Source: Acidobacteriota bacterium (lineage in GTDB: Bacteria > Acidobacteriota > Terriglobia > Terriglobales > SCQP01). From it: a stretch of DNA of 64,000 bases. The DNA lies in the NCBI GenBank assembly GCA_027459505.1, contig DAIDIE010000018.1, positions 19,571-83,570 of the forward strand, written 5' to 3'. Below the pieces are notes generated by a model. The model saw nothing but the letters and a program-made list of their open reading frames with translations, did no database searches and was not told where the DNA came from. Positions 1 through 64,000 of this stretch are shown in pieces; position 1 is the stretch's first letter; each line of letters starts with the position of its first letter. Both the position numbers and the translations under genes were made by a program.

Positions 1-225
1 ATTTGCCGATTTGAGATTGGTTCAAGTGCAAAGGGCGCATTCTCCTGAGCTGATCTGGCGCCGGAGGGGCCAGGGCTCGCGCGGCAAAACAATCAGGCAG
101 CGAGCGTCGCGCGGCAGGCGCCGCTTTGGAGCGCCACCCGCTTTCAGAAACTGCACGCGCGCAAAACCGCCGCAACGCGCAATAACGACAGCTTACCTCA
201 AGGGAGCGCTTGGTGCGGTGCAAAC

Positions 226-252
226 AAAAACGGGGTGGGCACAGCCCACCCC
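226..252 (-). terminator. Rho-independent terminator after pfk
   Basis: Inverted repeat GGGGTGGGC-ACA-GCCCACCCC (232-252). On the minus strand it is followed by a U-run (A5 at 226-230 on +). It lies about 25 nt past the pfk stop. Confidence 0.7.
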
Positions 253-276
253 GATGACCAGAACCGCATGTGGCGA

Positions 277-1308
277 TCAGCCGGAGAAGACTTCCGAGAG
301 TTTGTACAAGTCGGGATCGACCTTACGGTTTTTGCCGAGGGCCTGTTCCAGCGGGACGGCGGTCAGCTTCTGGCCCTGGAGAGAGGCCATCTGTCCGAAT
401 TCGCCATTGTGGACCATGTCGATGGCCTGAATGCCGTAGCGGGTGGCCAGGACGCGATCGAAAGCGGTGGGAGAGCCGCCGCGCTGAATATGGCCGAGGA
501 TGACGGCGCGGGTTTCAAAACCGGTACGCTTTTCGATCTCCTCGGAGAGGCGGGTACCAATGCCGCCGAGGCGGACGTGTCCGAACTCGTCGACCTTGGC
601 GCTGGTGGTGACCTGATCGCTCTGGGCGGCCATTTTGGCGCCTTCGGCGACGACGACGATGCTGAAGAACTTGCCGCGGGCGGCGCGGCGCTTGAGCATG
701 TCGCAGACGTTTTCCAGGTCAATTTCGTATTCCGGAACGAGGATGACATCGGCGCCGCCGGCGATGCCGGAGTAGGTGGCGATCCAGCCGGCGTCGCGTC
801 CCATGACCTCGACGACCATGACGCGGTTGTGGGCCTCGGCGGTGGTATGGAGGCGATCGATGGCCTCGGTGGCGATATTGACCGCGGTGTCGAAACCGAA
901 GCAGAAGTCGGTGCCGCCGAGGTCGTTATCGATGGTTTTGGGCACGCCGACGACTTTGAGGCCGGCCTTGTGCAGCTTGAGGGCGACGCCCAGGGTGTCA
1001 TCGCCGCCGATTGCGATCAGCGCGTCGAGGTTATTGGCCTTGAAGGTGGCCTTGACGCGATCCAGGCCGTCAGGGTACTTGGCCACATTGGTGCGTGAGG
1101 TGCGCAGGATGGTGCCGCCGCGATGGACGATGCCGGCGATCGCGTCGAGGTCCAGCACCTGGGTGTTGTTCTCCAACACGCCGCGCCAGCCTTCCAGGAA
1201 ACCAATCATGTTGTCGTTGTAGACCATCGTGCCTTTGCGTACAGCCGCACGGATGACCGCATTGAGACCGGGGCAGTCCCCGCCTCCGGTAAGAATTCCT
1301 ACGCGCAT
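277..1308 (-). CDS. pfkA: 6-phosphofructokinase (ATP- or PPi-dependent; the GGDD and PKTIDND signatures favour PPi-type)
   Basis: 343 aa. N-terminus MRVGILTGGGDCPGLNAVIRA, plus IGGDDTLG and GVPKTIDNDL motifs typical of the PFK-A family. Confidence 0.93.
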   Translation of the reverse strand: MRVGILTGGGDCPGLNAVIRAAVRKGTMVYNDNMIGFLEGWRGVLENNTQVLDLDAIAGIVHRGGTILRTSRTNVAKYPDGLDRVKATFKANNLDALIAIGGDDTLGVALKLHKAGLKVVGVPKTIDNDLGGTDFCFGFDTAVNIATEAIDRLHTTAEAHNRVMVVEVMGRDAGWIATYSGIAGGADVILVPEYEIDLENVCDMLKRRAARGKFFSIVVVAEGAKMAAQSDQVTTSAKVDEFGHVRLGGIGTRLSEEIEKRTGFETRAVILGHIQRGGSPTAFDRVLATRYGIQAIDMVHNGEFGQMASLQGQKLTAVPLEQALGKNRKVDPDLYKLSEVFSG

Positions 1309-1535
1309 GAGCCGCTCTCCTCTATGAAAATGCGGGGATGTTAAAAGCTAATCAGTTTACCGTACTTGAGGGCTGGTTTCAGAAGTTTTTGCCTCTGTCC
1401 GGGAAGCTTTTTTCGCGGTGCGCATGAACGGGGTTTTGAAGATGGACGGCGCAGGGCATTGAAGCGTTTGCGCAGCGGGGAACGAGGCATTGAAGCGTTT
1501 GCGCGCGCGGATAAGGCGGTGCGGATGCGTGCGTT

Positions 1536-2414
1536 ATGATGAACAATTACATGCCGCGCAGCAAACCAAGCAGCAGCTACGTGATTGGAGTTCACACTTC
1601 CACGGCCGGCGGGCTGGAGACGGCGGCCGATCGCGCGCGGCAATTGGGCTGCAATGCGCTGCAGATTTTCTCCTCCAGTCCGCGGCAATGGCGAGGTGTG
1701 GCTCCGAGTGAGCAGTGCTGCGCGGAGATGCGGCGGCGGCGGGTGGAGTATGGGCTGAAAACGCTGGTCATCCACGCCAATTACCTGATCAATCTGGCGG
1801 GCTTTAACGACGAGTTTCACCAGAAGTCGCAGACTGCGTTTCGTGGCGAGTTGGAGCGGGCGGCGGCGCTGGGGGCGGAGTATCTGGTGCTGCATCCGGG
1901 CAGCAGCACGGGAGGCGAGCACGGCGAGAGCATACGGCGGCTGCTGGCCACGATCCGGGCCAGCAGCGAAGGGTTTGACTGGAAGGGGCTGACCCTGCTG
2001 ATAGAAAACACCGCCGGAGGCGGCAACCATCTGGGAGGGAACTTCGAAGAGGTAGCGGAGATTCTCGAGGGGTTGCGCGGGCTGCCGGTGGCGGCCTGTC
2101 TGGACACCTGCCATTGCTGGGCAGCGGGCTACGATCTGGTGAGCGCGGAAGGCTTTGAGCAGGTGATGACGGGGGTGGAGCGGATTTTAGGCTGGCGGCA
2201 GGTTCCGGTGTTGCATCTGAACGATTCCAAGGGCGGGCTGGGCTCGCATCTGGACCGCCATGAACACATTGGGGCTGGACAACTGGGCGGGGAGGTATTC
2301 CGCCGGCTGCTGCGCGAGCCGCGTCTGAAGGGAAAAACATTCATCCTGGAAACGCCGGTGGACGGACCGGAAGATCAGAGACGCGATCTGGAAGCGCTGC
2401 GCGCGTTGATTTAG
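1536..2414 (+). CDS. nfo: Deoxyribonuclease IV (endonuclease IV)
   Basis: 292 aa. IGVHTSTAGGL..A..A..LGCNALQIFSSSPRQW, YLVLHPGS and HLNDSK..LGS..DRHEHIG motifs of the AP endonuclease 2 (TIM barrel) family. The exact start among the N-terminal Mets is uncertain. Confidence 0.9.
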   Translation: MMNNYMPRSKPSSSYVIGVHTSTAGGLETAADRARQLGCNALQIFSSSPRQWRGVAPSEQCCAEMRRRRVEYGLKTLVIHANYLINLAGFNDEFHQKSQTAFRGELERAAALGAEYLVLHPGSSTGGEHGESIRRLLATIRASSEGFDWKGLTLLIENTAGGGNHLGGNFEEVAEILEGLRGLPVAACLDTCHCWAAGYDLVSAEGFEQVMTGVERILGWRQVPVLHLNDSKGGLGSHLDRHEHIGAGQLGGEVFRRLLREPRLKGKTFILETPVDGPEDQRRDLEALRALI

Positions 2415-2425
2415 GCAAAAACATT

Positions 2426-4933
2426 ATGGAACGTGAGTTTAAGCCGCTGGAGTTTGAACCCCGCTGGGCGGAGCGTTGGGCCGCCGAGCCGCCGTTTAGT
2501 TTGTTGCAGGGGCAGTCGGGCCGTCCCAAGTACTATGTGCTGGAAATGTTGCCCTACCCCAGCGGCACGCTGCACATGGGGCATGTGCGCAACTATGCGA
2601 TCGGGGACGCGCTGGCGCGTTTCATGTGGATGCGGGGATACGACGTTCTGCACCCGATGGGATGGGACTCGTTTGGGTTGCCGGCGGAGAACGCGGCGAT
2701 CAAGAACAACGTTCCGCCGCGGGATTGGACACTGCGCAACATCAGTCACATGAAGCGGCAGGATCTGCGCTTCGGATTCAGCTATGACTGGCAGCGGGAA
2801 GTCACCACGTGTTTGCCGGATTACTACCGTTGGAACCAGTGGCTGTTTTTGCAGTTTTACAAGCGCGGGCTGGCGTTCCGGAAGAAGGGAACGGTGAACT
2901 GGTGCCCCAAATGCGCCACCGTGCTGGCGAACGAGCAGGTGGCGGGCGGGGTGTGCTGGCGGCACGAGGACACGCCCGTGGAACTGCGCGAACTGGAGCA
3001 GTGGTATTTCCGCACCTCGGCGTATGCGGAAGAGCTGCTGCGGGATCTGGACGGGATGGCGGGCTGGCCGGAGCGGGTGCGCACGATGCAGCGCAACTGG
3101 ATCGGGCGCAGCGAGGGTGCGGAGGTGGACTTCACGCTGCGGGATGCGCAGGGAGACGCGGCCGCCGGCGCGGCGATACGCGTCTTTACCACGCGCATTG
3201 ACACGATCTACGGAGCGGCGGCGGTGTTTTTAGCGCCCGAGCATTCGCTGACCGCGCAACTGTTGCGTGGCGCCGAGCTGGAGAAGGCGCGCGCCCTGCG
3301 CTCGACGTTTAAGGCCGGTTTCGATCCCAGCAAGGAACCGGAAAAAGAGGGTTTGTTCACCGGCGCCTACGCCGTGAATCCGTTCAATGGCCAGGCGCTG
3401 CCCATCTGGGTGGCGAACTTCATCCTGATGGGGTACGGCACCGGCGCCATCATGGCCGTACCGGCGCACGACGAACGCGACTTCGATTTCTGCAGGAAGT
3501 ACGGGATTGCGTTCAAGCAGGTGATCGTGCCGGCGGGCGAGGCGGCGCGGGAGCGGCTGGATGCGGCGCTGGTGGAAGATGGGCTGCTGGTGGAATCGGG
3601 TCCGTTCAGCGGCTTGCCGAACCGCGGCCCGAACGGGGCGATTGCCGCGATGACGCGCTACGCGGAAGAAAAAGGTTTTGGAAAGGGAACGGTCACCTAC
3701 CGCCTGCAGGATTGGGGCATTTCCCGGCAGCGCTATTGGGGCACGCCCATCCCCATGGTGCATTGCGAAAAATGCGGGGTGGTTGCGGTGCCGGAGTCGC
3801 AACTGCCGGTGTTGCTGCCGCAGGATGTGAAGATCACCGGCAGCGGGCAATCGCCGTTGGCCTCGGACGCGTCATTTCTGAATACAAGCTGCCCGCAGTG
3901 CGGCGGCGCGGCGCGGCGCGAGACCGATACCATGGACACGTTTGTGGATTCGTCGTGGTACTTCTACCGCTACGTTTCGCCCAAGGCGGATGACGCGCCG
4001 TTTTACTCCGATGACGTACGCCGGTGGTTTCCGGTGGATCAGTACATTGGCGGCATCGAGCATGCCATTCTGCACCTGATCTACACGCGCTTCTTCACCA
4101 AAGTCTTCCGCGACCTCGGGCTGGTGGACTTCAAGGAGCCGGTGGAACGCCTGTTTACACAGGGAATGATTACGCGGCATGGGGCGAAGATGTCGAAGTC
4201 GAAGGGCAACGTGGTCGATCCCGCCGAGCTGGTGGACCGCTACGGGGCCGATTCCGCGCGCATGTACGTGCTGTTTGCCGCGCCTCCGGAGAAAGATTTC
4301 GACTGGAACGACCAGGGGGTGGAAGGGATACATCGTTTTCTGGCGCGGGTATTCCGGCTGGCCACGCGCAACGGCGAGGCGGCAAGGCGGGCGCTCTCCA
4401 GCCGGGAGGAGGTTACGGCGCAGAACCCGGTGGAGGCGGCTTTGCTGCGCAAGACGCATCAGGTACTGGCGCGCATAACCGAAGACTTTGACGGACGCTG
4501 GCATTTCAACACTTCCATTGCCGCGATCATGGAGCTGACCAACGAGCTTTACGCCAGCGAGGCGGCACTGCAAGGCAGCGGGCATGGGCAACTAGTGCTG
4601 GGCCAGACCATTGCGATACTGGTACGCATGCTGGCGCCCTTTGCTCCCTTCACGGCGCAGGAGTTGTGGAGCGAGTTCAGTCAGGAGAGTCCTCTGGCAC
4701 TGGAGAGCTGGCCGGAGTTTGACGCCGGCTTGGCGAAAGAAGAGGAAATCGAAATCCCGGTGCAGGTCAATGGCAAGCTGCGCAGCCGATTGCTGGTCGC
4801 TCCCCACACCGATGAGGCGCGTCTGCGGGAACTGGCGCAGGCCGACGAGAAGGTGCTGGCGCATACGGACGGCAAGCAGATCGTGAAAGTGGTGGTGATC
4901 CCGGACAAGCTGGTGAATATTGTGGTGCGATGA
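2426..4933 (+). CDS. leuS: Leucine--tRNA ligase
   Basis: 835 aa. Class I HIGH motif (PYPSGTLHMGHVRNY), KMSKS motif (GAKMSKSKGN) and a CP1 editing domain. Confidence 0.98.
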   Translation: MEREFKPLEFEPRWAERWAAEPPFSLLQGQSGRPKYYVLEMLPYPSGTLHMGHVRNYAIGDALARFMWMRGYDVLHPMGWDSFGLPAENAAIKNNVPPRDWTLRNISHMKRQDLRFGFSYDWQREVTTCLPDYYRWNQWLFLQFYKRGLAFRKKGTVNWCPKCATVLANEQVAGGVCWRHEDTPVELRELEQWYFRTSAYAEELLRDLDGMAGWPERVRTMQRNWIGRSEGAEVDFTLRDAQGDAAAGAAIRVFTTRIDTIYGAAAVFLAPEHSLTAQLLRGAELEKARALRSTFKAGFDPSKEPEKEGLFTGAYAVNPFNGQALPIWVANFILMGYGTGAIMAVPAHDERDFDFCRKYGIAFKQVIVPAGEAARERLDAALVEDGLLVESGPFSGLPNRGPNGAIAAMTRYAEEKGFGKGTVTYRLQDWGISRQRYWGTPIPMVHCEKCGVVAVPESQLPVLLPQDVKITGSGQSPLASDASFLNTSCPQCGGAARRETDTMDTFVDSSWYFYRYVSPKADDAPFYSDDVRRWFPVDQYIGGIEHAILHLIYTRFFTKVFRDLGLVDFKEPVERLFTQGMITRHGAKMSKSKGNVVDPAELVDRYGADSARMYVLFAAPPEKDFDWNDQGVEGIHRFLARVFRLATRNGEAARRALSSREEVTAQNPVEAALLRKTHQVLARITEDFDGRWHFNTSIAAIMELTNELYASEAALQGSGHGQLVLGQTIAILVRMLAPFAPFTAQELWSEFSQESPLALESWPEFDAGLAKEEEIEIPVQVNGKLRSRLLVAPHTDEARLRELAQADEKVLAHTDGKQIVKVVVIPDKLVNIVVR

Positions 4934-4976
4934 GGGCGGGGTGGTTTAGCTTTTCCGCTGCTGCGGTTTACACCCC

Positions 4977-5300
4977 TCAGCCCTGCCGCGCCAGGTACTG
5001 CTCGATGGATTCACCGAGGCGTTCGCGGAAGCGTTCGGCGATGGCGGGGATTTCGCCGGCGCGTTCGTCGAGCAGGATACGCTCGACGCGATGCATGGGG
5101 AAGAATGAGGTGGGGAAGGGGAGGGCGGGGCCGGCGCCGTCCTGGGCGCGATGTTCGCGGACCTGGGTGATGAAGTCGTCGAGTGAATTGAGCTCGATGG
5201 CGCGCAGGGTGACGCCCCCGGGCTGCAGGGCGATGAGTTCACCCCAATAGCGTTCGCGCGGATTGCCGAGGGTGAGCAGGACGATGCAAGGAAGGTTCAT
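4977..5300 (-). CDS. Hypothetical protein (107 aa), translationally coupled to scoB
   Basis: The ORF start overlaps the scoB stop by 4 nt (ATGA). No motif recognised. Coding is supported only by position and length. Confidence 0.5.
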   Translation of the reverse strand: MNLPCIVLLTLGNPRERYWGELIALQPGGVTLRAIELNSLDDFITQVREHRAQDGAGPALPFPTSFFPMHRVERILLDERAGEIPAIAERFRERLGESIEQYLARQG

Positions 5301-5959
5301 GCGGGCATTTCCCGTAGATGCGGTGAGCGCAGCAGGGTGGCTTCCGTGGCGGCCTGCACCTGTTCAAAGCTGAGTCCCGGGGCGATCTCTTCCAGCAGGA
5401 TGCCTTGCGGGGTGAGGCGCATGAAGCCCATCTCGGTGACGATGAAGTTCACCGCCGCCAGGCCGGTGAGGGGCAGCCGGCATTGCTTGAGGATTTTGGG
5501 ACCGCCGTCGTGGGTGGTGTGTTCCATGGCGACGTAGAGGCAGCGGGCGCCGGCGACCAGATCCATGGCGCCTCCCATGCCTTTGATGAGCTTGCCGGGC
5601 ACCATCCAGTTGGCGATGTTGCCGCGCTCGTCGACCTCCATCGCGCCCATGACCGCCATATCAATGTGACCGCCGCGGATCATGGCGAAGGAATCGGCGC
5701 TATTGAAATAGCAGCAGCCGGGGATTTCGCTGACCGTCTCCTTGCCGGCGTTGATGAGGTCGGCGTCCTCCTCGCCTTCATAGGGATAAGGGCCGACGCC
5801 GAGCATACCGTTTTCCGACTGCAGCACCACCTCGATGCCGGGAGGAACCAGGTTGCTGACCAGGGTGGGCAAACCGATGCCGAGGTTGACGTAGTAGCCG
5901 TCGCGCAGTTCGCGGGCGACGCGGCGAGCGATGAGCATGCGCTTGTCCTGATCTTTCAT
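5297..5959 (-). CDS. scoB: 3-oxoacid CoA-transferase subunit B
   Basis: Start chosen at MKDQDKRMLIARRVARELRDGYYVNLGIGLPT. The SENG motif (LQSENGMLG) carries the catalytic Glu. Overlaps the scoA stop by 4 nt. Confidence 0.92.
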   Translation of the reverse strand: MKDQDKRMLIARRVARELRDGYYVNLGIGLPTLVSNLVPPGIEVVLQSENGMLGVGPYPYEGEEDADLINAGKETVSEIPGCCYFNSADSFAMIRGGHIDMAVMGAMEVDERGNIANWMVPGKLIKGMGGAMDLVAGARCLYVAMEHTTHDGGPKILKQCRLPLTGLAAVNFIVTEMGFMRLTPQGILLEEIAPGLSFEQVQAATEATLLRSPHLREMPA

Positions 5960-6663
5960 TGGCCCGGCTCCCGTTTGCGGATGGTGCGGCGTTCGATGGG
6001 TTTGCGATAGGCGGCGCCCTGGATAAGGCGCTGGACGTAGATTCCCGGGGTGACGATGCACTCGGGGTCGAGGCCGCCGGGTTCAACGACCTCCTCGGCT
6101 TCGGCGATCGTGACGCGGGCGGCGGTGGCCATGATGGGATTGAAGTTGCGCGCGGTCTTGCGGTAGGTGAGGTTGCCCCAGCGGTCGGCGCGGTAGGCCT
6201 TAATCAGCGCGAAGTCGGCGCGCAGCCAGTGCTCCAGCAGGTAGGGGCGGCCGTCGAAGTCGCGCGTTTCCTTTCCCTGGGCAATCGGTGTGCCCACCCC
6301 GGCAGGTGTAAAGAAGGCGGGGATGCCGGCGCCACCGGCGCGGATGCGCTCGGCGAAAGTGCCTTGCGGAACCAATTCGGTTTCCAGGGTTCCTTCGCGG
6401 GTACGCTGCTCGAAGATCTTGTTCTCGCCGACGTAAGTGGAGATCATTTTGCGGATCTGTCCGGCGGCGAGCAGCACACCAATGCCTTCCGATTCAATGC
6501 CGGCGTTGTTGCTGATGACGGTGAGGTTGGTGACACCCTTCTTGTGCAGGGCCTGGAGGAGGTTTTCCGGATTACCGCTGAGGCCGAAGCCTCCGATCAT
6601 GAGCACGGCGCCATTGGCAATATCGGCGACCGCGTCATCGGCGCCGCGCACCAGCTTGTTCAT
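5956..6663 (-). CDS. scoA: 3-oxoacid CoA-transferase subunit A
   Basis: 235 aa. MNKLV..ADDAVADI.NGAVLMIGGFGLSGNPENL and the rest match CoA-transferase family I subunit A. Confidence 0.92.
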   Translation of the reverse strand: MNKLVRGADDAVADIANGAVLMIGGFGLSGNPENLLQALHKKGVTNLTVISNNAGIESEGIGVLLAAGQIRKMISTYVGENKIFEQRTREGTLETELVPQGTFAERIRAGGAGIPAFFTPAGVGTPIAQGKETRDFDGRPYLLEHWLRADFALIKAYRADRWGNLTYRKTARNFNPIMATAARVTIAEAEEVVEPGGLDPECIVTPGIYVQRLIQGAAYRKPIERRTIRKREPGQ

Positions 6664-6721
6664 GGCTTTATCTTACTCGCGGGAGCGGTGAAGGGAAGCG
6701 AGCGATGGGAAGCGCGGGCGC

Positions 6722-7582
6722 TTACCGTCCGCTCAGCAGGGAGCGCAGTTGGGCGCCCTGCTGGAACAGGCTTTCCATCTCGCGGGTGCGCAGGTGCTGG
6801 CGCATGAAGTCGAGCTGCTGTTGCAGGGCGGAGAGAGCGGCATCGATCTCGTCGCTGTTGGTCAGGAGGATGTCGCGCCATAAGGCGTAGGAACTGGCGG
6901 CAAGGCGAGTCATGTCGCGGACGCCGGGGCCGGCGGCCCGCAGTTGGTCTGGCGTGGCGGCAAAGACATCGGCGAGCTGGCTGGCGAGAGCGGTGGAAAG
7001 GAGCTGAGGCAGGTGGCTCAGCAGGGCGAGCACGTGATCGTGCTGATCGGGGGACATCCAAAGCGGATGGGCGCCGGCGGCGGCAATGACCGCAAGCAGA
7101 GGGGCGGCATGCTGTTGCTCGCCTATTAGTATCCAACCGCGGTCCTGAAAGAGGGTGGGGGAGGCGTGCTGGAGACCTGAGGTTTCGCGTCCGGCCATGG
7201 GATGACCACCGATGAAACGGCTGCCGAGCAGTTGAGTTCCGCGTTGAACGATGGCGCGTTTGGTGCTCCCAAAATCGGAGACGACGGTGTGGGCAGGGAC
7301 GGCGGCGGCGACCTCGGGAAGCAGATTTAAGATGGCGCCGACGGGGGTGCAGAGCAGCACCAGGTCGGCGGAACTACAGGCCTCGCGAAGCGAGGCGGCG
7401 GCGTGATCGAGCAGCCCGTCGCGCAGCGCCTGCGCAAGAGTGGTATCGCGGTCATAGCCGGTTAGCTCGCAGGGGAACGCGGCGGCGCGCAGGGCAAGAG
7501 CAAGAGAGCCGCCGAGCAGGCCCACCCCAATGATGGTGATGCGGAGAGGGCGAGGGGAAGCGCTGTTCGGTGAATCCGGCAC
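6722..7582 (-). CDS. tyrA: Prephenate dehydrogenase
   Basis: Rossmann motif ITIIGVGLLGGSLALAL, then GGHPMAGRE. The 428-aa longest ORF runs into the next gene, so the start was set at GTG 7582. A TATAAT-like hexamer lies just upstream. The start is uncertain. Confidence 0.85.
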   Translation of the reverse strand: MPDSPNSASPRPLRITIIGVGLLGGSLALALRAAAFPCELTGYDRDTTLAQALRDGLLDHAAASLREACSSADLVLLCTPVGAILNLLPEVAAAVPAHTVVSDFGSTKRAIVQRGTQLLGSRFIGGHPMAGRETSGLQHASPTLFQDRGWILIGEQQHAAPLLAVIAAAGAHPLWMSPDQHDHVLALLSHLPQLLSTALASQLADVFAATPDQLRAAGPGVRDMTRLAASSYALWRDILLTNSDEIDAALSALQQQLDFMRQHLRTREMESLFQQGAQLRSLLSGR

Positions 7583-7779
7583 GGAAACGATTATACAGGC
7601 GGGGGATTCGCGAGGTTTGTGGCAAGCGCGTCGCGCAGCGAGGCACGGGGCGGGAGGCGAGGGGTTGACCGGGAGCAGTGGGTGAGCGCTGAAGTGGGCA
7701 AGGTCGCGGGTTCGGGCTCGAACTCGCGATCCATGCGAGCCGGCCCTGGCTCGTACGGTCGCCAGGGGCGTTTTAGAGC

Positions 7780-8115
7780 CTACAGTCCGCGCCCCCAGAA
7801 GGCGAAGGCCACGGCCATGACGACGCATAGCAAGGATGCGGCGTACTGCCAGCGCAGGGGCTCTTTGAAATAGATCCAGGCGAAAACCACGAAGACGCAG
7901 AGGGTGATGATCTCCTGAATGATTTTGAGTTGATATGGCGTAAAAGTGCGGTAGCCGATGCGGTTGGCGGGCACCTGGAAACAGTATTCGAAAAAGGCGA
8001 TTCCCCAACTCACGAGGATGACTTCCCAGAGCGGTGCGGAACGGTGTTTGAGGTGACCATACCAGGCAATGGTCATGAAGGTGTTGGAAATGATGAGGAG
8101 CAGTACGGTGATCAT
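7780..8115 (-). CDS. DMT-superfamily small membrane protein (DUF486-like)
   Basis: 111 aa with 4 predicted TM helices. The MITVLLLIISNTFMTIAWYGHLK... pattern is characteristic of the DUF486 family. Confidence 0.8.
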   Translation of the reverse strand: MITVLLLIISNTFMTIAWYGHLKHRSAPLWEVILVSWGIAFFEYCFQVPANRIGYRTFTPYQLKIIQEIITLCVFVVFAWIYFKEPLRWQYAASLLCVVMAVAFAFWGRGL

Positions 8116-8174
8116 GGGGCTATGGGGTGGCTGAATCGGGACTAAATAGAGTGTCCCATGCAGGGCGCCGGAAG

Positions 8175-9296
8175 TCAGCGGCCGCGGTCAGGGCGAGTGG
8201 CCTTATCGGAATACAGGGATTGGTCGGACTCTTCCAGGAGTTCACGAAGCGATTGGCCGCGATCCTGGAAGGCATAGCCGCAGGAGGTATGGACAGCGAC
8301 AGCATCGCCGGAGGGCAGAGTAATCGTGATGGGGAAGCAGCGTTCAATGCGCTCCAGGACGCGAATGCCCTCATCGAGGGTGACCTGATTGAGGATGACG
8401 AGGAACTCATCGCCGCCGAGGCGCAGGGCGGTGGCCTCAGGTTCGCGGGTGACGCGGCGGAGGGTTTGAGCGACCGCTTCGAGGGCCTGATCGCCGGCGG
8501 CGTGTCCGTAGGTATCGTTGATAGGTTTGAAGCCGTCGAGGTCGATGGCAATGACGGCCATGGCGCGGCCACGGACCGGCGGCTGCTGAGTGCGGCGCTC
8601 GAGGTACTCCTGCAGGAGGTGGCGATTGCCCAGGCCGGTGAGGGAATCGGTTTTGGCCATGTCGGCGATGCGCGACTCATATTGATCGAGCACCCAGCCG
8701 ACAATGAACCAGGTGAGGATCACGAGGGCCAGGCGGAGCAGGAAAGCGGCGCGGATGAGGAACGAGCGCACATGGCGGAGGCGGGCCTCGACACGGCCGG
8801 GGGGCTGCACGATACAGACGAAGTCGCCCAGCCCGGAAGACCAATGACAGGCCAACAGGGAGGGAGCGCCGCCGGGAGGAGTGGCGGGCAAGGTTCCGAG
8901 CAGGTCGGTCTGGGCGCTGAGGGCCTGGGCGAGCTTCACATGCTGGGTGCCGGCGGAGAGGTTGAGGCGCAACTGGGACCAGTCGCCGCCCACCAGGGAG
9001 GGGACGGGATGGGCAAGCAGGCGTCCGGAGGGACTGAGCAAGATGGCGTATTCACCGTGTGGGATGTTGAGGCGTTCCAGGAAAAGTTCTGTGGTCTGCA
9101 GGCTGGAGGGGGCGCCGGGCTGAGCGGGGCCATCGCTCTGTTCGAGGGCGGCGCTGAGAGCGGCGGCGGTCTGCTGGGCGTCCTGCAGGAACTGGACGGT
9201 GATTTGCTGTCTGACCAGGTGCAGGCTGGTAATTTCAACCGCGCCTTCGCCAAGGATCGAGACCGTCACCAGGGCGGCGGTGATGGTGATCTGCAT
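8175..9296 (-). CDS. Diguanylate cyclase (GGDEF) with a periplasmic sensor region between two TM helices
   Basis: C-terminal D.LTGLGNR..., AVIAIDLDGFKPINDTYGHAAGD and an intact RLGGDEF motif. The start is ambiguous: ATG 9296 is used, and the longest ORF starts at GTG 9425. Confidence 0.88.
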   Translation of the reverse strand: MQITITAALVTVSILGEGAVEITSLHLVRQQITVQFLQDAQQTAAALSAALEQSDGPAQPGAPSSLQTTELFLERLNIPHGEYAILLSPSGRLLAHPVPSLVGGDWSQLRLNLSAGTQHVKLAQALSAQTDLLGTLPATPPGGAPSLLACHWSSGLGDFVCIVQPPGRVEARLRHVRSFLIRAAFLLRLALVILTWFIVGWVLDQYESRIADMAKTDSLTGLGNRHLLQEYLERRTQQPPVRGRAMAVIAIDLDGFKPINDTYGHAAGDQALEAVAQTLRRVTREPEATALRLGGDEFLVILNQVTLDEGIRVLERIERCFPITITLPSGDAVAVHTSCGYAFQDRGQSLRELLEESDQSLYSDKATRPDRGR

Positions 9297-9460
9297 GACG
9301 CGCGGGTTGCGAAGCCGCAGGATGGGGAGGCGCAGGCGCACGCGGTCATTATGGGGGCGGAAGCGAGGCAGGTAAATGAGAAAGAGACAGTAGAATCCAG
9401 GGCATAACGGGGAGCGAGGCGGCACAAGGGAGCGTGGGGTGCGTGCTAGACTTTTGGGCA

Positions 9461-11227
9461 GTGAAGATCGCCTTAGCGCAAATAAATCCTACTGTGGGCG
9501 CGATTCACGCCAACGCGCGCCTGATGGTGGAGTACGCCCGGAGGGCCGAGCAGGCAGGGGCGGACCTGGTCATTTTTCCTGAACTGGCGATTTGCGGCTA
9601 CCCTCCCTGCGACTTGGTGGAAAAGAGCGACTTCATTGAGGCCAGCTACGAGGAGCTTCTGGAGGTTTCGCGGCAGGCGGCCGGCATTACGATGCTGAGC
9701 GGGTGTTTGATCCCGGCGCGGGCGGAGACCGGGAAGCGGGTTCACAACAGCGCTTTGGGATTGCGAGACGGGAAGGTGTTGTTTCAGCAGTCGAAGATGC
9801 TGCTGCCGACCTACGACGTCTTTGATGAACTGCGCAATTTCGCTCCGGCGCGCCACCAGAGTGTCTGGGCATATAACGGCATGCGTCTGGCGGTAACCAT
9901 TTGTGAAGACGCCTGGAACGACAAGAAATTCTGGCCCAAGAAGAATCAGCGGCTGCTGTACGAGACCGATCCGGTCGCGGAGCAGATGGCGACTGGGGCG
10001 GATGTGCTGATTAATATTTCCGCCTCGCCCTTTGCGGCGGAGAAGATCGGTTTGCGGCAGGACATGCTGAGCGCCATCGCGCGCGAGTACCAGGTTCCAG
10101 TGCTGTTTGTGAACCAGGTGGGCGGCAACGACCAACTGGTTTTTGACGGTTCCTCGATGGCGCTGGGCGCCAATGGGGAGTTGCGGGCGCGGGCGGCGAG
10201 CTTCGAGCAGGAACTGCTGCTGGTGGAGGCGCCGGAATGGCGGGGGTCGAAGCGGCCGGCGCCGGAGAGCGACATTGCGGCGATTTATGAAGCGCTGCAA
10301 CTGGGAACACGCGACTACGTGCGCAAGTGCGGGTTTGAACGGGTGCTGGTGGGGCTGAGCGGCGGGATTGATTCGGCGCTAACGGCCTGTATCGCCGTGG
10401 ACGCGCTGGGCGCCGAGAAAGTCATGGGCGTGGGCATGCCCAGCCGTTTTTCCTCGCGGGGCAGCATCGAGGATGCGCGGAAACTGGCGGCGAACCTGGG
10501 AATTCAATTCGAGTTATTGCCCATCGAAGCCCCGTTCGCGGCGGTGCTAGGGACGTTGCAAGGGGTTTGGGAGAAGCTGCCGACCACGGCGGCGCTGGCG
10601 GATTTGGCGCAGCAGAACCTGCAGTCGCGCTTGCGCGGGTTGCTGCTGATGGCGCTCTCGAACCGCAGTGGAGCACTGGTACTCTCGACGGGGAACAAAA
10701 GCGAATTGGCGGTGGGTTACTGCACGTTGTACGGCGATATGGCAGGCGGGCTAGCGGTGATTTCCGATGTGTTGAAGACGCAGGTATTTGCCCTGGCGGA
10801 GTATGTAAACCGGGAGCGGGAGCGCATTCCGCGGGCGACGATCACGAAACCACCGTCGGCGGAGTTGCGGCCGGATCAGACTGATCAGGACGATCTGCCG
10901 CCGTACGCGGTGCTGGACACCGTGATCCGGGATTATGTGGAGCAGTACCGCACCGCGGGAGAGATTGCGGAGCGGCATGGGCTGGAAGCGCGTCTGGTGG
11001 AGAGCCTGATCCGGCGCATCGATAATAGTGAATACAAGCGTCAGCAAGCCGCGCCCGGGCTCAAGGTCTCGCCGAAGGCGTTCGGCATGGGGCGGCGCTT
11101 TCCGATTGCGCAGCAGTACCGCGGCTGGAATCGCATGGAGAGGGGCGTCCTGCAGCCACCGCCGCCGGTTCCGCATAGCGAGCCGGGAGTGGCGCCGGAG
11201 GAGGCCAAGCCGCAATCCGGCCGATAA
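9461..11227 (+). CDS. nadE: Glutamine-dependent NAD+ synthetase
   Basis: N-terminal CN-hydrolase domain (KIALAQINPTVG, FPELAICGYP, C in ICED) plus a C-terminal NAD synthetase domain with SGGIDS. Start taken at GTG 9461, with 9434 as an alternative. Confidence 0.93.
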   Translation: MKIALAQINPTVGAIHANARLMVEYARRAEQAGADLVIFPELAICGYPPCDLVEKSDFIEASYEELLEVSRQAAGITMLSGCLIPARAETGKRVHNSALGLRDGKVLFQQSKMLLPTYDVFDELRNFAPARHQSVWAYNGMRLAVTICEDAWNDKKFWPKKNQRLLYETDPVAEQMATGADVLINISASPFAAEKIGLRQDMLSAIAREYQVPVLFVNQVGGNDQLVFDGSSMALGANGELRARAASFEQELLLVEAPEWRGSKRPAPESDIAAIYEALQLGTRDYVRKCGFERVLVGLSGGIDSALTACIAVDALGAEKVMGVGMPSRFSSRGSIEDARKLAANLGIQFELLPIEAPFAAVLGTLQGVWEKLPTTAALADLAQQNLQSRLRGLLLMALSNRSGALVLSTGNKSELAVGYCTLYGDMAGGLAVISDVLKTQVFALAEYVNRERERIPRATITKPPSAELRPDQTDQDDLPPYAVLDTVIRDYVEQYRTAGEIAERHGLEARLVESLIRRIDNSEYKRQQAAPGLKVSPKAFGMGRRFPIAQQYRGWNRMERGVLQPPPPVPHSEPGVAPEEAKPQSGR

Positions 11228-11259
11228 ACTGTGAAGAGGGTAGAAAAACACTCACGTAT

Positions 11260-12252
11260 ATGAAGACCAGACTTTTTTCTTTCCTGCCGGCCGTTGTGCC
11301 GGTGAGCGTGGCCTTGCTGCTGGCCATTCCCTGCGTGGGCGGAACGCGTCCGCGGCCAGTTCACCGGGCGGCCGCAGTGATTTCACCGGCGCTGCGGGAA
11401 CGGCTGGTGCAATATCTGTGGGCGCAGGAGGGCTGGCAGGGGATGGATACGATCCGGGTCCAGTCGATTGGTCCGGCGCGCGATGGCTTACGGCAGGTGG
11501 ATGTTTATGTAGCCAAGGGCAAGCAGCACGCCATCCAGAAGTTTTACATCACGGCAAACGGCCGCAAGATCATCAGCGGGGACGTGACCGAGTTGACCGC
11601 GAATCCGTTTGGGGCCAACGTGGGCAAGCTGGCGGCGGGCCCGCAGCAGCCGGCGGAGGGGCCGAGCCACGCCGCGGTGACGATCTATGAGTTCAGCGAT
11701 CTGGAATGTCCGTATTGCAAGCAGGAGTTTGGGCAAATACAGAAGCTGCGCGGCGAGTTGGGCAGCAAGGTGAAGGTGATTTTCCGTCCCTTCCCGCTGG
11801 TCAATATTCATCCCTGGGCGCGGGAGGCGGCCAAGGTCGCAACCTGTGTAGCGCAGCAGAGTCCGCAGGCGTTCTGGACGTTTGCGGGGAGCGTATTTCA
11901 GGCGCAGGATCAGATCAAGCCGGAAGAGGCGGCGCGGCGTTTGCACGATTTTGCGCTGGAGTCCGGCATCAACCAAGCGCCGCTGGACCGCTGTTTGGCC
12001 GATCCGGCGACCGCGGCGCAGGTGCAGACGGATATCGGGGTGGCGCAATCCCTGGGAGTCAACAGCACGCCAACTATCTTTGTGAATGGACGGATGATTC
12101 CCGGAGTGATCGATTACAACGTGCTGAAAACGCTGGTTGAATACGCCTCGACGCATAGCAGCGCGGCGCCGCCGCTGCCGGCCCGGGCGCTGAAAGGGAA
12201 GCAGTGCGGCGCGTGTGGAACGCTGCCGCCGCTGCCGAGGAAAAAGCACTGA
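11260..12252 (+). CDS. Secreted DsbA-family thiol:disulfide oxidoreductase
   Basis: N-terminal signal peptide. Thioredoxin-fold CPYC active site (EFSDLECPYCKQ). GVNSTPTIFVNG contains the cis-Pro loop. Confidence 0.85.
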   Translation: MKTRLFSFLPAVVPVSVALLLAIPCVGGTRPRPVHRAAAVISPALRERLVQYLWAQEGWQGMDTIRVQSIGPARDGLRQVDVYVAKGKQHAIQKFYITANGRKIISGDVTELTANPFGANVGKLAAGPQQPAEGPSHAAVTIYEFSDLECPYCKQEFGQIQKLRGELGSKVKVIFRPFPLVNIHPWAREAAKVATCVAQQSPQAFWTFAGSVFQAQDQIKPEEAARRLHDFALESGINQAPLDRCLADPATAAQVQTDIGVAQSLGVNSTPTIFVNGRMIPGVIDYNVLKTLVEYASTHSSAAPPLPARALKGKQCGACGTLPPLPRKKH

Positions 12253-12427
12253 GAAGCGCGGTTGCCGGGGAAGGGCAAGTGCTTCGGGGCGCAATCGGGG
12301 CCAGGCTGAAACGGCAGGACTCCGGTTGGGCTTTTTTCTGGCCTCGGCATTGGGATAAGCTGTGCGGGCGGGAGGGGGCGAGGTCCTCACCCGCCCGTGC
12401 CGTTTAGCGCGATAGGGTTTTCCACTT

Positions 12428-14113
12428 ATGTCCTCGTCCCCCCAACTTGCCACAGATGCCGCCGTTATGACCAGCAAGGCTGAACCAGATACGCGAAGCG
12501 GAAGCAGCGACCGGCGGAAGGTCTGGCTGGGATGGCTGAGCCGGGCGCGCTTTGTGGTGATCACGCTGGTGCTGGGACTCCAGCTGGGAGCGGAGTCGTA
12601 CTCGAGCAGTCATCCGCTGCTGGGACCGTTTCTGACCCTGGTAACGATCTGGTACATGCTGGCGGCTTTCTACCTGCTGCTGCAGCGAACCTTCCGGGTG
12701 GAAGCGTGGCAGCCGCTGCTGCAACTGTACGCCGACGCCATCATTATCACCGGGCTGGTTTACACGACCGGGCTCAGCCAAAGTCTGTTGACGGAGCTTT
12801 ATGCGCTGCTGGTGATGGTGAGCGCGATGGTGGTGGCGCGGCGCCACGTTTATCTTTTGGGTGGAGTCTGCGCGTTGCTTTACGCGGTTGTTTCCCAGCT
12901 AGCCTGGCGTGGGGTTTTGCCGTCGCCCTGGGGTAGCGAGAAGCCGGACGCGCATGGAGTGCAGCTTTCGCTGATTTTGACCACTCTGGCGATGTTCGCG
13001 GCGGCCTACATTTCCAGCTTGTTGTCGAACCGGTTGCAGGAGGCCGACGCGCGTCTGGTGACCCAGCAGGGCGTGCTGGACAGCTTGCGGGCCCTGAACG
13101 ACAACATCGTACATTCGATGAGCGGTGGCCTGATCACGACCGATCTGGGGGGACGCATTTACTTTGCGAACCAGAGTGCCGGTGAAATTCTCGGATGTCC
13201 ACAGGGCGAACTGGACGGCAAGAATGTGGAAGAGATGCTGCAACTATCGCTACCGCCAGACAGTTTTCCGCGGCGCAAGGAGCACACGTTTCGGCAAGGG
13301 GCCTACTTGCGAACGTTAGGAATTTCGGTGACGCCGTTGCAGGTGCCTGGGCAAGGGAATGTGGGGCGGGTTTATCAGTTTCAGGATCTGACACAACTGC
13401 GCCAGTTGGAACACGAGATTGAAGTGCGCGAGCGCATGAGCGCGTTGGGGCGGTTGGCAGCGGGGATTGCGCATGAGATCCGCAATCCACTGGCATCGCT
13501 GGGCGGATCGGTGAGGCTGTTGGCCGGGTACCTGCATTTGGGCGAGCAGGAGCAGGAGCTGATGGACATTGTGGTGCGCGAGTCGGACCGGTTGAACCGG
13601 ATTGTCTCCGACTTTCTCTCCTATGCACGCGACTACCATTATGAATTCCGGCAGGTGGAGCTGGGTAGTCTGGTGCGCGATGTGGTGACACTGGCGCGCA
13701 ACGGGCCGCGTTGCGGCGCCGGGGTGGAGATCGTGATGCGCATGGGCGCCGGGCCGATAGTGATCTGGGGCGATCCGGACCGGCTCAAGCAGGTGTTTTG
13801 GAACTTGTGTGACAACGCGTTAAAGGCGGTGGCGGGCCAGGGCTCGCTGACCATCGCGGCGGAGCCGTCGTCGGCGGGGGTGCGGCTGGAATTCCGGGAT
13901 ACGGGGTGCGGACTACCGCCGGGAGCCGAAGCGCATATCTTCGAGCCATTCAATTCGCACTTTAAAGACGGGACCGGGCTGGGCTTGGCCACCGCGTACG
14001 CCATCATGCAGGCGCACCAAGGCAAGATCTGGGTGGAGTCACCGCCGGAAGGGGGCGCCTGTTTTGTGCTGCAGCTGCCGATACAGCCGGGGGCGGCGGG
14101 TCCAGGCAATTGA
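12428..14113 (+). CDS. Membrane sensor histidine kinase (multi-TM N-terminus, PAS, HisKA, HATPase; PilS/NtrB-like)
   Basis: About 6 TM helices, a PAS region, H-box GIAHEIRNPL, and N/G boxes (NLCDNALKA, DTGCGL, GTGLGLA). Confidence 0.9.
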   Translation: MSSSPQLATDAAVMTSKAEPDTRSGSSDRRKVWLGWLSRARFVVITLVLGLQLGAESYSSSHPLLGPFLTLVTIWYMLAAFYLLLQRTFRVEAWQPLLQLYADAIIITGLVYTTGLSQSLLTELYALLVMVSAMVVARRHVYLLGGVCALLYAVVSQLAWRGVLPSPWGSEKPDAHGVQLSLILTTLAMFAAAYISSLLSNRLQEADARLVTQQGVLDSLRALNDNIVHSMSGGLITTDLGGRIYFANQSAGEILGCPQGELDGKNVEEMLQLSLPPDSFPRRKEHTFRQGAYLRTLGISVTPLQVPGQGNVGRVYQFQDLTQLRQLEHEIEVRERMSALGRLAAGIAHEIRNPLASLGGSVRLLAGYLHLGEQEQELMDIVVRESDRLNRIVSDFLSYARDYHYEFRQVELGSLVRDVVTLARNGPRCGAGVEIVMRMGAGPIVIWGDPDRLKQVFWNLCDNALKAVAGQGSLTIAAEPSSAGVRLEFRDTGCGLPPGAEAHIFEPFNSHFKDGTGLGLATAYAIMQAHQGKIWVESPPEGGACFVLQLPIQPGAAGPGN

Positions 14114-14283
14114 GCGGCAGAGGTGGGGCTTTGATGCCTGTTGCGCTCAGCAGCCCAAGTCGCTAGCGGGGCCAGCGATCTTAAATTGGGAGCCGGTTCG
14201 ACTCGGGCCGGACGGGAAATGTGATGCGGATTTTTGCGTTCCGGGCGCAGCAATGTTAGGCTGCCTCTGAACCCTGTTAAGAA

Positions 14284-15654
14284 ATGGCCCACATACTCAT
14301 CGTTGATGACGAAGTTTCGATACGGCAGATGCTGGAAATCCAGCTCAGCCGCGAGGGGCACCGGGTGGAGACGGCGAGTGACGCCGCGACCGCGAGGCGC
14401 AAACTCGATTCGGCGATTTTTGATCTGATCATCTCCGACCTTCGCCTGAGCCCGACGGAAAGCGGACTGGATGTGATGCGCTACTGCCGGGCGATGAACT
14501 CCGACACCGCGTTCATCCTGCTGACCGCCTTTGGCAGCATCGAAACGGCGATTGAGGCGATCAAGATCGGCGGCATTGTCGATTACCTGATTAAGGGCAG
14601 CAGTGACCTGGTGGATCAGTTACGCGCGGCTGTGGAGCGCGTTCTGAAACTGCAGTCGCTGGGGCGGGAGAACCAGCTTCTCAAGCGCGAGCTGAAGGGA
14701 CGCAACGCGCTGGAAAACATGGTGGGGACCAGCGCCGCCATTCAGCGGGTGAAGGAGCTGATCCGGACCGTGGCATCGACGCAGAGCACGGTGCTCATCC
14801 GGGGAGAAAGCGGGACAGGCAAGGAGTTGGTGGCACGCGGACTGCACGACTGCTCGCAGCGAGCTGACCAGCCGTTTGTGAGCGTCAACTGCGGGGCCTT
14901 TCCGGAAGGGCTGCTGGAGAGCGAGCTGTTTGGCTATATCAAGGGCGCCTTTACAGGGGCTAACAGTAACCGCCGGGGATTATTTGAGGCCGCCCAGGGC
15001 GGCACGCTGTTTCTGGATGAAATCGGGGAGATGGGGCTTCCCATGCAGGTGGCGTTATTGCGCGTGCTGCAGGAACGCCAGGTACGGCCGCTGGGATCGT
15101 CGACGAATATCCCGATTGACGTGCGGCTGCTGGCCGCCACCAACCGGGACCTGGAGCAGGCGGTGCGCGAAGGACGCTTTCGCGAGGATCTCTATTACCG
15201 CATCAGCGTGATTCCGATCGAGCTGCCCTCGTTGCGGCAACGGCGGGAAGACATACCGCTGCTCGCCATGCACTTTTTGCGGCGCTTTGCTGGGGAAATG
15301 GGAAAGCGGGTGCAGGGTTTCGCCGCCGAGAGCATGCAGCGGCTGGAAGGCTACGAATGGCCGGGCAATGTGCGGCAGTTGGAGAATGTGGTGGAGCGGG
15401 CAGTGGCGCTCAGCAGCGGCGATGAGGTGGTGGCGCCACCACTGCAGGAGCGTTCGCTGACGCAAGAGCGGGCGGAAATGAACGGCTTGCCGGCGTTGCC
15501 TCCACAGGGGCTGGAGTTGCTTATCCAAGAAGTGGAAAAGCGCTATCTCGCAGCGGCATTGCAAGAGGCCAAGGGGGTGCGCACCAAGGCGGCGGAGCTT
15601 CTGAAGATGTCATACCGGTCATTCCGCCACTACGCCAAGAAGCATGGGGTGTGA
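14284..15654 (+). CDS. Sigma-54-dependent response regulator (NtrC family)
   Basis: REC domain (ILIVDDE...D in ISDLRL), AAA+ Walker [15 protein letters not shown] loop and a C-terminal HTH. Confidence 0.93.
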
Positions 15655-15883
15655 GGTGAGCGAGGCCCCAAAAAGAAGTGAGCCGTCCGTCTGGGAGCAG
15701 ATTGGGCGCTACCTGGGGCTGGCGTTCACGCTCCCGATTGCCGTCATGTTGGGGTACGCCGCGGGCGAATGGCTGGATCGGCATTTTCATAGCGGGTCGT
15801 TGTGGCAAATCGTGGGACTCTTCCTGGGCGGCGCCGCCGGGCTCATCGAGATCATCCGGGTGGCGAGCCGTGACCGTGGCTAG
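15644..15883 (+). CDS. atpZ: AtpZ/AtpI-family small membrane protein
   Basis: 79 aa with two TM helices. The pattern G..LG..F.....G...G.WLD is typical of AtpZ. The start overlaps the regulator's stop by 11 nt. Sits immediately upstream of atpI/atpB. Confidence 0.75.
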   Translation: MGCEVSEAPKRSEPSVWEQIGRYLGLAFTLPIAVMLGYAAGEWLDRHFHSGSLWQIVGLFLGGAAGLIEIIRVASRDRG

Positions 15884-15891
15884 TTGAGATT

Positions 15892-16326
15892 TTGAGCGGA
15901 ACAACTGCGTTCGACTACGAGCGGGCGGAACAGCGGGTCGCCAACCTGACCATGGCGGTAGGAGTGGCTGGTGTCGCGGTTTTCGCGCTGCGCCAGCAGT
16001 GGACTGGCGGACTGGGCTTTGGGCTGGGGGCGCTGCTCAGCTATTGGAATTTGGCGGGAGTGCGGAAGCTGGCGTCGAAGCTCAGCCAGAACGTGCGGCA
16101 ATCAGGCCTAGAGGGGGCCAGCAGCGAGGGCGAGCGGGATCAGCAGGCGGCGAGGCGGCCGGGAGCGGGGCGCTTCGTGTTGCGTTTTCTGCTGCTGGCC
16201 GGCGCGCTTTATGCTATATTTATCAGTCACTTAGTTCCCTTGATGGCGGCTGTAGCGGGGCTGTTCAGCGCACCGGCGGCCGTGCTGATAGAGATGCTGA
16301 TTGAGCTCGCGCAGTACCTGCGGTAA
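15892..16326 (+). CDS. atpI: ATP synthase protein I-like membrane protein
   Basis: 144 aa hydrophobic protein between atpZ and atpB. The position and TM pattern fit AtpI. TTG start, and the start is uncertain. Confidence 0.6.
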   Translation: MSGTTAFDYERAEQRVANLTMAVGVAGVAVFALRQQWTGGLGFGLGALLSYWNLAGVRKLASKLSQNVRQSGLEGASSEGERDQQAARRPGAGRFVLRFLLLAGALYAIFISHLVPLMAAVAGLFSAPAAVLIEMLIELAQYLR

Positions 16327-16367
16327 AGCCGCCCGGCAGAGCGCCCGTTCTGCCTTCCACGACGACT

Positions 16368-17102
16368 TTGGCCATGAACGAAGAACTTTGGTTTACCCGT
16401 GTGCTCAATCATGCCTTTGCCGGCCCGGTAACGGCGTCGCTGCGAGCGCTGCATTTTTCTCCCGTCCATCCGCACCATCCCATTCCCAATCATGTGGCCA
16501 TGGAGATTTTCGTGGCCTTGGTGCTGATGGTTTTCAGCGCGGTGCTGGCGCGGAGCTTATCGGTGGAAGAGCCGGGAAGCTGGCAGCACATTGTGGAACT
16601 GGTTTGGGGTTTTGTGGATGAGCAGGCCGAGGAGGTCATCGGCCACGAAGGCCACCAGTTTGTGAAGTTTTGCTTCACGCTGCTGGTGTTTATTCTGCTC
16701 TGCAATCTGCTGGGCTTGATACCGGGATTCGAGTCGCCAACGGCCAGTTTGACCGTGCCGCTGGGATGCGCGCTGGTCGCCTTTTTCTACTACCATTGGG
16801 CAGGTCTGAAGCGGCAAAAGCTGCATTACTTCAAGCAGTTCATCGGGCCGATTCCGTTTCTTTTCTTCTTGATGATCCCGATCGAGCTGATCAGCCACGC
16901 GGCGCGGGTGTTGTCGCTGACAGTTCGTCTTTACGCCAATATGTTTGCCGGCGATCTGGTCATCACCGTGATGCTGGCGTTGTTTCCGCTGAGCGGCATT
17001 ATTTTCCTGGGCCTGCACACCTTTGTGGCGCTGCTGCAAGCCTACATCTTCATGCTGCTGGCCATGGTTTACCTGAGTGGCGCGGTAGCGGAAGAGCACT
17101 AA
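16368..17102 (+). CDS. atpB: F0F1 ATP synthase subunit a
   Basis: 244 aa. Conserved LSLTVRLYANMFAG carries the essential Arg. TTG 16368 or ATG 16374 are possible starts. Confidence 0.93.
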   Translation: MAMNEELWFTRVLNHAFAGPVTASLRALHFSPVHPHHPIPNHVAMEIFVALVLMVFSAVLARSLSVEEPGSWQHIVELVWGFVDEQAEEVIGHEGHQFVKFCFTLLVFILLCNLLGLIPGFESPTASLTVPLGCALVAFFYYHWAGLKRQKLHYFKQFIGPIPFLFFLMIPIELISHAARVLSLTVRLYANMFAGDLVITVMLALFPLSGIIFLGLHTFVALLQAYIFMLLAMVYLSGAVAEEH

Positions 17103-17225
17103 CAGATTCGGCTGCGCTGTGCGCAGGCGAAGGTAGTACCCGTTTGCAGTGTGAGACCGCATCCCTCCCAAGGGCTTACGGGAACCACCTCCTGGACGGA
17201 ATTCATTTGTAAAGGAAGGTCTCCG

Positions 17226-17543
17226 ATGACCCGACGCATTTCGCAATTGTTCACCGCTATGGCGGTTCTTTTCATGGCTTCTCCGCTGTTTGCCCAGACG
17301 ACGGCGGGAGGCGGCACCGGCAGCGCACACGGCGACATCGCCCTGGCCGCCGGTATCGGTATGGCTATTGCTTCCGGCCTTTGCGGCCTGGGGCAGGGCA
17401 AGGCCATCGCTTCCACAGTGGAAGCGCTGGCGCGCAACCCGGGCGCGGAAAAGGCGATTCGCTTTGCCTTTATTCTGGGTCTGGTGCTGATCGAGTCGCT
17501 GGCGCTGTATACGTTGGCCATCATCTTCGCCAAAGTGAAGTAA
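17226..17543 (+). CDS. atpE: F0F1 ATP synthase subunit c with an N-terminal signal-peptide-like extension
   Basis: GLGQGKA...ARNPGA...LIESLALY hairpin motif of c subunits. ATG 17226 gives 105 aa. The first 25 or so residues (MTRRISQLFTAMAVLFMASPLFAQ) look like a signal peptide. Confidence 0.9.
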   Translation: MTRRISQLFTAMAVLFMASPLFAQTTAGGGTGSAHGDIALAAGIGMAIASGLCGLGQGKAIASTVEALARNPGAEKAIRFAFILGLVLIESLALYTLAIIFAKVK

Positions 17544-17547
17544 AGCT

Positions 17548-17599
17548 TCCGGCTACCAGCCGGTTTGGCAAACAGCCCGCCTCTGGCGGGCTGTTTTCT
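17548..17599 (+). terminator. Tandem rho-independent terminators after atpE
   Basis: Hairpin CCGGCT-ACC-AGCCGG + TTT (17548-17565), and ACAGCCCGCC-TCT-GGCGGGCTGT + TTTCTT (17571-17599). Confidence 0.8.
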
Positions 17600-18162
17600 T
17601 GTAGGGTGGGGAATGCCGGGGATGCGGCAGGGACCAGAACGGCGGAGGAGGTGGACCTTATTCCACTCGATCCGCAGCGGGCAGCATCCTTTTGCGGTCT
17701 GATGCATCAGAGTTGGTAGAGCGCTTACAAGCGCCCGCGGCGGGGGCGCTGGCTGTCGTAGATCCAGCTCAAACCTCCTCGGGTCCGGCCGGTGACCCCC
17801 GCCTCTGTGATGGCCTCGCCCGATTCACGCTGAGCATTCCCGACCGTTTCCAGTGCCCATTTTCGCGATCTCCGATGAGCCGCCTGGAAGGGCTGTCCCG
17901 GTGCTGCTTGAGCGGACCGGCCGCTTTTATTCCACTGCTTCGTCGCAGCAGGCTCATGTATAATGATCCGTGCTCTCCCACGGTTCGGCTCTTAGTTCCG
18001 CGGAAGTTGGGCTCGGCCATGGCCGCAATGCTCAACCGCAGCCGGCCCCTCCCCCAAAACAATTCCTGATGAGACTGCCGCAGGGAACAGCTTTGCCGCG
18101 CGGAAGCGGCGAGGCTGCGCTTTCCCCTGCGCCCGCTGGCGGCCGTGTGCCGCGGAGGTTAA

Positions 18163-19827
<1,665 letters not shown>

Positions 19828-19920
19828 GGAGGTCGAGCGGGTTTGCGGCAGGGAGCTAGCGGCAGAGTTCCTGCACGTTACTTCGGTTCAGGGCGGCGTA
19901 GTTGATAATGAGGTGGTTCT

Positions 19921-20646
19921 ATGGTAGATCGTGGATCCAAATCGGGCTTTCTCTTATCATTGTCGGTTGGTGTTCTTATCATCGCGCTCGCATCCCTGCC
20001 GTCGGAATCTCAGTCGGCCGCGGTTGTGAAGGCCCATTCCACAACCTCCGAAGCGAATATGTCTGAGAGCACCCAGGGCTTCTTGCATCTGAGCGAGTAT
20101 CTCTACCTAGCCCTCGCCCCCGATGGTTCTGCCCGACTTAACTATAGTGCCGTATGCGAACCGCCACTGTACCTACCGGTGCCCCCGAGAAGTATCCGCA
20201 TCATTCCTCCTCCGAACAGCCGAGGAGGCCTGGCCGCCGTCAAAGCTGTGTTTTCCAAGGAGCCGACGGCCCGTGTTGCTGCAGGACCAGGTGGACTGAT
20301 TCGAATTGCGCTAGGCACCCCCCCTCACTCAATTTTGAGGGTAAAGCTTCCCCATGTAGCTCTCCGCGGAGCCCAGCGCACAAGCGCGCGGTCCGCTATC
20401 GGTGCACTATTACAGCTTCCAGAGCTGCAGGCCCGCATGCGAGAGGAAGGATATGAACCTTTACCATACTTAGATAGCAGGCTCTCAGCTCGCCGGAAAC
20501 TGGGCGGGGTGCTCCCTTCCTCAATCGACGGAGCCACTCTTGACCAGGCGCTGGATCTCATTGCTCTAACTTTTAGAGATGTGATCACGTACGGAGCGTG
20601 CAGCCTGCCAGACGGGAAAGTGTTATTTGTGATACAGACCGAGTAG
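19921..20646 (+). CDS. Secreted hypothetical protein, paralog A
   Basis: 241 aa with an N-terminal hydrophobic signal/anchor. Shares blocks with the 21532-22176 product (ARLNYSAVC/ARLYYAADC; GPGGLIRIALGTP/GPAGIIRITIGTP; LDQALDLIALTF/VDEALDRIALAF). Composition is lower in GC than the flanks, judged by eye. Confidence 0.65.
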   Translation: MVDRGSKSGFLLSLSVGVLIIALASLPSESQSAAVVKAHSTTSEANMSESTQGFLHLSEYLYLALAPDGSARLNYSAVCEPPLYLPVPPRSIRIIPPPNSRGGLAAVKAVFSKEPTARVAAGPGGLIRIALGTPPHSILRVKLPHVALRGAQRTSARSAIGALLQLPELQARMREEGYEPLPYLDSRLSARRKLGGVLPSSIDGATLDQALDLIALTFRDVITYGACSLPDGKVLFVIQTE

Positions 20647-20778
20647 GGAGGAAACTGCTCTGCTCTCCTGTGATATAGGCAAGCTTGCGGGGTTGGACGC
20701 GGGGGGGTGCTCAGTAGGCTGTCGGCCAAACCGCGCCGTTGCCAGCCGGTTACTTTAGTAGCGTATGAGGCGGTATCC

Positions 20779-21120
20779 ATGGGAGCATGGTTCCTTGACG
20801 GAGTTATTATGTACGCGGCTATGGTGCTGTTTCGCTCATGGGTTCGGTGGAGGGGAGGCTCATGGCCGGTATTCCCGGGCAGGATCTTAATGGTGAGGCG
20901 TGCCTCCGGAGTATGGGGGTGCCCTTACGCTGAACTGGTCTACGAGTTCACCGCAAGCGAGCCCGCTGTCCCCACCATCGGAGCGGAACGGATTCCTTTT
21001 TTGACTAGCGCTGCGGCGGCGGCGTTCTGTGCAGCGCACCCGCCAAGCTCTGCGGTCACTATAAGGGCAATGCCAAACATACCATCGAGGAGCTACCTCG
21101 CGCTTGTTGAGCGGGAATAG
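20779..21120 (+). CDS. DUF3592-like membrane protein (hypothetical)
   Basis: Start at ATG 20779. One N-terminal TM helix (WFLDGVIMYAAMVLF), then W...G.I... and a beta-rich region resembling DUF3592. The assignment is tentative. Confidence 0.45.
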   Translation: MGAWFLDGVIMYAAMVLFRSWVRWRGGSWPVFPGRILMVRRASGVWGCPYAELVYEFTASEPAVPTIGAERIPFLTSAAAAAFCAAHPPSSAVTIRAMPNIPSRSYLALVERE

Positions 21121-21490
21121 TAGGCATGGGCTCACGGGAGTCGACCTCACCGGCGAGGGCAGCTACACTTCCAGCTGGGGGGCGGACGGGCAGCTCAAGT
21201 GCATCGGCAAAGGCGCCTCGGTGTGCGTCACCTACGACGCGCTGGGCCGTGAGGTGAAAGTCAACAACAACGGCAAACCCACGGAACTGGTGTACTGCCT
21301 GGTCGGCGACCGCATTGCCACCTTCAACGGGCAGAAGATGGTCTCCGCGCGGTGGCCCTGCCGCTGGGCGGCGCGGCGCTTTATGGGGCCGGTGGCGGCT
21401 TCCAGGGATGCCAGCGCGGTGGACCCGCTTGGTCGTGACGCTAGCGTGGCCGGCTGTGTAACTAACCAAGTGACTCCAGTGATCCCGTGA
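21104..21490 (+). pseudogene. RHS/YD-repeat protein fragment, 5'-truncated and frameshifted
   Basis: YD-repeat signature VTYDALGREVKV. A shifted frame reads VALPLGGAALYGAGGGF, which is typical of the RHS core. The original frame then gives AVDPLG, resembling the core-terminal DPxG(L) motif, and only about 18 codons follow it. Confidence 0.6.
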
Positions 21491-21531
21491 GGGCGTGAAT
21501 GAGACTTCGAATATCTGCTCTGACTGTGTAG

Positions 21532-22176
21532 ATGTGCGGCGTAATTGGGAGCGCTCAGTCCTCAGGCGCAGCTGCGGCAGCGGGGCACAATGCTGCCGGT
21601 GATAAGGTTACGCGTCAGCAAGAAGACCTGACCTACAGTTACCTCTCCGAGGCCTTGGGGCCGCGGCAGCCGGCACGGCTGTACTATGCGGCCGACTGCT
21701 CAGCGCGCTCCGTGGAGCCGCTTCCTTTCCCAGTCCTCGACGTGACGAAGCCACCAAAGAGTGGTCCCACAGCCAAGAAGGTGCGAGCTGTGTTCGCCAA
21801 GGTCGGGGGAGTCACCGTGACATCCGGCCCCGCAGGGATTATTAGGATCACAATCGGAACGCCGGATAAGGCTCCATTGATGGTGCGCATAGCTTATGTG
21901 AGGTTCACCGAGGAACAAAGGTGGGATCCGCTGAGCGCTATCAATGCCATCATGACGAGCAAAGAGGTAGTCTATCGCATGAGTCGGCAGGGCGCATTGT
22001 GGCAGCGGCCGTTCGACGACACTCTCAATCCAATTACTAAGGTTCCGAAGCTGCCGGCAACCCTGCGAGATATGAGCGTTGACGAGGCGCTGGACAGGAT
22101 TGCGCTGGCGTTTGGGATCGAAATCGATTACGGAGAATGCGGCCGAAAAGGACTCATATATTTTTCGGTCCTCTGA
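21532..22176 (+). CDS. Hypothetical protein, paralog B (possibly 5'-disrupted)
   Basis: 214 aa, paralogous to 19921-20646. In the same frame upstream, ATG 21499 encodes MRLRISALTV, then TAG (21529-21531), then ATG 21532. Confidence 0.6.
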   Translation: MCGVIGSAQSSGAAAAAGHNAAGDKVTRQQEDLTYSYLSEALGPRQPARLYYAADCSARSVEPLPFPVLDVTKPPKSGPTAKKVRAVFAKVGGVTVTSGPAGIIRITIGTPDKAPLMVRIAYVRFTEEQRWDPLSAINAIMTSKEVVYRMSRQGALWQRPFDDTLNPITKVPKLPATLRDMSVDEALDRIALAFGIEIDYGECGRKGLIYFSVL

Positions 22177-22518
22177 AGGAGCGAGCCACCGAGTCCTTCC
22201 TGCGGGAGGAGATCCCCGCCCGGCAACGGCAGACAACGCCGTTGCTGGGGCCCGTCGCAGGTTGAGGGCTGCGAAATTCCGAGGGGCGGCCTCCTCGCGC
22301 CGGAGAGGAGCCCGGCCATCGGCGGCTTCACGTTCTCACTGGAGAACGTGCCAGCGACCCAACGGAAAGCAATGCCAGCGGGCGGCTCAGGAGACGACGC
22401 CGTGCCTCCGTGCTGGCCTCGATTTCAGCCGAGGCTTCAGGTGACGATTGAGGGGCCTAGACCTGCTGTTCGCCCCGAAGCACCTGCCGCTGGGCGGCGC
22501 GCCGGGTCGCGGCTTGTG

Positions 22519-22627
22519 CAGGATTGCGGGCTGTATCCTGGCGTGGCTCCGCCACGCGGTTCTATATTTGGCGGACTAACCAGCGGTTTCACCGCTGGCT
22601 ACTTTCCAAAGCGTCGCTCCGCGACGC
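22519..22627. repeat. Cluster of four short GC-rich hairpins (REP-like)
   Basis: CAGGAT..ATCCTG (22519-22540), GCGTGGC-TCC-GCCACGC (22541-22557), CCAGCGG-TTTCA-CCGCTGG (22580-22598), GCGTCGC-TCC-GCGACGC (22611-22627). Confidence 0.6.
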
Positions 22628-22745
22628 GCTGACCGGAGGGCGTTGAGGCCGGAGCAGGCAATGGCCAAAGCGCGCGTTGACCGGGGTGCGCAAGGACCGG
22701 AGTGTTAAGCGGCGTTTCTATTCTCTTTGCTTTGTCGCTCAAAAA

Positions 22746-22865
22746 CCCCGGATACGGCGGCCGTGGCGCCGCCTAGCGAATTCATTCGAGGGCTAGTCTT
22801 GCCCGGCGCCAAGCGTGATCTAGTTTTGTGGCGCACTGGCAGGCGCGCTGACAGGGACGCAGTAC
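22746..22865. repeat. Bipartite ~120-bp repeat, copy 1
   Basis: 59-nt block CCCCGGATACGGCGGCCGTGGCGCCGCCTAGCGAATTCATTCGAGGGCTAGTCTTGCCC (22746-22804), a variable ~30 nt, then GGCGCGC..ACAGGGACGCAGTAC (ending 22865). Confidence 0.8.
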
Positions 22866-23122
22866 CGCGTGGATTAGCAGTCTGGGTGTGAGTTGTGTCC
22901 GCTTGGCAGTGTGAGCAGGGACGGGCCTCAGGGCAGCAGGGGGTTTGGCGGCATACGCGCTTCGCGCTATGTTGCTTCCCGATAACTTTGTTCGACACTT
23001 TGGACCGGCTGACGCCGGGGCCCCGTCCTGCCGGCGATGGAAGTGGGCGTTTGCGTTGGGGCGGGACGGGGCGTGGAGGCTGCGCGGCTTTTCTTGTTTC
23101 TTTTTTTGGGGCCTGAGGCTGA

Positions 23123-23242
23123 CCCCGGATACGGCGGCCGTAGCGCCGCCTAGCGAATTCATTCGAGGGCTAATCTTGCCCCTGCCCAACCAGCGCGGCG
23201 TTGACAGGCCAGCTTGCCGGCGCGCAAACAGGGACGCAGTAC
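23123..23242. repeat. Bipartite ~120-bp repeat, copy 2
   Basis: 57/59 identity to copy 1 over 23123-23181. The same ACAGGGACGCAGTAC block sits at an identical offset of 105 nt (23228-23242). Confidence 0.8.
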
Positions 23243-23313
23243 GGCAAAGCCCACCAAAGCAATGCGTCCGCGAGGGCCATTCCAACCACTTCGGTATCGC
23301 CACTTCCAGCTAG

Positions 23314-24207
23314 CTACGCTTTTTGTGCTTGCGTGCGTTCCTTCATGAGCTGGATGAAGGATTGGGCGGCGCGGGGCAGGGAGCGGTCGCGGCGGTAGGC
23401 CAGGCCCAATTCGCGCCAAAGGTCCACACCCTGGATGGGGATCAACTTGGCTTCGCCGTTGCGGATCTCGTCATTGGCGTAGCTGGCACTCATCAGAGAG
23501 ACGCCGAGGTTGGCGGCGACAAAGCGTTTGATCATGCCCACGCTGGCGAGTTCCATGGAGACCTGCAGATGGGAGCGGTAAGGGCGAAAGAGCTTGTCCA
23601 GCACCTGCCGGGTGTAGCCGGTTTTGGGGAAGATGATGGGGTGCTCGGCAATTTCGCTGACGCGAATGCTGGGACGGCGTGAAAACGGGTGCTGGGAGGA
23701 GACCATCAGCATGAGACGGTCGCGGAAGATGGGCACGGTTTCAACGCTGGGGCTGTTGACGGGAAGCGTGACGATGCCGATGTCGATGGAGCCTTCATCG
23801 ATTTTCTGCAGAATCTTGTGGCTGAAGTTGCGATAGACGCTGATCTGCACCTTGGGATACAGGCGGTGGTAGTCGGAAAAGGCGTCGGGCAGGACGTAGA
23901 GGCAGGTGGCCTCGTTGGCGCCGATCGCCAAGGTGCCGCGCGGGGTGCTGCGCTGGTCGGCGACCGCGCGCAGGCTTTCGTTGCGCAGTGTCAGCAGGCG
24001 ATTGGCGTATTCGAACAGTACCTCTCCTGCCGGGGTGAGGCGGACGGCCTTGCCCACGCGATCAAAGAGCTTTTCTCCATATTCCTGTTCGAGTTGACGG
24101 ATCTGGGCGCTGACGGCGGGCTGGGAGCGGAACACCTTCTGGCCGGCGCGGGAGAAGCTGCCCTGCTTGGCAACTTCGAGGAATGTGATGAGCTGATCAA
24201 AGTCCAT
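23314..24207 (-). CDS. LysR-family transcriptional regulator
   Basis: Start at MDFDQLITFLEVAKQGSFSRAGQKVFRSQPAVSAQIRQLE (wHTH) with a C-terminal substrate-binding domain. Confidence 0.92.
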   Translation of the reverse strand: MDFDQLITFLEVAKQGSFSRAGQKVFRSQPAVSAQIRQLEQEYGEKLFDRVGKAVRLTPAGEVLFEYANRLLTLRNESLRAVADQRSTPRGTLAIGANEATCLYVLPDAFSDYHRLYPKVQISVYRNFSHKILQKIDEGSIDIGIVTLPVNSPSVETVPIFRDRLMLMVSSQHPFSRRPSIRVSEIAEHPIIFPKTGYTRQVLDKLFRPYRSHLQVSMELASVGMIKRFVAANLGVSLMSASYANDEIRNGEAKLIPIQGVDLWRELGLAYRRDRSLPRAAQSFIQLMKERTQAQKA

Positions 24208-24280
24208 GGACAAGTTCGCCGGGAAGGACTTCGCGGGCTCCCAGCACATCCTTTGAAAAAAAGGTTGAGCGTCAGGCTCA

Positions 24281-24297
24281 GCTTAACAGAGTTAAGC
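24281..24297. promoter_or_regulatory. Candidate LTTR box (T-N11-A dyad) upstream of the LysR gene
   Basis: GCTTAAC-AGA-GTTAAGC perfect 7-bp inverted repeat. The core TTAACAGAGTTAA fits T-N11-A. About 75-90 bp upstream of the LysR start. Confidence 0.45.
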
Positions 24298-24310
24298 GAC
24301 GATGGGGCGC

Positions 24311-24362
24311 GAGGTTGAGCATAGAGGTTGAGCACAGAGGTTGCGCACAGAGGTTGCGCACA
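24311..24362. repeat. 13-bp tandem repeat x4 (GAGGTTG[A/C]GCA[T/C]A)
   Basis: GAGGTTGAGCATA GAGGTTGAGCACA GAGGTTGCGCACA GAGGTTGCGCACA, followed by a partial GAG. An extra AGGTTGAGC occurs at 24262-24270. Confidence 0.9.
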
Positions 24363-24507
24363 GAGCGGGGCTGACGGGGGTGGAGGCGAAAACCTTGGAA
24401 GCGAGGCGCGAAGGTGCATGTGAGTTCAGGTGGGACGCAGCCGGGAGGGCACTGCTGGCGAGCGACATGATCTGTCGTGACCGCCGCAGCAATTCCGCGA
24501 GAGGCCG

Positions 24508-25671
24508 CTAGGCCAAGGTGAGGGCATGGTTGCGCGGCGCGTGCGCGTCCGCGGTTTCGCCGTAGATCTGGATCATGCGCCGCGCCGCGTCATCCCAACT
24601 GAACTGTTGCACCTGACGGTAGCCGAGGGCCTTGAGGCGCTCGCGGGCCGGTGCGTCCAACAAAGCCTGGCGGAGGCCGCGCATGATGTCGAAGACGTTT
24701 TCCGGGTTCACCAGCAGGGCGGCCTGGTCGACGACTTCGGGAAGCGAACTGGTGTTGGAGGTGACCACGGGGGTGCCATGCGCCATGGCCTCCAGCGGCG
24801 GCATGCCGAAGCCTTCATAACGGGAAGGGAAGGCGAAGACCTTGGCGACGTCGTAAAAAATGCGGAGGCTTTCGATGGGAACGAAGCCCAGGAAGCGCAC
24901 ATCGTTTTCAATACGGCTGCGGATGACGGTGCGGCGCAAGTGGGGATGCTTGGAGAGTTCGTCGCCGATGATGATCAGTTTCAGATCCGTATAGACACCG
25001 AGTTTATTGAGTTCGGCTTTGAGAGCGGCGAAGGCTTCAATGAGTTTTTCAATGTTTTTGTGGCGCTGGACGCGGCCGGCGTAGAGGATGAAGGGATAGT
25101 GAATGGCGTAGCGCTCGGCAATGAACTGGCGTTCCGCCTCGCTGGCGTGTCCCTGCAGGAAGCGCTCATCAATACCGTTGTAGACCACGTCGACGCGTTC
25201 CGGGGGGATGGCGAAGACGCGCATGAGGTCGCGCCGGGTGGCGTGGGAGACGGCGACGAGGCGGGCGGCGCCGCGCAGGGAACGCCGGACCAGGGAAAAC
25301 ATGGAGGCGGAGAGCCATTGCGAGCGGCGGCCGGGGGGATAGATGAATTCCACCAGATCGTGGATGGTGACCACGTAAGGACAGGGTAGGGATTGGGGAA
25401 TCCAGTGGTAGTGCGGGACATGAAAGACCTGAGCGCGGTGACGGCGCAAGAGCAGGTGCAGGGCGTAGATATTGCGCGGCGAGCGTTCCGAGACGCGGTA
25501 GGGGATGGGGACGAAGTTGGCGGGGAGCTCCTCGCCGCCGTTGTCGTCCCACCCCACCAGGAGATAGCGGTTGATCTGATCGAGGCGGGCGAGGCTGCGC
25601 AGGATATTGCGCAGGTAGGTGCCAAAACCAAAATGGTTGACGCGGCGAACGTCGATGGCGATGTTGGCCAT
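24508..25671 (-). CDS. Glycosyltransferase family 4 (GT-B, GT1-type C-terminal domain)
   Basis: Start at MANIAIDVRR. C-terminal FAFPSRYEGFGMPPLEAMAHGTPVVTSN (the E-X7-E region of retaining GT4 enzymes). Confidence 0.88.
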   Translation of the reverse strand: MANIAIDVRRVNHFGFGTYLRNILRSLARLDQINRYLLVGWDDNGGEELPANFVPIPYRVSERSPRNIYALHLLLRRHRAQVFHVPHYHWIPQSLPCPYVVTIHDLVEFIYPPGRRSQWLSASMFSLVRRSLRGAARLVAVSHATRRDLMRVFAIPPERVDVVYNGIDERFLQGHASEAERQFIAERYAIHYPFILYAGRVQRHKNIEKLIEAFAALKAELNKLGVYTDLKLIIIGDELSKHPHLRRTVIRSRIENDVRFLGFVPIESLRIFYDVAKVFAFPSRYEGFGMPPLEAMAHGTPVVTSNTSSLPEVVDQAALLVNPENVFDIMRGLRQALLDAPARERLKALGYRQVQQFSWDDAARRMIQIYGETADAHAPRNHALTLA

Positions 25672-25797
25672 ATAGCAACCGGGCGGAATGGCGAACGCGG
25701 AGCGCAACCGTGGTCGTAGTGAAAGCCCCGCAGTGTGATTGGGCGGTCCGGAGGCAGCCGCAAGGGGCTGCCCGGGTCCGCATTTCACCCGTTACGC

Positions 25798-27066
25798 TTA
25801 GCGCACGGCCGCCTGGCGCAATTCGGGATAGAGGGGGAAGCGCTCCACCAGATCGAGCACTTTGCGGCGCACGCCGGCGAGAACCTGGGGCTGCTGGTAG
25901 CCGCGCAGCGCCTCGGCGATGAGGCCGCCAATCTGTTGCATTTCCGCTTCGCGCATGCCACGGGTGGTGATGGCGGGCGTGCCCAGGCGGATACCGCTGG
26001 GGTTCATCGGCGGATTGGTGTCAAAGGGGATGGCGTTCTTGTTGACAGTGATATTGGCTTCGCCGAGAGCGTGTTCGGCATCTTTGCCGCGAATGCCCTG
26101 GGAGAAGACGTCGACCAGCATGAGATGGGTATCGGTGCCGCCGGAAATAATGCGGAAGCCTTCGGCCTGAAGCTGGGCAGCCAGGGCGCGGGCATTGGCC
26201 ACCACCTGGGCGGCGTACCGCTGGAAGGAGGGGCGCAGGGCCTCGCCGAAGCAGACGGCTTTGGCGGCGACGATATGCATGAGCGGACCGCCCTGATTGC
26301 CGGGGAAGACGGTTTTATCGATGGCGGCGGCGAACTCTTTGCGGCTCAGGATGAGGCCGGCGCGGGGGCCGCGCAGCGTCTTATGGGTGGTGCTGGTGAC
26401 AATGTGCGCGTGCTCGACGGGGTTGGGATGAACCTTGCCGGCGACCAGGCCGGCGAAATGCGCCATATCAACCATGAACAGCGCTCCCACCTCGTCGGCA
26501 ATGGCGCGCATGCGCGCGAAGTCGAAAATGCGAGGATAGGCGCTGCCTCCACCGACGATCAATTTAGGACGGTGTTCGCGGGCGAGCGAGGCGAGCTGGT
26601 CGTAGTCGAGGGTCTCGGTATCGCGCGAAACCTCATAGGGGACGATCTTAAAGGTCTTGCCGGAAAAGTTCAGGGGGTGGCCGTGCGTGAGGTGTCCGCC
26701 ATGCGCCAGGCTGAGACCCATGATGGTGTCGCCAGGCTGCAGGACGGCGCCGTAGGCCGACTGGTTCGCCTGAGAGCCGGAGTGCGGCTGGACGTTGGCG
26801 TGTTCGGCGCCAAAAAGTTGGCAGGCGCGCTGGCGCGCCAACTCCTCAACCTTGTCGACGAACTCGCAGCCGCCGTAATAGCGCTTGCCGGGATAGCCTT
26901 CGGCGTATTTGTTGGTCAACACCGACCCAGCCGCTTCCAACACCGCGGGGCTGACGAAGTTTTCCGAGGCGATCAGTTCCAGGTGCTCGTGCTGGCGCTC
27001 GGTTTCCTGTTCCATGGCCAAGGCAAGTTCGGGATCTTCAGCGGAAATGGCGGGGTAGGGCTTCAT
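25798..27066 (-). CDS. glyA: Serine hydroxymethyltransferase
   Basis: Start at [15 protein letters not shown]...[10 protein letters not shown]. The PLP-Lys motif is [13 protein letters not shown]. Confidence 0.97.
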
Positions 27067-27382
27067 CGGGTAGCAGGTGCTCCTCAGCGAGTATTTGCGA
27101 CAGTGCCGGGGCCCGGAGGGGGAGACGGCACGCCAGAACGGTTGTTGAACGCGGATCTTATGGCCAAGCCACACGGCGCCCATGGAGAGGGACGACCAGC
27201 GCCTGGGTGAAGGATCGCGAGTGCTGAACCTGGTGGTCCGGCGGTCACTCTCCATTATGCGCGAGAGCCGCCGCCGGAGGATATGGCGATCGATTGAGGT
27301 GGCACGCTCTGGCGCTGTCAAGGCGGAGTTGATGGCTGGCGGAGCGAAAACTGGACAGATGATCCAGGGGTGATGGCTGCTG

Positions 27383-27415
27383 AAAAAAAACCCGGAAGAC
27401 TTTGCGTCTTCCGGG
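27383..27415 (-). terminator. Strong rho-independent terminator, about 240 nt downstream of holA and 315 nt upstream of the glyA start
   Basis: CCCGGAAGAC-GCAAA-GTCTTCCGGG followed by U8 on the minus strand. Confidence 0.85.
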
Positions 27416-27656
27416 AGTGGTCGTTGCCCTGTAGGGCACGGTCAAGTGTGTGGATAGAACTAATATACTCAAAACCGAATTCACAAAACAGAATTTTTTT
27501 CTGATTTCAAATATTGGAAACGGAAGTGGTTGGGAAGCGATTTCCATTTGAGAATAGAAATCGTTGAAACAAAAGGATTTGATTTGATCGAGCGCGGGGC
27601 TTTGAAGTTGAGGTGGAGGAGTTGGTCACTCCTATTTTATGGAATCAGCAGTAGCG

Positions 27657-28859
27657 CTATAGGGCGGCGCTGAGTGTCTGCTGGCGCCATGGGTTAAGGG
27701 GTGCGGGTGCGGTTGTGAGATCAAAAAGCACCTGTTCCATCACGAGGCGGGCCGAAAGCGGGGAAGAGCGCAGCCACACATCGGCCTTTTGCAGCAGTTC
27801 CAGCGCGCGCAGCAGGGTACGCAGCGGCATGCGTTCACTGACGGCCAGGATGTCGTCGGCGGCGAAGGTCGGGGGCTTGAGGCCGTCGGGCAAGACGGAG
27901 TAGAGCTGACCGCGGTCGCGAATGCCACGCTCTTTCAAGAGCACGGCCATTTTGAAAATACGAGCGAGCTGAAAGATCAGGGGAATACCCAGGGCATCGC
28001 CTTCGGCGTCCCACATGGTCTCGAGTACCTGCAGGGCGCGAACGCGATCGCGCAGGGCCAAGGCGCGGGCCAAGTCATAGGCGGAGCGCTGCCGGTTGGC
28101 GCTGACCATCATTTCGACATCCTGCTTGCGCACCACGCCCTCCTGCTGGGCAAAGCAGCAGAGTTTACCAAGCTCGGCGGAGGTCATGCCCAGATCGCCG
28201 TCGAGCAGTTCCAGGAGCAGGCGAGCGGCGTCGGGCTCAATCTTCATATTCTGTTCGCCAGCCAACTGGCGGGCAATTTCCACGCCCTGGGCTTCGGCGA
28301 CGCGGGCGCAAAGGAAGGTTTCGACCCCTTTGCCGGCGCCCAACGTCTCCTCGATGCGCTTCAGTTTGCTCTTGTCATCGAGGGAGATGCGGCGCTGGTC
28401 GACAGGAACGCGCAGGTGATCGGCGATAAAGACGAGGACGGAGTTGGGGTTGGCGTCTTTGAGATAGCCGTGCAGGTTATTGGGGAAGTCGCCGTGCTTG
28501 CGGCGCGAACCTTTCTTTTTGGGCGCATCACCGCTGCCGCCGCCGCGCCCGAAGAGGTCCTTAACGTTGCGGATGAAAAAAATCTGGACCGGGGCCATGA
28601 GGGAGGAGTTGCGCGCCCGGTCAAGGATGTCGTCGAGCCCGGTGGTGGAGAGATCTTCTTCAAAGACGCAGTAGCCGTGCATCTCCTGGGGGACAAGCAA
28701 CTGGAGCAGCGCCTGGCGAAAGCGGTCGCGGAAGAAGATTTCATCGCCCACCAGCACGTAGGCGGGCCGGATGCGATCCCGCTGCAAAGGGGGCAGGAGT
28801 TTGTCGAGCAGGCTCACTGGCGCATTATAGCGCCTTGGCGAGGCGGGGGCGTTGGCCAT
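27657..28859 (-). CDS. holA: DNA polymerase III subunit delta
   Basis: 400 aa. The N-terminal ...AYVLVGDEIFFRD... pattern, the length, and adjacency to lptE (the conserved lptE-holA pair). Confidence 0.85.
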   Translation of the reverse strand: MANAPASPRRYNAPVSLLDKLLPPLQRDRIRPAYVLVGDEIFFRDRFRQALLQLLVPQEMHGYCVFEEDLSTTGLDDILDRARNSSLMAPVQIFFIRNVKDLFGRGGGSGDAPKKKGSRRKHGDFPNNLHGYLKDANPNSVLVFIADHLRVPVDQRRISLDDKSKLKRIEETLGAGKGVETFLCARVAEAQGVEIARQLAGEQNMKIEPDAARLLLELLDGDLGMTSAELGKLCCFAQQEGVVRKQDVEMMVSANRQRSAYDLARALALRDRVRALQVLETMWDAEGDALGIPLIFQLARIFKMAVLLKERGIRDRGQLYSVLPDGLKPPTFAADDILAVSERMPLRTLLRALELLQKADVWLRSSPLSARLVMEQVLFDLTTAPAPLNPWRQQTLSAAL

Positions 28860-28871
28860 CTGGATACCGTC

Positions 28872-29411
28872 TCAGAAGTTTTCCAGAACGCCGGAGACGA
28901 TTTCCTGCGCGATGGTGCGGCTCAGGCGCTGCAAGGCGACAGGTTGCTCTTCGAAGAAGTCGCGGGCGGAAGAGCTGATCTGGTATTGATCGCGGAAGAC
29001 CATGTTGTTGTTGCGGTAAAGTTCCTTACCCTGGCGGGTGACCAGCCAGGCGCGTACCGTGACAACGACCTCGACCATGCTGGCGCGTCCAGTGGTGGGG
29101 TCGAAGGTAACCGGTGTCTCATACATGCTCAGCACATCGCCGTGCAGCACGGCGTCGCTGCCAGCCGTTTCCGGCTGAATGCGGTAGTGAGTTCGCTGGA
29201 TGAAGGTTCGAACGATGGCGGCGGTGACCTGCTGGGATAGTTGCGGCAGGCGGGTATGGTTGGCCAGGGGCGGGACGGCGATGACGTGAATTTCCGGCGG
29301 GAGTGTGTTGATGGCCGTGCCGGTATGGTAACCGCAAGCGCAGAGCGCGATGGCCAAGCTGGTCAGCAGAGCCAACAGGCCAAGGCGGCAGCGGCTAGCG
29401 GTGCGCTTCAC
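28872..29411 (-). CDS. lptE: LPS-assembly lipoprotein LptE
   Basis: 179 aa. Lipobox LAIALCACG. The size and position immediately upstream of holA fit LptE. Confidence 0.75.
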   Translation of the reverse strand: MKRTASRCRLGLLALLTSLAIALCACGYHTGTAINTLPPEIHVIAVPPLANHTRLPQLSQQVTAAIVRTFIQRTHYRIQPETAGSDAVLHGDVLSMYETPVTFDPTTGRASMVEVVVTVRAWLVTRQGKELYRNNNMVFRDQYQISSSARDFFEEQPVALQRLSRTIAQEIVSGVLENF

Positions 29412-30469
29412 TGGGTCAGGCTCCGGTCCAGTTGCAGCAGCGCGCTGGCGGCGGCGATCGCGCGCAGAGCGTTGAGGCGGAGATTGTCAAGGGCGCAGAA
29501 GACCCAAAAGGTATTGGGCGCCAATGCATCGGGCTGGACAGCGCCAATCAGGGGTGCATCCTGGCCGGTGGCCAGGACCACGTCGGGGGCGCCATCGCCA
29601 TGCAGGATCATGCCGGAGCTCAGGGCTTCGGTGAGGCGCGCGGCGCCGGGCGCCGCGGAAGCGGCTTCGAATTGTAAGCAGAGAGAAATCACCTGGCCGT
29701 GGAAAAAGGGGCCCTGGAGCAGTTGCATGGCGGGAAGCGGCGCGCTTCCCGCGAGCAAAGCGCGAAGCTGTTGGCCCAAACGGTCGAGCAGTTCGCGCAG
29801 ACCGGGCTGCGCTTCGCTGCCCAATTCGGCGCAGAGGTTGAAGGCGATTTGCTTGCCAAAGATCCGGGTAGGCAGTGGTTTCAACGCCAGGAGGTTGGAG
29901 CTTTGCTGTTGCAGTTCATTCATGCCCGCGTGGCCGCGCTGGCTGGCGGCGTCGAAGACGGTGGCGGTAGAAGCGCGCAGTGGACCGCAAGCGGAGGCGG
30001 CGAGCAAGAGCGTGGCCAGGGCCTGCACGGCGGGATTGGCGATCACCACCAGGCGCGTCCGCGGCGAGGGTTGTTGAGGAAGGCTTACCGGACCGAAAAG
30101 TAGCGCGGAGGGGTCCGTCAACTCCGATTGCAGAGCGCCGGTCAGGTCAACCAGGAAGCGCGCGCCATTGCGCGCCATGGTGAAATAGCGGCGCGTTTGT
30201 GGCTCCGGTCCACAGAAAAACACGAGGTCGAGATCCTGGAACTTGTCCGGGGAGGGCTCGTCAAAGATCATGGCCTCATCGGCGAAGAGCGAAAGGCGGC
30301 GGCTGTCGGCGGTTTGTTCCACCTGCGGCTCAGCGGCGTTTTCCAGAAGGAGCGGATCGCGAAAGCCGAGCGGAGTGTCGCGCAGCAGGCGTCCGAGTTC
30401 CTGGCCCAGCAGCGAGGAGGCGCCCACAATGGCGAGCCGCGCCGGGGCGGTGTGCGGGCGCTCAGGCAT
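29408..30469 (-). CDS. Asd/ArgC-family semialdehyde dehydrogenase-like protein lacking the catalytic Cys
   Basis: Rossmann motif LAIVGASSLLGQEL. A dimerisation domain with a conserved His (GPFFHGQ). The active-site position reads IANPAVQA instead of xNPxC. Start is at M24 (30469) or M20 (30481). Confidence 0.7.
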   Translation of the reverse strand: MPERPHTAPARLAIVGASSLLGQELGRLLRDTPLGFRDPLLLENAAEPQVEQTADSRRLSLFADEAMIFDEPSPDKFQDLDLVFFCGPEPQTRRYFTMARNGARFLVDLTGALQSELTDPSALLFGPVSLPQQPSPRTRLVVIANPAVQALATLLLAASACGPLRASTATVFDAASQRGHAGMNELQQQSSNLLALKPLPTRIFGKQIAFNLCAELGSEAQPGLRELLDRLGQQLRALLAGSAPLPAMQLLQGPFFHGQVISLCLQFEAASAAPGAARLTEALSSGMILHGDGAPDVVLATGQDAPLIGAVQPDALAPNTFWVFCALDNLRLNALRAIAAASALLQLDRSLTQ

Positions 30470-31349
30470 AACGGGTTCCATCGGTGGCCGGCCGCGAGCG
30501 GCGGCGCGTCCAGTGCTGCAGGCGCCAGAAGATGCCAAAGGCGGCGTAGACGGTGGCTACGGCCAGCAGGAAGGGACGGGAGAAGAGGAAGATCACGCCA
30601 ATCAGGGCGGCAATGAGGATGACAATCACGAAGGGATGGCGGCGGCGCAGATTGATTTCCTTGAAGCTGTAAAAGCGCCAGGTGCTCACCATGAAGTAAG
30701 CCACCAGGAGCACGAGGGCGACCCAGGCAAGGCTGAGGAGGGGATTGGTGATGGGGGCGGGGAAGGCGTGAATGAGGGCGGCGATGACGCCGGCGCCGGC
30801 GGGGATGGGCATGCCCACGAAGTATTTCTTGCCCGGTTTGCCGGGGTTGGAGGGTTTGCTTTCAGTGGTGGCGATGTTGAAACGCGCCAGGCGGGCGGCG
30901 CCGGCGACCATGAAGAGGAACACCGCCAGGCGGAGGCCGTTTTCCAACAGCATGGTAACCGGATGTCCCTGCCAGCGCAGGCGGGAGACGACGAAGCGCA
31001 CGCCCCACACGTAGGCGAGCAGTGCGGGGGCCACGCCAAAGCTGATAACGTCGGCGAGTGAATCGAACTCGCGACCGAAGTCGCTGGAGGCATGCACCAT
31101 ACGGGCAATGCGTCCGTCAAAGCCGTCGAGCAGGATAGCCCAGCCAATCGCCTTGGCGGCGGCGTCGAGCGCCTGGGCGGCGTGCGCGGTTCCCACCAGC
31201 GCCTGATTGGCTTGCTGAATGGCGTACCAACCCATGCCCAGGTTGGCGACGGTGAGCAGCGAGGGCAGGATAGCGGTGCCGCGGCGCGCTTTGCGGCGTG
31301 GCCTTTGCCCGGCCAACACCCCATCGTCGGGCAAGTTGGGCTGGCTCAT
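30462..31349 (-). CDS. pssA: CDP-diacylglycerol--serine O-phosphatidyltransferase
   Basis: CDP-alcohol phosphatidyltransferase motif DGFDGRIAR....S.FG.EFDSLAD. Multi-TM. Overlaps the psd stop. Confidence 0.9.
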   Translation of the reverse strand: MSQPNLPDDGVLAGQRPRRKARRGTAILPSLLTVANLGMGWYAIQQANQALVGTAHAAQALDAAAKAIGWAILLDGFDGRIARMVHASSDFGREFDSLADVISFGVAPALLAYVWGVRFVVSRLRWQGHPVTMLLENGLRLAVFLFMVAGAARLARFNIATTESKPSNPGKPGKKYFVGMPIPAGAGVIAALIHAFPAPITNPLLSLAWVALVLLVAYFMVSTWRFYSFKEINLRRRHPFVIVILIAALIGVIFLFSRPFLLAVATVYAAFGIFWRLQHWTRRRSRPATDGTRYA

Positions 31350-32116
31350 GAAGTTGCTCCCGTGGAGACGTTACTGGAGAAGCGGTTGGGTGAGGAGGGC
31401 ACCGCCGGCACGGCGAGGCGGGCCAAAGGGGATGTGGCGCCGGCGACGCGCTGGCCAACGCGGACCAGCACTTCAGCCTGGGGCGGCAGGTAGACGTCCA
31501 CACGCGAGCCGAACTTAATGAGGCCGACTAACTCTCCGCGCGCGACGTTTTGGCCGGGTTGAGGCCAGAAGACGATGCGGCGGGCAATGAGGCCGGCGAT
31601 CTGGATAAAGGCGACCGGCGGACGCTCGCCTTCCAGGCGCACCAGATTTTGTTCGTTTTCCACCGCCGATTCCGGTTTCAGCGCGTTGAGGAACTGGCCC
31701 TTTTTGTACTCGACCTGGGTCACGCGACCGGCAACGGGGCTGCGGTTGACGTGGACGTCGAAGACGGAGAGGAAGATGCTGATGCGGGTGGCAAACTCCT
31801 GGCCCGGGGGGAGCGCCTCGACGGCGGTCACCTTGCCATCGGCGGGCGAGACCACCAGATCGGGATCAGAGGGGGGCGTGCGGAGCGGATTGCGAAAAAA
31901 ATAAAGGACAAAGAGCGCCAGCAGCAGCACAGGAAGGCACCAAGGCCAACCCAGCAGCCAGGCGATCAGCGCCGCTGCCGCAAGCAGCCCGCCAGCGTAA
32001 TAAAGACCGTCGCGGATCACTTGGAACAGTATAGCAACGGGGTTGATAGGCGGCGGGATGGAGCGGTAAGGAGCGGGCGAAAGCGAGCCTTCGGGCGGAA
32101 AGGCCGTTTGGGACAT
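31346..32116 (-). CDS. psd: Phosphatidylserine decarboxylase (short, membrane-anchored type)
   Basis: N-terminal TM helices, the motif FDVHVNRSPV.G, and a C-terminal KFGSRVD containing the GS(R/T) self-cleavage site. Confidence 0.88.
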   Translation of the reverse strand: MSQTAFPPEGSLSPAPYRSIPPPINPVAILFQVIRDGLYYAGGLLAAAALIAWLLGWPWCLPVLLLALFVLYFFRNPLRTPPSDPDLVVSPADGKVTAVEALPPGQEFATRISIFLSVFDVHVNRSPVAGRVTQVEYKKGQFLNALKPESAVENEQNLVRLEGERPPVAFIQIAGLIARRIVFWPQPGQNVARGELVGLIKFGSRVDVYLPPQAEVLVRVGQRVAGATSPLARLAVPAVPSSPNRFSSNVSTGATS

Positions 32117-32227
32117 AATGGGGAGCCGAGATGGACAGTGGACCGGTATGTGCTACTGCAGGGCTGAGGTGGGGCCGGCAAATTGAGCGTTGAGGTTTAC
32201 GGAGTGGGAACGATGCCGGAGCGAGAT

Positions 32228-32899
32228 ATGAGCGGGAGCGGCATATTCATTACCTTTGAAGGGGTTGATGGCAGCGGCAAGAGCACGCAACAGCGGCTGC
32301 TGGGTGAATTTCTTCGCGAGCGGGTGGGAGAGTTGCTGTTAACGCGCGAACCGGGGGGCACGCCGCTGGGCGAGCGAGTGCGGGAGCTGGTGGTGGCTTC
32401 GGGAAAGTTGGAGATCGCGCCGGAGTCGGAACTGGCATTGATGTTTGCGGCGCGGGCGCAGCACTTGCGCGAGCGCATTCTGCCGGCTTTGCAGAGGGGG
32501 GCGGTGGTGCTCTGCGACCGTTTCGTGGATGCCTCGGTGGCCTACCAGGGGGCGGGGCGGGAACTGGGCGAGGAGCGGGTGTGGGAACTGCACCGGCTGC
32601 TGTGTGGCGGCGTACTGCCTGATGTGACGTTTATTCTCGATGTGGATACGCAACAGGCTTTGGCGCGGGCGCGGGAACGGATACGCAGTTCAGCCTCGGC
32701 GGAGAGCCGCTTTGAACAGCAGGGGGAGCGTTTTTTCGAGCGGGTGGCGGGGGCGTACCGGGCACTGGCGGGGGCGCATCCGCGGCGTTGCCGGCTGATT
32801 GAGGTGCGGGGCACTCCGCAAGAGACGCAGCAGGAGATTCAGCAGCAATTGCTGGAGGCGTTTCCCGCGCTCCAGCGGGCCGTGGTGCGAGGCGAATAA
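32228..32899 (+). CDS. tmk: dTMP (thymidylate) kinase
   Basis: P-loop FITFEGVDGSGKSTQ, DRF motif (LCDRFVDAS), and a lid region. Alternative start at 32183. Confidence 0.93.
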   Translation: MSGSGIFITFEGVDGSGKSTQQRLLGEFLRERVGELLLTREPGGTPLGERVRELVVASGKLEIAPESELALMFAARAQHLRERILPALQRGAVVLCDRFVDASVAYQGAGRELGEERVWELHRLLCGGVLPDVTFILDVDTQQALARARERIRSSASAESRFEQQGERFFERVAGAYRALAGAHPRRCRLIEVRGTPQETQQEIQQQLLEAFPALQRAVVRGE

Positions 32900-32901
32900 G
32901 C

Positions 32902-33987
32902 ATGCCGTTTTCCGACTTCCTGGGCAATGAAACGACCGTGCAGCGCCTGCGCGCGCTGATTGCCGGGCAACAAATGGGCCGCAGCGTGGCGCTGGCGGGG
33001 CCGGCGGGGCTGGGCAAGACGACGCTGGCGGCCATGATCGGGTTGGCGCTCAACTGCGAGCAACCACCCCAGGCGGGCGACTTCTGCGGGGTTTGCGCCA
33101 GTTGTTCTCAATTGACCGCCGTGAGTGAGTGGGACGCGCTCAGCGAGGAGGCGGCGGAGTTTCGCGATGAGGAGGTCAAGACCAGGGCCAAGGAGACGGC
33201 GCCGCTGGTGGTGAGTCCGCATCCGCAAATCCGGTATTTTCCTCCGGACGGCGACTTCATCACCATGGGGCAGGCGCGCGAAGCGATGCGTCTTGCGCAA
33301 CTGCATCCGGGGGTGGGCAAATCCTGGGCTCTGGTGCTGCCGGAACTGGAGCGGGCGCGCTGGATTGTGCAGACAGCGATGCTAAAAACGCTGGAGGAGC
33401 CACCCGCGGGCGCCTGTTTTCTGCTGCTGGTGCACAATCCGATGGAGTTGCTGCCGACGGTGCGTTCGCGCTCGCTGATTTTGCAACTGGCGCCGGCGCC
33501 GCGGGCGGAGATCGAAAAACTTCTGGGCGCGCGGCGTCCGGAACTGGCCCAGGGGCCACGCGAGCTGCTGGCGCGGCTGGCGCAGGGATGCCCGGGGCGG
33601 GCGCTGGGCATGGACCTGGACGCTTACCGGGAGCTGAGAAAACAGGCGTTTCTCTTACTTCGCGGCGCGCAAAAGACTGAGTCACACAGCGAACTCTTCC
33701 GAGTGACTGAGCAATGGCGTGCCGGAAAAGAAACATTTGAATCACTGCACGAAATTCTTTATAGTGTCCTGCAAGATATTCTGTATCTGATTTCTGACCG
33801 CTCCGATTCGATCCGGAACGTCGATTGTCACGCGGAGTTGGCGGCATTAGCCAGTTTTTACACCCCGGGCAGGATAGCCGCGGCGGTGAAGGAGCTGGAT
33901 TTAGTACTGTCAGCGGCGCGGCGCAACGCGAACCGGCCGCTCGCCTTGGATGCCTGGGCGTTGCGGCTGGCTGAGGCGCAAGCCTGA
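32902..33987 (+). CDS. holB: DNA polymerase III subunit delta'
   Basis: 361 aa. AAA+-like GPAGLGKTTLA, a Zn-module-like CGVCASC, and ...LLKTLEEPP. Follows tmk as in many bacteria. Confidence 0.88.
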   Translation: MPFSDFLGNETTVQRLRALIAGQQMGRSVALAGPAGLGKTTLAAMIGLALNCEQPPQAGDFCGVCASCSQLTAVSEWDALSEEAAEFRDEEVKTRAKETAPLVVSPHPQIRYFPPDGDFITMGQAREAMRLAQLHPGVGKSWALVLPELERARWIVQTAMLKTLEEPPAGACFLLLVHNPMELLPTVRSRSLILQLAPAPRAEIEKLLGARRPELAQGPRELLARLAQGCPGRALGMDLDAYRELRKQAFLLLRGAQKTESHSELFRVTEQWRAGKETFESLHEILYSVLQDILYLISDRSDSIRNVDCHAELAALASFYTPGRIAAAVKELDLVLSAARRNANRPLALDAWALRLAEAQA

Positions 33988-34067
33988 GCTGATCGGCCTG
34001 GAGTTGCGCACAGCCATCAGCACGGAAGCAACTCAGGGCCGGTTTTCCGGTCAGAGCAGGGCACTTC

Positions 34068-34469
34068 ATGGCTTCTTCCAGCGAAACTGCAACACGGCGC
34101 GTCACCGAAACGGAAGTGATCGCCAACCGCAAACTGATTCGTCCGTCGCTCTCGGAACTGCGCGAACAAATGGCGCGCACGCCAGCACCGCCGGTCAACT
34201 CTCCGGCCGCGGCCAGCGCGCCGGCCCCGGTGCGCTCGCCGAAAAAGCCCGTGCCCCCCGAGCAGACCAACGCGGAGTCGTTCTACTACGTCAAGCAGAT
34301 GCAGAGCAAGACGCCGATGGTGCTCATCCTGAAGGATGGGGAGCGCGTCACCGGCATCATCGAATGGTACGACCGGCATTGCCTGAAGATTCACCGCAAC
34401 GGCGAGCCCAACCTGCTGATCTACAAATCGCACATCAAGTATCTCTACAAGCAGGAAGACGAGCGCTAG
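34068..34469 (+). CDS. Sm-fold Hfq-like protein with an N-terminal extension of about 65 aa
   Basis: The C-terminal 65 aa (ESFYYVKQMQSKTPMVLILKDGERVTGIIEWYDRHCLKIHRNGEPNLLIYKSHIKYL) follow the Hfq Sm1/Sm2 pattern (compare YKHAI). The N-terminus is Pro/Ala-rich. Confidence 0.6.
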   Translation: MASSSETATRRVTETEVIANRKLIRPSLSELREQMARTPAPPVNSPAAASAPAPVRSPKKPVPPEQTNAESFYYVKQMQSKTPMVLILKDGERVTGIIEWYDRHCLKIHRNGEPNLLIYKSHIKYLYKQEDER

Positions 34470-34517
34470 CAGCCGCATTTTTCCTTCAGGCGCCGCCACT
34501 GGAGGAAAATACAAAGG

Positions 34518-35237
34518 ATGAACGAGCGCGGTTGCGATCCCACCGAAGTTTCCCAATTGCTTGCCGATCGTATCCGGCAGGTGCGGGAGAGCGTCAACGA
34601 AGCCAGCCGGCGCGCCGGACGCCCTGCACAAGCGGTCAAGCTGATCGCGGTCACCAAGACTGTCTCTGCTGAGATGTTGCGGCAGGCGGCGGAGCTGGGA
34701 CTGGACGAATTCGGCGAAAACCGGGTGCAGGAGGCGGCCCTTAAACGCCCCTGGCTGAGTGATCTCCCGTTGCGCTGGCGGCTCATCGGCAATCTGCAAA
34801 AAAACAAGGCGCGCCGGGCGCTGGAACTGTTTGACGCCATTGACAGCCTGGATGACGTTGCGCTGGCGCAGCGGCTGGATGCGCTGTGCGCGGAGGCACA
34901 GCGGCGCCTCCCCGTCCTCATTGAAGTCAATATCGCCGCAGAGCCACAGAAGCATGGAGTCCCGCCAGGGGATCTGCCGCGGGTGGCCGAGGCGGTGCTG
35001 CGACTGCCGCATTTGGATTTGCAGGGACTAATGACGGTGCCGCCGCAAAGCGAGGTGGCGGAGGTGGCGCGGCCGTGGTTTGCGGCGCTGCGGCAATTGG
35101 GCGAACGGCTGGGGACGGAAACGGGACTGAAACAGGTGCAGCTTTCGATGGGAATGTCGCACGATTACCCGGTGGCGATTGAGGAGGGGGCCACCATGGT
35201 GCGGGTGGGTTCGGCGATCTTTGGGGCGCGGCGGTGA
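34518..35237 (+). CDS. yggS: YggS-family pyridoxal-phosphate homeostasis protein
   Basis: 239 aa. VKLIAVTKT (PLP Lys), ..FGENRVQE.., HLIG.LQ.NK-like (RLIGNLQKNK), and SMGMS.D. Confidence 0.92.
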   Translation: MNERGCDPTEVSQLLADRIRQVRESVNEASRRAGRPAQAVKLIAVTKTVSAEMLRQAAELGLDEFGENRVQEAALKRPWLSDLPLRWRLIGNLQKNKARRALELFDAIDSLDDVALAQRLDALCAEAQRRLPVLIEVNIAAEPQKHGVPPGDLPRVAEAVLRLPHLDLQGLMTVPPQSEVAEVARPWFAALRQLGERLGTETGLKQVQLSMGMSHDYPVAIEEGATMVRVGSAIFGARR

Positions 35238-35322
35238 AGTCTTTGCGGAGGTTGCGGGACTGCCCGGAGGTGATTGTCGTTACGGGAGTTGGTTGCGGGC
35301 TTTTAAAAGCGTTCTGACTCTT

Positions 35323-35631
35323 ATGGATTCCCTTCAGATACGCTCGAGTGGTTCGGAACTTCTGATCGATCTCAAGGTGCATCCGCGGGCACGGCGCAAC
35401 CGGGTGAGTGGTGTTCTGGGCGGAGCGCTGAAGCTGGAAGTCACAGCGCCACCGGAGAACGGCCGGGCGAACGAGGCCTGTCTGGAGCTGCTGGCCGAGG
35501 TTCTGGATGTGTCCGCACGGCAGTTGCATCTGGTGAGCGGGCAAAGTTCATCGCGGAAATGTGTGGCGGTGCGCGGGGTGAGCGAGGAAGAGGTGCGGAA
35601 GCGGATCGGCTCCTGCACGGTAAGGCGCTGA
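35323..35631 (+). CDS. DUF167 (YggU-family) protein
   Basis: Start ATG 35323. LKVHP.A..N.V.G.....LK..V.APP..G.AN......LA motif typical of YggU. Adjacent to yggS. Confidence 0.85.
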   Translation: MDSLQIRSSGSELLIDLKVHPRARRNRVSGVLGGALKLEVTAPPENGRANEACLELLAEVLDVSARQLHLVSGQSSSRKCVAVRGVSEEEVRKRIGSCTVRR

Positions 35632-35636
35632 CAAGA

Positions 35637-35688
35637 CCTTTGCTGTCACTTCGGCCTGGGAGCTCGAACTCGCAATCACTTCTACTCG
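35637..35688. repeat. 52-nt interspersed intergenic repeat, copy A
   Basis: CCTTTGCTGTCACTTCGGCCTGGGAGCTCGAACTCGCAATCACTTCTACTCG. 44/52 identical to 38779-38830. Confidence 0.8.
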
Positions 35689-35761
35689 GCGCTGGCGTGT
35701 CTAACAGGGTCCCCGGTACAAAGTTCTGTTCAGCGGCAGCGCTGGCTGCTACCTTGGGTGC

Positions 35762-37195
35762 ATGAACCTGTACCTTTTGGTGCTGGTGGTGATTGCCGGG
35801 GCGCTGTTGCTGGTCAGTCTTTTGCGGCTGCGCACGGTGAAGACTGGCACTGACTTCCTGCTGGCAGGGCGCAGCTTGCCGGCCGGGGTGTTGATCTTCA
35901 CGCTGCTCTCCAGTTGGATTGGGGCGGGCAGCCTGTTTGCCGGGGCGGAGAACGCCTTCCGCAATGGCATGGCCAGCCTATGGCAGCCGGCCGGCGGCTG
36001 GGTGGGGCTGCTCATCATCTACTTCGTGGCTCCGCGGGCGCGCAAATTTGCACAGTACACCGTGCCCGACCTGCTGGAGACGCGCTATGGAGCGGCGGCG
36101 CGGGTGCTGGCGATGATCGCTATCCTGCTGGCGTATACCGCGATCACCTCTTACCAGTTCAAGGGCGGCGGCGACATTCTTGCGCTGGCTACCGGCATCA
36201 GCCCCATGCAGGGAACGTTCATCATCGCCATTTTCGTCATCGTGTTTACCGCGCTGGCGGGGATGAGTTCGATCGCCTACGGCGACGTGGTGATTGGAGT
36301 GATGGTAAGCGTGATTCTGATCGCCGCGGTTCCCATGCTGCTGGTGCGGGCGGGAGGCTGGGCGGGGGTGGAGCGGGCGCTGCCGGCATCGCACTTCCAG
36401 GTGCTGGGGCAGCTTTCGATCTGGCAGGCGCTGGGCTTCTTTTTACCTGTGTTTCTGCTCATGCTGGGCAATCAGAGCATGTATCAGAAGTTTTTTTCCG
36501 CCCGCTCGGCCGCCGACGCGCGCAAGGCGGTGGTGGGATGGGTGATTGGGACGGTCATTTTGGAAACGGTGATTGTGGTGATCGCGGTGATTGGTTCGGC
36601 GCTGTTCCTGCACGCCTCCGATCTGCGGCCGCGGGAGATCATCGCGTACACGGCGCGGCACGCGCTGCCGGGATGGATGGGCGCCATTTTGATGGGGGCG
36701 GTGTTTGCGAAAGTAGTTTCCACCGGGAACAACTACCTGTTTTCACCAGCGACGAATCTGGTGCATGACATTTACAGCCGCTTTTTGCGTCCGCAGGCCA
36801 GCAACCGGGAAACGCTGATCGCCTCGCGCCTGCTGGTGATCGGACTGGGGCTGTTTGCCCTGGCGCAGACGTTTCAGTCTTCGGTGTTGGCGGTGATGCT
36901 TTATGCCTACACCGTCTATAGCGCGGCGATCACGCCCGTGGTGATGGCGGCTTTCTTCTGGAAGCGCGCCACGCGGCAGGGGGCGGTGTTTTCCATTGCG
37001 CTGGGAACAGTGGTCACCGTGGTTTGGAATGTCGTGCCGCATGTGCTGGCGGCGGATTCACCACTGGCGCGTTTGACGACGGAGTTCGACGCCATTTATC
37101 CGGCGGTGCTGCTTTCGGTTATTGCCCTGGTGGTAGTGAGTTGGTTGACGCCGCCGCCGCTGCCTGAGCAGGTGCAACCGTTTATGGAGAGCTGA
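35762..37195 (+). CDS. Sodium:solute symporter (SSS) family transporter
   Basis: 477 aa with about 13 TM helices. N-terminal ...DFLLAGRSL....... is typical of SSS family members. Confidence 0.88.
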   Translation: MNLYLLVLVVIAGALLLVSLLRLRTVKTGTDFLLAGRSLPAGVLIFTLLSSWIGAGSLFAGAENAFRNGMASLWQPAGGWVGLLIIYFVAPRARKFAQYTVPDLLETRYGAAARVLAMIAILLAYTAITSYQFKGGGDILALATGISPMQGTFIIAIFVIVFTALAGMSSIAYGDVVIGVMVSVILIAAVPMLLVRAGGWAGVERALPASHFQVLGQLSIWQALGFFLPVFLLMLGNQSMYQKFFSARSAADARKAVVGWVIGTVILETVIVVIAVIGSALFLHASDLRPREIIAYTARHALPGWMGAILMGAVFAKVVSTGNNYLFSPATNLVHDIYSRFLRPQASNRETLIASRLLVIGLGLFALAQTFQSSVLAVMLYAYTVYSAAITPVVMAAFFWKRATRQGAVFSIALGTVVTVVWNVVPHVLAADSPLARLTTEFDAIYPAVLLSVIALVVVSWLTPPPLPEQVQPFMES

Positions 37196-37196
37196 G
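37169..37196. repeat. 28-bp direct repeat, copy 1 (last codons and stop of the symporter gene)
   Basis: CAGGTGCAACCGTTTATGGAGAGCTGAG. 27/28 identical to 37289-37316. Confidence 0.85.
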
Positions 37197-37288
37197 GGTT
37201 GGCGGCGGGGGCTTGTGGGCTGCGCGCGGCGCGGCTTGGGGCAGGCGGCGGTTTTCCCACTTAACAAAAAACGTTGAGTGGCACCCGG

Positions 37289-37316
37289 CAGGTGCAGCCG
37301 TTTATGGAGAGCTGAG
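37289..37316. repeat. 28-bp direct repeat, copy 2 (120 bp downstream)
   Basis: CAGGTGCAGCCGTTTATGGAGAGCTGAG. Confidence 0.85.
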
Positions 37317-37356
37317 AGGAAAAGGCTGGAAGAAGCGGGTGGCCGGTAATCGCGGC

Positions 37357-37767
37357 TCAGTTGCTACGGATTTCGGCGAGGCGCGAGCAGGCAATACGGT
37401 AGTTGGCCGACTGATAGGCGACCAGGCGGCGCATTTCGGTGTCCACGCGTTCCGACGACGAGGTCAGCAGGCGGGCCGCCTGCAGGCAGAGGTAATAAAA
37501 ACGTACCCAGATTTCCTGACGCATGTAAACCGCCGGAGCAATGCTGTCGAGCAAAAAGCTGAGGGTACGGTAGTCCTGGTCCAGGGTGCTGCCGACGGGG
37601 AGGAGGCCTTCCTGGCGGAGGCGTTCGAGTTCGGCAATATCAGCCGCCATCAGCCGCACACGAGCGAACGAGTAGATGGCGTAGAGCAGGACGATCACCG
37701 AAACCAGGAGGATGACCAGGGAATAAATCTGTTGCGCGCTGATGATCACCATTCCCATGCTGCTCAT
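37357..37767 (-). CDS. Hypothetical single-pass membrane protein
   Basis: 136 aa with an N-terminal TM helix (IYSLVILLVSVIVLLYAIY). Sits 24 nt downstream of the 7-TM gene on the same strand. No family recognised. Confidence 0.55.
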   Translation of the reverse strand: MSSMGMVIISAQQIYSLVILLVSVIVLLYAIYSFARVRLMAADIAELERLRQEGLLPVGSTLDQDYRTLSFLLDSIAPAVYMRQEIWVRFYYLCLQAARLLTSSSERVDTEMRRLVAYQSANYRIACSRLAEIRSN

Positions 37768-37791
37768 ACTGTACTCCTCCTCGCTGCAGGA

Positions 37792-38616
37792 CTAAAGCGG
37801 CTTTGCCGTCCGGCAATTCAACTTCTCCGGATGGACCCGAGCAGCGCCGCTGGTGGAGGCTTCGGCTCGACCGGCCGGGGTCGCCAAAGCGGGGGCAAAA
37901 TGGACGGCTTGTGCGGCCGGCGGCCAACGCCGCCAGGCAAAGCTGTTGCGGGGCTTATGATACTCGTCCGGAGCCCAAACCGCCACTCCGAGCAGAAGAA
38001 CTGCCAGCAGTGTAGCTGCTGGAGGGGCAAAAGACCAGCGGCTGAAAGGGCGGAACAGGGCCAGCAGGGAGTAGACGATGGCGCCGCAACTATAGAGGAC
38101 ACTAAAGGACAGCACTGTCCGGCGAAAGCGTAATCCAGCCACCCGCAAGGCATTTATGCCGGCCAGCAGGAGCATGGTCAGGATCATGCCAACAAACGAG
38201 AGGTTTTGCTCCAGATCCACCGCAAAAACGGCAAAGGAGGCGTTTCGCTGGCGGAAGGTCATCAGGATGCTAACGGCACTCAAAGCAGCGAGCACGAGTA
38301 AAGCACCTCGCCACAGGAGCGGTTGCACCAGGGGAACTGCTTCCAGGAGGGGCTCCAACAAGTGGACCAGCACCAGGTAGCCGACGACTGCGATTGTCAC
38401 GTCAAAAAAGTAATAGGTATTGCGGTATTGCAATGAAGCGATGCCATAGACGTCCAGTACTAAGAAAACCAGGCACTCGGCGACGACACTGAAGATCATA
38501 TAGACACGCAGGGCCTGCCACTGCCGCAACTCCGGGCCGCGACGGCGCGCACCGGCGTAGATCAACAGCTTTCCCGCCAGCACAGCCCACCACAGAAATT
38601 GGGTTAATGCGTTCAC
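37792..38616 (-). CDS. Hypothetical polytopic (about 7 TM) membrane protein
   Basis: 274 aa with a repeated hydrophobic-helix pattern. No family recognised. Confidence 0.6.
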   Translation of the reverse strand: MNALTQFLWWAVLAGKLLIYAGARRRGPELRQWQALRVYMIFSVVAECLVFLVLDVYGIASLQYRNTYYFFDVTIAVVGYLVLVHLLEPLLEAVPLVQPLLWRGALLVLAALSAVSILMTFRQRNASFAVFAVDLEQNLSFVGMILTMLLLAGINALRVAGLRFRRTVLSFSVLYSCGAIVYSLLALFRPFSRWSFAPPAATLLAVLLLGVAVWAPDEYHKPRNSFAWRRWPPAAQAVHFAPALATPAGRAEASTSGAARVHPEKLNCRTAKPL

Positions 38617-38778
38617 GCCGCCGGTCCTTAAACGGCAGCATAGGGCAATGAGGAATCAGAGCCTAGAAAAAGCCGCTTGTCTCCACCCCCCAAACAGGTG
38701 GAGACAAGCGTGAGCATTGCCATGAACGACTTCCCGGGACTGGGAATCCGGGCGATCCAGATTGGGAAGCGGGATGGA

Positions 38779-38830
38779 CCTTTGCCGTCACTTCGGCCTA
38801 CGATCTCGAACTCGAAATCAGTTCGACTCG
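38779..38830. repeat. 52-nt interspersed intergenic repeat, copy B
   Basis: CCTTTGCCGTCACTTCGGCCTACGATCTCGAACTCGAAATCAGTTCGACTCG. A partial match (GCTCGAACTCGCGATC) occurs at 7716-7731. Confidence 0.8.
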
Positions 38831-38858
38831 TCCTGGCCCGTCAAGCGACCGTGAAAGG

Positions 38859-39194
38859 TCAAACGCCCTGCGGCGCCTGAACAGGATAGGGCCAGCCGGG
38901 CATGGGTGGAGGAGGAGCGCCGAGGCCAATGCCGGCGATGCTGACGCCGGTGAGCTGCGGCGGAAGGGGATCACCGGCGCCAATGCCGGCGGAGCGCACA
39001 GGATAGGGCCAGCCGGGCATGGGTGGGGGAGGAGCGCCAAGGCCGATGGCGATCATGGTTTGGGGCTGAGGTGCGGCCAAGGCCAGGGAACGATAAGTAG
39101 CCCCGGAGTTATGATGGTTGACCAAAAGCTTCAGGCCAACGGCGCTGCCCACAAGCAAGGTGGCGGCGAGAGCGAGACGAAGGTGGCTGTGCAT
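38859..39194 (-). CDS. Small secreted Pro-rich protein with an internal duplicated 17-aa motif
   Basis: Start ATG 39194 (MHSHLRLALAATLLVGSAVG signal). IGLGAPPPPMPGWPYPV occurs twice. The DNA copies are at 38881-38933 and 38998-39050, 49/53 identical. Confidence 0.6.
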   Translation of the reverse strand: MHSHLRLALAATLLVGSAVGLKLLVNHHNSGATYRSLALAAPQPQTMIAIGLGAPPPPMPGWPYPVRSAGIGAGDPLPPQLTGVSIAGIGLGAPPPPMPGWPYPVQAPQGV

Positions 39195-39715
39195 TGAAAT
39201 CTGCTCCTTAGCGAAAGCGGGGCTTCCCGAACTGGGCCTTCGCGGGCGGTGCCTAAAGCCGCCCCGATTTGGCAAGCGGCCCGGTTGCGGGCTGCCCCTG
39301 TCAAGCAACATATGAAAGCTCCACCTTATTGCGGATAGGGAAAAGCATTAGAGAAACAGAGCGATCCCCCCAGACGAGGGAGGGGGTGGGGCTGCCCGGA
39401 ATTTCTAGTAAGAGAGGCAGTGGAGGGCAAATTGGGGGGTAATTATTACAATGTTGTTACGAAGAAGTCGTAGTTTTGTAACAAAGGTAATTTTCCCGGC
39501 ATAGTTTTGTGGCGGGTTTGCAGCGCTCTTGAAGGTTTTTGGGTCAACCCATTTGGGGGATGTTCAAGGGAGCGGAAAATGTGCAAGAGCGCGAACCTCG
39601 CTGGCCAATGGCATGCGGGCTGGGGTGAGAGCGGTGGGGATTGTTGCGCGTGCTAAAGGGGTCTGCTGTGCTGGTTTGAATGCCGGCTGCGGCTCTCGTC
39701 AATTTGCAACCGCGA

Positions 39716-40807
39716 TCAGAAGGCACGTCTCTTTTTCTGTGGCGCATCGGACTGGTGCATGCGCTCTAAAAGCAAGCGCAGTTGCTGCCCGTGGCCGGCG
39801 CCGGGCAAATTGCCGGAGGCCAGGTCGCCGTACTTCTCCAGGCGGCGGCGGAGGTTGGTAATGGTGAACCGCGATGGGTCAAGGGAACGAGTGAGCTCTT
39901 TCCACTGCAGCGGAGTCGAGACGGTTGCGCCGGGATAGGCGCGTGGTGAATAGGGCGGCGGAATCGTTTTGCCGGGAGCGTTCTGGCGGAAGTCGAGGAA
40001 GACGCGGTCGCGAGGCCTGTCAGCGACGGACCAGACATCAGTGGTCAGATCCGGGACTTCGGCGGCGGCCAGACGCAGCACGATTTCCGCAAAGCGTGAG
40101 CTCTGGGCGAAGCTATGCCCGGGAGCGAGTGGGAGCAGAATATGCATTCCCGTGGCGCCCGAGGTTTTTGGAAAGCCGAGGATCTCGTATTTTTCCAGAA
40201 CGCGGCGGATGGCCTGGGCGACGCGGACCACCTTATCGAAGCCGGCGTCAGGCCCGGGATCAAGATCGAGCAGCACGAAATCCGGCTGATCGGGAGTTGC
40301 GGCGCGGCTCATCCAGACGTTGTGGTCAATGCAACCGAGGTTCACCAGGTAGAGCAGAGTCGGGCAGTCGTTGCACAAGACGTAGTTGATGTAGGTGCGC
40401 TCGCCCTTGCTGGGGAGGGGTGCGGTGCGCACCCAAGGGGGCATGTGCTCACCGGCCTCTTTCTGGAAGAACCACGGGCGATCGATACCTTGCGGGAAGC
40501 GCTTGAGGGTGGCGGGCCGGTTTAAAAGGTGCGGCAGCATGAACTCAGCGACGTCGTGAGAATAGTCCAGCAGGTCCCGTTTGGTATGGCCGGATGAGGG
40601 GAAGTAGACTTTGTCGAGGTTGGAGAGCTTCACGGCGACTGTGTCGACGGTGACCTCGCCATTCACCGCGTCGCGGGGAAGCGGTAATGGCCCAAGCAGG
40701 CGCTGGCCGGGAGCACCGCGTTTGGCGCTGTCACGGCGCTGCGAAGCGGTGGGCTGCCAGTCCGCGCGCACGACGGTGTGTTTGGACTTGGGCTTGGGAT
40801 CCGCCAT
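39716..40807 (-). CDS. ligD: NHEJ polymerase/primase (LigD Pol domain, stand-alone)
   Basis: 363 aa. LSNLDKVYFP..G.TK.DLLDY, ...RPATLKRFPQGI....FFQK, HILLPL: archaeo-eukaryotic primase-like LigD polymerase motifs. Confidence 0.9.
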   Translation of the reverse strand: MADPKPKSKHTVVRADWQPTASQRRDSAKRGAPGQRLLGPLPLPRDAVNGEVTVDTVAVKLSNLDKVYFPSSGHTKRDLLDYSHDVAEFMLPHLLNRPATLKRFPQGIDRPWFFQKEAGEHMPPWVRTAPLPSKGERTYINYVLCNDCPTLLYLVNLGCIDHNVWMSRAATPDQPDFVLLDLDPGPDAGFDKVVRVAQAIRRVLEKYEILGFPKTSGATGMHILLPLAPGHSFAQSSRFAEIVLRLAAAEVPDLTTDVWSVADRPRDRVFLDFRQNAPGKTIPPPYSPRAYPGATVSTPLQWKELTRSLDPSRFTITNLRRRLEKYGDLASGNLPGAGHGQQLRLLLERMHQSDAPQKKRRAF

Positions 40808-40869
40808 AAGGCCGCTTTCTCCGGTGGCTATCGTATCTCACGAGTCCAGCGCCGCCAGGGATTTGTCAT

Positions 40870-42789
40870 TCACTTCGTTGCCGGTAGTTCGCGAATGCAT
40901 TCCCTGGGGTTCTTGTCGATGCGGAGCCCCAGAAAAACGGGGGCTCGCAACTTGTTGTCGTTGGTCCACTCCAGAAATTTCACTTCCGCCACCAGTTCCG
41001 GCTTGACCCAGTGGACGCCGTTCCGTGGCGCGGTTCCCACAACATCATCTGGACGCTGGGGAAGGTGGGTCAATTGCGGCAAGATGTTTTTGCGAGTGCG
41101 CGTATCAAAGCCGGTGCCCACCTTTCCGGCATAAACAAAGCGCTTCGAGTCCGGCTCGAACACGCCAAGCAGAAGCGAGCCGAACTGGGTACGCGAGCCC
41201 TGGGGATCGGTGTAGCCGAGGATGGCGACCTCCTGTGACTGACTAATCTTGATTTTGAGCCAGTTGCGCGAGCGCTTCTCCTCATAGCGGGAGTTTTCGC
41301 GTTTGGCGACGATGCCTTCCAAGCCTTGCGCGCGGGCCACCTGGAACAGGCCGCGGCCATCCTCCTGAATATGATCGGAGTAGCGCAGGGCGGCGCCCGT
41401 GGTCAGGATGGAGCGCAAGCGTTCCTTGCGTTGAAGGAGGGGGCGGCCGCGGAGGTCCTCGCCATCGAGAAAGAGCAGGTCAAAGGCGTAGTAGAGCACG
41501 GGATAGAGCTTGCGCGCGCGCTCCACGTCTTTGGGACCGGACAGGTTCATACGCTGCTGCAATTTGCTGAAACTGGAATGGCCCGCCTCATCGAGGACGA
41601 CAATTTCGCCGTCGAGAATAGCGTTCGTGGCGTGCACCGCATCCGGCAGCGCGTGGAGCTCCGGGTACTGGGCGGTCAGGTCGAGACCGCGCCGGCTGGA
41701 GAAACGCAGGCTTCCATTTTCTATGTAGGCTAGGGCGCGAATTCCGTCCCACTTGATTTCAAAGAGCCATTCTGGGGAGGAGAATGGTTCGTCGATCAGG
41801 GTGGCCAGCATGGGCTGGGTAATAGCAGGCAGCGGTGCGCGAGCGTGGCGGGCGCGAGCGGCAGCGGATGGGTTAAGCTCGGTCCGGGCATTCTGGTGTG
41901 GCGCCGGCCTGGAGGGGCGGGGCGCGGCGGCTGTAACCCCATCCGGGGCAAGCTGACCAGGAGCGGAAGTACCAGCCACGGCGCGCAGGCGGGGACGCGG
42001 CAGGGGCTCGGGTTGCCGCTGGTCACTGAGGGGCGGCTTACGTGAGTGGGCGGCCGTTTTCACCGCCTTCGCCGACTTTGTACTTCGGGTTTTACTCCTG
42101 GGCGCTGGTTCCTTCATGGCGCCAGATGCATCGCGATTGCTACCCCAGGTGGGAGCTACTGCGCGCAGCTGTGGGGTTGCCATTTGTTTCAACGTGTGTC
42201 CGGAGATCACCGAGGCGGGATGGCGCTCGGCGGTGTCGCCGAGCACCGCGGCATTATCCGCCTTCTTGAACAAAAGCCACTCGTTGCCGCGGCTGTTCGG
42301 GTCGCGGGAGTGCATATGGGCGAGGGCGAACTCGCCATGCAGCTTCTTGCCCTTCAGGCGGAATTTGAGAGAACCACGTTCGAGCTGTTGCACAGGAGGT
42401 GTCTCTCCGAGGGTTTCATAAGTACCCAAATCCCAGACGATCACTTCGCCAGCGCCATAATTGCCATCCGGGATAATGCCCTCGAAGGTGAGGTAATCGA
42501 CGGGGTGGTCTTCCACCTGCATGGCCAAGCGCTTTACTTCCGGATCGAGTGTAGGGCCTTTGGGGACCGCCCAGGATTTCAGCACGCCTTCCATTTCCAA
42601 ACGGAAGTCATAGTGCAAGTGTGAGGCGCGGTGCTGCTGCACGCAAAAGCGGCGTTCGACAGCGGGTTTGACCAGGTGGGGGCGTTTGGGAGCGGCTTGT
42701 TTGGCGCCGCTCGGCTCGGGCGTCTGGTCAAAATGGCGCTTGGCTTTGTACTCCTTCAGTGACACGAATGCTCCTGGTGAACCGCACAT
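40870..42789 (-). CDS. ligD: ATP-dependent DNA ligase LigD (phosphoesterase + ligase domains)
   Basis: N-terminal 3'-phosphoesterase domain (L.EY..KR.F..TPEP; F.VQ.H.A..LHYDFRLE..GVLKSWAVPKGP). A Pro/Ala/Arg-rich linker. Ligase motif I EIKWDGIR. An OB domain. Alternative start at GTG 42765. Confidence 0.93.
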   Translation of the reverse strand: MCGSPGAFVSLKEYKAKRHFDQTPEPSGAKQAAPKRPHLVKPAVERRFCVQQHRASHLHYDFRLEMEGVLKSWAVPKGPTLDPEVKRLAMQVEDHPVDYLTFEGIIPDGNYGAGEVIVWDLGTYETLGETPPVQQLERGSLKFRLKGKKLHGEFALAHMHSRDPNSRGNEWLLFKKADNAAVLGDTAERHPASVISGHTLKQMATPQLRAVAPTWGSNRDASGAMKEPAPRSKTRSTKSAKAVKTAAHSRKPPLSDQRQPEPLPRPRLRAVAGTSAPGQLAPDGVTAAAPRPSRPAPHQNARTELNPSAAARARHARAPLPAITQPMLATLIDEPFSSPEWLFEIKWDGIRALAYIENGSLRFSSRRGLDLTAQYPELHALPDAVHATNAILDGEIVVLDEAGHSSFSKLQQRMNLSGPKDVERARKLYPVLYYAFDLLFLDGEDLRGRPLLQRKERLRSILTTGAALRYSDHIQEDGRGLFQVARAQGLEGIVAKRENSRYEEKRSRNWLKIKISQSQEVAILGYTDPQGSRTQFGSLLLGVFEPDSKRFVYAGKVGTGFDTRTRKNILPQLTHLPQRPDDVVGTAPRNGVHWVKPELVAEVKFLEWTNDNKLRAPVFLGLRIDKNPRECIRELPATK

Positions 42790-42964
42790 TTCACAAGTTG
42801 GAGTGTACCTTTGCTTTTGGATGCCCTGTGGCAGCCTGCGCGCCTCCTGATCACGTTCAGGTTAATTTTGGGGCGGGCAAGTGAACGATGATCCACTCTG
42901 GTTCCACTAAGGCTGGGTGAGGACGAATCCTTCTCGCAGGCGCGACTGGGCATCTCACTTGACC

Positions 42965-43906
42965 ATGGCAAGCGTTTGGAGCGGGTATCTCACCTTTGGG
43001 CTGGTTACGTTACCAGTGCGGCTTTACTCGGGAGCACGAGGGCAGCGCATCGGGTTCCATATGCTACACGCAACCGATCATGCGCGCTTGCGGCAGCAGA
43101 TGGTATGCGAGCTGGATGGTGAGGTGGTGCCGCGGAGCGAGACGGTTCGCGGGTACGAGTACGCCAAGGGTGAGTACGTGGTGGTCAGCGACGAGGAGAT
43201 CAAGGCGGCCGCTCCGCACACGGAAAAGCAACTCGAGATTGTGGAGTTCTGCAAAGGAGGGGAAATCGATCCGATCTGGTACGAGTCCTCCTATTACCTG
43301 CTTCCCGAGGCGGCGGGGCGGCGCCCGTACGCACTGCTGCAGCGCGCGATGGAAGAATCCGGTTACGTGGCGGTGGCAAAGCTGGCGATGCACAATCGCG
43401 AGTCGATTGCGTTGGTGCGGGCGGGCACGGTTCGCGAAGCGGAAGAACAAGATGGAAAGCCGGAGAAGGGGAGCCGGCGCGGGTTGATCCTGCACACGTT
43501 GTACTACCACGACGAGATTCGTCTGGCAGAGGGTTTTGGGGCGAGCAGCGATGTTGCGGTAAGCGAGGCGGAGTTGCGGCTGGCAGAACAGCTGATCAAA
43601 GGGCTGGCCGCGCCCTTTCACCCCGCGCAGTTCGAAGATCACTACCGCAAGAATCTGGAAGAGGTCATTGAGGCGAAGCTGCACGGGAAGACTCCAGCGC
43701 GGAAGGAGGTAGCGCCGAAGCTGGCGCCAGTGACCGACCTGATGGAGAGCTTGAAGCGAAGTCTGGAGGCAATGCCAGCGAAGGCTGCCACTCCCCAGGC
43801 GGGGACGCACGCGCGCGCGAGCGCTTCCGAGCCCTCCGCAGGACATAAGAAGCCGCCGCGGGCGGCGGCGCACGGGGCCAAGAGCCGGAAGAAGAGTGCC
43901 TCGTAA
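42965..43906 (+). CDS. ku: Ku protein (NHEJ DNA end-binding)
   Basis: Start MASVWSGYLTFGLVTLPVRLYSGAR, the typical bacterial Ku N-terminus. Lys/Arg-rich C-terminal tail. Divergent from ligD. Confidence 0.93.
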   Translation: MASVWSGYLTFGLVTLPVRLYSGARGQRIGFHMLHATDHARLRQQMVCELDGEVVPRSETVRGYEYAKGEYVVVSDEEIKAAAPHTEKQLEIVEFCKGGEIDPIWYESSYYLLPEAAGRRPYALLQRAMEESGYVAVAKLAMHNRESIALVRAGTVREAEEQDGKPEKGSRRGLILHTLYYHDEIRLAEGFGASSDVAVSEAELRLAEQLIKGLAAPFHPAQFEDHYRKNLEEVIEAKLHGKTPARKEVAPKLAPVTDLMESLKRSLEAMPAKAATPQAGTHARASASEPSAGHKKPPRAAAHGAKSRKKSAS

Positions 43907-44098
43907 TTGCGCTGCTGGAAGAGTGTGTTGTGGCGGTCGAGTTTGGAACTCACCACTGCGTGCGCGGATGGCTGGCGCGGCTTCCTGGCCATTGGCCGGG
44001 CGAAAGGTCCTCTGTCACAGGGGAAGGCGAGGAAGATTAAAACGCCTCAAGTTTTCCATCCGGCTGCCGATTGACCTACAGTGACAATCGGAGCCGGC

Positions 44099-46123
44099 AT
44101 GCGGGAGCGGATTTCTACCTCACGAATTCTGTTGGTTGACGACGATCCGGTGGCGGCCGAGGCGCTGGGACAGGTGTTGCAGCAGGCCGGTTTCAACAAT
44201 CTGGTGATGGTGGAAGATCCGCGGCTGGCGGTCAACTCCTGTCAACAGCAGAGCCCGGATCTGATTCTGCTCGATCTGCACATGCCGCATCTGGACGGTT
44301 TTGGATTGCTGGCCGAGTTGCAGCCGTGGCTGCAGGGACCGGTGCCCGCCGTGGTGATCATGCTGACGGCGGACGCTTCGCGGGAAGCCAAGGAGCGGGC
44401 GCTGCAGTCGGGCGTGCGCGATTTTCTGGCCAAGCCGGTGGATCCGGTCGAGTCGCTGCTGCGGATTCGCAATCTGCTGGAGATGCGAGTGCTGGCGCTG
44501 GAACTGCAGCAGCGCAATCGCGAACTGGAGTTGGAAGTGCATGACCGCACCTCCGACTTGCGCGCATCGGTGGTCCGGCTGCGTCAGACGCAGAGCGACC
44601 TGGAGACCTCAGAACGTCATTATCGTCTGCTGTTCGAGCAGAACAGCGCGGGCGCCTTCCGCTGCACTTTAGACGGGAGTTTGCTGGACTACAATGAAGC
44701 GCTCTTGCGCATTGCCGGCCGCACTCCACGGGCGTCAGTCCCCGCCACCCTGCAGGATCTGGGCATGGCGCAAGTGCTGGAGGAGCTGAAGACGCGCGAG
44801 CGGGTGGAGAGTCTGGAGTGCCGCTTGCCCAAGCCGGAGGGAGCGACCGCCACCGTACTCATTAACGCGGTGCGCGTGCCGGGCAGCGCCAGCTACCCCG
44901 CCGCGGTACACGGGACAGTGGTTGACATCAGCGCGCTGCGGCAGTTGCAGGAAGAGCTGCGGCAGGCGCAAAAAATGGAGGCGTTGGGGCGGCTGGCCGC
45001 TGGTGTCACCCACGATTTCAACAATCTGCTGACCATCATTTCGGGCTACAGCGATTTACTGCTGCAGCGCCATGCGGGCGACGATCGCAGCCAGTCTCAT
45101 TTGCTGGAGATCCGCAAAGCGGTGGATCGGGCGCTTGGGGTGACGCGGCAATTATTGACCTTCAGCCGGCAGCAGCCCGTGACCCCGCAGATACTGCACC
45201 TCAATACCTGCGTGAAAAACCTGCAGTCGCGGGTGCAGCGTATTGCGGGCACCTCGGTGGAGGTGCTGCTGGTGCTGGAGCCCACGCTGCCAGCCATTCT
45301 AGCCGAGCCGTCCGGCTTGGATCAGTTGCTGCTGAATCTGGTGAGTAATGCGCGTGAGGCGATGCCGCATGGCGGCCGGCTGGTGATTGAAACGGCGCTG
45401 ACGAACATCAATTCCGCGAGTCATGGAGTAGCACCGGGCAGCTATGTTTCCCTGGCGGTGAGTGACACGGGAGTGGGGATTGCGGCGGACGTGCTGCCGC
45501 ATATCTTTGAGCCGTTTTTCACGACCAAGAAAGAGATTCGCAGCGCGGGGCTGGGGCTGGCGACCAGCTACGGCATTGTGCAGCAATGCGGGGGCTTTAT
45601 TCAGGTGGAGAGCGAACCGGGGCAGGGGAGCCGTTTCCAGGTGCTGTTCCCGCTGGCTGAGACCAGGGGACAAGCGGAGCCCGGGAGCCTGGCCGTGGTG
45701 GCGCCACCGCGGCCGGCAACGGAGACAATTCTGCTGGTGGAAGACGAAGACGCCTTACGAGCGCTGGCGGCGCGTCTGCTGGAGACGGAGGGCTACACAG
45801 TTCTAGCGGCCTCCAACGCAGACGAGGCGCTGGAACTCTGCGAGCGGCAGCCGGTTCCTTTGCATTTATTGCTGACCGATCTGGTCATGCCGGGCATGAA
45901 TGGGAGGGAACTGGCCAAAGCGGTAGGGCAGCGGCATCCGGAGACGCGAACGCTGTTCATGTCGGGTTACGCCAACAACATTGTCCTCCATCGCGGAGGC
46001 GAAAGCGGCGGGCGCTTTTTCCTGCAGAAGCCGTTTACCGGCGAGGTGCTGACACGCAAGGTGCGCGAGGTGCTGGACATGCTGCCGGAGCCGGTGATGG
46101 GCGCGCGTAACGCGGGATCGTAG
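44099..46123 (+). CDS. Hybrid sensor histidine kinase/response regulator (REC-PAS-HisKA-HATPase-REC)
   Basis: N-terminal REC (ILLVDDD...LILLDLHMP), coiled coil, PAS, H-box GVTHDFNNLL, G-boxes, and a C-terminal REC (ILLVEDE...LLLTDLVMPGMNG). ATG 44099 is preceded by GGAG. The longest ORF starts at GTG 44081. Confidence 0.92.
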   Translation: MRERISTSRILLVDDDPVAAEALGQVLQQAGFNNLVMVEDPRLAVNSCQQQSPDLILLDLHMPHLDGFGLLAELQPWLQGPVPAVVIMLTADASREAKERALQSGVRDFLAKPVDPVESLLRIRNLLEMRVLALELQQRNRELELEVHDRTSDLRASVVRLRQTQSDLETSERHYRLLFEQNSAGAFRCTLDGSLLDYNEALLRIAGRTPRASVPATLQDLGMAQVLEELKTRERVESLECRLPKPEGATATVLINAVRVPGSASYPAAVHGTVVDISALRQLQEELRQAQKMEALGRLAAGVTHDFNNLLTIISGYSDLLLQRHAGDDRSQSHLLEIRKAVDRALGVTRQLLTFSRQQPVTPQILHLNTCVKNLQSRVQRIAGTSVEVLLVLEPTLPAILAEPSGLDQLLLNLVSNAREAMPHGGRLVIETALTNINSASHGVAPGSYVSLAVSDTGVGIAADVLPHIFEPFFTTKKEIRSAGLGLATSYGIVQQCGGFIQVESEPGQGSRFQVLFPLAETRGQAEPGSLAVVAPPRPATETILLVEDEDALRALAARLLETEGYTVLAASNADEALELCERQPVPLHLLLTDLVMPGMNGRELAKAVGQRHPETRTLFMSGYANNIVLHRGGESGGRFFLQKPFTGEVLTRKVREVLDMLPEPVMGARNAGS

Positions 46124-46125
46124 AA

Positions 46126-46157
46126 GTTTCAGATCGCGACTGTTTCAGATCGCGACT
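46126..46157. repeat. 16-bp perfect tandem duplication spanning the ribBA stop codon
   Basis: GTTTCAGATCGCGACT GTTTCAGATCGCGACT. Copy 2 contains the ribBA stop (TCA at 46145-46147 on +). Confidence 0.9.
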
Positions 46158-47326
46158 TGCCCCACAATCTCCAATCCATAGCCTTGTAGCGCCGCTACCT
46201 TACGAGGGTGGTTGGTGAGCAGACGGATCTTGCCTACGCCGAGATCGGAAAGAATCTGCGCGCCCACGCCGGTTTGGCGCTGCACGACACGCTCGTGATC
46301 GCCGGGGCGGGGAGCGCCACTTTCGGTATGAGTGATCTGGCCCTCGTGGACGGTGTACCCGGGGGTGTTCTGATGCAGGTAGACCAGGACGCCCTCTCCT
46401 TCGCTGGCAATGCGTTGCAGAGCGCCGCGGAGCGAGCGCTGGCAATCACAGAAGGAGCCGCCCAGCACGCCACCCAGCACGCAATGCGTCTGCACACGGA
46501 CCAGGGTTGGCTTTTCAGGCGATGGCTGCCCCATGACCAGGGCAGTGTGATACTCATTGTCGAGCACATTGTGGAAAGCAATGGCGCGGAAGTGGCCCTC
46601 GGCAGTCTGCAGGCTAGTCTCGCCAATGCGGTGCACATAGCGCTCATGCGCCAGGCGGTAGCGGATCAGGTCCGCCACGGTAATCATCTTCAACTGATGT
46701 TGAGAGCAGAAGGCGATCAGGTCGGGCACGCGCGACATGGTGCCGTCCTCATTCATGATCTCGCAGATGATACCGGCAGGCTGGTAGCCGGCGAGGCGGG
46801 CCAGGTCGACGGCGGCCTCGGTCTGTCCGGCGCGGGCTAGAACGCCTCCGCTGCGGGCAGACAAGGGAAAGATGTGGCCAGGGCGGGCAAGATCCTCGGG
46901 GCGGGCAAGGGGGTCGACCAGCTTGCGGATGGTGAGGGCGCGGTCGGCGGCGGAGATACCGGTCGAAACACCTTCCATCGCGTCCACCGATTCGCAGAAG
47001 GCGGTGCCGAAGTTGGAAGTGTTTTCCCGGGTCATTAAAGATATCTGCAACTGTTGCAGGCGGTCCTCGGTGAGCGGCACGCAGACCAGGCCGCGGCCGT
47101 GGCGGGCCATGAAGTTGATCATCTCCGGGGTAACGGTTTCGGCCACAGCGGTCAGATCGCCTTCGTTTTCGCGGTCGGCGTCATCGACAACGACAATCAT
47201 GCGGCCGGCACGCAACTCCTGCAGCGCCTCTGGAATGGAAGCAAAAGGGGGCTGAGGCTGCTGTCCGGCAGCGGAACGCAGAGTGGCGGCGCTGGCCGCG
47301 GACAGATCGGCTGGGGAGTGGGTCAT
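46145..47326 (-). CDS. ribBA: Bifunctional 3,4-dihydroxy-2-butanone-4-phosphate synthase / GTP cyclohydrolase II
   Basis: 393 aa. DHBP synthase motifs (DDADRENEGDL, HGRGLVC). The GCH-II Zn motif is C..C.C (HCVLG...FCDCQ). Confidence 0.95.
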   Translation of the reverse strand: MTHSPADLSAASAATLRSAAGQQPQPPFASIPEALQELRAGRMIVVVDDADRENEGDLTAVAETVTPEMINFMARHGRGLVCVPLTEDRLQQLQISLMTRENTSNFGTAFCESVDAMEGVSTGISAADRALTIRKLVDPLARPEDLARPGHIFPLSARSGGVLARAGQTEAAVDLARLAGYQPAGIICEIMNEDGTMSRVPDLIAFCSQHQLKMITVADLIRYRLAHERYVHRIGETSLQTAEGHFRAIAFHNVLDNEYHTALVMGQPSPEKPTLVRVQTHCVLGGVLGGSFCDCQRSLRGALQRIASEGEGVLVYLHQNTPGYTVHEGQITHTESGAPRPGDHERVVQRQTGVGAQILSDLGVGKIRLLTNHPRKVAALQGYGLEIVGQVAI

Positions 47327-47640
47327 AGAATGATTTTAGTTTAGATGCTGGCCTCAGCCGATCAAGCGATGCATCCGCCGTGGCATCGTAGCGGAAGGTT
47401 TGCGATTGGGTTGGGATTTTGAGGGGTTGAGGCGATTTGGGAAGGGAAAATGCCGGCCAGGCGAGGGTGCCGCCGCAGTGGGTTCCGTCTGCGATCAAGC
47501 GCAGCGGCGGGCTGTTGTGAGATGCGGAGACAAACGGAACGGCGTTCGACACGGCAGCGGTAGATCAATAACCGCAGATTCGGGCTTGGATGTCCGTGTG
47601 CGGAACGCGTTCCGGTGAATTCAACGCGAGCGGCGCAGCT

Positions 47641-48060
47641 TTAAAGATCGGTGGTAATGGCCTCGAGTTGTTCGCGCAGCTGGTTGGAGAGCTGGCCCAA
47701 TTCCTGCTGATGCAGGGCGGAGAGGCGGCCCAACAACTCTTCTCCTTTATCGGCAAGGGTGACTTGAACGGTGCGGCGGTCTTCCTGGCCGGGGGTGCGG
47801 TGCACCAGATGCTGTTTTTGCGCGCGGGTAATCAGGGCTACTGCGCCGTGATGGCTGATCTGCAGGCGCTCGGCAATTTCGGTCACATAGGCCCACTCCC
47901 GCCCTGGCATGCCTTTAATAGTGAGAAGCAGTTGGTACTGCTGCGGAGAGAGGCCCGCTTTACGAGCGGCATTTTCGCTGAAGCGCAAAAAGCGGCGCAT
48001 GGCGTAGCGGAAGGCGGCGAGGTTTTCGATCTGGGTCTTGCTGATCAAACGGGGCCTCAT
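47641..48060 (-). CDS. MarR-family transcriptional regulator
   Basis: Start at ATG 48060 (MRPRLISK...). wHTH region LSPQQYQLLLTIKG.......VTEIAERLQISHHGAVALITRAQKQHLVHR..G.EDRR.V.V.LT.KG. Confidence 0.85.
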   Translation of the reverse strand: MRPRLISKTQIENLAAFRYAMRRFLRFSENAARKAGLSPQQYQLLLTIKGMPGREWAYVTEIAERLQISHHGAVALITRAQKQHLVHRTPGQEDRRTVQVTLADKGEELLGRLSALHQQELGQLSNQLREQLEAITTDL

Positions 48061-48194
48061 GTGTACTGACAGGCCATTATGTTCCATTCCGGCGAAAACG
48101 CATATTGCCGCCCACGCGAGCCATGCCTGGCGCTGCTTGCTATGTCTTTGGCCGCCTAGCGCGAGAGATTGCAGGAGTCGTCTATGCTTGAAAT

Positions 48195-49460
48195 GTGCCT
48201 GCCGACATGCCCATTCCGCCAATGCCCATGAGCCAAGGTCCCGTAGCGCTGGATAGGTTCAAGGAAGAGCTCGCCGGACTTCAGAACGACGAGCGGGTGC
48301 AGGGTCTATTGGGGCAGTTTTCGCGCTGGGAGCCGTGGATCCGCCAGCAGCAAATGGACGTGACCCGCATCGCCGCGCCAACCGGGTTGGAGGGTTTGCG
48401 CGCGGAATGGATCTTGCGGCAGATGCGGGGGTTGGGCTATGAGCAGTGCGGCATTGATGAGGTGGGCAACGCCTGGGCTCTGACCAGTGCCGAGAGTGGT
48501 CCGGTTGTGCTGGTGTCAGCGCACATGGACACGGTCTTTCCGCCGCGTACGGAGTTGGAGCCGCGGCGGGTGAACGGGCTTCTGCTGGCACCCGGCATTT
48601 CGGACAATGGCGCAGGCCTGGCGGCGCTGCTGGCCATGTTGCGCGCATGCAAGGAGAGCGAGGTGAGGCCCGCCCGTCCGGTCCTGCTGGTTGCCAACGT
48701 GGGCGAAGAGGGCGAGGGCGATCTCAAAGGGATGCGCTACTTGTTCGAGCGCAGCCCATGGCGGGACCGCATTGAGTGCTCATTGGTGATTGACGGTCCG
48801 GGACTGGAGCAGGTGACGACACGCGCGCTGGGGAGCCGGAGGCTGCAGGTTACGTTTCGCGGCAAGGGCGGGCATAGTTGGTCGGACGCCGGAGCTGCCA
48901 ATCCCATTCACGCGCTAGGCCGCGCCGTTGCCAATTTGGCGGAGGCGCCGCTGGTCAGTTCCGAGCATGGGGTGCGTGCCGCAACCGCCATCACAATGGT
49001 GGAAGGTGGGACGTCGGTAAATACGATTCCCGCCGCGGCGTCGATGAAGCTGGACTTGCGGGCCATTGACAGTGAGGCTCTGCAAATATGCGTACAGCAG
49101 GCGCAGCAGGCGGTCTCGGCCGCCCTGGAGGAGGAAAACCGCGGCGCACGCAGCGGACGGATTGAAGCGCAACTGCAGGTGATTGGGGACCGGCCGGCGG
49201 GCGAAGTTGCCGCCGGCAGCCGTTTGCTGCAGGCACTTCGCACGGTCGATGAAAGCCTGGGCATCCGTGCACAGTTCCAGATGGCGTCAACGGACGCTAA
49301 TATTCCTCTATCCATGGGCCGGGAAGCGATCCGGTTGGGAGCTGGGGGGCGGGGCGGAGGAGCGCATACGCTGGAGGAGTGGTTTGACGCCAGCGGGCGG
49401 GAACTGGGCTTGAAACGGCTTCTGCTTCTTATCCTGCTCCTTAGCGGAACCCATGTCTGA
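48195..49460 (+). CDS. M20-family metallopeptidase (ArgE/DapE/PepT-like)
   Basis: VLVSAHMDTVF, SDNGAGLAALL and NVGEEGEGDLKG metal-binding motifs. The start within the first ~10 codons is uncertain. Confidence 0.85.
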   Translation: MPADMPIPPMPMSQGPVALDRFKEELAGLQNDERVQGLLGQFSRWEPWIRQQQMDVTRIAAPTGLEGLRAEWILRQMRGLGYEQCGIDEVGNAWALTSAESGPVVLVSAHMDTVFPPRTELEPRRVNGLLLAPGISDNGAGLAALLAMLRACKESEVRPARPVLLVANVGEEGEGDLKGMRYLFERSPWRDRIECSLVIDGPGLEQVTTRALGSRRLQVTFRGKGGHSWSDAGAANPIHALGRAVANLAEAPLVSSEHGVRAATAITMVEGGTSVNTIPAAASMKLDLRAIDSEALQICVQQAQQAVSAALEEENRGARSGRIEAQLQVIGDRPAGEVAAGSRLLQALRTVDESLGIRAQFQMASTDANIPLSMGREAIRLGAGGRGGGAHTLEEWFDASGRELGLKRLLLLILLLSGTHV

Positions 49461-50430
49461 ACCGGCCTATGTGGAGTTGAGGTCTTCCAATGCCGGGCGC
49501 CGGGTTTTGCGCGCCGACCTGACCATTGCCGCCACAACGCTCATCTGGGGAGCGACGTTCCTGGTGGTGAAGGATGCGCTTCGCGATAGCACCCCGCTGA
49601 GCTTCAATGCCCTGCGCCTGACATTGGCAACGGCTCTCTTGCTGGTGGTTTACTGGCGGGACGCGCGGGCCTTGTTTCCGCTGCGGCTGAACGGCGGAGT
49701 CTGGCGGGCCGGGCTTTTGTTGGGGCTCTTTCTGGGGGGCGCATACGCGATGCAGACGGATGGGCTGAAGTATACGTCGTCATCGCATTCCGCGTTTCTC
49801 ACCGGGGTTTCCGTGGTCCTGGTCCCTTTTATGGTGTGGCTGCTGGCGCGCGCGAGAGGACTGGGCGTCAGCCGGCGGTTGCGGTTGCACCACTGGCTGG
49901 CGGCGGCAACGGCCCTGGCCGGCCTTTATTGTCTGACCTTCTTTGCAGGCCCCAAACAGGGCGGCCAGGTTTTTGGTATCGGCGGCCCCAACCTGGGTGA
50001 CTGGCTAAGCCTGGGATGCGCAGCCGGGTTTGCCGCTCATATTGTTGGGCTAGGCGAGTTCGCCTCACGCTTTAACTTTCGTCAACTCGCGGTTTTGCAG
50101 ATAGGGGGCGCGGCAGTGGTGAACGCAGTGCTGGCGCCGGTGCTGGAACATCCGCACGTGATCTGGAGTGAACGGCTTGTATTGACCCTGGTCGCGACCG
50201 CAGCGCTGGCCACAGCTTTGACGTTTACGCTGCAGGCCTGGGCGCAACAATACACCCCCGCGACCCATGCGGCAGTGCTGTTTGCCCTGGAGCCGGTTTT
50301 TGCCTGGGGGATAGCTCTGCTGTGGGGAGGCGAGCGGGTGACCCTGGCCTCAATGGTGGGAGCTGTCCTGATCGTAGGGGCCAACATAGGGTCCGAGGTT
50401 GGGGACTTGCGCGGCCGGCCTGTTCCCTAG
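49453..50430 (+). CDS. DMT-family (EamA) transporter
   Basis: 325 aa with 10 TM helices in two EamA-like halves. Overlaps the peptidase stop by 8 nt. Confidence 0.85.
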   Translation: MSEPAYVELRSSNAGRRVLRADLTIAATTLIWGATFLVVKDALRDSTPLSFNALRLTLATALLLVVYWRDARALFPLRLNGGVWRAGLLLGLFLGGAYAMQTDGLKYTSSSHSAFLTGVSVVLVPFMVWLLARARGLGVSRRLRLHHWLAAATALAGLYCLTFFAGPKQGGQVFGIGGPNLGDWLSLGCAAGFAAHIVGLGEFASRFNFRQLAVLQIGGAAVVNAVLAPVLEHPHVIWSERLVLTLVATAALATALTFTLQAWAQQYTPATHAAVLFALEPVFAWGIALLWGGERVTLASMVGAVLIVGANIGSEVGDLRGRPVP

Positions 50431-50577
50431 TCGTGGAACGACTCTGGCAAGAGGACCGCGGATGACCGCCTGGGATGGGGGCCCGGGAAGCCGCCCGGGT
50501 ACTGGCACCTTCTGGTACATTCCTGGTCATTCCGCATCCAATGGTCGAAGGCTATACTTTGCTCTGGAGTTGCCGCT

Positions 50578-52050
50578 GTGATGTCATCGCCGTCCACTTC
50601 TAGCGGATTTACCGCTGCCCTACGACTGATTGCGGTTCTGGCCATCGGCTTAGCCGTGGGTATGTGGGGAGGGTTACGCCACAGTGGAGCGAGTCCGGCG
50701 ACTTGGTCGGCAGAGTCGCTTTCCAGCCGTTTCCACCGGGTTGCGATGGATGTGTCTCCCGCGGTGGTCAACGTGCGGGTCGAGGCGGAGAGCCCAGGGG
50801 CAAAGGCGGCACCTCCGGAGAAATCCAATAAATCCTTAGAGCAATACTTTAAGATCTTCCCCCCGCTGCCGCATTCGGAGCGGAGCGAGGGATCGGGAAT
50901 CATTCTCGATCCGAGCGGATTGATTCTGACCAACCGGCACGTAATTGAAGGCGCCGACCAGGTGCAGGTGGTATTGGCCGGACAAGAGCAGCCGATTCCA
51001 GCGACGCTGGTGGGTGAAGACGCGGAGAGCGACCTGGCGGTACTGCGGATTCATGTGAACAATCCGCTTCCAGTGGCGCATTGGGGGAATTCCTCGAATT
51101 TGCAGGTCGGCGACTGGGTGTTGGCAGTGGGAAGCCCATTCGGGTTACGGCAAAGCGTTACGGCGGGGATTGTCAGCGCAATGGACCGCCATATTCCGGC
51201 GGAACACAATCTGCAGGGGTTCATCCAGACCGATGCACCCATCAACCCGGGCAACAGTGGCGGGCCGCTGGTGGACCTGCGAGGAGGAGTGGTTGGCATC
51301 AACACTGCTATCTACACTGAGTCCAATGGGTCGCAGGGGGTAGGGTTCGCGCTGCCGGCGACAGTGGCGAAGAGTGTTTTCCAGCAGATTGTCCGCTACG
51401 GGCGGGTGCGACGCGGGTCTATTGGCGTGTACTTTGAACCCATGCTGTCTCCCTCGGTGCGCCGTGTGTACCATTTGCAAGCGGGGGTGCCTGTGGCAGA
51501 AGTGCAGACGGGTGGACCGGCGCAGAAGGCTGGGCTCAAGGACGGCGACATTATCACCGCCGTTAATGGCCGGTCGCTGGAGGATGGCAGCGACCTGGTA
51601 CACGACATCGTGAACCGGCAGGTCGGATCAACGTTGCAACTGCAATACCTGCGCGATGGGCAATTGCATAATGCCGAGGTGACGGTCGCTGACCGTGACA
51701 GCTTATTCCATAAGCAGCCGCCATTCCAGCCGGTGCATACATCTTCAGCGCCGCTTCTGGGGCTTGAGATCAAGAGCATCGACAGCACGGTGCAGAAAAA
51801 GCTGGATCTGCCCAATCAGGAAGGGGTGCTGGTGCGCAGTGTAACGCCAGGCTCATTTGCCGATAATATTGGCGTGCAGCGCGGGGACGTGATCCTGGCG
51901 GTGAACCGGGTTCCGGTGAAGGGCGCTCCGGTTTACCGGCAGGTGCTGAAGTCCTTGCGTCCGGGGCAAGACATTGCTTTTGCACTACGGCGATTGAGCC
52001 CGGATGGACACTGGACGCGCTGGTTTGCAGGCGGCAGCTACTTACAGTAA
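50578..52050 (+). CDS. htrA: Periplasmic serine endoprotease DegP/HtrA (trypsin-like domain + 2 PDZ)
   Basis: Catalytic triad context TNRHV (His), DLAVL (Asp) and GNSGGPL (Ser), followed by two PDZ-like regions. Confidence 0.93.
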   Translation: MMSSPSTSSGFTAALRLIAVLAIGLAVGMWGGLRHSGASPATWSAESLSSRFHRVAMDVSPAVVNVRVEAESPGAKAAPPEKSNKSLEQYFKIFPPLPHSERSEGSGIILDPSGLILTNRHVIEGADQVQVVLAGQEQPIPATLVGEDAESDLAVLRIHVNNPLPVAHWGNSSNLQVGDWVLAVGSPFGLRQSVTAGIVSAMDRHIPAEHNLQGFIQTDAPINPGNSGGPLVDLRGGVVGINTAIYTESNGSQGVGFALPATVAKSVFQQIVRYGRVRRGSIGVYFEPMLSPSVRRVYHLQAGVPVAEVQTGGPAQKAGLKDGDIITAVNGRSLEDGSDLVHDIVNRQVGSTLQLQYLRDGQLHNAEVTVADRDSLFHKQPPFQPVHTSSAPLLGLEIKSIDSTVQKKLDLPNQEGVLVRSVTPGSFADNIGVQRGDVILAVNRVPVKGAPVYRQVLKSLRPGQDIAFALRRLSPDGHWTRWFAGGSYLQ

Positions 52051-52260
52051 AGTACCCCGAAGGGCACCTTCGACCTCTAGCAATGGGTCGGGACCCCGAG
52101 TAGGCTGCACAGAGAACCCTCGAATCGTGGGTTCGGTGCATAGTTATATCGCGGCAGTGGGTTGAGGCGAACCACGGAGCAGGAGAAGCGGGCTCTCCGG
52201 ACTATGCTGATGGGCATGGCCTTCGGCAACTCTTTGCAGTTGCCATTCAGGAGTTGAGAA

Positions 52261-52884
52261 TTGGGAATTCAAGCCTGTTCAATCATTTCAAGCTTAGGCC
52301 GGCGGCCACTGGGACGCTGGCTAGTGTTCGCTCTGGTGTTTGGGTTCAGTTTGCCGGTGTGGGCAAGGCATGTGGTGCGCCATCACAAGGCGCGTACCCA
52401 CGTAAGCCGGCATTATGTACGGCACGTGGTTCGACGTCGTGCGCCGGTTCGCTATAAACGCCGGGTGATCCGGAAGCGGCATGTGGTGCGACGCTACGGT
52501 CGCGGGCACTACCGGCATGTGCGCTACATTCGGCGCCGCCGGACTCCACACTGGAGGCGGCGGGTCTCGATATCGAGCAACCGGGCGACACAGATCCAGC
52601 AGGCGCTCGTGAAGGCGGGCTACCTGACGCAGGCGTCCGGATATTGGGATGAGGCGACGCGTCTGGCGCTGAAACGCTATCAAGCTGATCATCACTGGCA
52701 GAACCGGGTGGTGCCGGACTCGCGCGCTCTGATTGCCTTGGGTCTGGGCCCCACTCCGACTCTGGCCGTGCTCTCCGGGCCAGGGTCCCAGGCGCTTCCA
52801 GTGGAAACGGTCGCGGCCAGCAATGCACCTGCGGCGGATGCGGCTTTACAGAGCAACGCTCAGCCGGCCAGTGGCGGCAACTGA
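52261..52884 (+). CDS. Secreted peptidoglycan-binding-domain protein with an Arg/His-rich repeat region
   Basis: Signal-like N-terminus (WLVFALVFGFSLPVWA). About 70 aa of RH/VVR repeats. A PG_binding_1-like segment (IQQALVKAGYL...G.WDEATRLALKRYQ). TTG start. Confidence 0.75.
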   Translation: MGIQACSIISSLGRRPLGRWLVFALVFGFSLPVWARHVVRHHKARTHVSRHYVRHVVRRRAPVRYKRRVIRKRHVVRRYGRGHYRHVRYIRRRRTPHWRRRVSISSNRATQIQQALVKAGYLTQASGYWDEATRLALKRYQADHHWQNRVVPDSRALIALGLGPTPTLAVLSGPGSQALPVETVAASNAPAADAALQSNAQPASGGN

Positions 52885-52923
52885 GTTTTCTTCCTCTCGA
52901 CTGCTATTTCAATTGTTCAGAAG

Positions 52924-52958
52924 AGCCCGCGGGGGCAGCCACTCCGGCGGGCTTTTTT
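52924..52958 (+). terminator. Rho-independent terminator
   Basis: AGCCCGCGG...CCGGCGGGCT stem followed by T6 (52953-52958). Confidence 0.75.
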
Positions 52959-52992
52959 GCGCTTTCAGTTAAACTGAAGTTGGAGTGATTTT

Positions 52993-53250
52993 ATGGCCCT
53001 TGATGTGGTTGTTTACAGTCAGCCTGGGTGACCGCCGTGCCGCACAGTTGCGGATTTCCTTTCGGCGAAAGGAATCAAGTTTGTGTCCAAAGATGTGACG
53101 CGTGATCCCGAGGCGCTGCGCGAATTGACCCAGGTTTATCACAGCCGGTCGACCCCGACCGTGGTGGTCAATGGGCAGGTGATGGTAGGCTTTGATCCGG
53201 TCCGGCTGCAGGTGTGGCTGGCGGAGGCGGGGACGCCGGAGCAGGGTTGA
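52993..53250 (+). CDS. Glutaredoxin-like selenoprotein (in-frame UGA at 53029-53031 read as Sec; active site G-U-P-P-C)
   Basis: Absent from the ORF track because of the TGA. GGAG sits 7 nt upstream of ATG 52993. The translation is MALDVVVYSQPG-U-PPCRTVADFLSAKGIKFVSKDVTRDPEALRELTQVYHSRSTPTVVVNGQVMVGFDPVRLQVWLAEAGTPEQG. This is a complete Grx/NrdH fold pattern: beta1, then CxxC, and later TP(T)V..NG...GF. Confidence 0.7.
53040..53076 (+). promoter_or_regulatory. Candidate bacterial SECIS element
   Basis: Two hairpins lie directly 3' of the UGA. The first is CCGCA-CAGT-TGCGG (53040-53053). The second is GAU(U)UCCUUUC-GGC-GAAAGGAAUC (53053-53076), a 10-bp stem with one bulged U and a G-rich apical loop about 35 nt from the UGA. 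Confidence 0.5.
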
Positions 53251-53280
53251 TTTTGGGCTGGTTTTCGCTCCAGATTGGCC

Positions 53281-53313
53281 GCAAGACGCCCATGCCTGGC
53301 ATGGGCGTCTTGC
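53281..53313 (+). terminator. Long perfect hairpin downstream of the Grx-like gene (no U-tract)
   Basis: GCAAGACGCCCATG-CCTGG-CATGGGCGTCTTGC, a 14-bp perfect stem. It is followed by TGTAGG, so it could be an intrinsic terminator variant or an RNA-stability element. Confidence 0.5.
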
Positions 53314-53413
53314 TGTAGGCCTTGGCACGTTTTGTGTGGCAACTGAGTTTTCCCAATGAACTGCATTTTCAACCCGAACGCCGGTGAAGCAGGTGAAGGT
53401 CAGGGCGGATGCG

Positions 53414-53869
53414 ATGAGTAACCGGCCCAGCGATCCGCGCACGCAGGCGCGCGAAGCGGTCATGCAGATGATCTACGCCATGCAGCTCACGGGGCAAAGT
53501 TCCGGAGAGGTAGAGCGGTGGTACGTGCAGAACCACCCGTTGGAAGCGGAGGTGCGTGAGCTGGCGGGGAGATTGCTGGAATCCGCTGTCGCCAACGACG
53601 AACGCATACGCGAGTTGCTGACGCGCCACTCGCATGGCTGGCGGTTGGAGCGGATGAGTACCGTCGATCGTAGTCTGCTGATGCTGGGGGTAACAGAGCT
53701 GCTGCGGGAGCCACCCGTGCCAGCGGCGGTGGTCATCACCGAGACGCTGAAGCTGGCACGCCGTTTTTCCCAGCCGGCAGCAGAGAATTTTCTGCATGGG
53801 GTATTGGACGCTGTGGCCGGGGAACTGCGCAGGCAGAAGGCAGAAGCGGCGGGCCAGCCAGGCGAGTAG
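53414..53869 (+). CDS. nusB: Transcription antitermination factor NusB
   Basis: Start MSNRPSDPRTQAREAVMQMIYAMQL... with ...ERMSTVDRSLLMLGVTEL, ...VVITETLKLARRF and ..NFLHGVLD. Confidence 0.92.
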   Translation: MSNRPSDPRTQAREAVMQMIYAMQLTGQSSGEVERWYVQNHPLEAEVRELAGRLLESAVANDERIRELLTRHSHGWRLERMSTVDRSLLMLGVTELLREPPVPAAVVITETLKLARRFSQPAAENFLHGVLDAVAGELRRQKAEAAGQPGE

Positions 53870-53961
53870 AAGACTGCCCCAAAGGATTCAATCGAACTTT
53901 CGTGAACCTGGCGCCACTTTCTCTCGTATTGGAGTTGAGGAAGGGACAGGAGTGACGGCCA

Positions 53962-54549
53962 ATGTATTGCAACCAGTGCGGGCAACAGATTGCGCCTGAG
54001 GCGAAGGTTTGCACGTTTTGTGGCAGGCAAGTGGCGGGCGGTGCGAGTGGGGAGCAGCCGGCCCTTCATCCAGTTGCAGCGGCACCGGCGCCTGGGACCG
54101 GCTATCCTGCCGCGGCGTATTATCCGAGCCGGTCGCAGACGCGGGTGGCGCGGCACTTTAAAACATTGGGTGTGCTCTGGTTGATTTACGCGGCGCTGAG
54201 CTTTGGCGAATCGGTGTTCCTGCTGACAATGGGGCATTGGGGGCCATGGAACTGGCCAATGATGCACATGGGCCCAAACCTCATTTGGGTTCCGGGCTGG
54301 ATGAACGGCATGGTTCGAATTGGCGGATTTATTGGATTGTTTGTCAGCGCACTGCGCGCGGCGGCGGGGGTGGGACTGTTGGAGCGGGCCAGTTGGGCGC
54401 GCATCGTATCGATTGTGGCCGCAATCGTGACCTTGCCGAGGCTTCTGCTGGGGACGTTGCTGGGCATATACACATTGGTGGTCATGTTCAGCGATAACGC
54501 CGAGCAGCAGTGGGCTGCATTGTCGCAACGCAGCACTGGAACAATTTAG
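53962..54549 (+). CDS. Zinc-ribbon domain membrane protein (hypothetical)
   Basis: N-terminal MYCNQCGQQI....C.FCG zinc ribbon, followed by about 4 TM helices. Confidence 0.7.
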   Translation: MYCNQCGQQIAPEAKVCTFCGRQVAGGASGEQPALHPVAAAPAPGTGYPAAAYYPSRSQTRVARHFKTLGVLWLIYAALSFGESVFLLTMGHWGPWNWPMMHMGPNLIWVPGWMNGMVRIGGFIGLFVSALRAAAGVGLLERASWARIVSIVAAIVTLPRLLLGTLLGIYTLVVMFSDNAEQQWAALSQRSTGTI

Positions 54550-54626
54550 GGAAGCTTCATGGAGGGGGCGACGCTCTGCTCGGGTCGCAGGCCCGGCAGG
54601 TTTCGTGAGCGGAGCCGAGCTTGCAA

Positions 54627-55796
54627 TCAGCGCAGATAGACGGCGGCCATGCGGCCGACGCCATAGGTGACGACGGCCTCGAGCACGCCGACCAAGGTCA
54701 TTTCCGCTCCGCTCCAAATCCAACTGCGATTGGTGAACAAGGACTTGGCGGCGCCCACGGCAAAGTGGGCCAGCAAGCTCACCGCAAAAGCAGCGATGAC
54801 GGCCGGCATTCCAGACAAGAAGAAGAAGGGGATGACTGGAATGATCGCTCCGGCCGCGGTGGACAATCCGGCCGACCAGGCAGCCGGGCCGGGCTTGCGG
54901 CTCGGTTCGCCGCTCATGCCAAGCTCTTCGGAAGCCATGGTGCGCAGGAACTGATCCGGATCCTGGCGTAGACGTTCCACCAGGGTCGCGGCTTCGGCCT
55001 CGGTAAAGCCCTTGAGCTGGTAAAACAGGCTTAACTCCTCCAACTCTTCTTCGGGATCCTGCTCTATTTCCAGCTTCTCGCGGTGCAGTTCCGCTTCGTA
55101 GAGCTCGCGTTCGCTTTTGGCGGCGAGGTATGCGCCGGCGCCCATGGAAAGGGCGCTGGCGATCATGCCGGCGATCCCGGAGATGAGCACGAAGCGGCCG
55201 GTATCGCTGTAGCCAGCCACACCGGAGACAATACCGAAGACCGCGCCTAAGCCGTCGTTGGCGCCATAAATGGCGTCGCTGAGCCAGTTGTGCTCATGCC
55301 GATGCCAGTGTTCCTTGCCCAGCGCGAAGGAAAGGGCGCGAGCTGGTCCATGCGCCTGCGACAGCACGCGGAGCTTACGGGCATGCGAGCGCTCATCGCG
55401 CTCAATTTCAGCCAGTACATCGCCAGCTTCGGGGCCGTAGCGGCGCTCCATGTCGCGGTAGTCTTCGGCGGTTTGCTCCTCACCGGCTTCGCGGCGGCGG
55501 ATGGCGGCCTCCGTTCCCACATTGCCGGCAAGCCAGAGGCGAAGGCGGCTCAACACGTTCAAACGGGGGGGTGGAATGCGGCCGCCAAACTGTAGCAGCT
55601 TGTGCTCCCAACGGCGGGCGTGCTCATCTTCACTTTCCGCTAGGCGTAAGAGAAGGTTGCGGCGGTTGGCGTCGGACTCCTGCCCGGCGAGTTTGCGATA
55701 CATAGCGGCGTCTTCGCGCTCGGCGAATAGATTTCGCTCAATGAGCCGCAGCAGCTCTGGTGTGCCCTTGGATGGTTGCTGTTCAGTGTCGCTCAT
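54627..55796 (-). CDS. Erythrin-VIT1 (MbfA-like) membrane iron transporter: ferritin-like domain fused to a VIT1/CCC1 domain
   Basis: Start ATG 55796. The N-terminal rubrerythrin/ferritin-like four-helix region has E...E..H pairs (AEREDAAMY, ESEDEHARRW, IERDERSHARKL). C-terminal VIT1 motifs are AIYGANDGL and ...VTYGVG. Confidence 0.85.
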   Translation of the reverse strand: MSDTEQQPSKGTPELLRLIERNLFAEREDAAMYRKLAGQESDANRRNLLLRLAESEDEHARRWEHKLLQFGGRIPPPRLNVLSRLRLWLAGNVGTEAAIRRREAGEEQTAEDYRDMERRYGPEAGDVLAEIERDERSHARKLRVLSQAHGPARALSFALGKEHWHRHEHNWLSDAIYGANDGLGAVFGIVSGVAGYSDTGRFVLISGIAGMIASALSMGAGAYLAAKSERELYEAELHREKLEIEQDPEEELEELSLFYQLKGFTEAEAATLVERLRQDPDQFLRTMASEELGMSGEPSRKPGPAAWSAGLSTAAGAIIPVIPFFFLSGMPAVIAAFAVSLLAHFAVGAAKSLFTNRSWIWSGAEMTLVGVLEAVVTYGVGRMAAVYLR

Positions 55797-55921
55797 CACA
55801 AGTTCCCGCTTTTTTCCGCACCTGGACTCATGGAGGGTGGCCGCGGCACGAAGCTTGCATTGCGCCGGGTGCGCCGTCACTCGCGGCGCAATCGCCGCTC
55901 TCCCCATGTTACCTTTGAAGG

Positions 55922-56137
55922 TTGGCCTGTGTGGAAAATGGGAGCTGGAGCACTGTGCCTGTCCTCAGCGTGAGTATGATTTTGCGCGCCCTGTATTGGG
56001 TGGGGTTTCTACTGGCGCTGACGGGATTGGCATTGCGCTTCTGGATGAACCAGCCGCAAGCGGGGCTGGTACTGGCGATAACCGGAGTGGGGCTGGTGTT
56101 GGCGGCGCGTGTGAATGCCGCCATCCGCCGCCGGTAG
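55922..56137 (+). CDS. Possible small two-TM membrane protein
   Basis: 71-aa ORF with two hydrophobic helices and a basic C-terminus. No other support. Confidence 0.3.
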   Translation: MACVENGSWSTVPVLSVSMILRALYWVGFLLALTGLALRFWMNQPQAGLVLAITGVGLVLAARVNAAIRRR

Positions 56138-56278
56138 GCGCCGCAGCGCGTAGCCGCAACGGCGGAGCGATGCGCGGAGCGAGGATTTCCGGTTGCCGGA
56201 ATGCCGAGCTTCGCACTCTCGGCCGGGCCGTCAAGTTTAGACGTTCATTGCTTTGAATATGGAAAGGTGGTTTGCCGG

Positions 56279-57523
56279 ATGCAGTTCAATGGCGTTACTG
56301 TTCCCGCCGACGGCCAGGTAATCGATTACCGCGAGGGCCGTTACGTTGTTCCCAACCGTCCGATCATTCCCTTCATTGAGGGCGATGGCACCGGGCGCGA
56401 TATCTGGAAGGCCAGCCAGCGCGTGTTTGACGCGGCGGTGGAGAAGGCTTCCGGCGGGCAGCGCAGTGTTGCCTGGTTTGAGGTGTTTGCCGGGGAGAAG
56501 GCGTTTCAGAAGTTCAATGAATGGCTGCCCAACGACACGCTGGAAGCAATCAAGAAGTACCGCGTGGCGATCAAAGGGCCGCTGACGACGCCGGTGGGCG
56601 GTGGCATCCGCAGCCTGAACGTGGCGTTGCGGCAGTTGCTGGATCTATATGCGTGTGTGCGGCCGGTAAAGTACTACGCCGGGGTTCCCTCGCCGGTGAA
56701 GAGCCCGGAGAACATGGACATAGTGATCTACCGCGAGAACACCGAAGACGTTTACGCGGGCATTGAGTTCAAAGAGGGTTCGCCGGAGGCGCAGAAGCTG
56801 ATTGAATTTTTGGGCAAGGAACTGGGCAAGAAGATCCGCTCCGACTCCGGCATTGGCATCAAACCGATGTCGGTATATGGCTCCAAGCGGCTGGTACGCA
56901 AGGGAATTCAGCACGCGATCGAGAATGGCCGGACGGTCGTCACGCTGGTACACAAAGGGAACATCCAGAAGTTCACCGAGGGTGCGTTCCGCGACTGGGG
57001 CTATCAGGTGGCCAAAGAAGAGTTTGGTGACGTCTGTATTACGGAAGAAGAATTGTGGCAGGCGCCTTACAACGGCAAATTGCCGCCAGGCAAGATCCTG
57101 GTCAATGACCGTATCGCGGACTCGATGTTCCAGCAGATTCTGACTCGCGCCAATGAATATCAGGTGGTGTGCACGCCGAACTTGAACGGCGACTACCTTT
57201 CCGACGCCTGCGCCGCGCAGGTGGGGGGCCTGGGCATTGCGCCTGGGGCGAACATGAGTGACGGCTTCGCCATTTTTGAGGCTACCCACGGCACCGCGCC
57301 AAAATACGCCGATAAGGACGTCATTAACCCGGGTTCAGTGATTCTGAGCGGAGTCATGATGTTCCAGGCGCTGGGCTGGAAGGACGTGGCCGACAGCATT
57401 GAACTGGCATTGGCGGCAACGATCCAGCAGAAGAAGGTTACTTACGATCTGGAACGCCTGATGCAGGGCGCGACCAAGCTCAAGACCAGTGAATTTGCCT
57501 CGGCCATTATCGCCAACATGTAA
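56279..57523 (+). CDS. icd: NADP-dependent isocitrate dehydrogenase (homodimeric type)
   Basis: Start [13 protein letters not shown]...[14 protein letters not shown]. Motifs [19 protein letters not shown] and NLNGDYLSD. Confidence 0.96.
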
Positions 57524-57596
57524 ACCAGGGGCGGGCCGCCCGGAGGGGCGGGCCGCCACGTTTGCGGGCAGGGAACTGCCCGCCGGAGGATGATTC

Positions 57597-58523
57597 ATGC
57601 GCAAGAAAGTCACCGTTGTGGGCGCCGGAAATGTGGGCGCCACCACCGCCCATTGGATAGCCGCGCGCGAGCTTGCCGATGTCGTGCTGACCGACATTAT
57701 GGAAGGCATCCCGCAGGGCAAGGCTCTCGACCTTATGGAGGCCACGCCTATCATCGACAGCGATGTTCGCGTGACGGGCAGCAATAGCTATGAGGAGACC
57801 GCCAACTCCGATATCGTGGTCATTACCGCGGGTTTTCCGCGCAAGCCAGGGATGAGCCGCGACGACCTTCTGAAAAAGAACCACGAGGTCATCGCCGCCA
57901 CGGTGGAAAAGGTGGTCGCGCAGTCGCCGCAGAGCATCTTGATTCTGGTCACCAATCCACTGGACGCGATGGCGCAGTCGGCCTACCGGCTGAGCAAGTT
58001 CTCGCGCAACCGGGTGATTGGGATGGCCGGCGTGCTGGATTCGGCGCGTTTCGCCACCTTTATCGCCATGGAACTGAACGTCTCGGTGGAGAACGTGAAT
58101 GCGTTTGTGCTGGGTGGACACGGCGACACGATGGTGCCGCTGCCGCGCTTCACCACGGTGGCCGGCATACCGATCACCGAGCTGATGCCAGCGGACAAGA
58201 TTGAGGCACTGGTGCAGCGTACGCGGGATGGTGGTGCGGAGATAGTGAAGTACCTGAAAACCGGCAGCGCCTACTACGCGCCATCGGCCGCCGTTACCGA
58301 TATGGCGGAGGCAATTCTGAAGGACAAGCGCAAGATCATGCCCTGCGCCGCCTTCCTGCAGGGCGAGTATGGCATTCGCGATCTGTTTGTCGGGGTGCCC
58401 TGCAAGCTGGGCGCTAACGGCATCGAACAGATCATCGAGGTGAAGCTGAGCGCACAGGAGCAAGCGGAGTTGAAGCGTTCGGCGGACGCGGTGCGCGAGT
58501 TGACCGCGACGATTGGAGTCTAG
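57597..58523 (+). CDS. mdh: Malate dehydrogenase (LDH-like MDH)
   Basis: [18 protein letters not shown] Rossmann motif, [16 protein letters not shown] (the substrate Arg indicates MDH), and VLGGHGD. Confidence 0.96.
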
Positions 58524-58557
58524 TCCGGGTACGTTGCGTGAACGCGGATTGAGCTGC

Positions 58558-58592
58558 CGTATGCGGCGCTTTCACGAGCGGCGCCGCATACG
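58558..58592 (+). terminator. Hairpin downstream of mdh (no U-tract)
   Basis: CGTATGCGGCGC-(11 nt)-GCGCCGCATACG, a 12-bp perfect stem 35 nt after the mdh stop. Confidence 0.45.
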
Positions 58593-58746
58593 CCCGCAGC
58601 ACGGAAGCGCCGGGGAATGAGCGTTGGTGCGGCGGCTCCGCCTGAGGGCGCCGCTGGGAAGCCGTTGTCCGCGCGAGCGCAAGGTGAGCTGAGTCACACA
58701 TTTTTAGGGAGTAAATCCGCTCCGAATTCAGAAAGGAACAACTGTC

Positions 58747-59262
58747 ATGAGTGTTGAACGTCCCAATGCGGTTACCCTGCGTGGTGCGCCGTTTACCCTG
58801 GTTGGTCCGGAGTTGAAAGCTGGCAGTAAACTGCCCGATTTTACCGTGGTCGACAACAGCCTGAAGCCGGTTCACGCCGCCGATACCAAGGGGAGCGTGC
58901 GGATTTTCAGTGTGGTTCCGTCGCTGGATACGCCAGTGTGCGATCAGCAGACGCACAAATTCAACGATGCGGCCGGGAAGTTGAACGGGGTGAAGGTATA
59001 CACCGTGAGCATGGACCTGCCGTTTGCGCAGAAGCGCTGGTGTGGGGCGGCGGGCGTGGATCACGTTGAGACGCTCTCGGATTATCAACAGGCTTCCTTT
59101 GGCGCGGCGACTGGGACGCTGATTAAGGAACTGCGGCTGCTGGCGCGGACGGTGTTTGTGGTGGACAAAGACAATACGGTCCGCTATGTCGAATACGTGC
59201 CCGAAGTCGGACAGCATCCCGATTATGAAAAGGCGCTGGCCGCGGCGCGTGAGCTGAGCTAG
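58747..59262 (+). CDS. tpx: Thiol peroxidase (atypical 2-Cys peroxiredoxin)
   Basis: 171 aa. PDFT..D........, SVVPSLDTPVCDQQT (peroxidatic Cys) and the resolving Cys in RWCGA. Confidence 0.93.
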   Translation: MSVERPNAVTLRGAPFTLVGPELKAGSKLPDFTVVDNSLKPVHAADTKGSVRIFSVVPSLDTPVCDQQTHKFNDAAGKLNGVKVYTVSMDLPFAQKRWCGAAGVDHVETLSDYQQASFGAATGTLIKELRLLARTVFVVDKDNTVRYVEYVPEVGQHPDYEKALAAARELS

Positions 59263-59289
59263 GCCAGGGAGCATCCACGGTTTGCACCC

Positions 59290-59328
59290 GCGTCCCTTTT
59301 CCCTTGGGAAAGGGACGCTAAATTTTTT
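59290..59328 (+). terminator. Rho-independent terminator after tpx
   Basis: GCGTCCCTTT...AAAGGGACGC stem followed by TAAATTTTTT. Confidence 0.8.
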
Positions 59329-59391
59329 AGAGGCCGTCGCGACGGGAAGTCAAAGTTAGCGGCACGGCCGCAGTATCCTGAACACACGCCC

Positions 59392-60057
59392 ATGCCCTAC
59401 GATCTCAGCCCAGTGGAAGTCCGTGTCCTGGGGGTGCTCTTTGAGAAAGAGACCACCACGCCGGAGTACTACCCGCTCACCTTGAATGCGCTGATCAACG
59501 GTTGCAACCAGAAGTCGAACCGCTGGCCGGTAACGCAGTATGACGAAGGAATGGTGCGGCAGGCGCTGGACAGCCTGCGACAGCGAGGCTGGCTGCTGGA
59601 GGTGAGCGAGGCGGGCGCGCGCACGCTGAAGTTCCGTCAGCGGCTCTCGGAGGTCTGGAATCTGCGCCGTCAGGAGCAGGCTCTGCTTTGCGAGCTGTTG
59701 CTGCGGGGGCCGCAGACGCCGGGGGAGTTGCGCAGCCGGGCGGAACGCATGGCTGATTTTGCCGATCTGGAAGAGGTGGATCGCTATCTGCGGCTGCTGA
59801 TGGAGCGTGAACCGGAGCCGGTAGTGATGCGGCTGGCGCGGCAAGCCGGGGCGCGGGAGGCGCGCTTCGCTCATTTGCTGGCTGGGGTTCCGGAAGCCGG
59901 CGGCCGGGAAAGTGGCGAAGAAGAGGGTGGAGGCAGTGCCGAATCAGTAACTGCCGGCAAGATTGCGGCGCTGGAAGCGAACGTGGCATCGTTACGGCAT
60001 GAGCTGGAACAACTCCGTACGGAGTGGCGGGCCTTCCGCAGCGCCTTCGGGGAATAG
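59392..60057 (+). CDS. YceH-family (DUF480/UPF0502) protein
   Basis: MPYDLSPVEVRVLGVLFEKETTTPEYYPLTLNALINGCNQKSNR is the hallmark N-terminus of the YceH family. Confidence 0.88.
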   Translation: MPYDLSPVEVRVLGVLFEKETTTPEYYPLTLNALINGCNQKSNRWPVTQYDEGMVRQALDSLRQRGWLLEVSEAGARTLKFRQRLSEVWNLRRQEQALLCELLLRGPQTPGELRSRAERMADFADLEEVDRYLRLLMEREPEPVVMRLARQAGAREARFAHLLAGVPEAGGRESGEEEGGGSAESVTAGKIAALEANVASLRHELEQLRTEWRAFRSAFGE

Positions 60058-60136
60058 AACTGGTAGTTCTCCCCGAGTGACGCAGCAGGAGCCGTGGCTG
60101 CCGCGGCGGCAAGCTTCCGGCCGGAACGATGCGCTC

Positions 60137-60850
60137 ATGAAGAACGTGTTGCAAAGCTGGGAGAGCTGGCTGGAACCGTACGGATTCCGGTACCTGCCGC
60201 CGAGCAGCAACGAGGCTCCCATGGGCAGCTTTGTAAAGGATCAGGGGCTGATCCGGCAGGAGTTCTGGGTTTTAGCTCAACAGACGCGCGGCAGAGGCTT
60301 TCAGCGCAACTGGATTTATCGTGTGAATCTGGCCATATGCATCCTTGACCAACACGCTCCCTCGCCCATTTATGGAGTGGTGCTGCACGGGATACTGGGA
60401 GAACAGGGGCCCATGTGCGCGCTGGGGGGCAAGGAGGGGGTCTGGTCCGATCCGTCCAGGATGCAGCACGTTCTGCAGGACAAAGGGCTACCCTGGCTGG
60501 CGAAGCACAACGATTGTGTCTGGCTGCTGAAGAGCATGCATTTTGGGCTGGCGAACAACTGCAGCGTGGAGACGCTGAGTTTTGCCGTGCCAGGCGCCGA
60601 AAACGCCATCTTAGGCCCCTGCAAGAATATTTACCTCAAATATATTTCCTTGCTCTACCAGGAGCTGGGCTGTGCCGATCTGGCGCGCGAATATGGCCAG
60701 CGCTGGATGGGAACGGTCATGGACCGGAGTATGCCCTACGAACCAGAGCGCACATTAAGGCAGCTCAGTCTCATCATGCCCTCCAGCAGTTTGCTGCGCC
60801 CGCAAGTGCTGCGTCATCGCGTGCGCAGCCGGCGCATGCTTAACAACTAG
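60137..60850 (+). CDS. Hypothetical protein (237 aa)
   Basis: Start ATG 60137 (MKNVLQSWESWLEPYGFRY...). GC looks slightly lower than the neighbours. No family confidently recognised; a weak DUF4304-like impression only. Confidence 0.55.
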   Translation: MKNVLQSWESWLEPYGFRYLPPSSNEAPMGSFVKDQGLIRQEFWVLAQQTRGRGFQRNWIYRVNLAICILDQHAPSPIYGVVLHGILGEQGPMCALGGKEGVWSDPSRMQHVLQDKGLPWLAKHNDCVWLLKSMHFGLANNCSVETLSFAVPGAENAILGPCKNIYLKYISLLYQELGCADLAREYGQRWMGTVMDRSMPYEPERTLRQLSLIMPSSSLLRPQVLRHRVRSRRMLNN

Positions 60851-60943
60851 GTAAACGCCAATTGCCGTCCGAGCAAGCAGGCAGTCTCCCGCGCGCGTTT
60901 TGACTGAAGGTTCCGGCCTGCTCCCGTTTTGGCGAAGCTGGAT

Positions 60944-61660
60944 TCAGCGTTCGATCGTGTCCCCAGGTTTGAGGTTCAAAACGTTACAGCTGGCGCTGAA
61001 TTCTTTCAGGTGATGTTCGAGTTCCTGAGGCGTTCCCTTGAGGGCTGGGAAAGTTCCAAAGTGCATGGGGAGCACCTCTGGGACGTTCAACAGCTTACAG
61101 GCGTAGGCGGCCTCGCGGGGGCCCATGGTGTAGTAGCCCCCGATAGGAAGGAGGGCCAGGTCGGGTTTGTAGAGTTCGGCAATCAGGCGCATATCACCGA
61201 AAACGCAGGTGTCGCCGGAGTGGTACATGCGGAATCCGCTCGGAAAAGTGAGCACAAAGCCAACTGGTGAGCCGCCGTAGATCATGTTGCCGTCACTCTC
61301 GATGCCGGAGGAGTGAAAAGCCTGCACCATGGTGACCTGAATACCGAGCACATCCACGGTTCCGCCGAGGTTCATGGCCACGAGCTGGTCGGGCTTGACG
61401 CCCTCTGAGGAGTAGAACTGGCTCGCTTCGACCATGCAGACCAGTTTCGCGCCGAACTTGGTGCAGATGGGCACAGCGTCGGCCATGTGGTCTATATGGC
61501 CGTGGCTGACCAGCACCGCATGAGCCTTGTGGGGCTTCTTTTCCTGTGGCGGGGTGAGCGGGTTGTGCGACAGGAAGGGGTCCAGATAAAGGGTGTGGTC
61601 GTGGTGCTCAAGACGAAAAGCGGAATGTCCGCACCAAGTGAGTTTCAGCGATTTCTGCAT
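60944..61660 (-). CDS. Metal-dependent hydrolase, UPF0173 / MBL-fold
   Basis: Start MQKSLKLTWCGHSAFRLE......LYLDPF. The VLVSHGHIDH metallo-beta-lactamase motif is present. Confidence 0.88.
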   Translation of the reverse strand: MQKSLKLTWCGHSAFRLEHHDHTLYLDPFLSHNPLTPPQEKKPHKAHAVLVSHGHIDHMADAVPICTKFGAKLVCMVEASQFYSSEGVKPDQLVAMNLGGTVDVLGIQVTMVQAFHSSGIESDGNMIYGGSPVGFVLTFPSGFRMYHSGDTCVFGDMRLIAELYKPDLALLPIGGYYTMGPREAAYACKLLNVPEVLPMHFGTFPALKGTPQELEHHLKEFSASCNVLNLKPGDTIER

Positions 61661-61860
61661 GGTGACACCTCGCGATGGTTTCAGCAGCGGCGTCGCCCAG
61701 GTTCGCGGCGCCAGGGCGGCCGGGGGGCGGCGCATTCCGAAGCGTCCAGGACGAGGCTTTCTAGCTTTGATGATAACCGCTGGCGAGCGTTGTGAGTCCA
61801 GCCGCCAGCGCGGGGTAGGGAGCGGCCACGGCGAGGGCGCAATTTGGTAACCTGAAGATT

Positions 61861-62664
61861 GTGAGCCCCCAGGTGTATTTCCGCAGGCTGGCCGAGCTTC
61901 AAGACGAAGAGATCGATCTCTTGCGGGCGGCTCTGCATCTGGCGCGCATTCAATATCCGGGCTTGGAAGTCGAACGCTACCGGGAGATGGTGGACCGGTG
62001 GGCGGCAGAATTGCATCAGCGGGGGGAGCAGACGAGCTCCGGCTTGAGCCACTACCTGTTTGAGGAGTTGGGCTTCCGCGGCAACCAGCAGTTCTACCAC
62101 GACCCGCGCAACAGCTTTCTTAATGACGTGCTGGAACGCCGGCTCGGAATTCCGATCACGTTGTCTTTGGTTTACGTGGAGTTGGGGCAGCGGCTTGGGC
62201 TCCAGATTGAAGGGGTAGGACTGCCGGGACATTTCATTGTTCGCGACCGGGCGCGAAACGTACTGATCGATCCCTTCTGCCAAGGCAAGGAGCTCAGCCT
62301 CTCCGATTGTCAGGCGCGCGTGCAGGCTATTTACGGTAGTTCGGCTCAGTTGGAGCCGGAGATGATTGCCGCCGCCAGCGCACGTTCGATTCTGCGCCGC
62401 ATGATGAATAACCTGCGGCAGATCTGGCAGGAGCAGGACGACTACAAACACCTGCTGCAACTGCTGCAACTCTACCTGGCGCTGTTTCCGGATTCTCCCG
62501 GGGAGTTGAAGCAGCGGGCCTGGTTGTACGCGCGCTGTCATGATCTTTCGGCGGCATTGGCGGATTTGGAGCGCTACTGCTTTCTCTACCCGGAACAACC
62601 GGACGCCGCTGATGTGCTGCTAGAGTTGCAGCGTCTGCAGGAGACGCTTACGGGCGTCAACTAA
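61861..62664 (+). CDS. SirB1-family protein (transglutaminase-like N-terminal domain + TPR)
   Basis: 267 aa. F.GN...YYDP.NSFLNDVLERR.GIPITLS.VY.E...RLG......G.PGHF is characteristic of the UPF0162/SirB1 family. GTG start. Confidence 0.8.
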   Translation: MSPQVYFRRLAELQDEEIDLLRAALHLARIQYPGLEVERYREMVDRWAAELHQRGEQTSSGLSHYLFEELGFRGNQQFYHDPRNSFLNDVLERRLGIPITLSLVYVELGQRLGLQIEGVGLPGHFIVRDRARNVLIDPFCQGKELSLSDCQARVQAIYGSSAQLEPEMIAAASARSILRRMMNNLRQIWQEQDDYKHLLQLLQLYLALFPDSPGELKQRAWLYARCHDLSAALADLERYCFLYPEQPDAADVLLELQRLQETLTGVN

Positions 62665-62718
62665 GTGGGCTGGAGCAAGGCGGGATGCCAGGACCGCGGG
62701 ATTCCTCGCGGCTTATTC

Positions 62719-63507
62719 ATGTCCTTACGAGCGCAGGAGCTGGAGCCAACAGACAGCGGTGATGAGGCTGGGAGCCGAGTGACCCGCGCTGTTCCGTTGC
62801 TGTTGGGGCATCGCGGGCATCGCTGGTCGCGCCGCTTGCGGATCAGAAGCCGGTCTCCGCGCATGCGCGGCGCACACCTTGAGGCGGAAAACCAGACGGC
62901 GGCATTTCGCCGGGCGCTGGCCTGCGGCTGCGATGGCCTGGAACTCGACCTGCACCTGACCGCGGACCGGCAGTGGGTGGTGCATCATGATGCGGTCCTG
63001 ACCAAAGGCACAGTGATTGCCGCTGAGCGGTTTCGGGATCTCAAGAGAGTTGCGCCCGGGCTGGTGAGGCTGCCGGAGGTGCTGGAAGCGTTCGCCGCCG
63101 GCTGCTGGCTGGATCTGGAGGTGAAATGCGAAGAGCTGAGCGGTCTGACGTCTCTCCTGCGCCGCTATGCTCCGCGTGGGGTGGTCAGCAGTTTTGAGCC
63201 GGGGGTGCTGCAGTCGCTGGAGCGGCAACATTGTCCGTTGCCATTGTGCCTGAATCTGCGACGGCCGCTGTCGCCGCGGCGGATCAGGCGTGTTCCAGTG
63301 ACCTGGGTGGCGCCGCATGTGCAACTGGCGCGACGCTGGTATTTGCGGCAACTGCGTGACGGAGGCTGGCGCACCCTGGTGTGGACGGTGAACCGGCCGG
63401 GGCGTATACGGCAATTGCTGCGCGCCGGCGCCGATGCGCTGGTGTCCGATGATCCCGACCTGCTGCAACGCACTGCAGAGGCATGGCGCAGGGAAGTTGA
63501 TGATTGA
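62719..63507 (+). CDS. Glycerophosphodiester phosphodiesterase family protein
   Basis: GHRG...ENQTAAFRRAL..GCDGLELDLHLTADRQWVVHHD GDPD motifs. Start uncertain: ATG 62719, or 62665 for the longest ORF. Confidence 0.8.
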   Translation: MSLRAQELEPTDSGDEAGSRVTRAVPLLLGHRGHRWSRRLRIRSRSPRMRGAHLEAENQTAAFRRALACGCDGLELDLHLTADRQWVVHHDAVLTKGTVIAAERFRDLKRVAPGLVRLPEVLEAFAAGCWLDLEVKCEELSGLTSLLRRYAPRGVVSSFEPGVLQSLERQHCPLPLCLNLRRPLSPRRIRRVPVTWVAPHVQLARRWYLRQLRDGGWRTLVWTVNRPGRIRQLLRAGADALVSDDPDLLQRTAEAWRREVDD

Positions 63508-63517
63508 ATAGAGAGGC

Positions 63518-63593
<76 letters not shown>

Positions 63594-63816
63594 AATCGTG
63601 GGCGGGAGAGGCGTGCGGCCCGACTGGCAGGCGCAGGCGACTTCGCTATTGTAGCAAAGAGAGGCGAAGGCGTCTCTGCTTACCTGAGGCGCTCCGGCTG
63701 CTGGCATTAACCGGCCCATCCTCTTGTCCATTCAGCCATTCTCCGCTTGGCAGCCACTTCATAGGCCCCGCAAAAAAAATGCATCGTTTGGAGTTGCCGC
63801 GTGCGTATAAGGGGGT

Positions 63817-64000
63817 ATGAAGGCAAGCGCGGGCGAGGGCTCGGAAACGCTGGTGCCGGGCGACGAGGCGGGCTTTGCGGCGGTGGTGGCCGCGCACCAG
63901 TCCATGGTGTACAGCCTGGCGCGCTTCGCGCTTCACGATGAGGCGCTGGCCGAAGAGGTCGCCCAGGATGTCTTTTTCGCCCTCTACCGCCATCGCGGCG
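63817..64000 (+). CDS. ECF-type RNA polymerase sigma-70 factor (5' partial; runs off the window)
   Basis: MKASAGEGSETLVPGDEAGFAAVVAAHQSMVYSLARFALHDEALAEEVAQDVFFALYRH matches the sigma-70 region 2 pattern (F..lv..y...vy.la...l.d...AE#..Q#vF). GGGGG sits upstream of the ATG. Confidence 0.65.
   Translation, partial: MKASAGEGSETLVPGDEAGFAAVVAAHQSMVYSLARFALHDEALAEEVAQDVFFALYRHRG

Follow-up and report, generated by a model that had tools for sequence, protein, structure and literature searches.

The region 52993–53250 of the window (the whole stretch of 64 kb of DNA that was analysed) is very probably a genuine gene for a selenocysteine (Sec)-containing redoxin of the Grx/YruB-like kind, provided with its own SECIS element, and not a pseudogene; the incorporation of Sec itself is predicted from the sequence. 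This grx gene belongs to a large Sec clade of the redoxin, which is common in soil Terriglobia. A preliminary description of the locus had read it as a glutaredoxin-like selenoprotein with a U-P-P-C active site and a SECIS-like second hairpin, and the analysis supports this reading overall.

The coding sequence lies on the plus strand and is preceded by a Shine-Dalgarno sequence, GGAG (52982–52985), 7 nt 5′ of the ATG at 52993. Direct reading of this frame gives MALDVVVYSQPG for codons 1–12, followed by a TGA (53029–53031), past which the same frame runs on as PPCRTVADFLSAKGIKF...STPTVVVNGQVMVGFDP... and closes at the TGA of 53248–53250. The ribosome-binding site, the 12 codons, the in-frame TGA and the open frame beyond it were all part of the preliminary description and are borne out by the sequence. 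Translation, the match to PF00462, the alignments and the coding potential concur on a product of 85 aa, MALDVVVYSQPG-U-PPCRTV...TPEQG. The alignment to homologues places the predicted selenocysteine (U13) where the CxxC motif has its N-terminal, nucleophilic Cys, and the TGC at 53038–53040 encodes C16, the resolving Cys of U-P-P-C, as judged by sequence, translation and alignment. Codon-usage coding potential rises above zero in the proposed frame only, both before and after the internal TGA. The codon is not reassigned to sense in the source organism, since TGA terminates 21 of the 40 confident ORFs of the window; it is the commonest stop there, and the grx gene itself ends with it.

One point of the preliminary description has to be corrected. 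It held that no ORF was listed between the PG-binding gene and nusB, but the list contains a GTG-initiated ORF of 55 aa (53083–53250, plus strand) and an antisense ORF of 164 aa (52969–53463). The former is the C-terminal tail of the grx gene, devoid of the active site, and it has a counterpart in the public records: the top match of the protein search is an NCBI gene call of 55 aa (P0001), which is identical to the tail ORF except for the start residue.

With U modelled as C, the 85-aa product matches the Pfam glutaredoxin domain (PF00462; 58.8 bits, cutoff 22.9), its residues 5–63 spanning profile positions 1–59 of 60. The best NCBIfam family is GlrX_YruB (TIGR02196) with 79.6 bits, a score which does not reach the curated cutoff of 88.55. 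The scores for NrdH (TIGR02194, 40.4 bits, cutoff 85.75) and for the Uxx-star family NF041212 (54.8 bits, cutoff 66) are also below their cutoffs. No ribonucleotide reductase family was matched among the scanned ORFs of the window, and the window protein, which ends in ...TPEQG-stop, has no C-terminal UXX-stop motif. In the PDB sequence match, the closest solved chains are CPPC or Grx proteins of 78–84 aa. For instance, 3ZIT/3ZIJ (E 2.5e-14) carry Cys in the same column, and the alignment of 3ZIT to the window protein extends over 70 residues with its CPPC in the column of U-P-P-C. The product is hence classed as a glutaredoxin-fold thiol/selenol-disulfide oxidoreductase of the YruB/NrdH-like branch of PF00462, its activity being predicted.

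Homologues found by the protein search with the U-to-C product number 161 and come mainly from Acidobacteriaceae (Silvibacterium, Paracidobacterium, and Pseudacidobacterium). The motif YSQPG-C-PPC is present in all homologues aligned (19–20, of which 19 full-length), and the TGA of the window falls on its invariant first Cys, where the preliminary description had located it. The residues T54 and P55 (the cis-Pro TP) and G66, F67, and D68 (GF-D) are invariant in the alignment and are all retained by the window protein. The 12 codons before the TGA, which had been interpreted as the beta-1 strand, are conserved in Sec forms and Cys forms alike. In about 300 homologues, only Cys or Sec occupies the U13 column, and at the nucleotide level the orthologues show exactly a Cys codon or TGA there.

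The distribution of the TGA was examined with a degenerate DNA pattern for YSQPG-TGA-PPC in a species-representative genome collection. The scan yielded 69 loci, against a rough chance expectation of about two. In 68 of the 69 (5 are cut by a contig end), the DNA codes for a homologous protein of 75–90 aa and the frame is open both before and after the TGA. Most of these loci belong to Terriglobia or to MAGs of 'Ca. Angelobacter', and a few to Clostridia, Herpetosiphonaceae, Planctomycetota, Abditibacteriales, and one Ammoniphilus isolate. A second scan, of metagenomes, allowed TGA, TGC or TGT at the active-site codon; among the 120 matches listed, 80 have TGA, 31 TGC, and 9 TGT, and 79 metagenome loci among the matches listed combine the TGA with a homologous protein. 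The Sec form of this type of redoxin is thereby represented in 60-odd species-level genomes and makes up two thirds of the metagenome homologues among the matches listed.

A complete homologous frame is present in 140 other loci (Sec and Cys forms, from the genomes and the metagenome matches listed). Scattered stops, which the preliminary description had named as a possible sign against the gene, are absent from these loci, all of which are open on either side of the active-site codon. The only exceptions to an open homologous frame, L061, L082/L177, and L181, are false matches of the pattern. Sec forms make up the entire set of the 25 relatives closest to the window protein, with identities of 55–64% (most 62–64%). 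One locus, L002 (DATMNZ010000034.1), is binned as 'Candidatus Saccharimonadales' and carries an Angelobacter-type Sec-grx gene with a hairpin of the type A described below; mis-binning is the probable cause, rather than use of Sec in Saccharibacteria.

Two hairpins had been described 3′ of the UGA, and both exist; only the second belongs to a conserved element. The first (53040–53053, plus strand) folds into 5 bp with the loop CAGU (−7.1 kcal/mol), and RNAalifold finds no conserved pairing at this position across 91 sequences, so it is rejected as part of the SECIS and is probably incidental. The second (53053–53076, plus strand) is a stem of 10 bp, made of 4 bp, a bulged U and 6 bp, with the apical loop GGC (−8.6 kcal/mol). 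Its stem starts 21 nt after the UGA, and its loop begins 35 nt from the U of the UGA. It is assigned as a SECIS-type hairpin from its fold, its covariation, and a covariance model. The single-sequence fold of the region is unexceptional (z −0.85 to −1.5), and these z-scores were therefore dropped as evidence; the significance of the hairpin comes from comparative data and not from thermodynamics.

The comparative data divide the Sec sequences into two registers. Type A, the register of the window hairpin, is represented by 91 of 118 distinct Sec sequences, with a stem formed by bases 27–34 and 38–45 counted from the U of the UGA and the loop GGA or GGC. In 25 of the 118, the hairpin (type B) is located 9 nt farther upstream, with its stem at +18 to +36 and the loop GUU or GUA; the remaining 2 fit neither type. 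The codon string for F-L-S (UUUCUUUCG / CCUUUCG) forms the 5′ arm in one SECIS register and the 3′ arm in the other.

Both types are supported by compensatory changes. In the type A alignment (A2, 91 sequences), 94.6% of the cells hold standard pairs, a share that drops to 46–68% in controls with slid partner columns. Compensatory changes occur in four pairs (U-A to C-G, U-A to G-C), and the observed covariation was matched by none of 500 shuffles. RNAalifold found the same type A core independently. The type B alignment (A4, 25 sequences) is paired in 95.5% with three compensatory pairs. Respective constraints are visible in the codons which form the hairpin. In Sec forms they are synonymously constrained (TAC 67/67, TCG 85/85, GAG 87/87, AAA 65/67, and Leu as CTT/CTC only) whereas the flanking codons vary freely, and in Cys forms five Leu codons occur at the Leu column of the hairpin. 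The window hairpin keeps the constrained codons CTT-TCG-...-AAA-GG. The mean MFE of the segment +18 to +55 is −9.4 kcal/mol for Sec forms versus −4.05 for Cys forms, with a p of 4e-13 that is indicative only, as the sequences are related: the Sec and Cys sets are both phylogenetically structured and p-values overstate their independence. The downstream control segments show no excess folding of the Sec forms.

The 27-nt hairpin alone served for a covariance model (R1), which was built without the window sequence and run on the 64 kb. It retrieved a single site, 53052–53078, with 32.6 bits (E about 2e-9), while the runner-up reached 13.1 bits; a covariance-model search of this region had been proposed in the preliminary description, and its outcome agrees with the hairpin placed there. 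No Rfam family matched the grx locus in the search of the window, in which Rfam gave a tRNA-Thr only, plus a chance miRNA match on the perfect hairpin 3′ of the grx stop (see below). The legend of Fig. 4 in PMC1794560 notes a G in the apical loop of bacterial SECIS elements, and the window hairpin, a short distance 3′ of the UGA, likewise has G in its apical loop. The claim that the second hairpin, with its 10 bp, bulged U, GGC loop and distance of about 35 nt, is SECIS-like is upheld, as it is conserved, covarying, and specific to TGA forms. The conservation expected of it in TGA orthologues is seen in the 91 type A sequences, and the hairpin is missing from Cys forms.

The machinery for Sec was searched in the window and its surroundings. 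ARAGORN found no tRNA-Sec in the 64 kb or in the fetched loci (flanks of about 1 Mb), and E. coli SelA and SelD as tblastn queries gave no match for selA or selD in the window or in flanks of about 1 Mb. Sec use in the phylum is nevertheless on record: PMC1794560 has three selenoprotein families for Acidobacteria, and Occallatibacter riparius, listed under Acidobacteriota, is a Sec user with three selenoproteins (PMC12013277).

If the lineage had inherited a Sec-type gene and the genome had then lost the Sec machinery, or if a Cys codon had mutated to TGA, the locus would be a decaying relic whose translation stops after 12 residues. The machinery that was not seen in the window would agree with such a history, as would the divergence of the window protein (62–63% identity to the nearest Sec forms) and the public gene call, which is a 55-aa fragment. 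On the other hand, no break in the frame is seen before or after the TGA, the start codon and RBS of the gene are good, only the proposed frame has a positive coding potential, and the invariant residues of the family are all present. The hairpin keeps the constrained codons of its family and scores 32.6 bits against a model derived from other genomes; a simple mutation of Cys to TGA would not create a SECIS hairpin that is missing from the Cys forms. Moreover, all nearest relatives are Sec forms. Decay of the locus is therefore considered improbable.

Still less probable is a bypass of the UGA free of selenium, either by near-cognate insertion of Trp or Cys or by hairpin-stimulated read-through, or else a functional product made from the 55-aa GTG ORF. 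Such an ORF does exist, and read-through of a stop codon can in general be stimulated by a stem-loop on its 3′ side. The UGA, however, stands at the position of the catalytic nucleophile, where Trp would abolish activity and where the roughly 300 homologues have Cys or Sec exclusively, and the 55-aa product would be without beta-1, the active site, and helix 1. Against a bypass also speak the UxxC Grx selenoproteins, which are experimentally established according to PMC13188914, and the G-containing apical loop, which the hairpin shares with bacterial SECIS elements (PMC1794560, Fig. 4 legend). A sequencing or assembly error turning TGC or TGT into TGA, for which a single-base difference would be enough, is the least probable reading. 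About 147 independent assemblies among the matches listed share this TGA, it is accompanied by a hairpin peculiar to TGA forms, and the NCBI record behind P0001 shows the same truncation.

For a Sec-encoding grx gene, the following course of decoding and catalysis is proposed. The mRNA carries an in-frame UGA and, 21 nt later, the conserved hairpin 53053–53076 with its loop G-G-C. By analogy with the established bacterial Sec pathway, a complex of SelB, GTP and Sec-tRNA(Sec) would bind the hairpin and deliver Sec at the UGA, after which translation would run on to the normal TGA stop at 53248. From the fold, the U13 selenolate may then attack a disulfide or sulfenic acid of the substrate, and C16 would resolve the mixed intermediate, giving a selenenylsulfide. 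Thioredoxin reductase or a low-molecular-weight thiol would finally reduce the enzyme again. CPPC and NrdH-like relatives often use thioredoxin reductase in place of glutathione.

In the window, grx is located between a PG_binding_1 gene and nusB. At the end of the upstream PG_binding_1 gene, a hairpin resembling an intrinsic terminator with a U6 tract folds at 52918–52959 (plus strand; −29.1 kcal/mol, z −4.5, with none of 200 shuffles as stable), and its 3′ end reads CUUUUUUG. Between the grx stop and nusB, a perfect GC-rich hairpin of 15 bp is found at 53281–53313 (plus strand; −37.5 kcal/mol, z −6.4). It has no U-tract and is thus not a canonical intrinsic terminator; probably it is a transcript-end or stabilising structure between the two genes. 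The gene is a self-contained unit, with the terminator marking the boundary on its 5′ side and the strong hairpin on its 3′ side.

This context differs from that of the main Sec clade, whose gene order is OsmC-grx-EamA (loci L001–L189, e.g., L101 and L029). In 92 loci, an OsmC-like gene (PF02566) on the same strand ends about 100 nt upstream of grx, and in 103 loci an EamA transporter gene begins about 60–160 nt downstream. The window copy stands outside this arrangement, as its neighbors are PG_binding_1 and nusB, and the 64 kb contain no OsmC gene. Among the compared loci, nusB lies directly 3′ of grx only in two Sec loci (L020 and L117) and two Cys loci (L106 and L108). Judged by its sequence, the window grx is a divergent member of the clade, 62–63% identical to its nearest Sec relatives and with a synteny unlike that of the main group. 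A thiol peroxidase gene (Tpx) is located 5.5 kb downstream of it. The linkage of OsmC and grx suggests a possible role of the Sec-redoxin in recycling an OsmC-type hydroperoxide reductase.

Other parts of the window were inspected as well. A codon-usage scan of all TGA codons pointed to a second selenoprotein with TGA at 5184 (plus strand), but the candidate is weak and looks like the antisense of a minus-strand gene, and it was set aside. The ORF 11260–12252 (plus strand, 330 aa) has as its sole NCBIfam match the Rcas_1661 family thioredoxin-like (seleno)lipoprotein ('DsbG-like'; 77.9 bits, cutoff 190). It was rejected as a selenoprotein, being a Cys form with CPYC at the active site and no TGA. 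The best NCBIfam family of a LysR gene at 23314–24249 (minus strand) is the 'selenium metabolism-associated LysR family transcriptional regulator' (NF040786) with 212.8 bits, below the cutoff of 250, and no recognisable selenium genes are found among its neighbors. Upstream of this LysR gene, a stretch of about 1.1 kb (22240–23313) has no credible ORF and no Rfam or tRNA match. It contains an element of about 124 nt twice (22745–22868 and 23122–23245), the copies being 377 nt apart and 97% identical over a core of 60 nt.

An NHEJ cluster occupies 39716–43906, in which LigD is split into a polymerase-domain gene (39716–40807) and a phosphoesterase-plus-ligase gene (40870–42789), both on the minus strand, and a Ku gene (42917–43906, plus strand) is divergent from both. 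GC skew is +0.09 to +0.20 in every 4-kb bin of 1–64000, with a GC content of 60–64%. The whole window appears to be on one replichore, with the plus strand G-rich.

The Sec clade seems to be missed systematically by gene callers, as the public calls give the 55-aa fragment without the active site (P0001). This is deduced from the protein database, where the 120 best homologues found with the full-length query include no full-length Sec form, yet the DNA scans show Sec forms at least as numerous as Cys forms. The SECIS alignment, with about 120 distinct sequences in two registers, could improve the models of bacterial SECIS elements, which are called incomplete in the literature. The understanding of Sec decoding itself remains unchanged, while the gene adds to the evidence for selenocysteine in the thiol-redox defence of Terriglobia.

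A broader reading is offered tentatively. The U-P-P-C redoxin might be a previously undescribed Sec clade and, in soil Terriglobia, the predominant form of this glutaredoxin-like protein; we regard this as possible rather than probable. It is prompted by the share of Sec forms (two thirds of the sampled metagenome matches listed), by the compact SECIS with a loop of 3 nt and two registers, and by the OsmC-grx-EamA operon in most members. The operon suggests a selenium-dependent reductant for the OsmC-type hydroperoxide reductase. If the broader reading is true, selenium would be a widespread micronutrient need of the dominant, largely aerobic soil Acidobacteriota, and the protein would be regularly overlooked by standard gene calling. 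No mention of a UPPC Sec motif or of this Terriglobia clade was found in the literature, the coverage of which was incomplete, so that an earlier description may exist.

Compared with known systems, the window protein shares the glutaredoxin-like fold with the Uxx-star selenoproteins (NF041212 and NF041114). Those families are named for a C-terminal UXX motif, which is not part of the ...TPEQG end of the window protein. Its resemblance to GlrX_YruB (TIGR02196), NrdH (TIGR02194) and the 78-aa CPPC 'thioredoxin' 3ZIT/3ZIJ includes the size (75–85 aa), the fold and the C-P-P-C spacing. Unlike these proteins, it has Sec and not Cys as its predicted nucleophile, and it stays below the curated YruB and NrdH cutoffs. 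It has no linkage to a ribonucleotide reductase or rubredoxin gene in the window.

The recoding signal may be compared with the SECIS of the E. coli fdhF type. Both are hairpins within the coding region soon after the UGA and have a G-containing apical loop. The bulged U in the stem is common to the fdhF type and the window copy, but it is not conserved in the family of the latter. The loop of the window family has 3 nt (GGC/GGA) and is not GGUC, and the binding of SelB is predicted. The stem of the fdhF SECIS starts about 11 nt after the UGA. In the window family it starts farther away, 21–24 nt after the UGA.

A close parallel is found in the Grx selenoproteins. Grx (PF00462, UxxC) is listed among the experimentally verified bacterial selenoprotein families in PMC13188914, which cites Kim et al. 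(2011). Examples are Grx1 of Clostridium oremlandii (Kim et al. 2011), WP_010943784.1 of Geobacter, and a UPWC Grx in Data S1 of deep-Sep. The listed UPWC Sec-Grx is 29% identical to the window protein (E 3e-13), and the U residues of the two align. The differences are in the motif, which is UPYC or UPWC in the Grx selenoproteins and U-P-P-C in the window, and in the descent, as the clade of the window protein is separate and mostly of Terriglobia. In both groups, the same Pfam domain carries Sec as the first residue of the CxxC motif directly after beta-1, the UGA is followed by an intragenic hairpin, and Cys-containing orthologues exist. On account of the domain, the position of the motif, and the recoding signal, the window gene is placed in the class of Grx selenoproteins.
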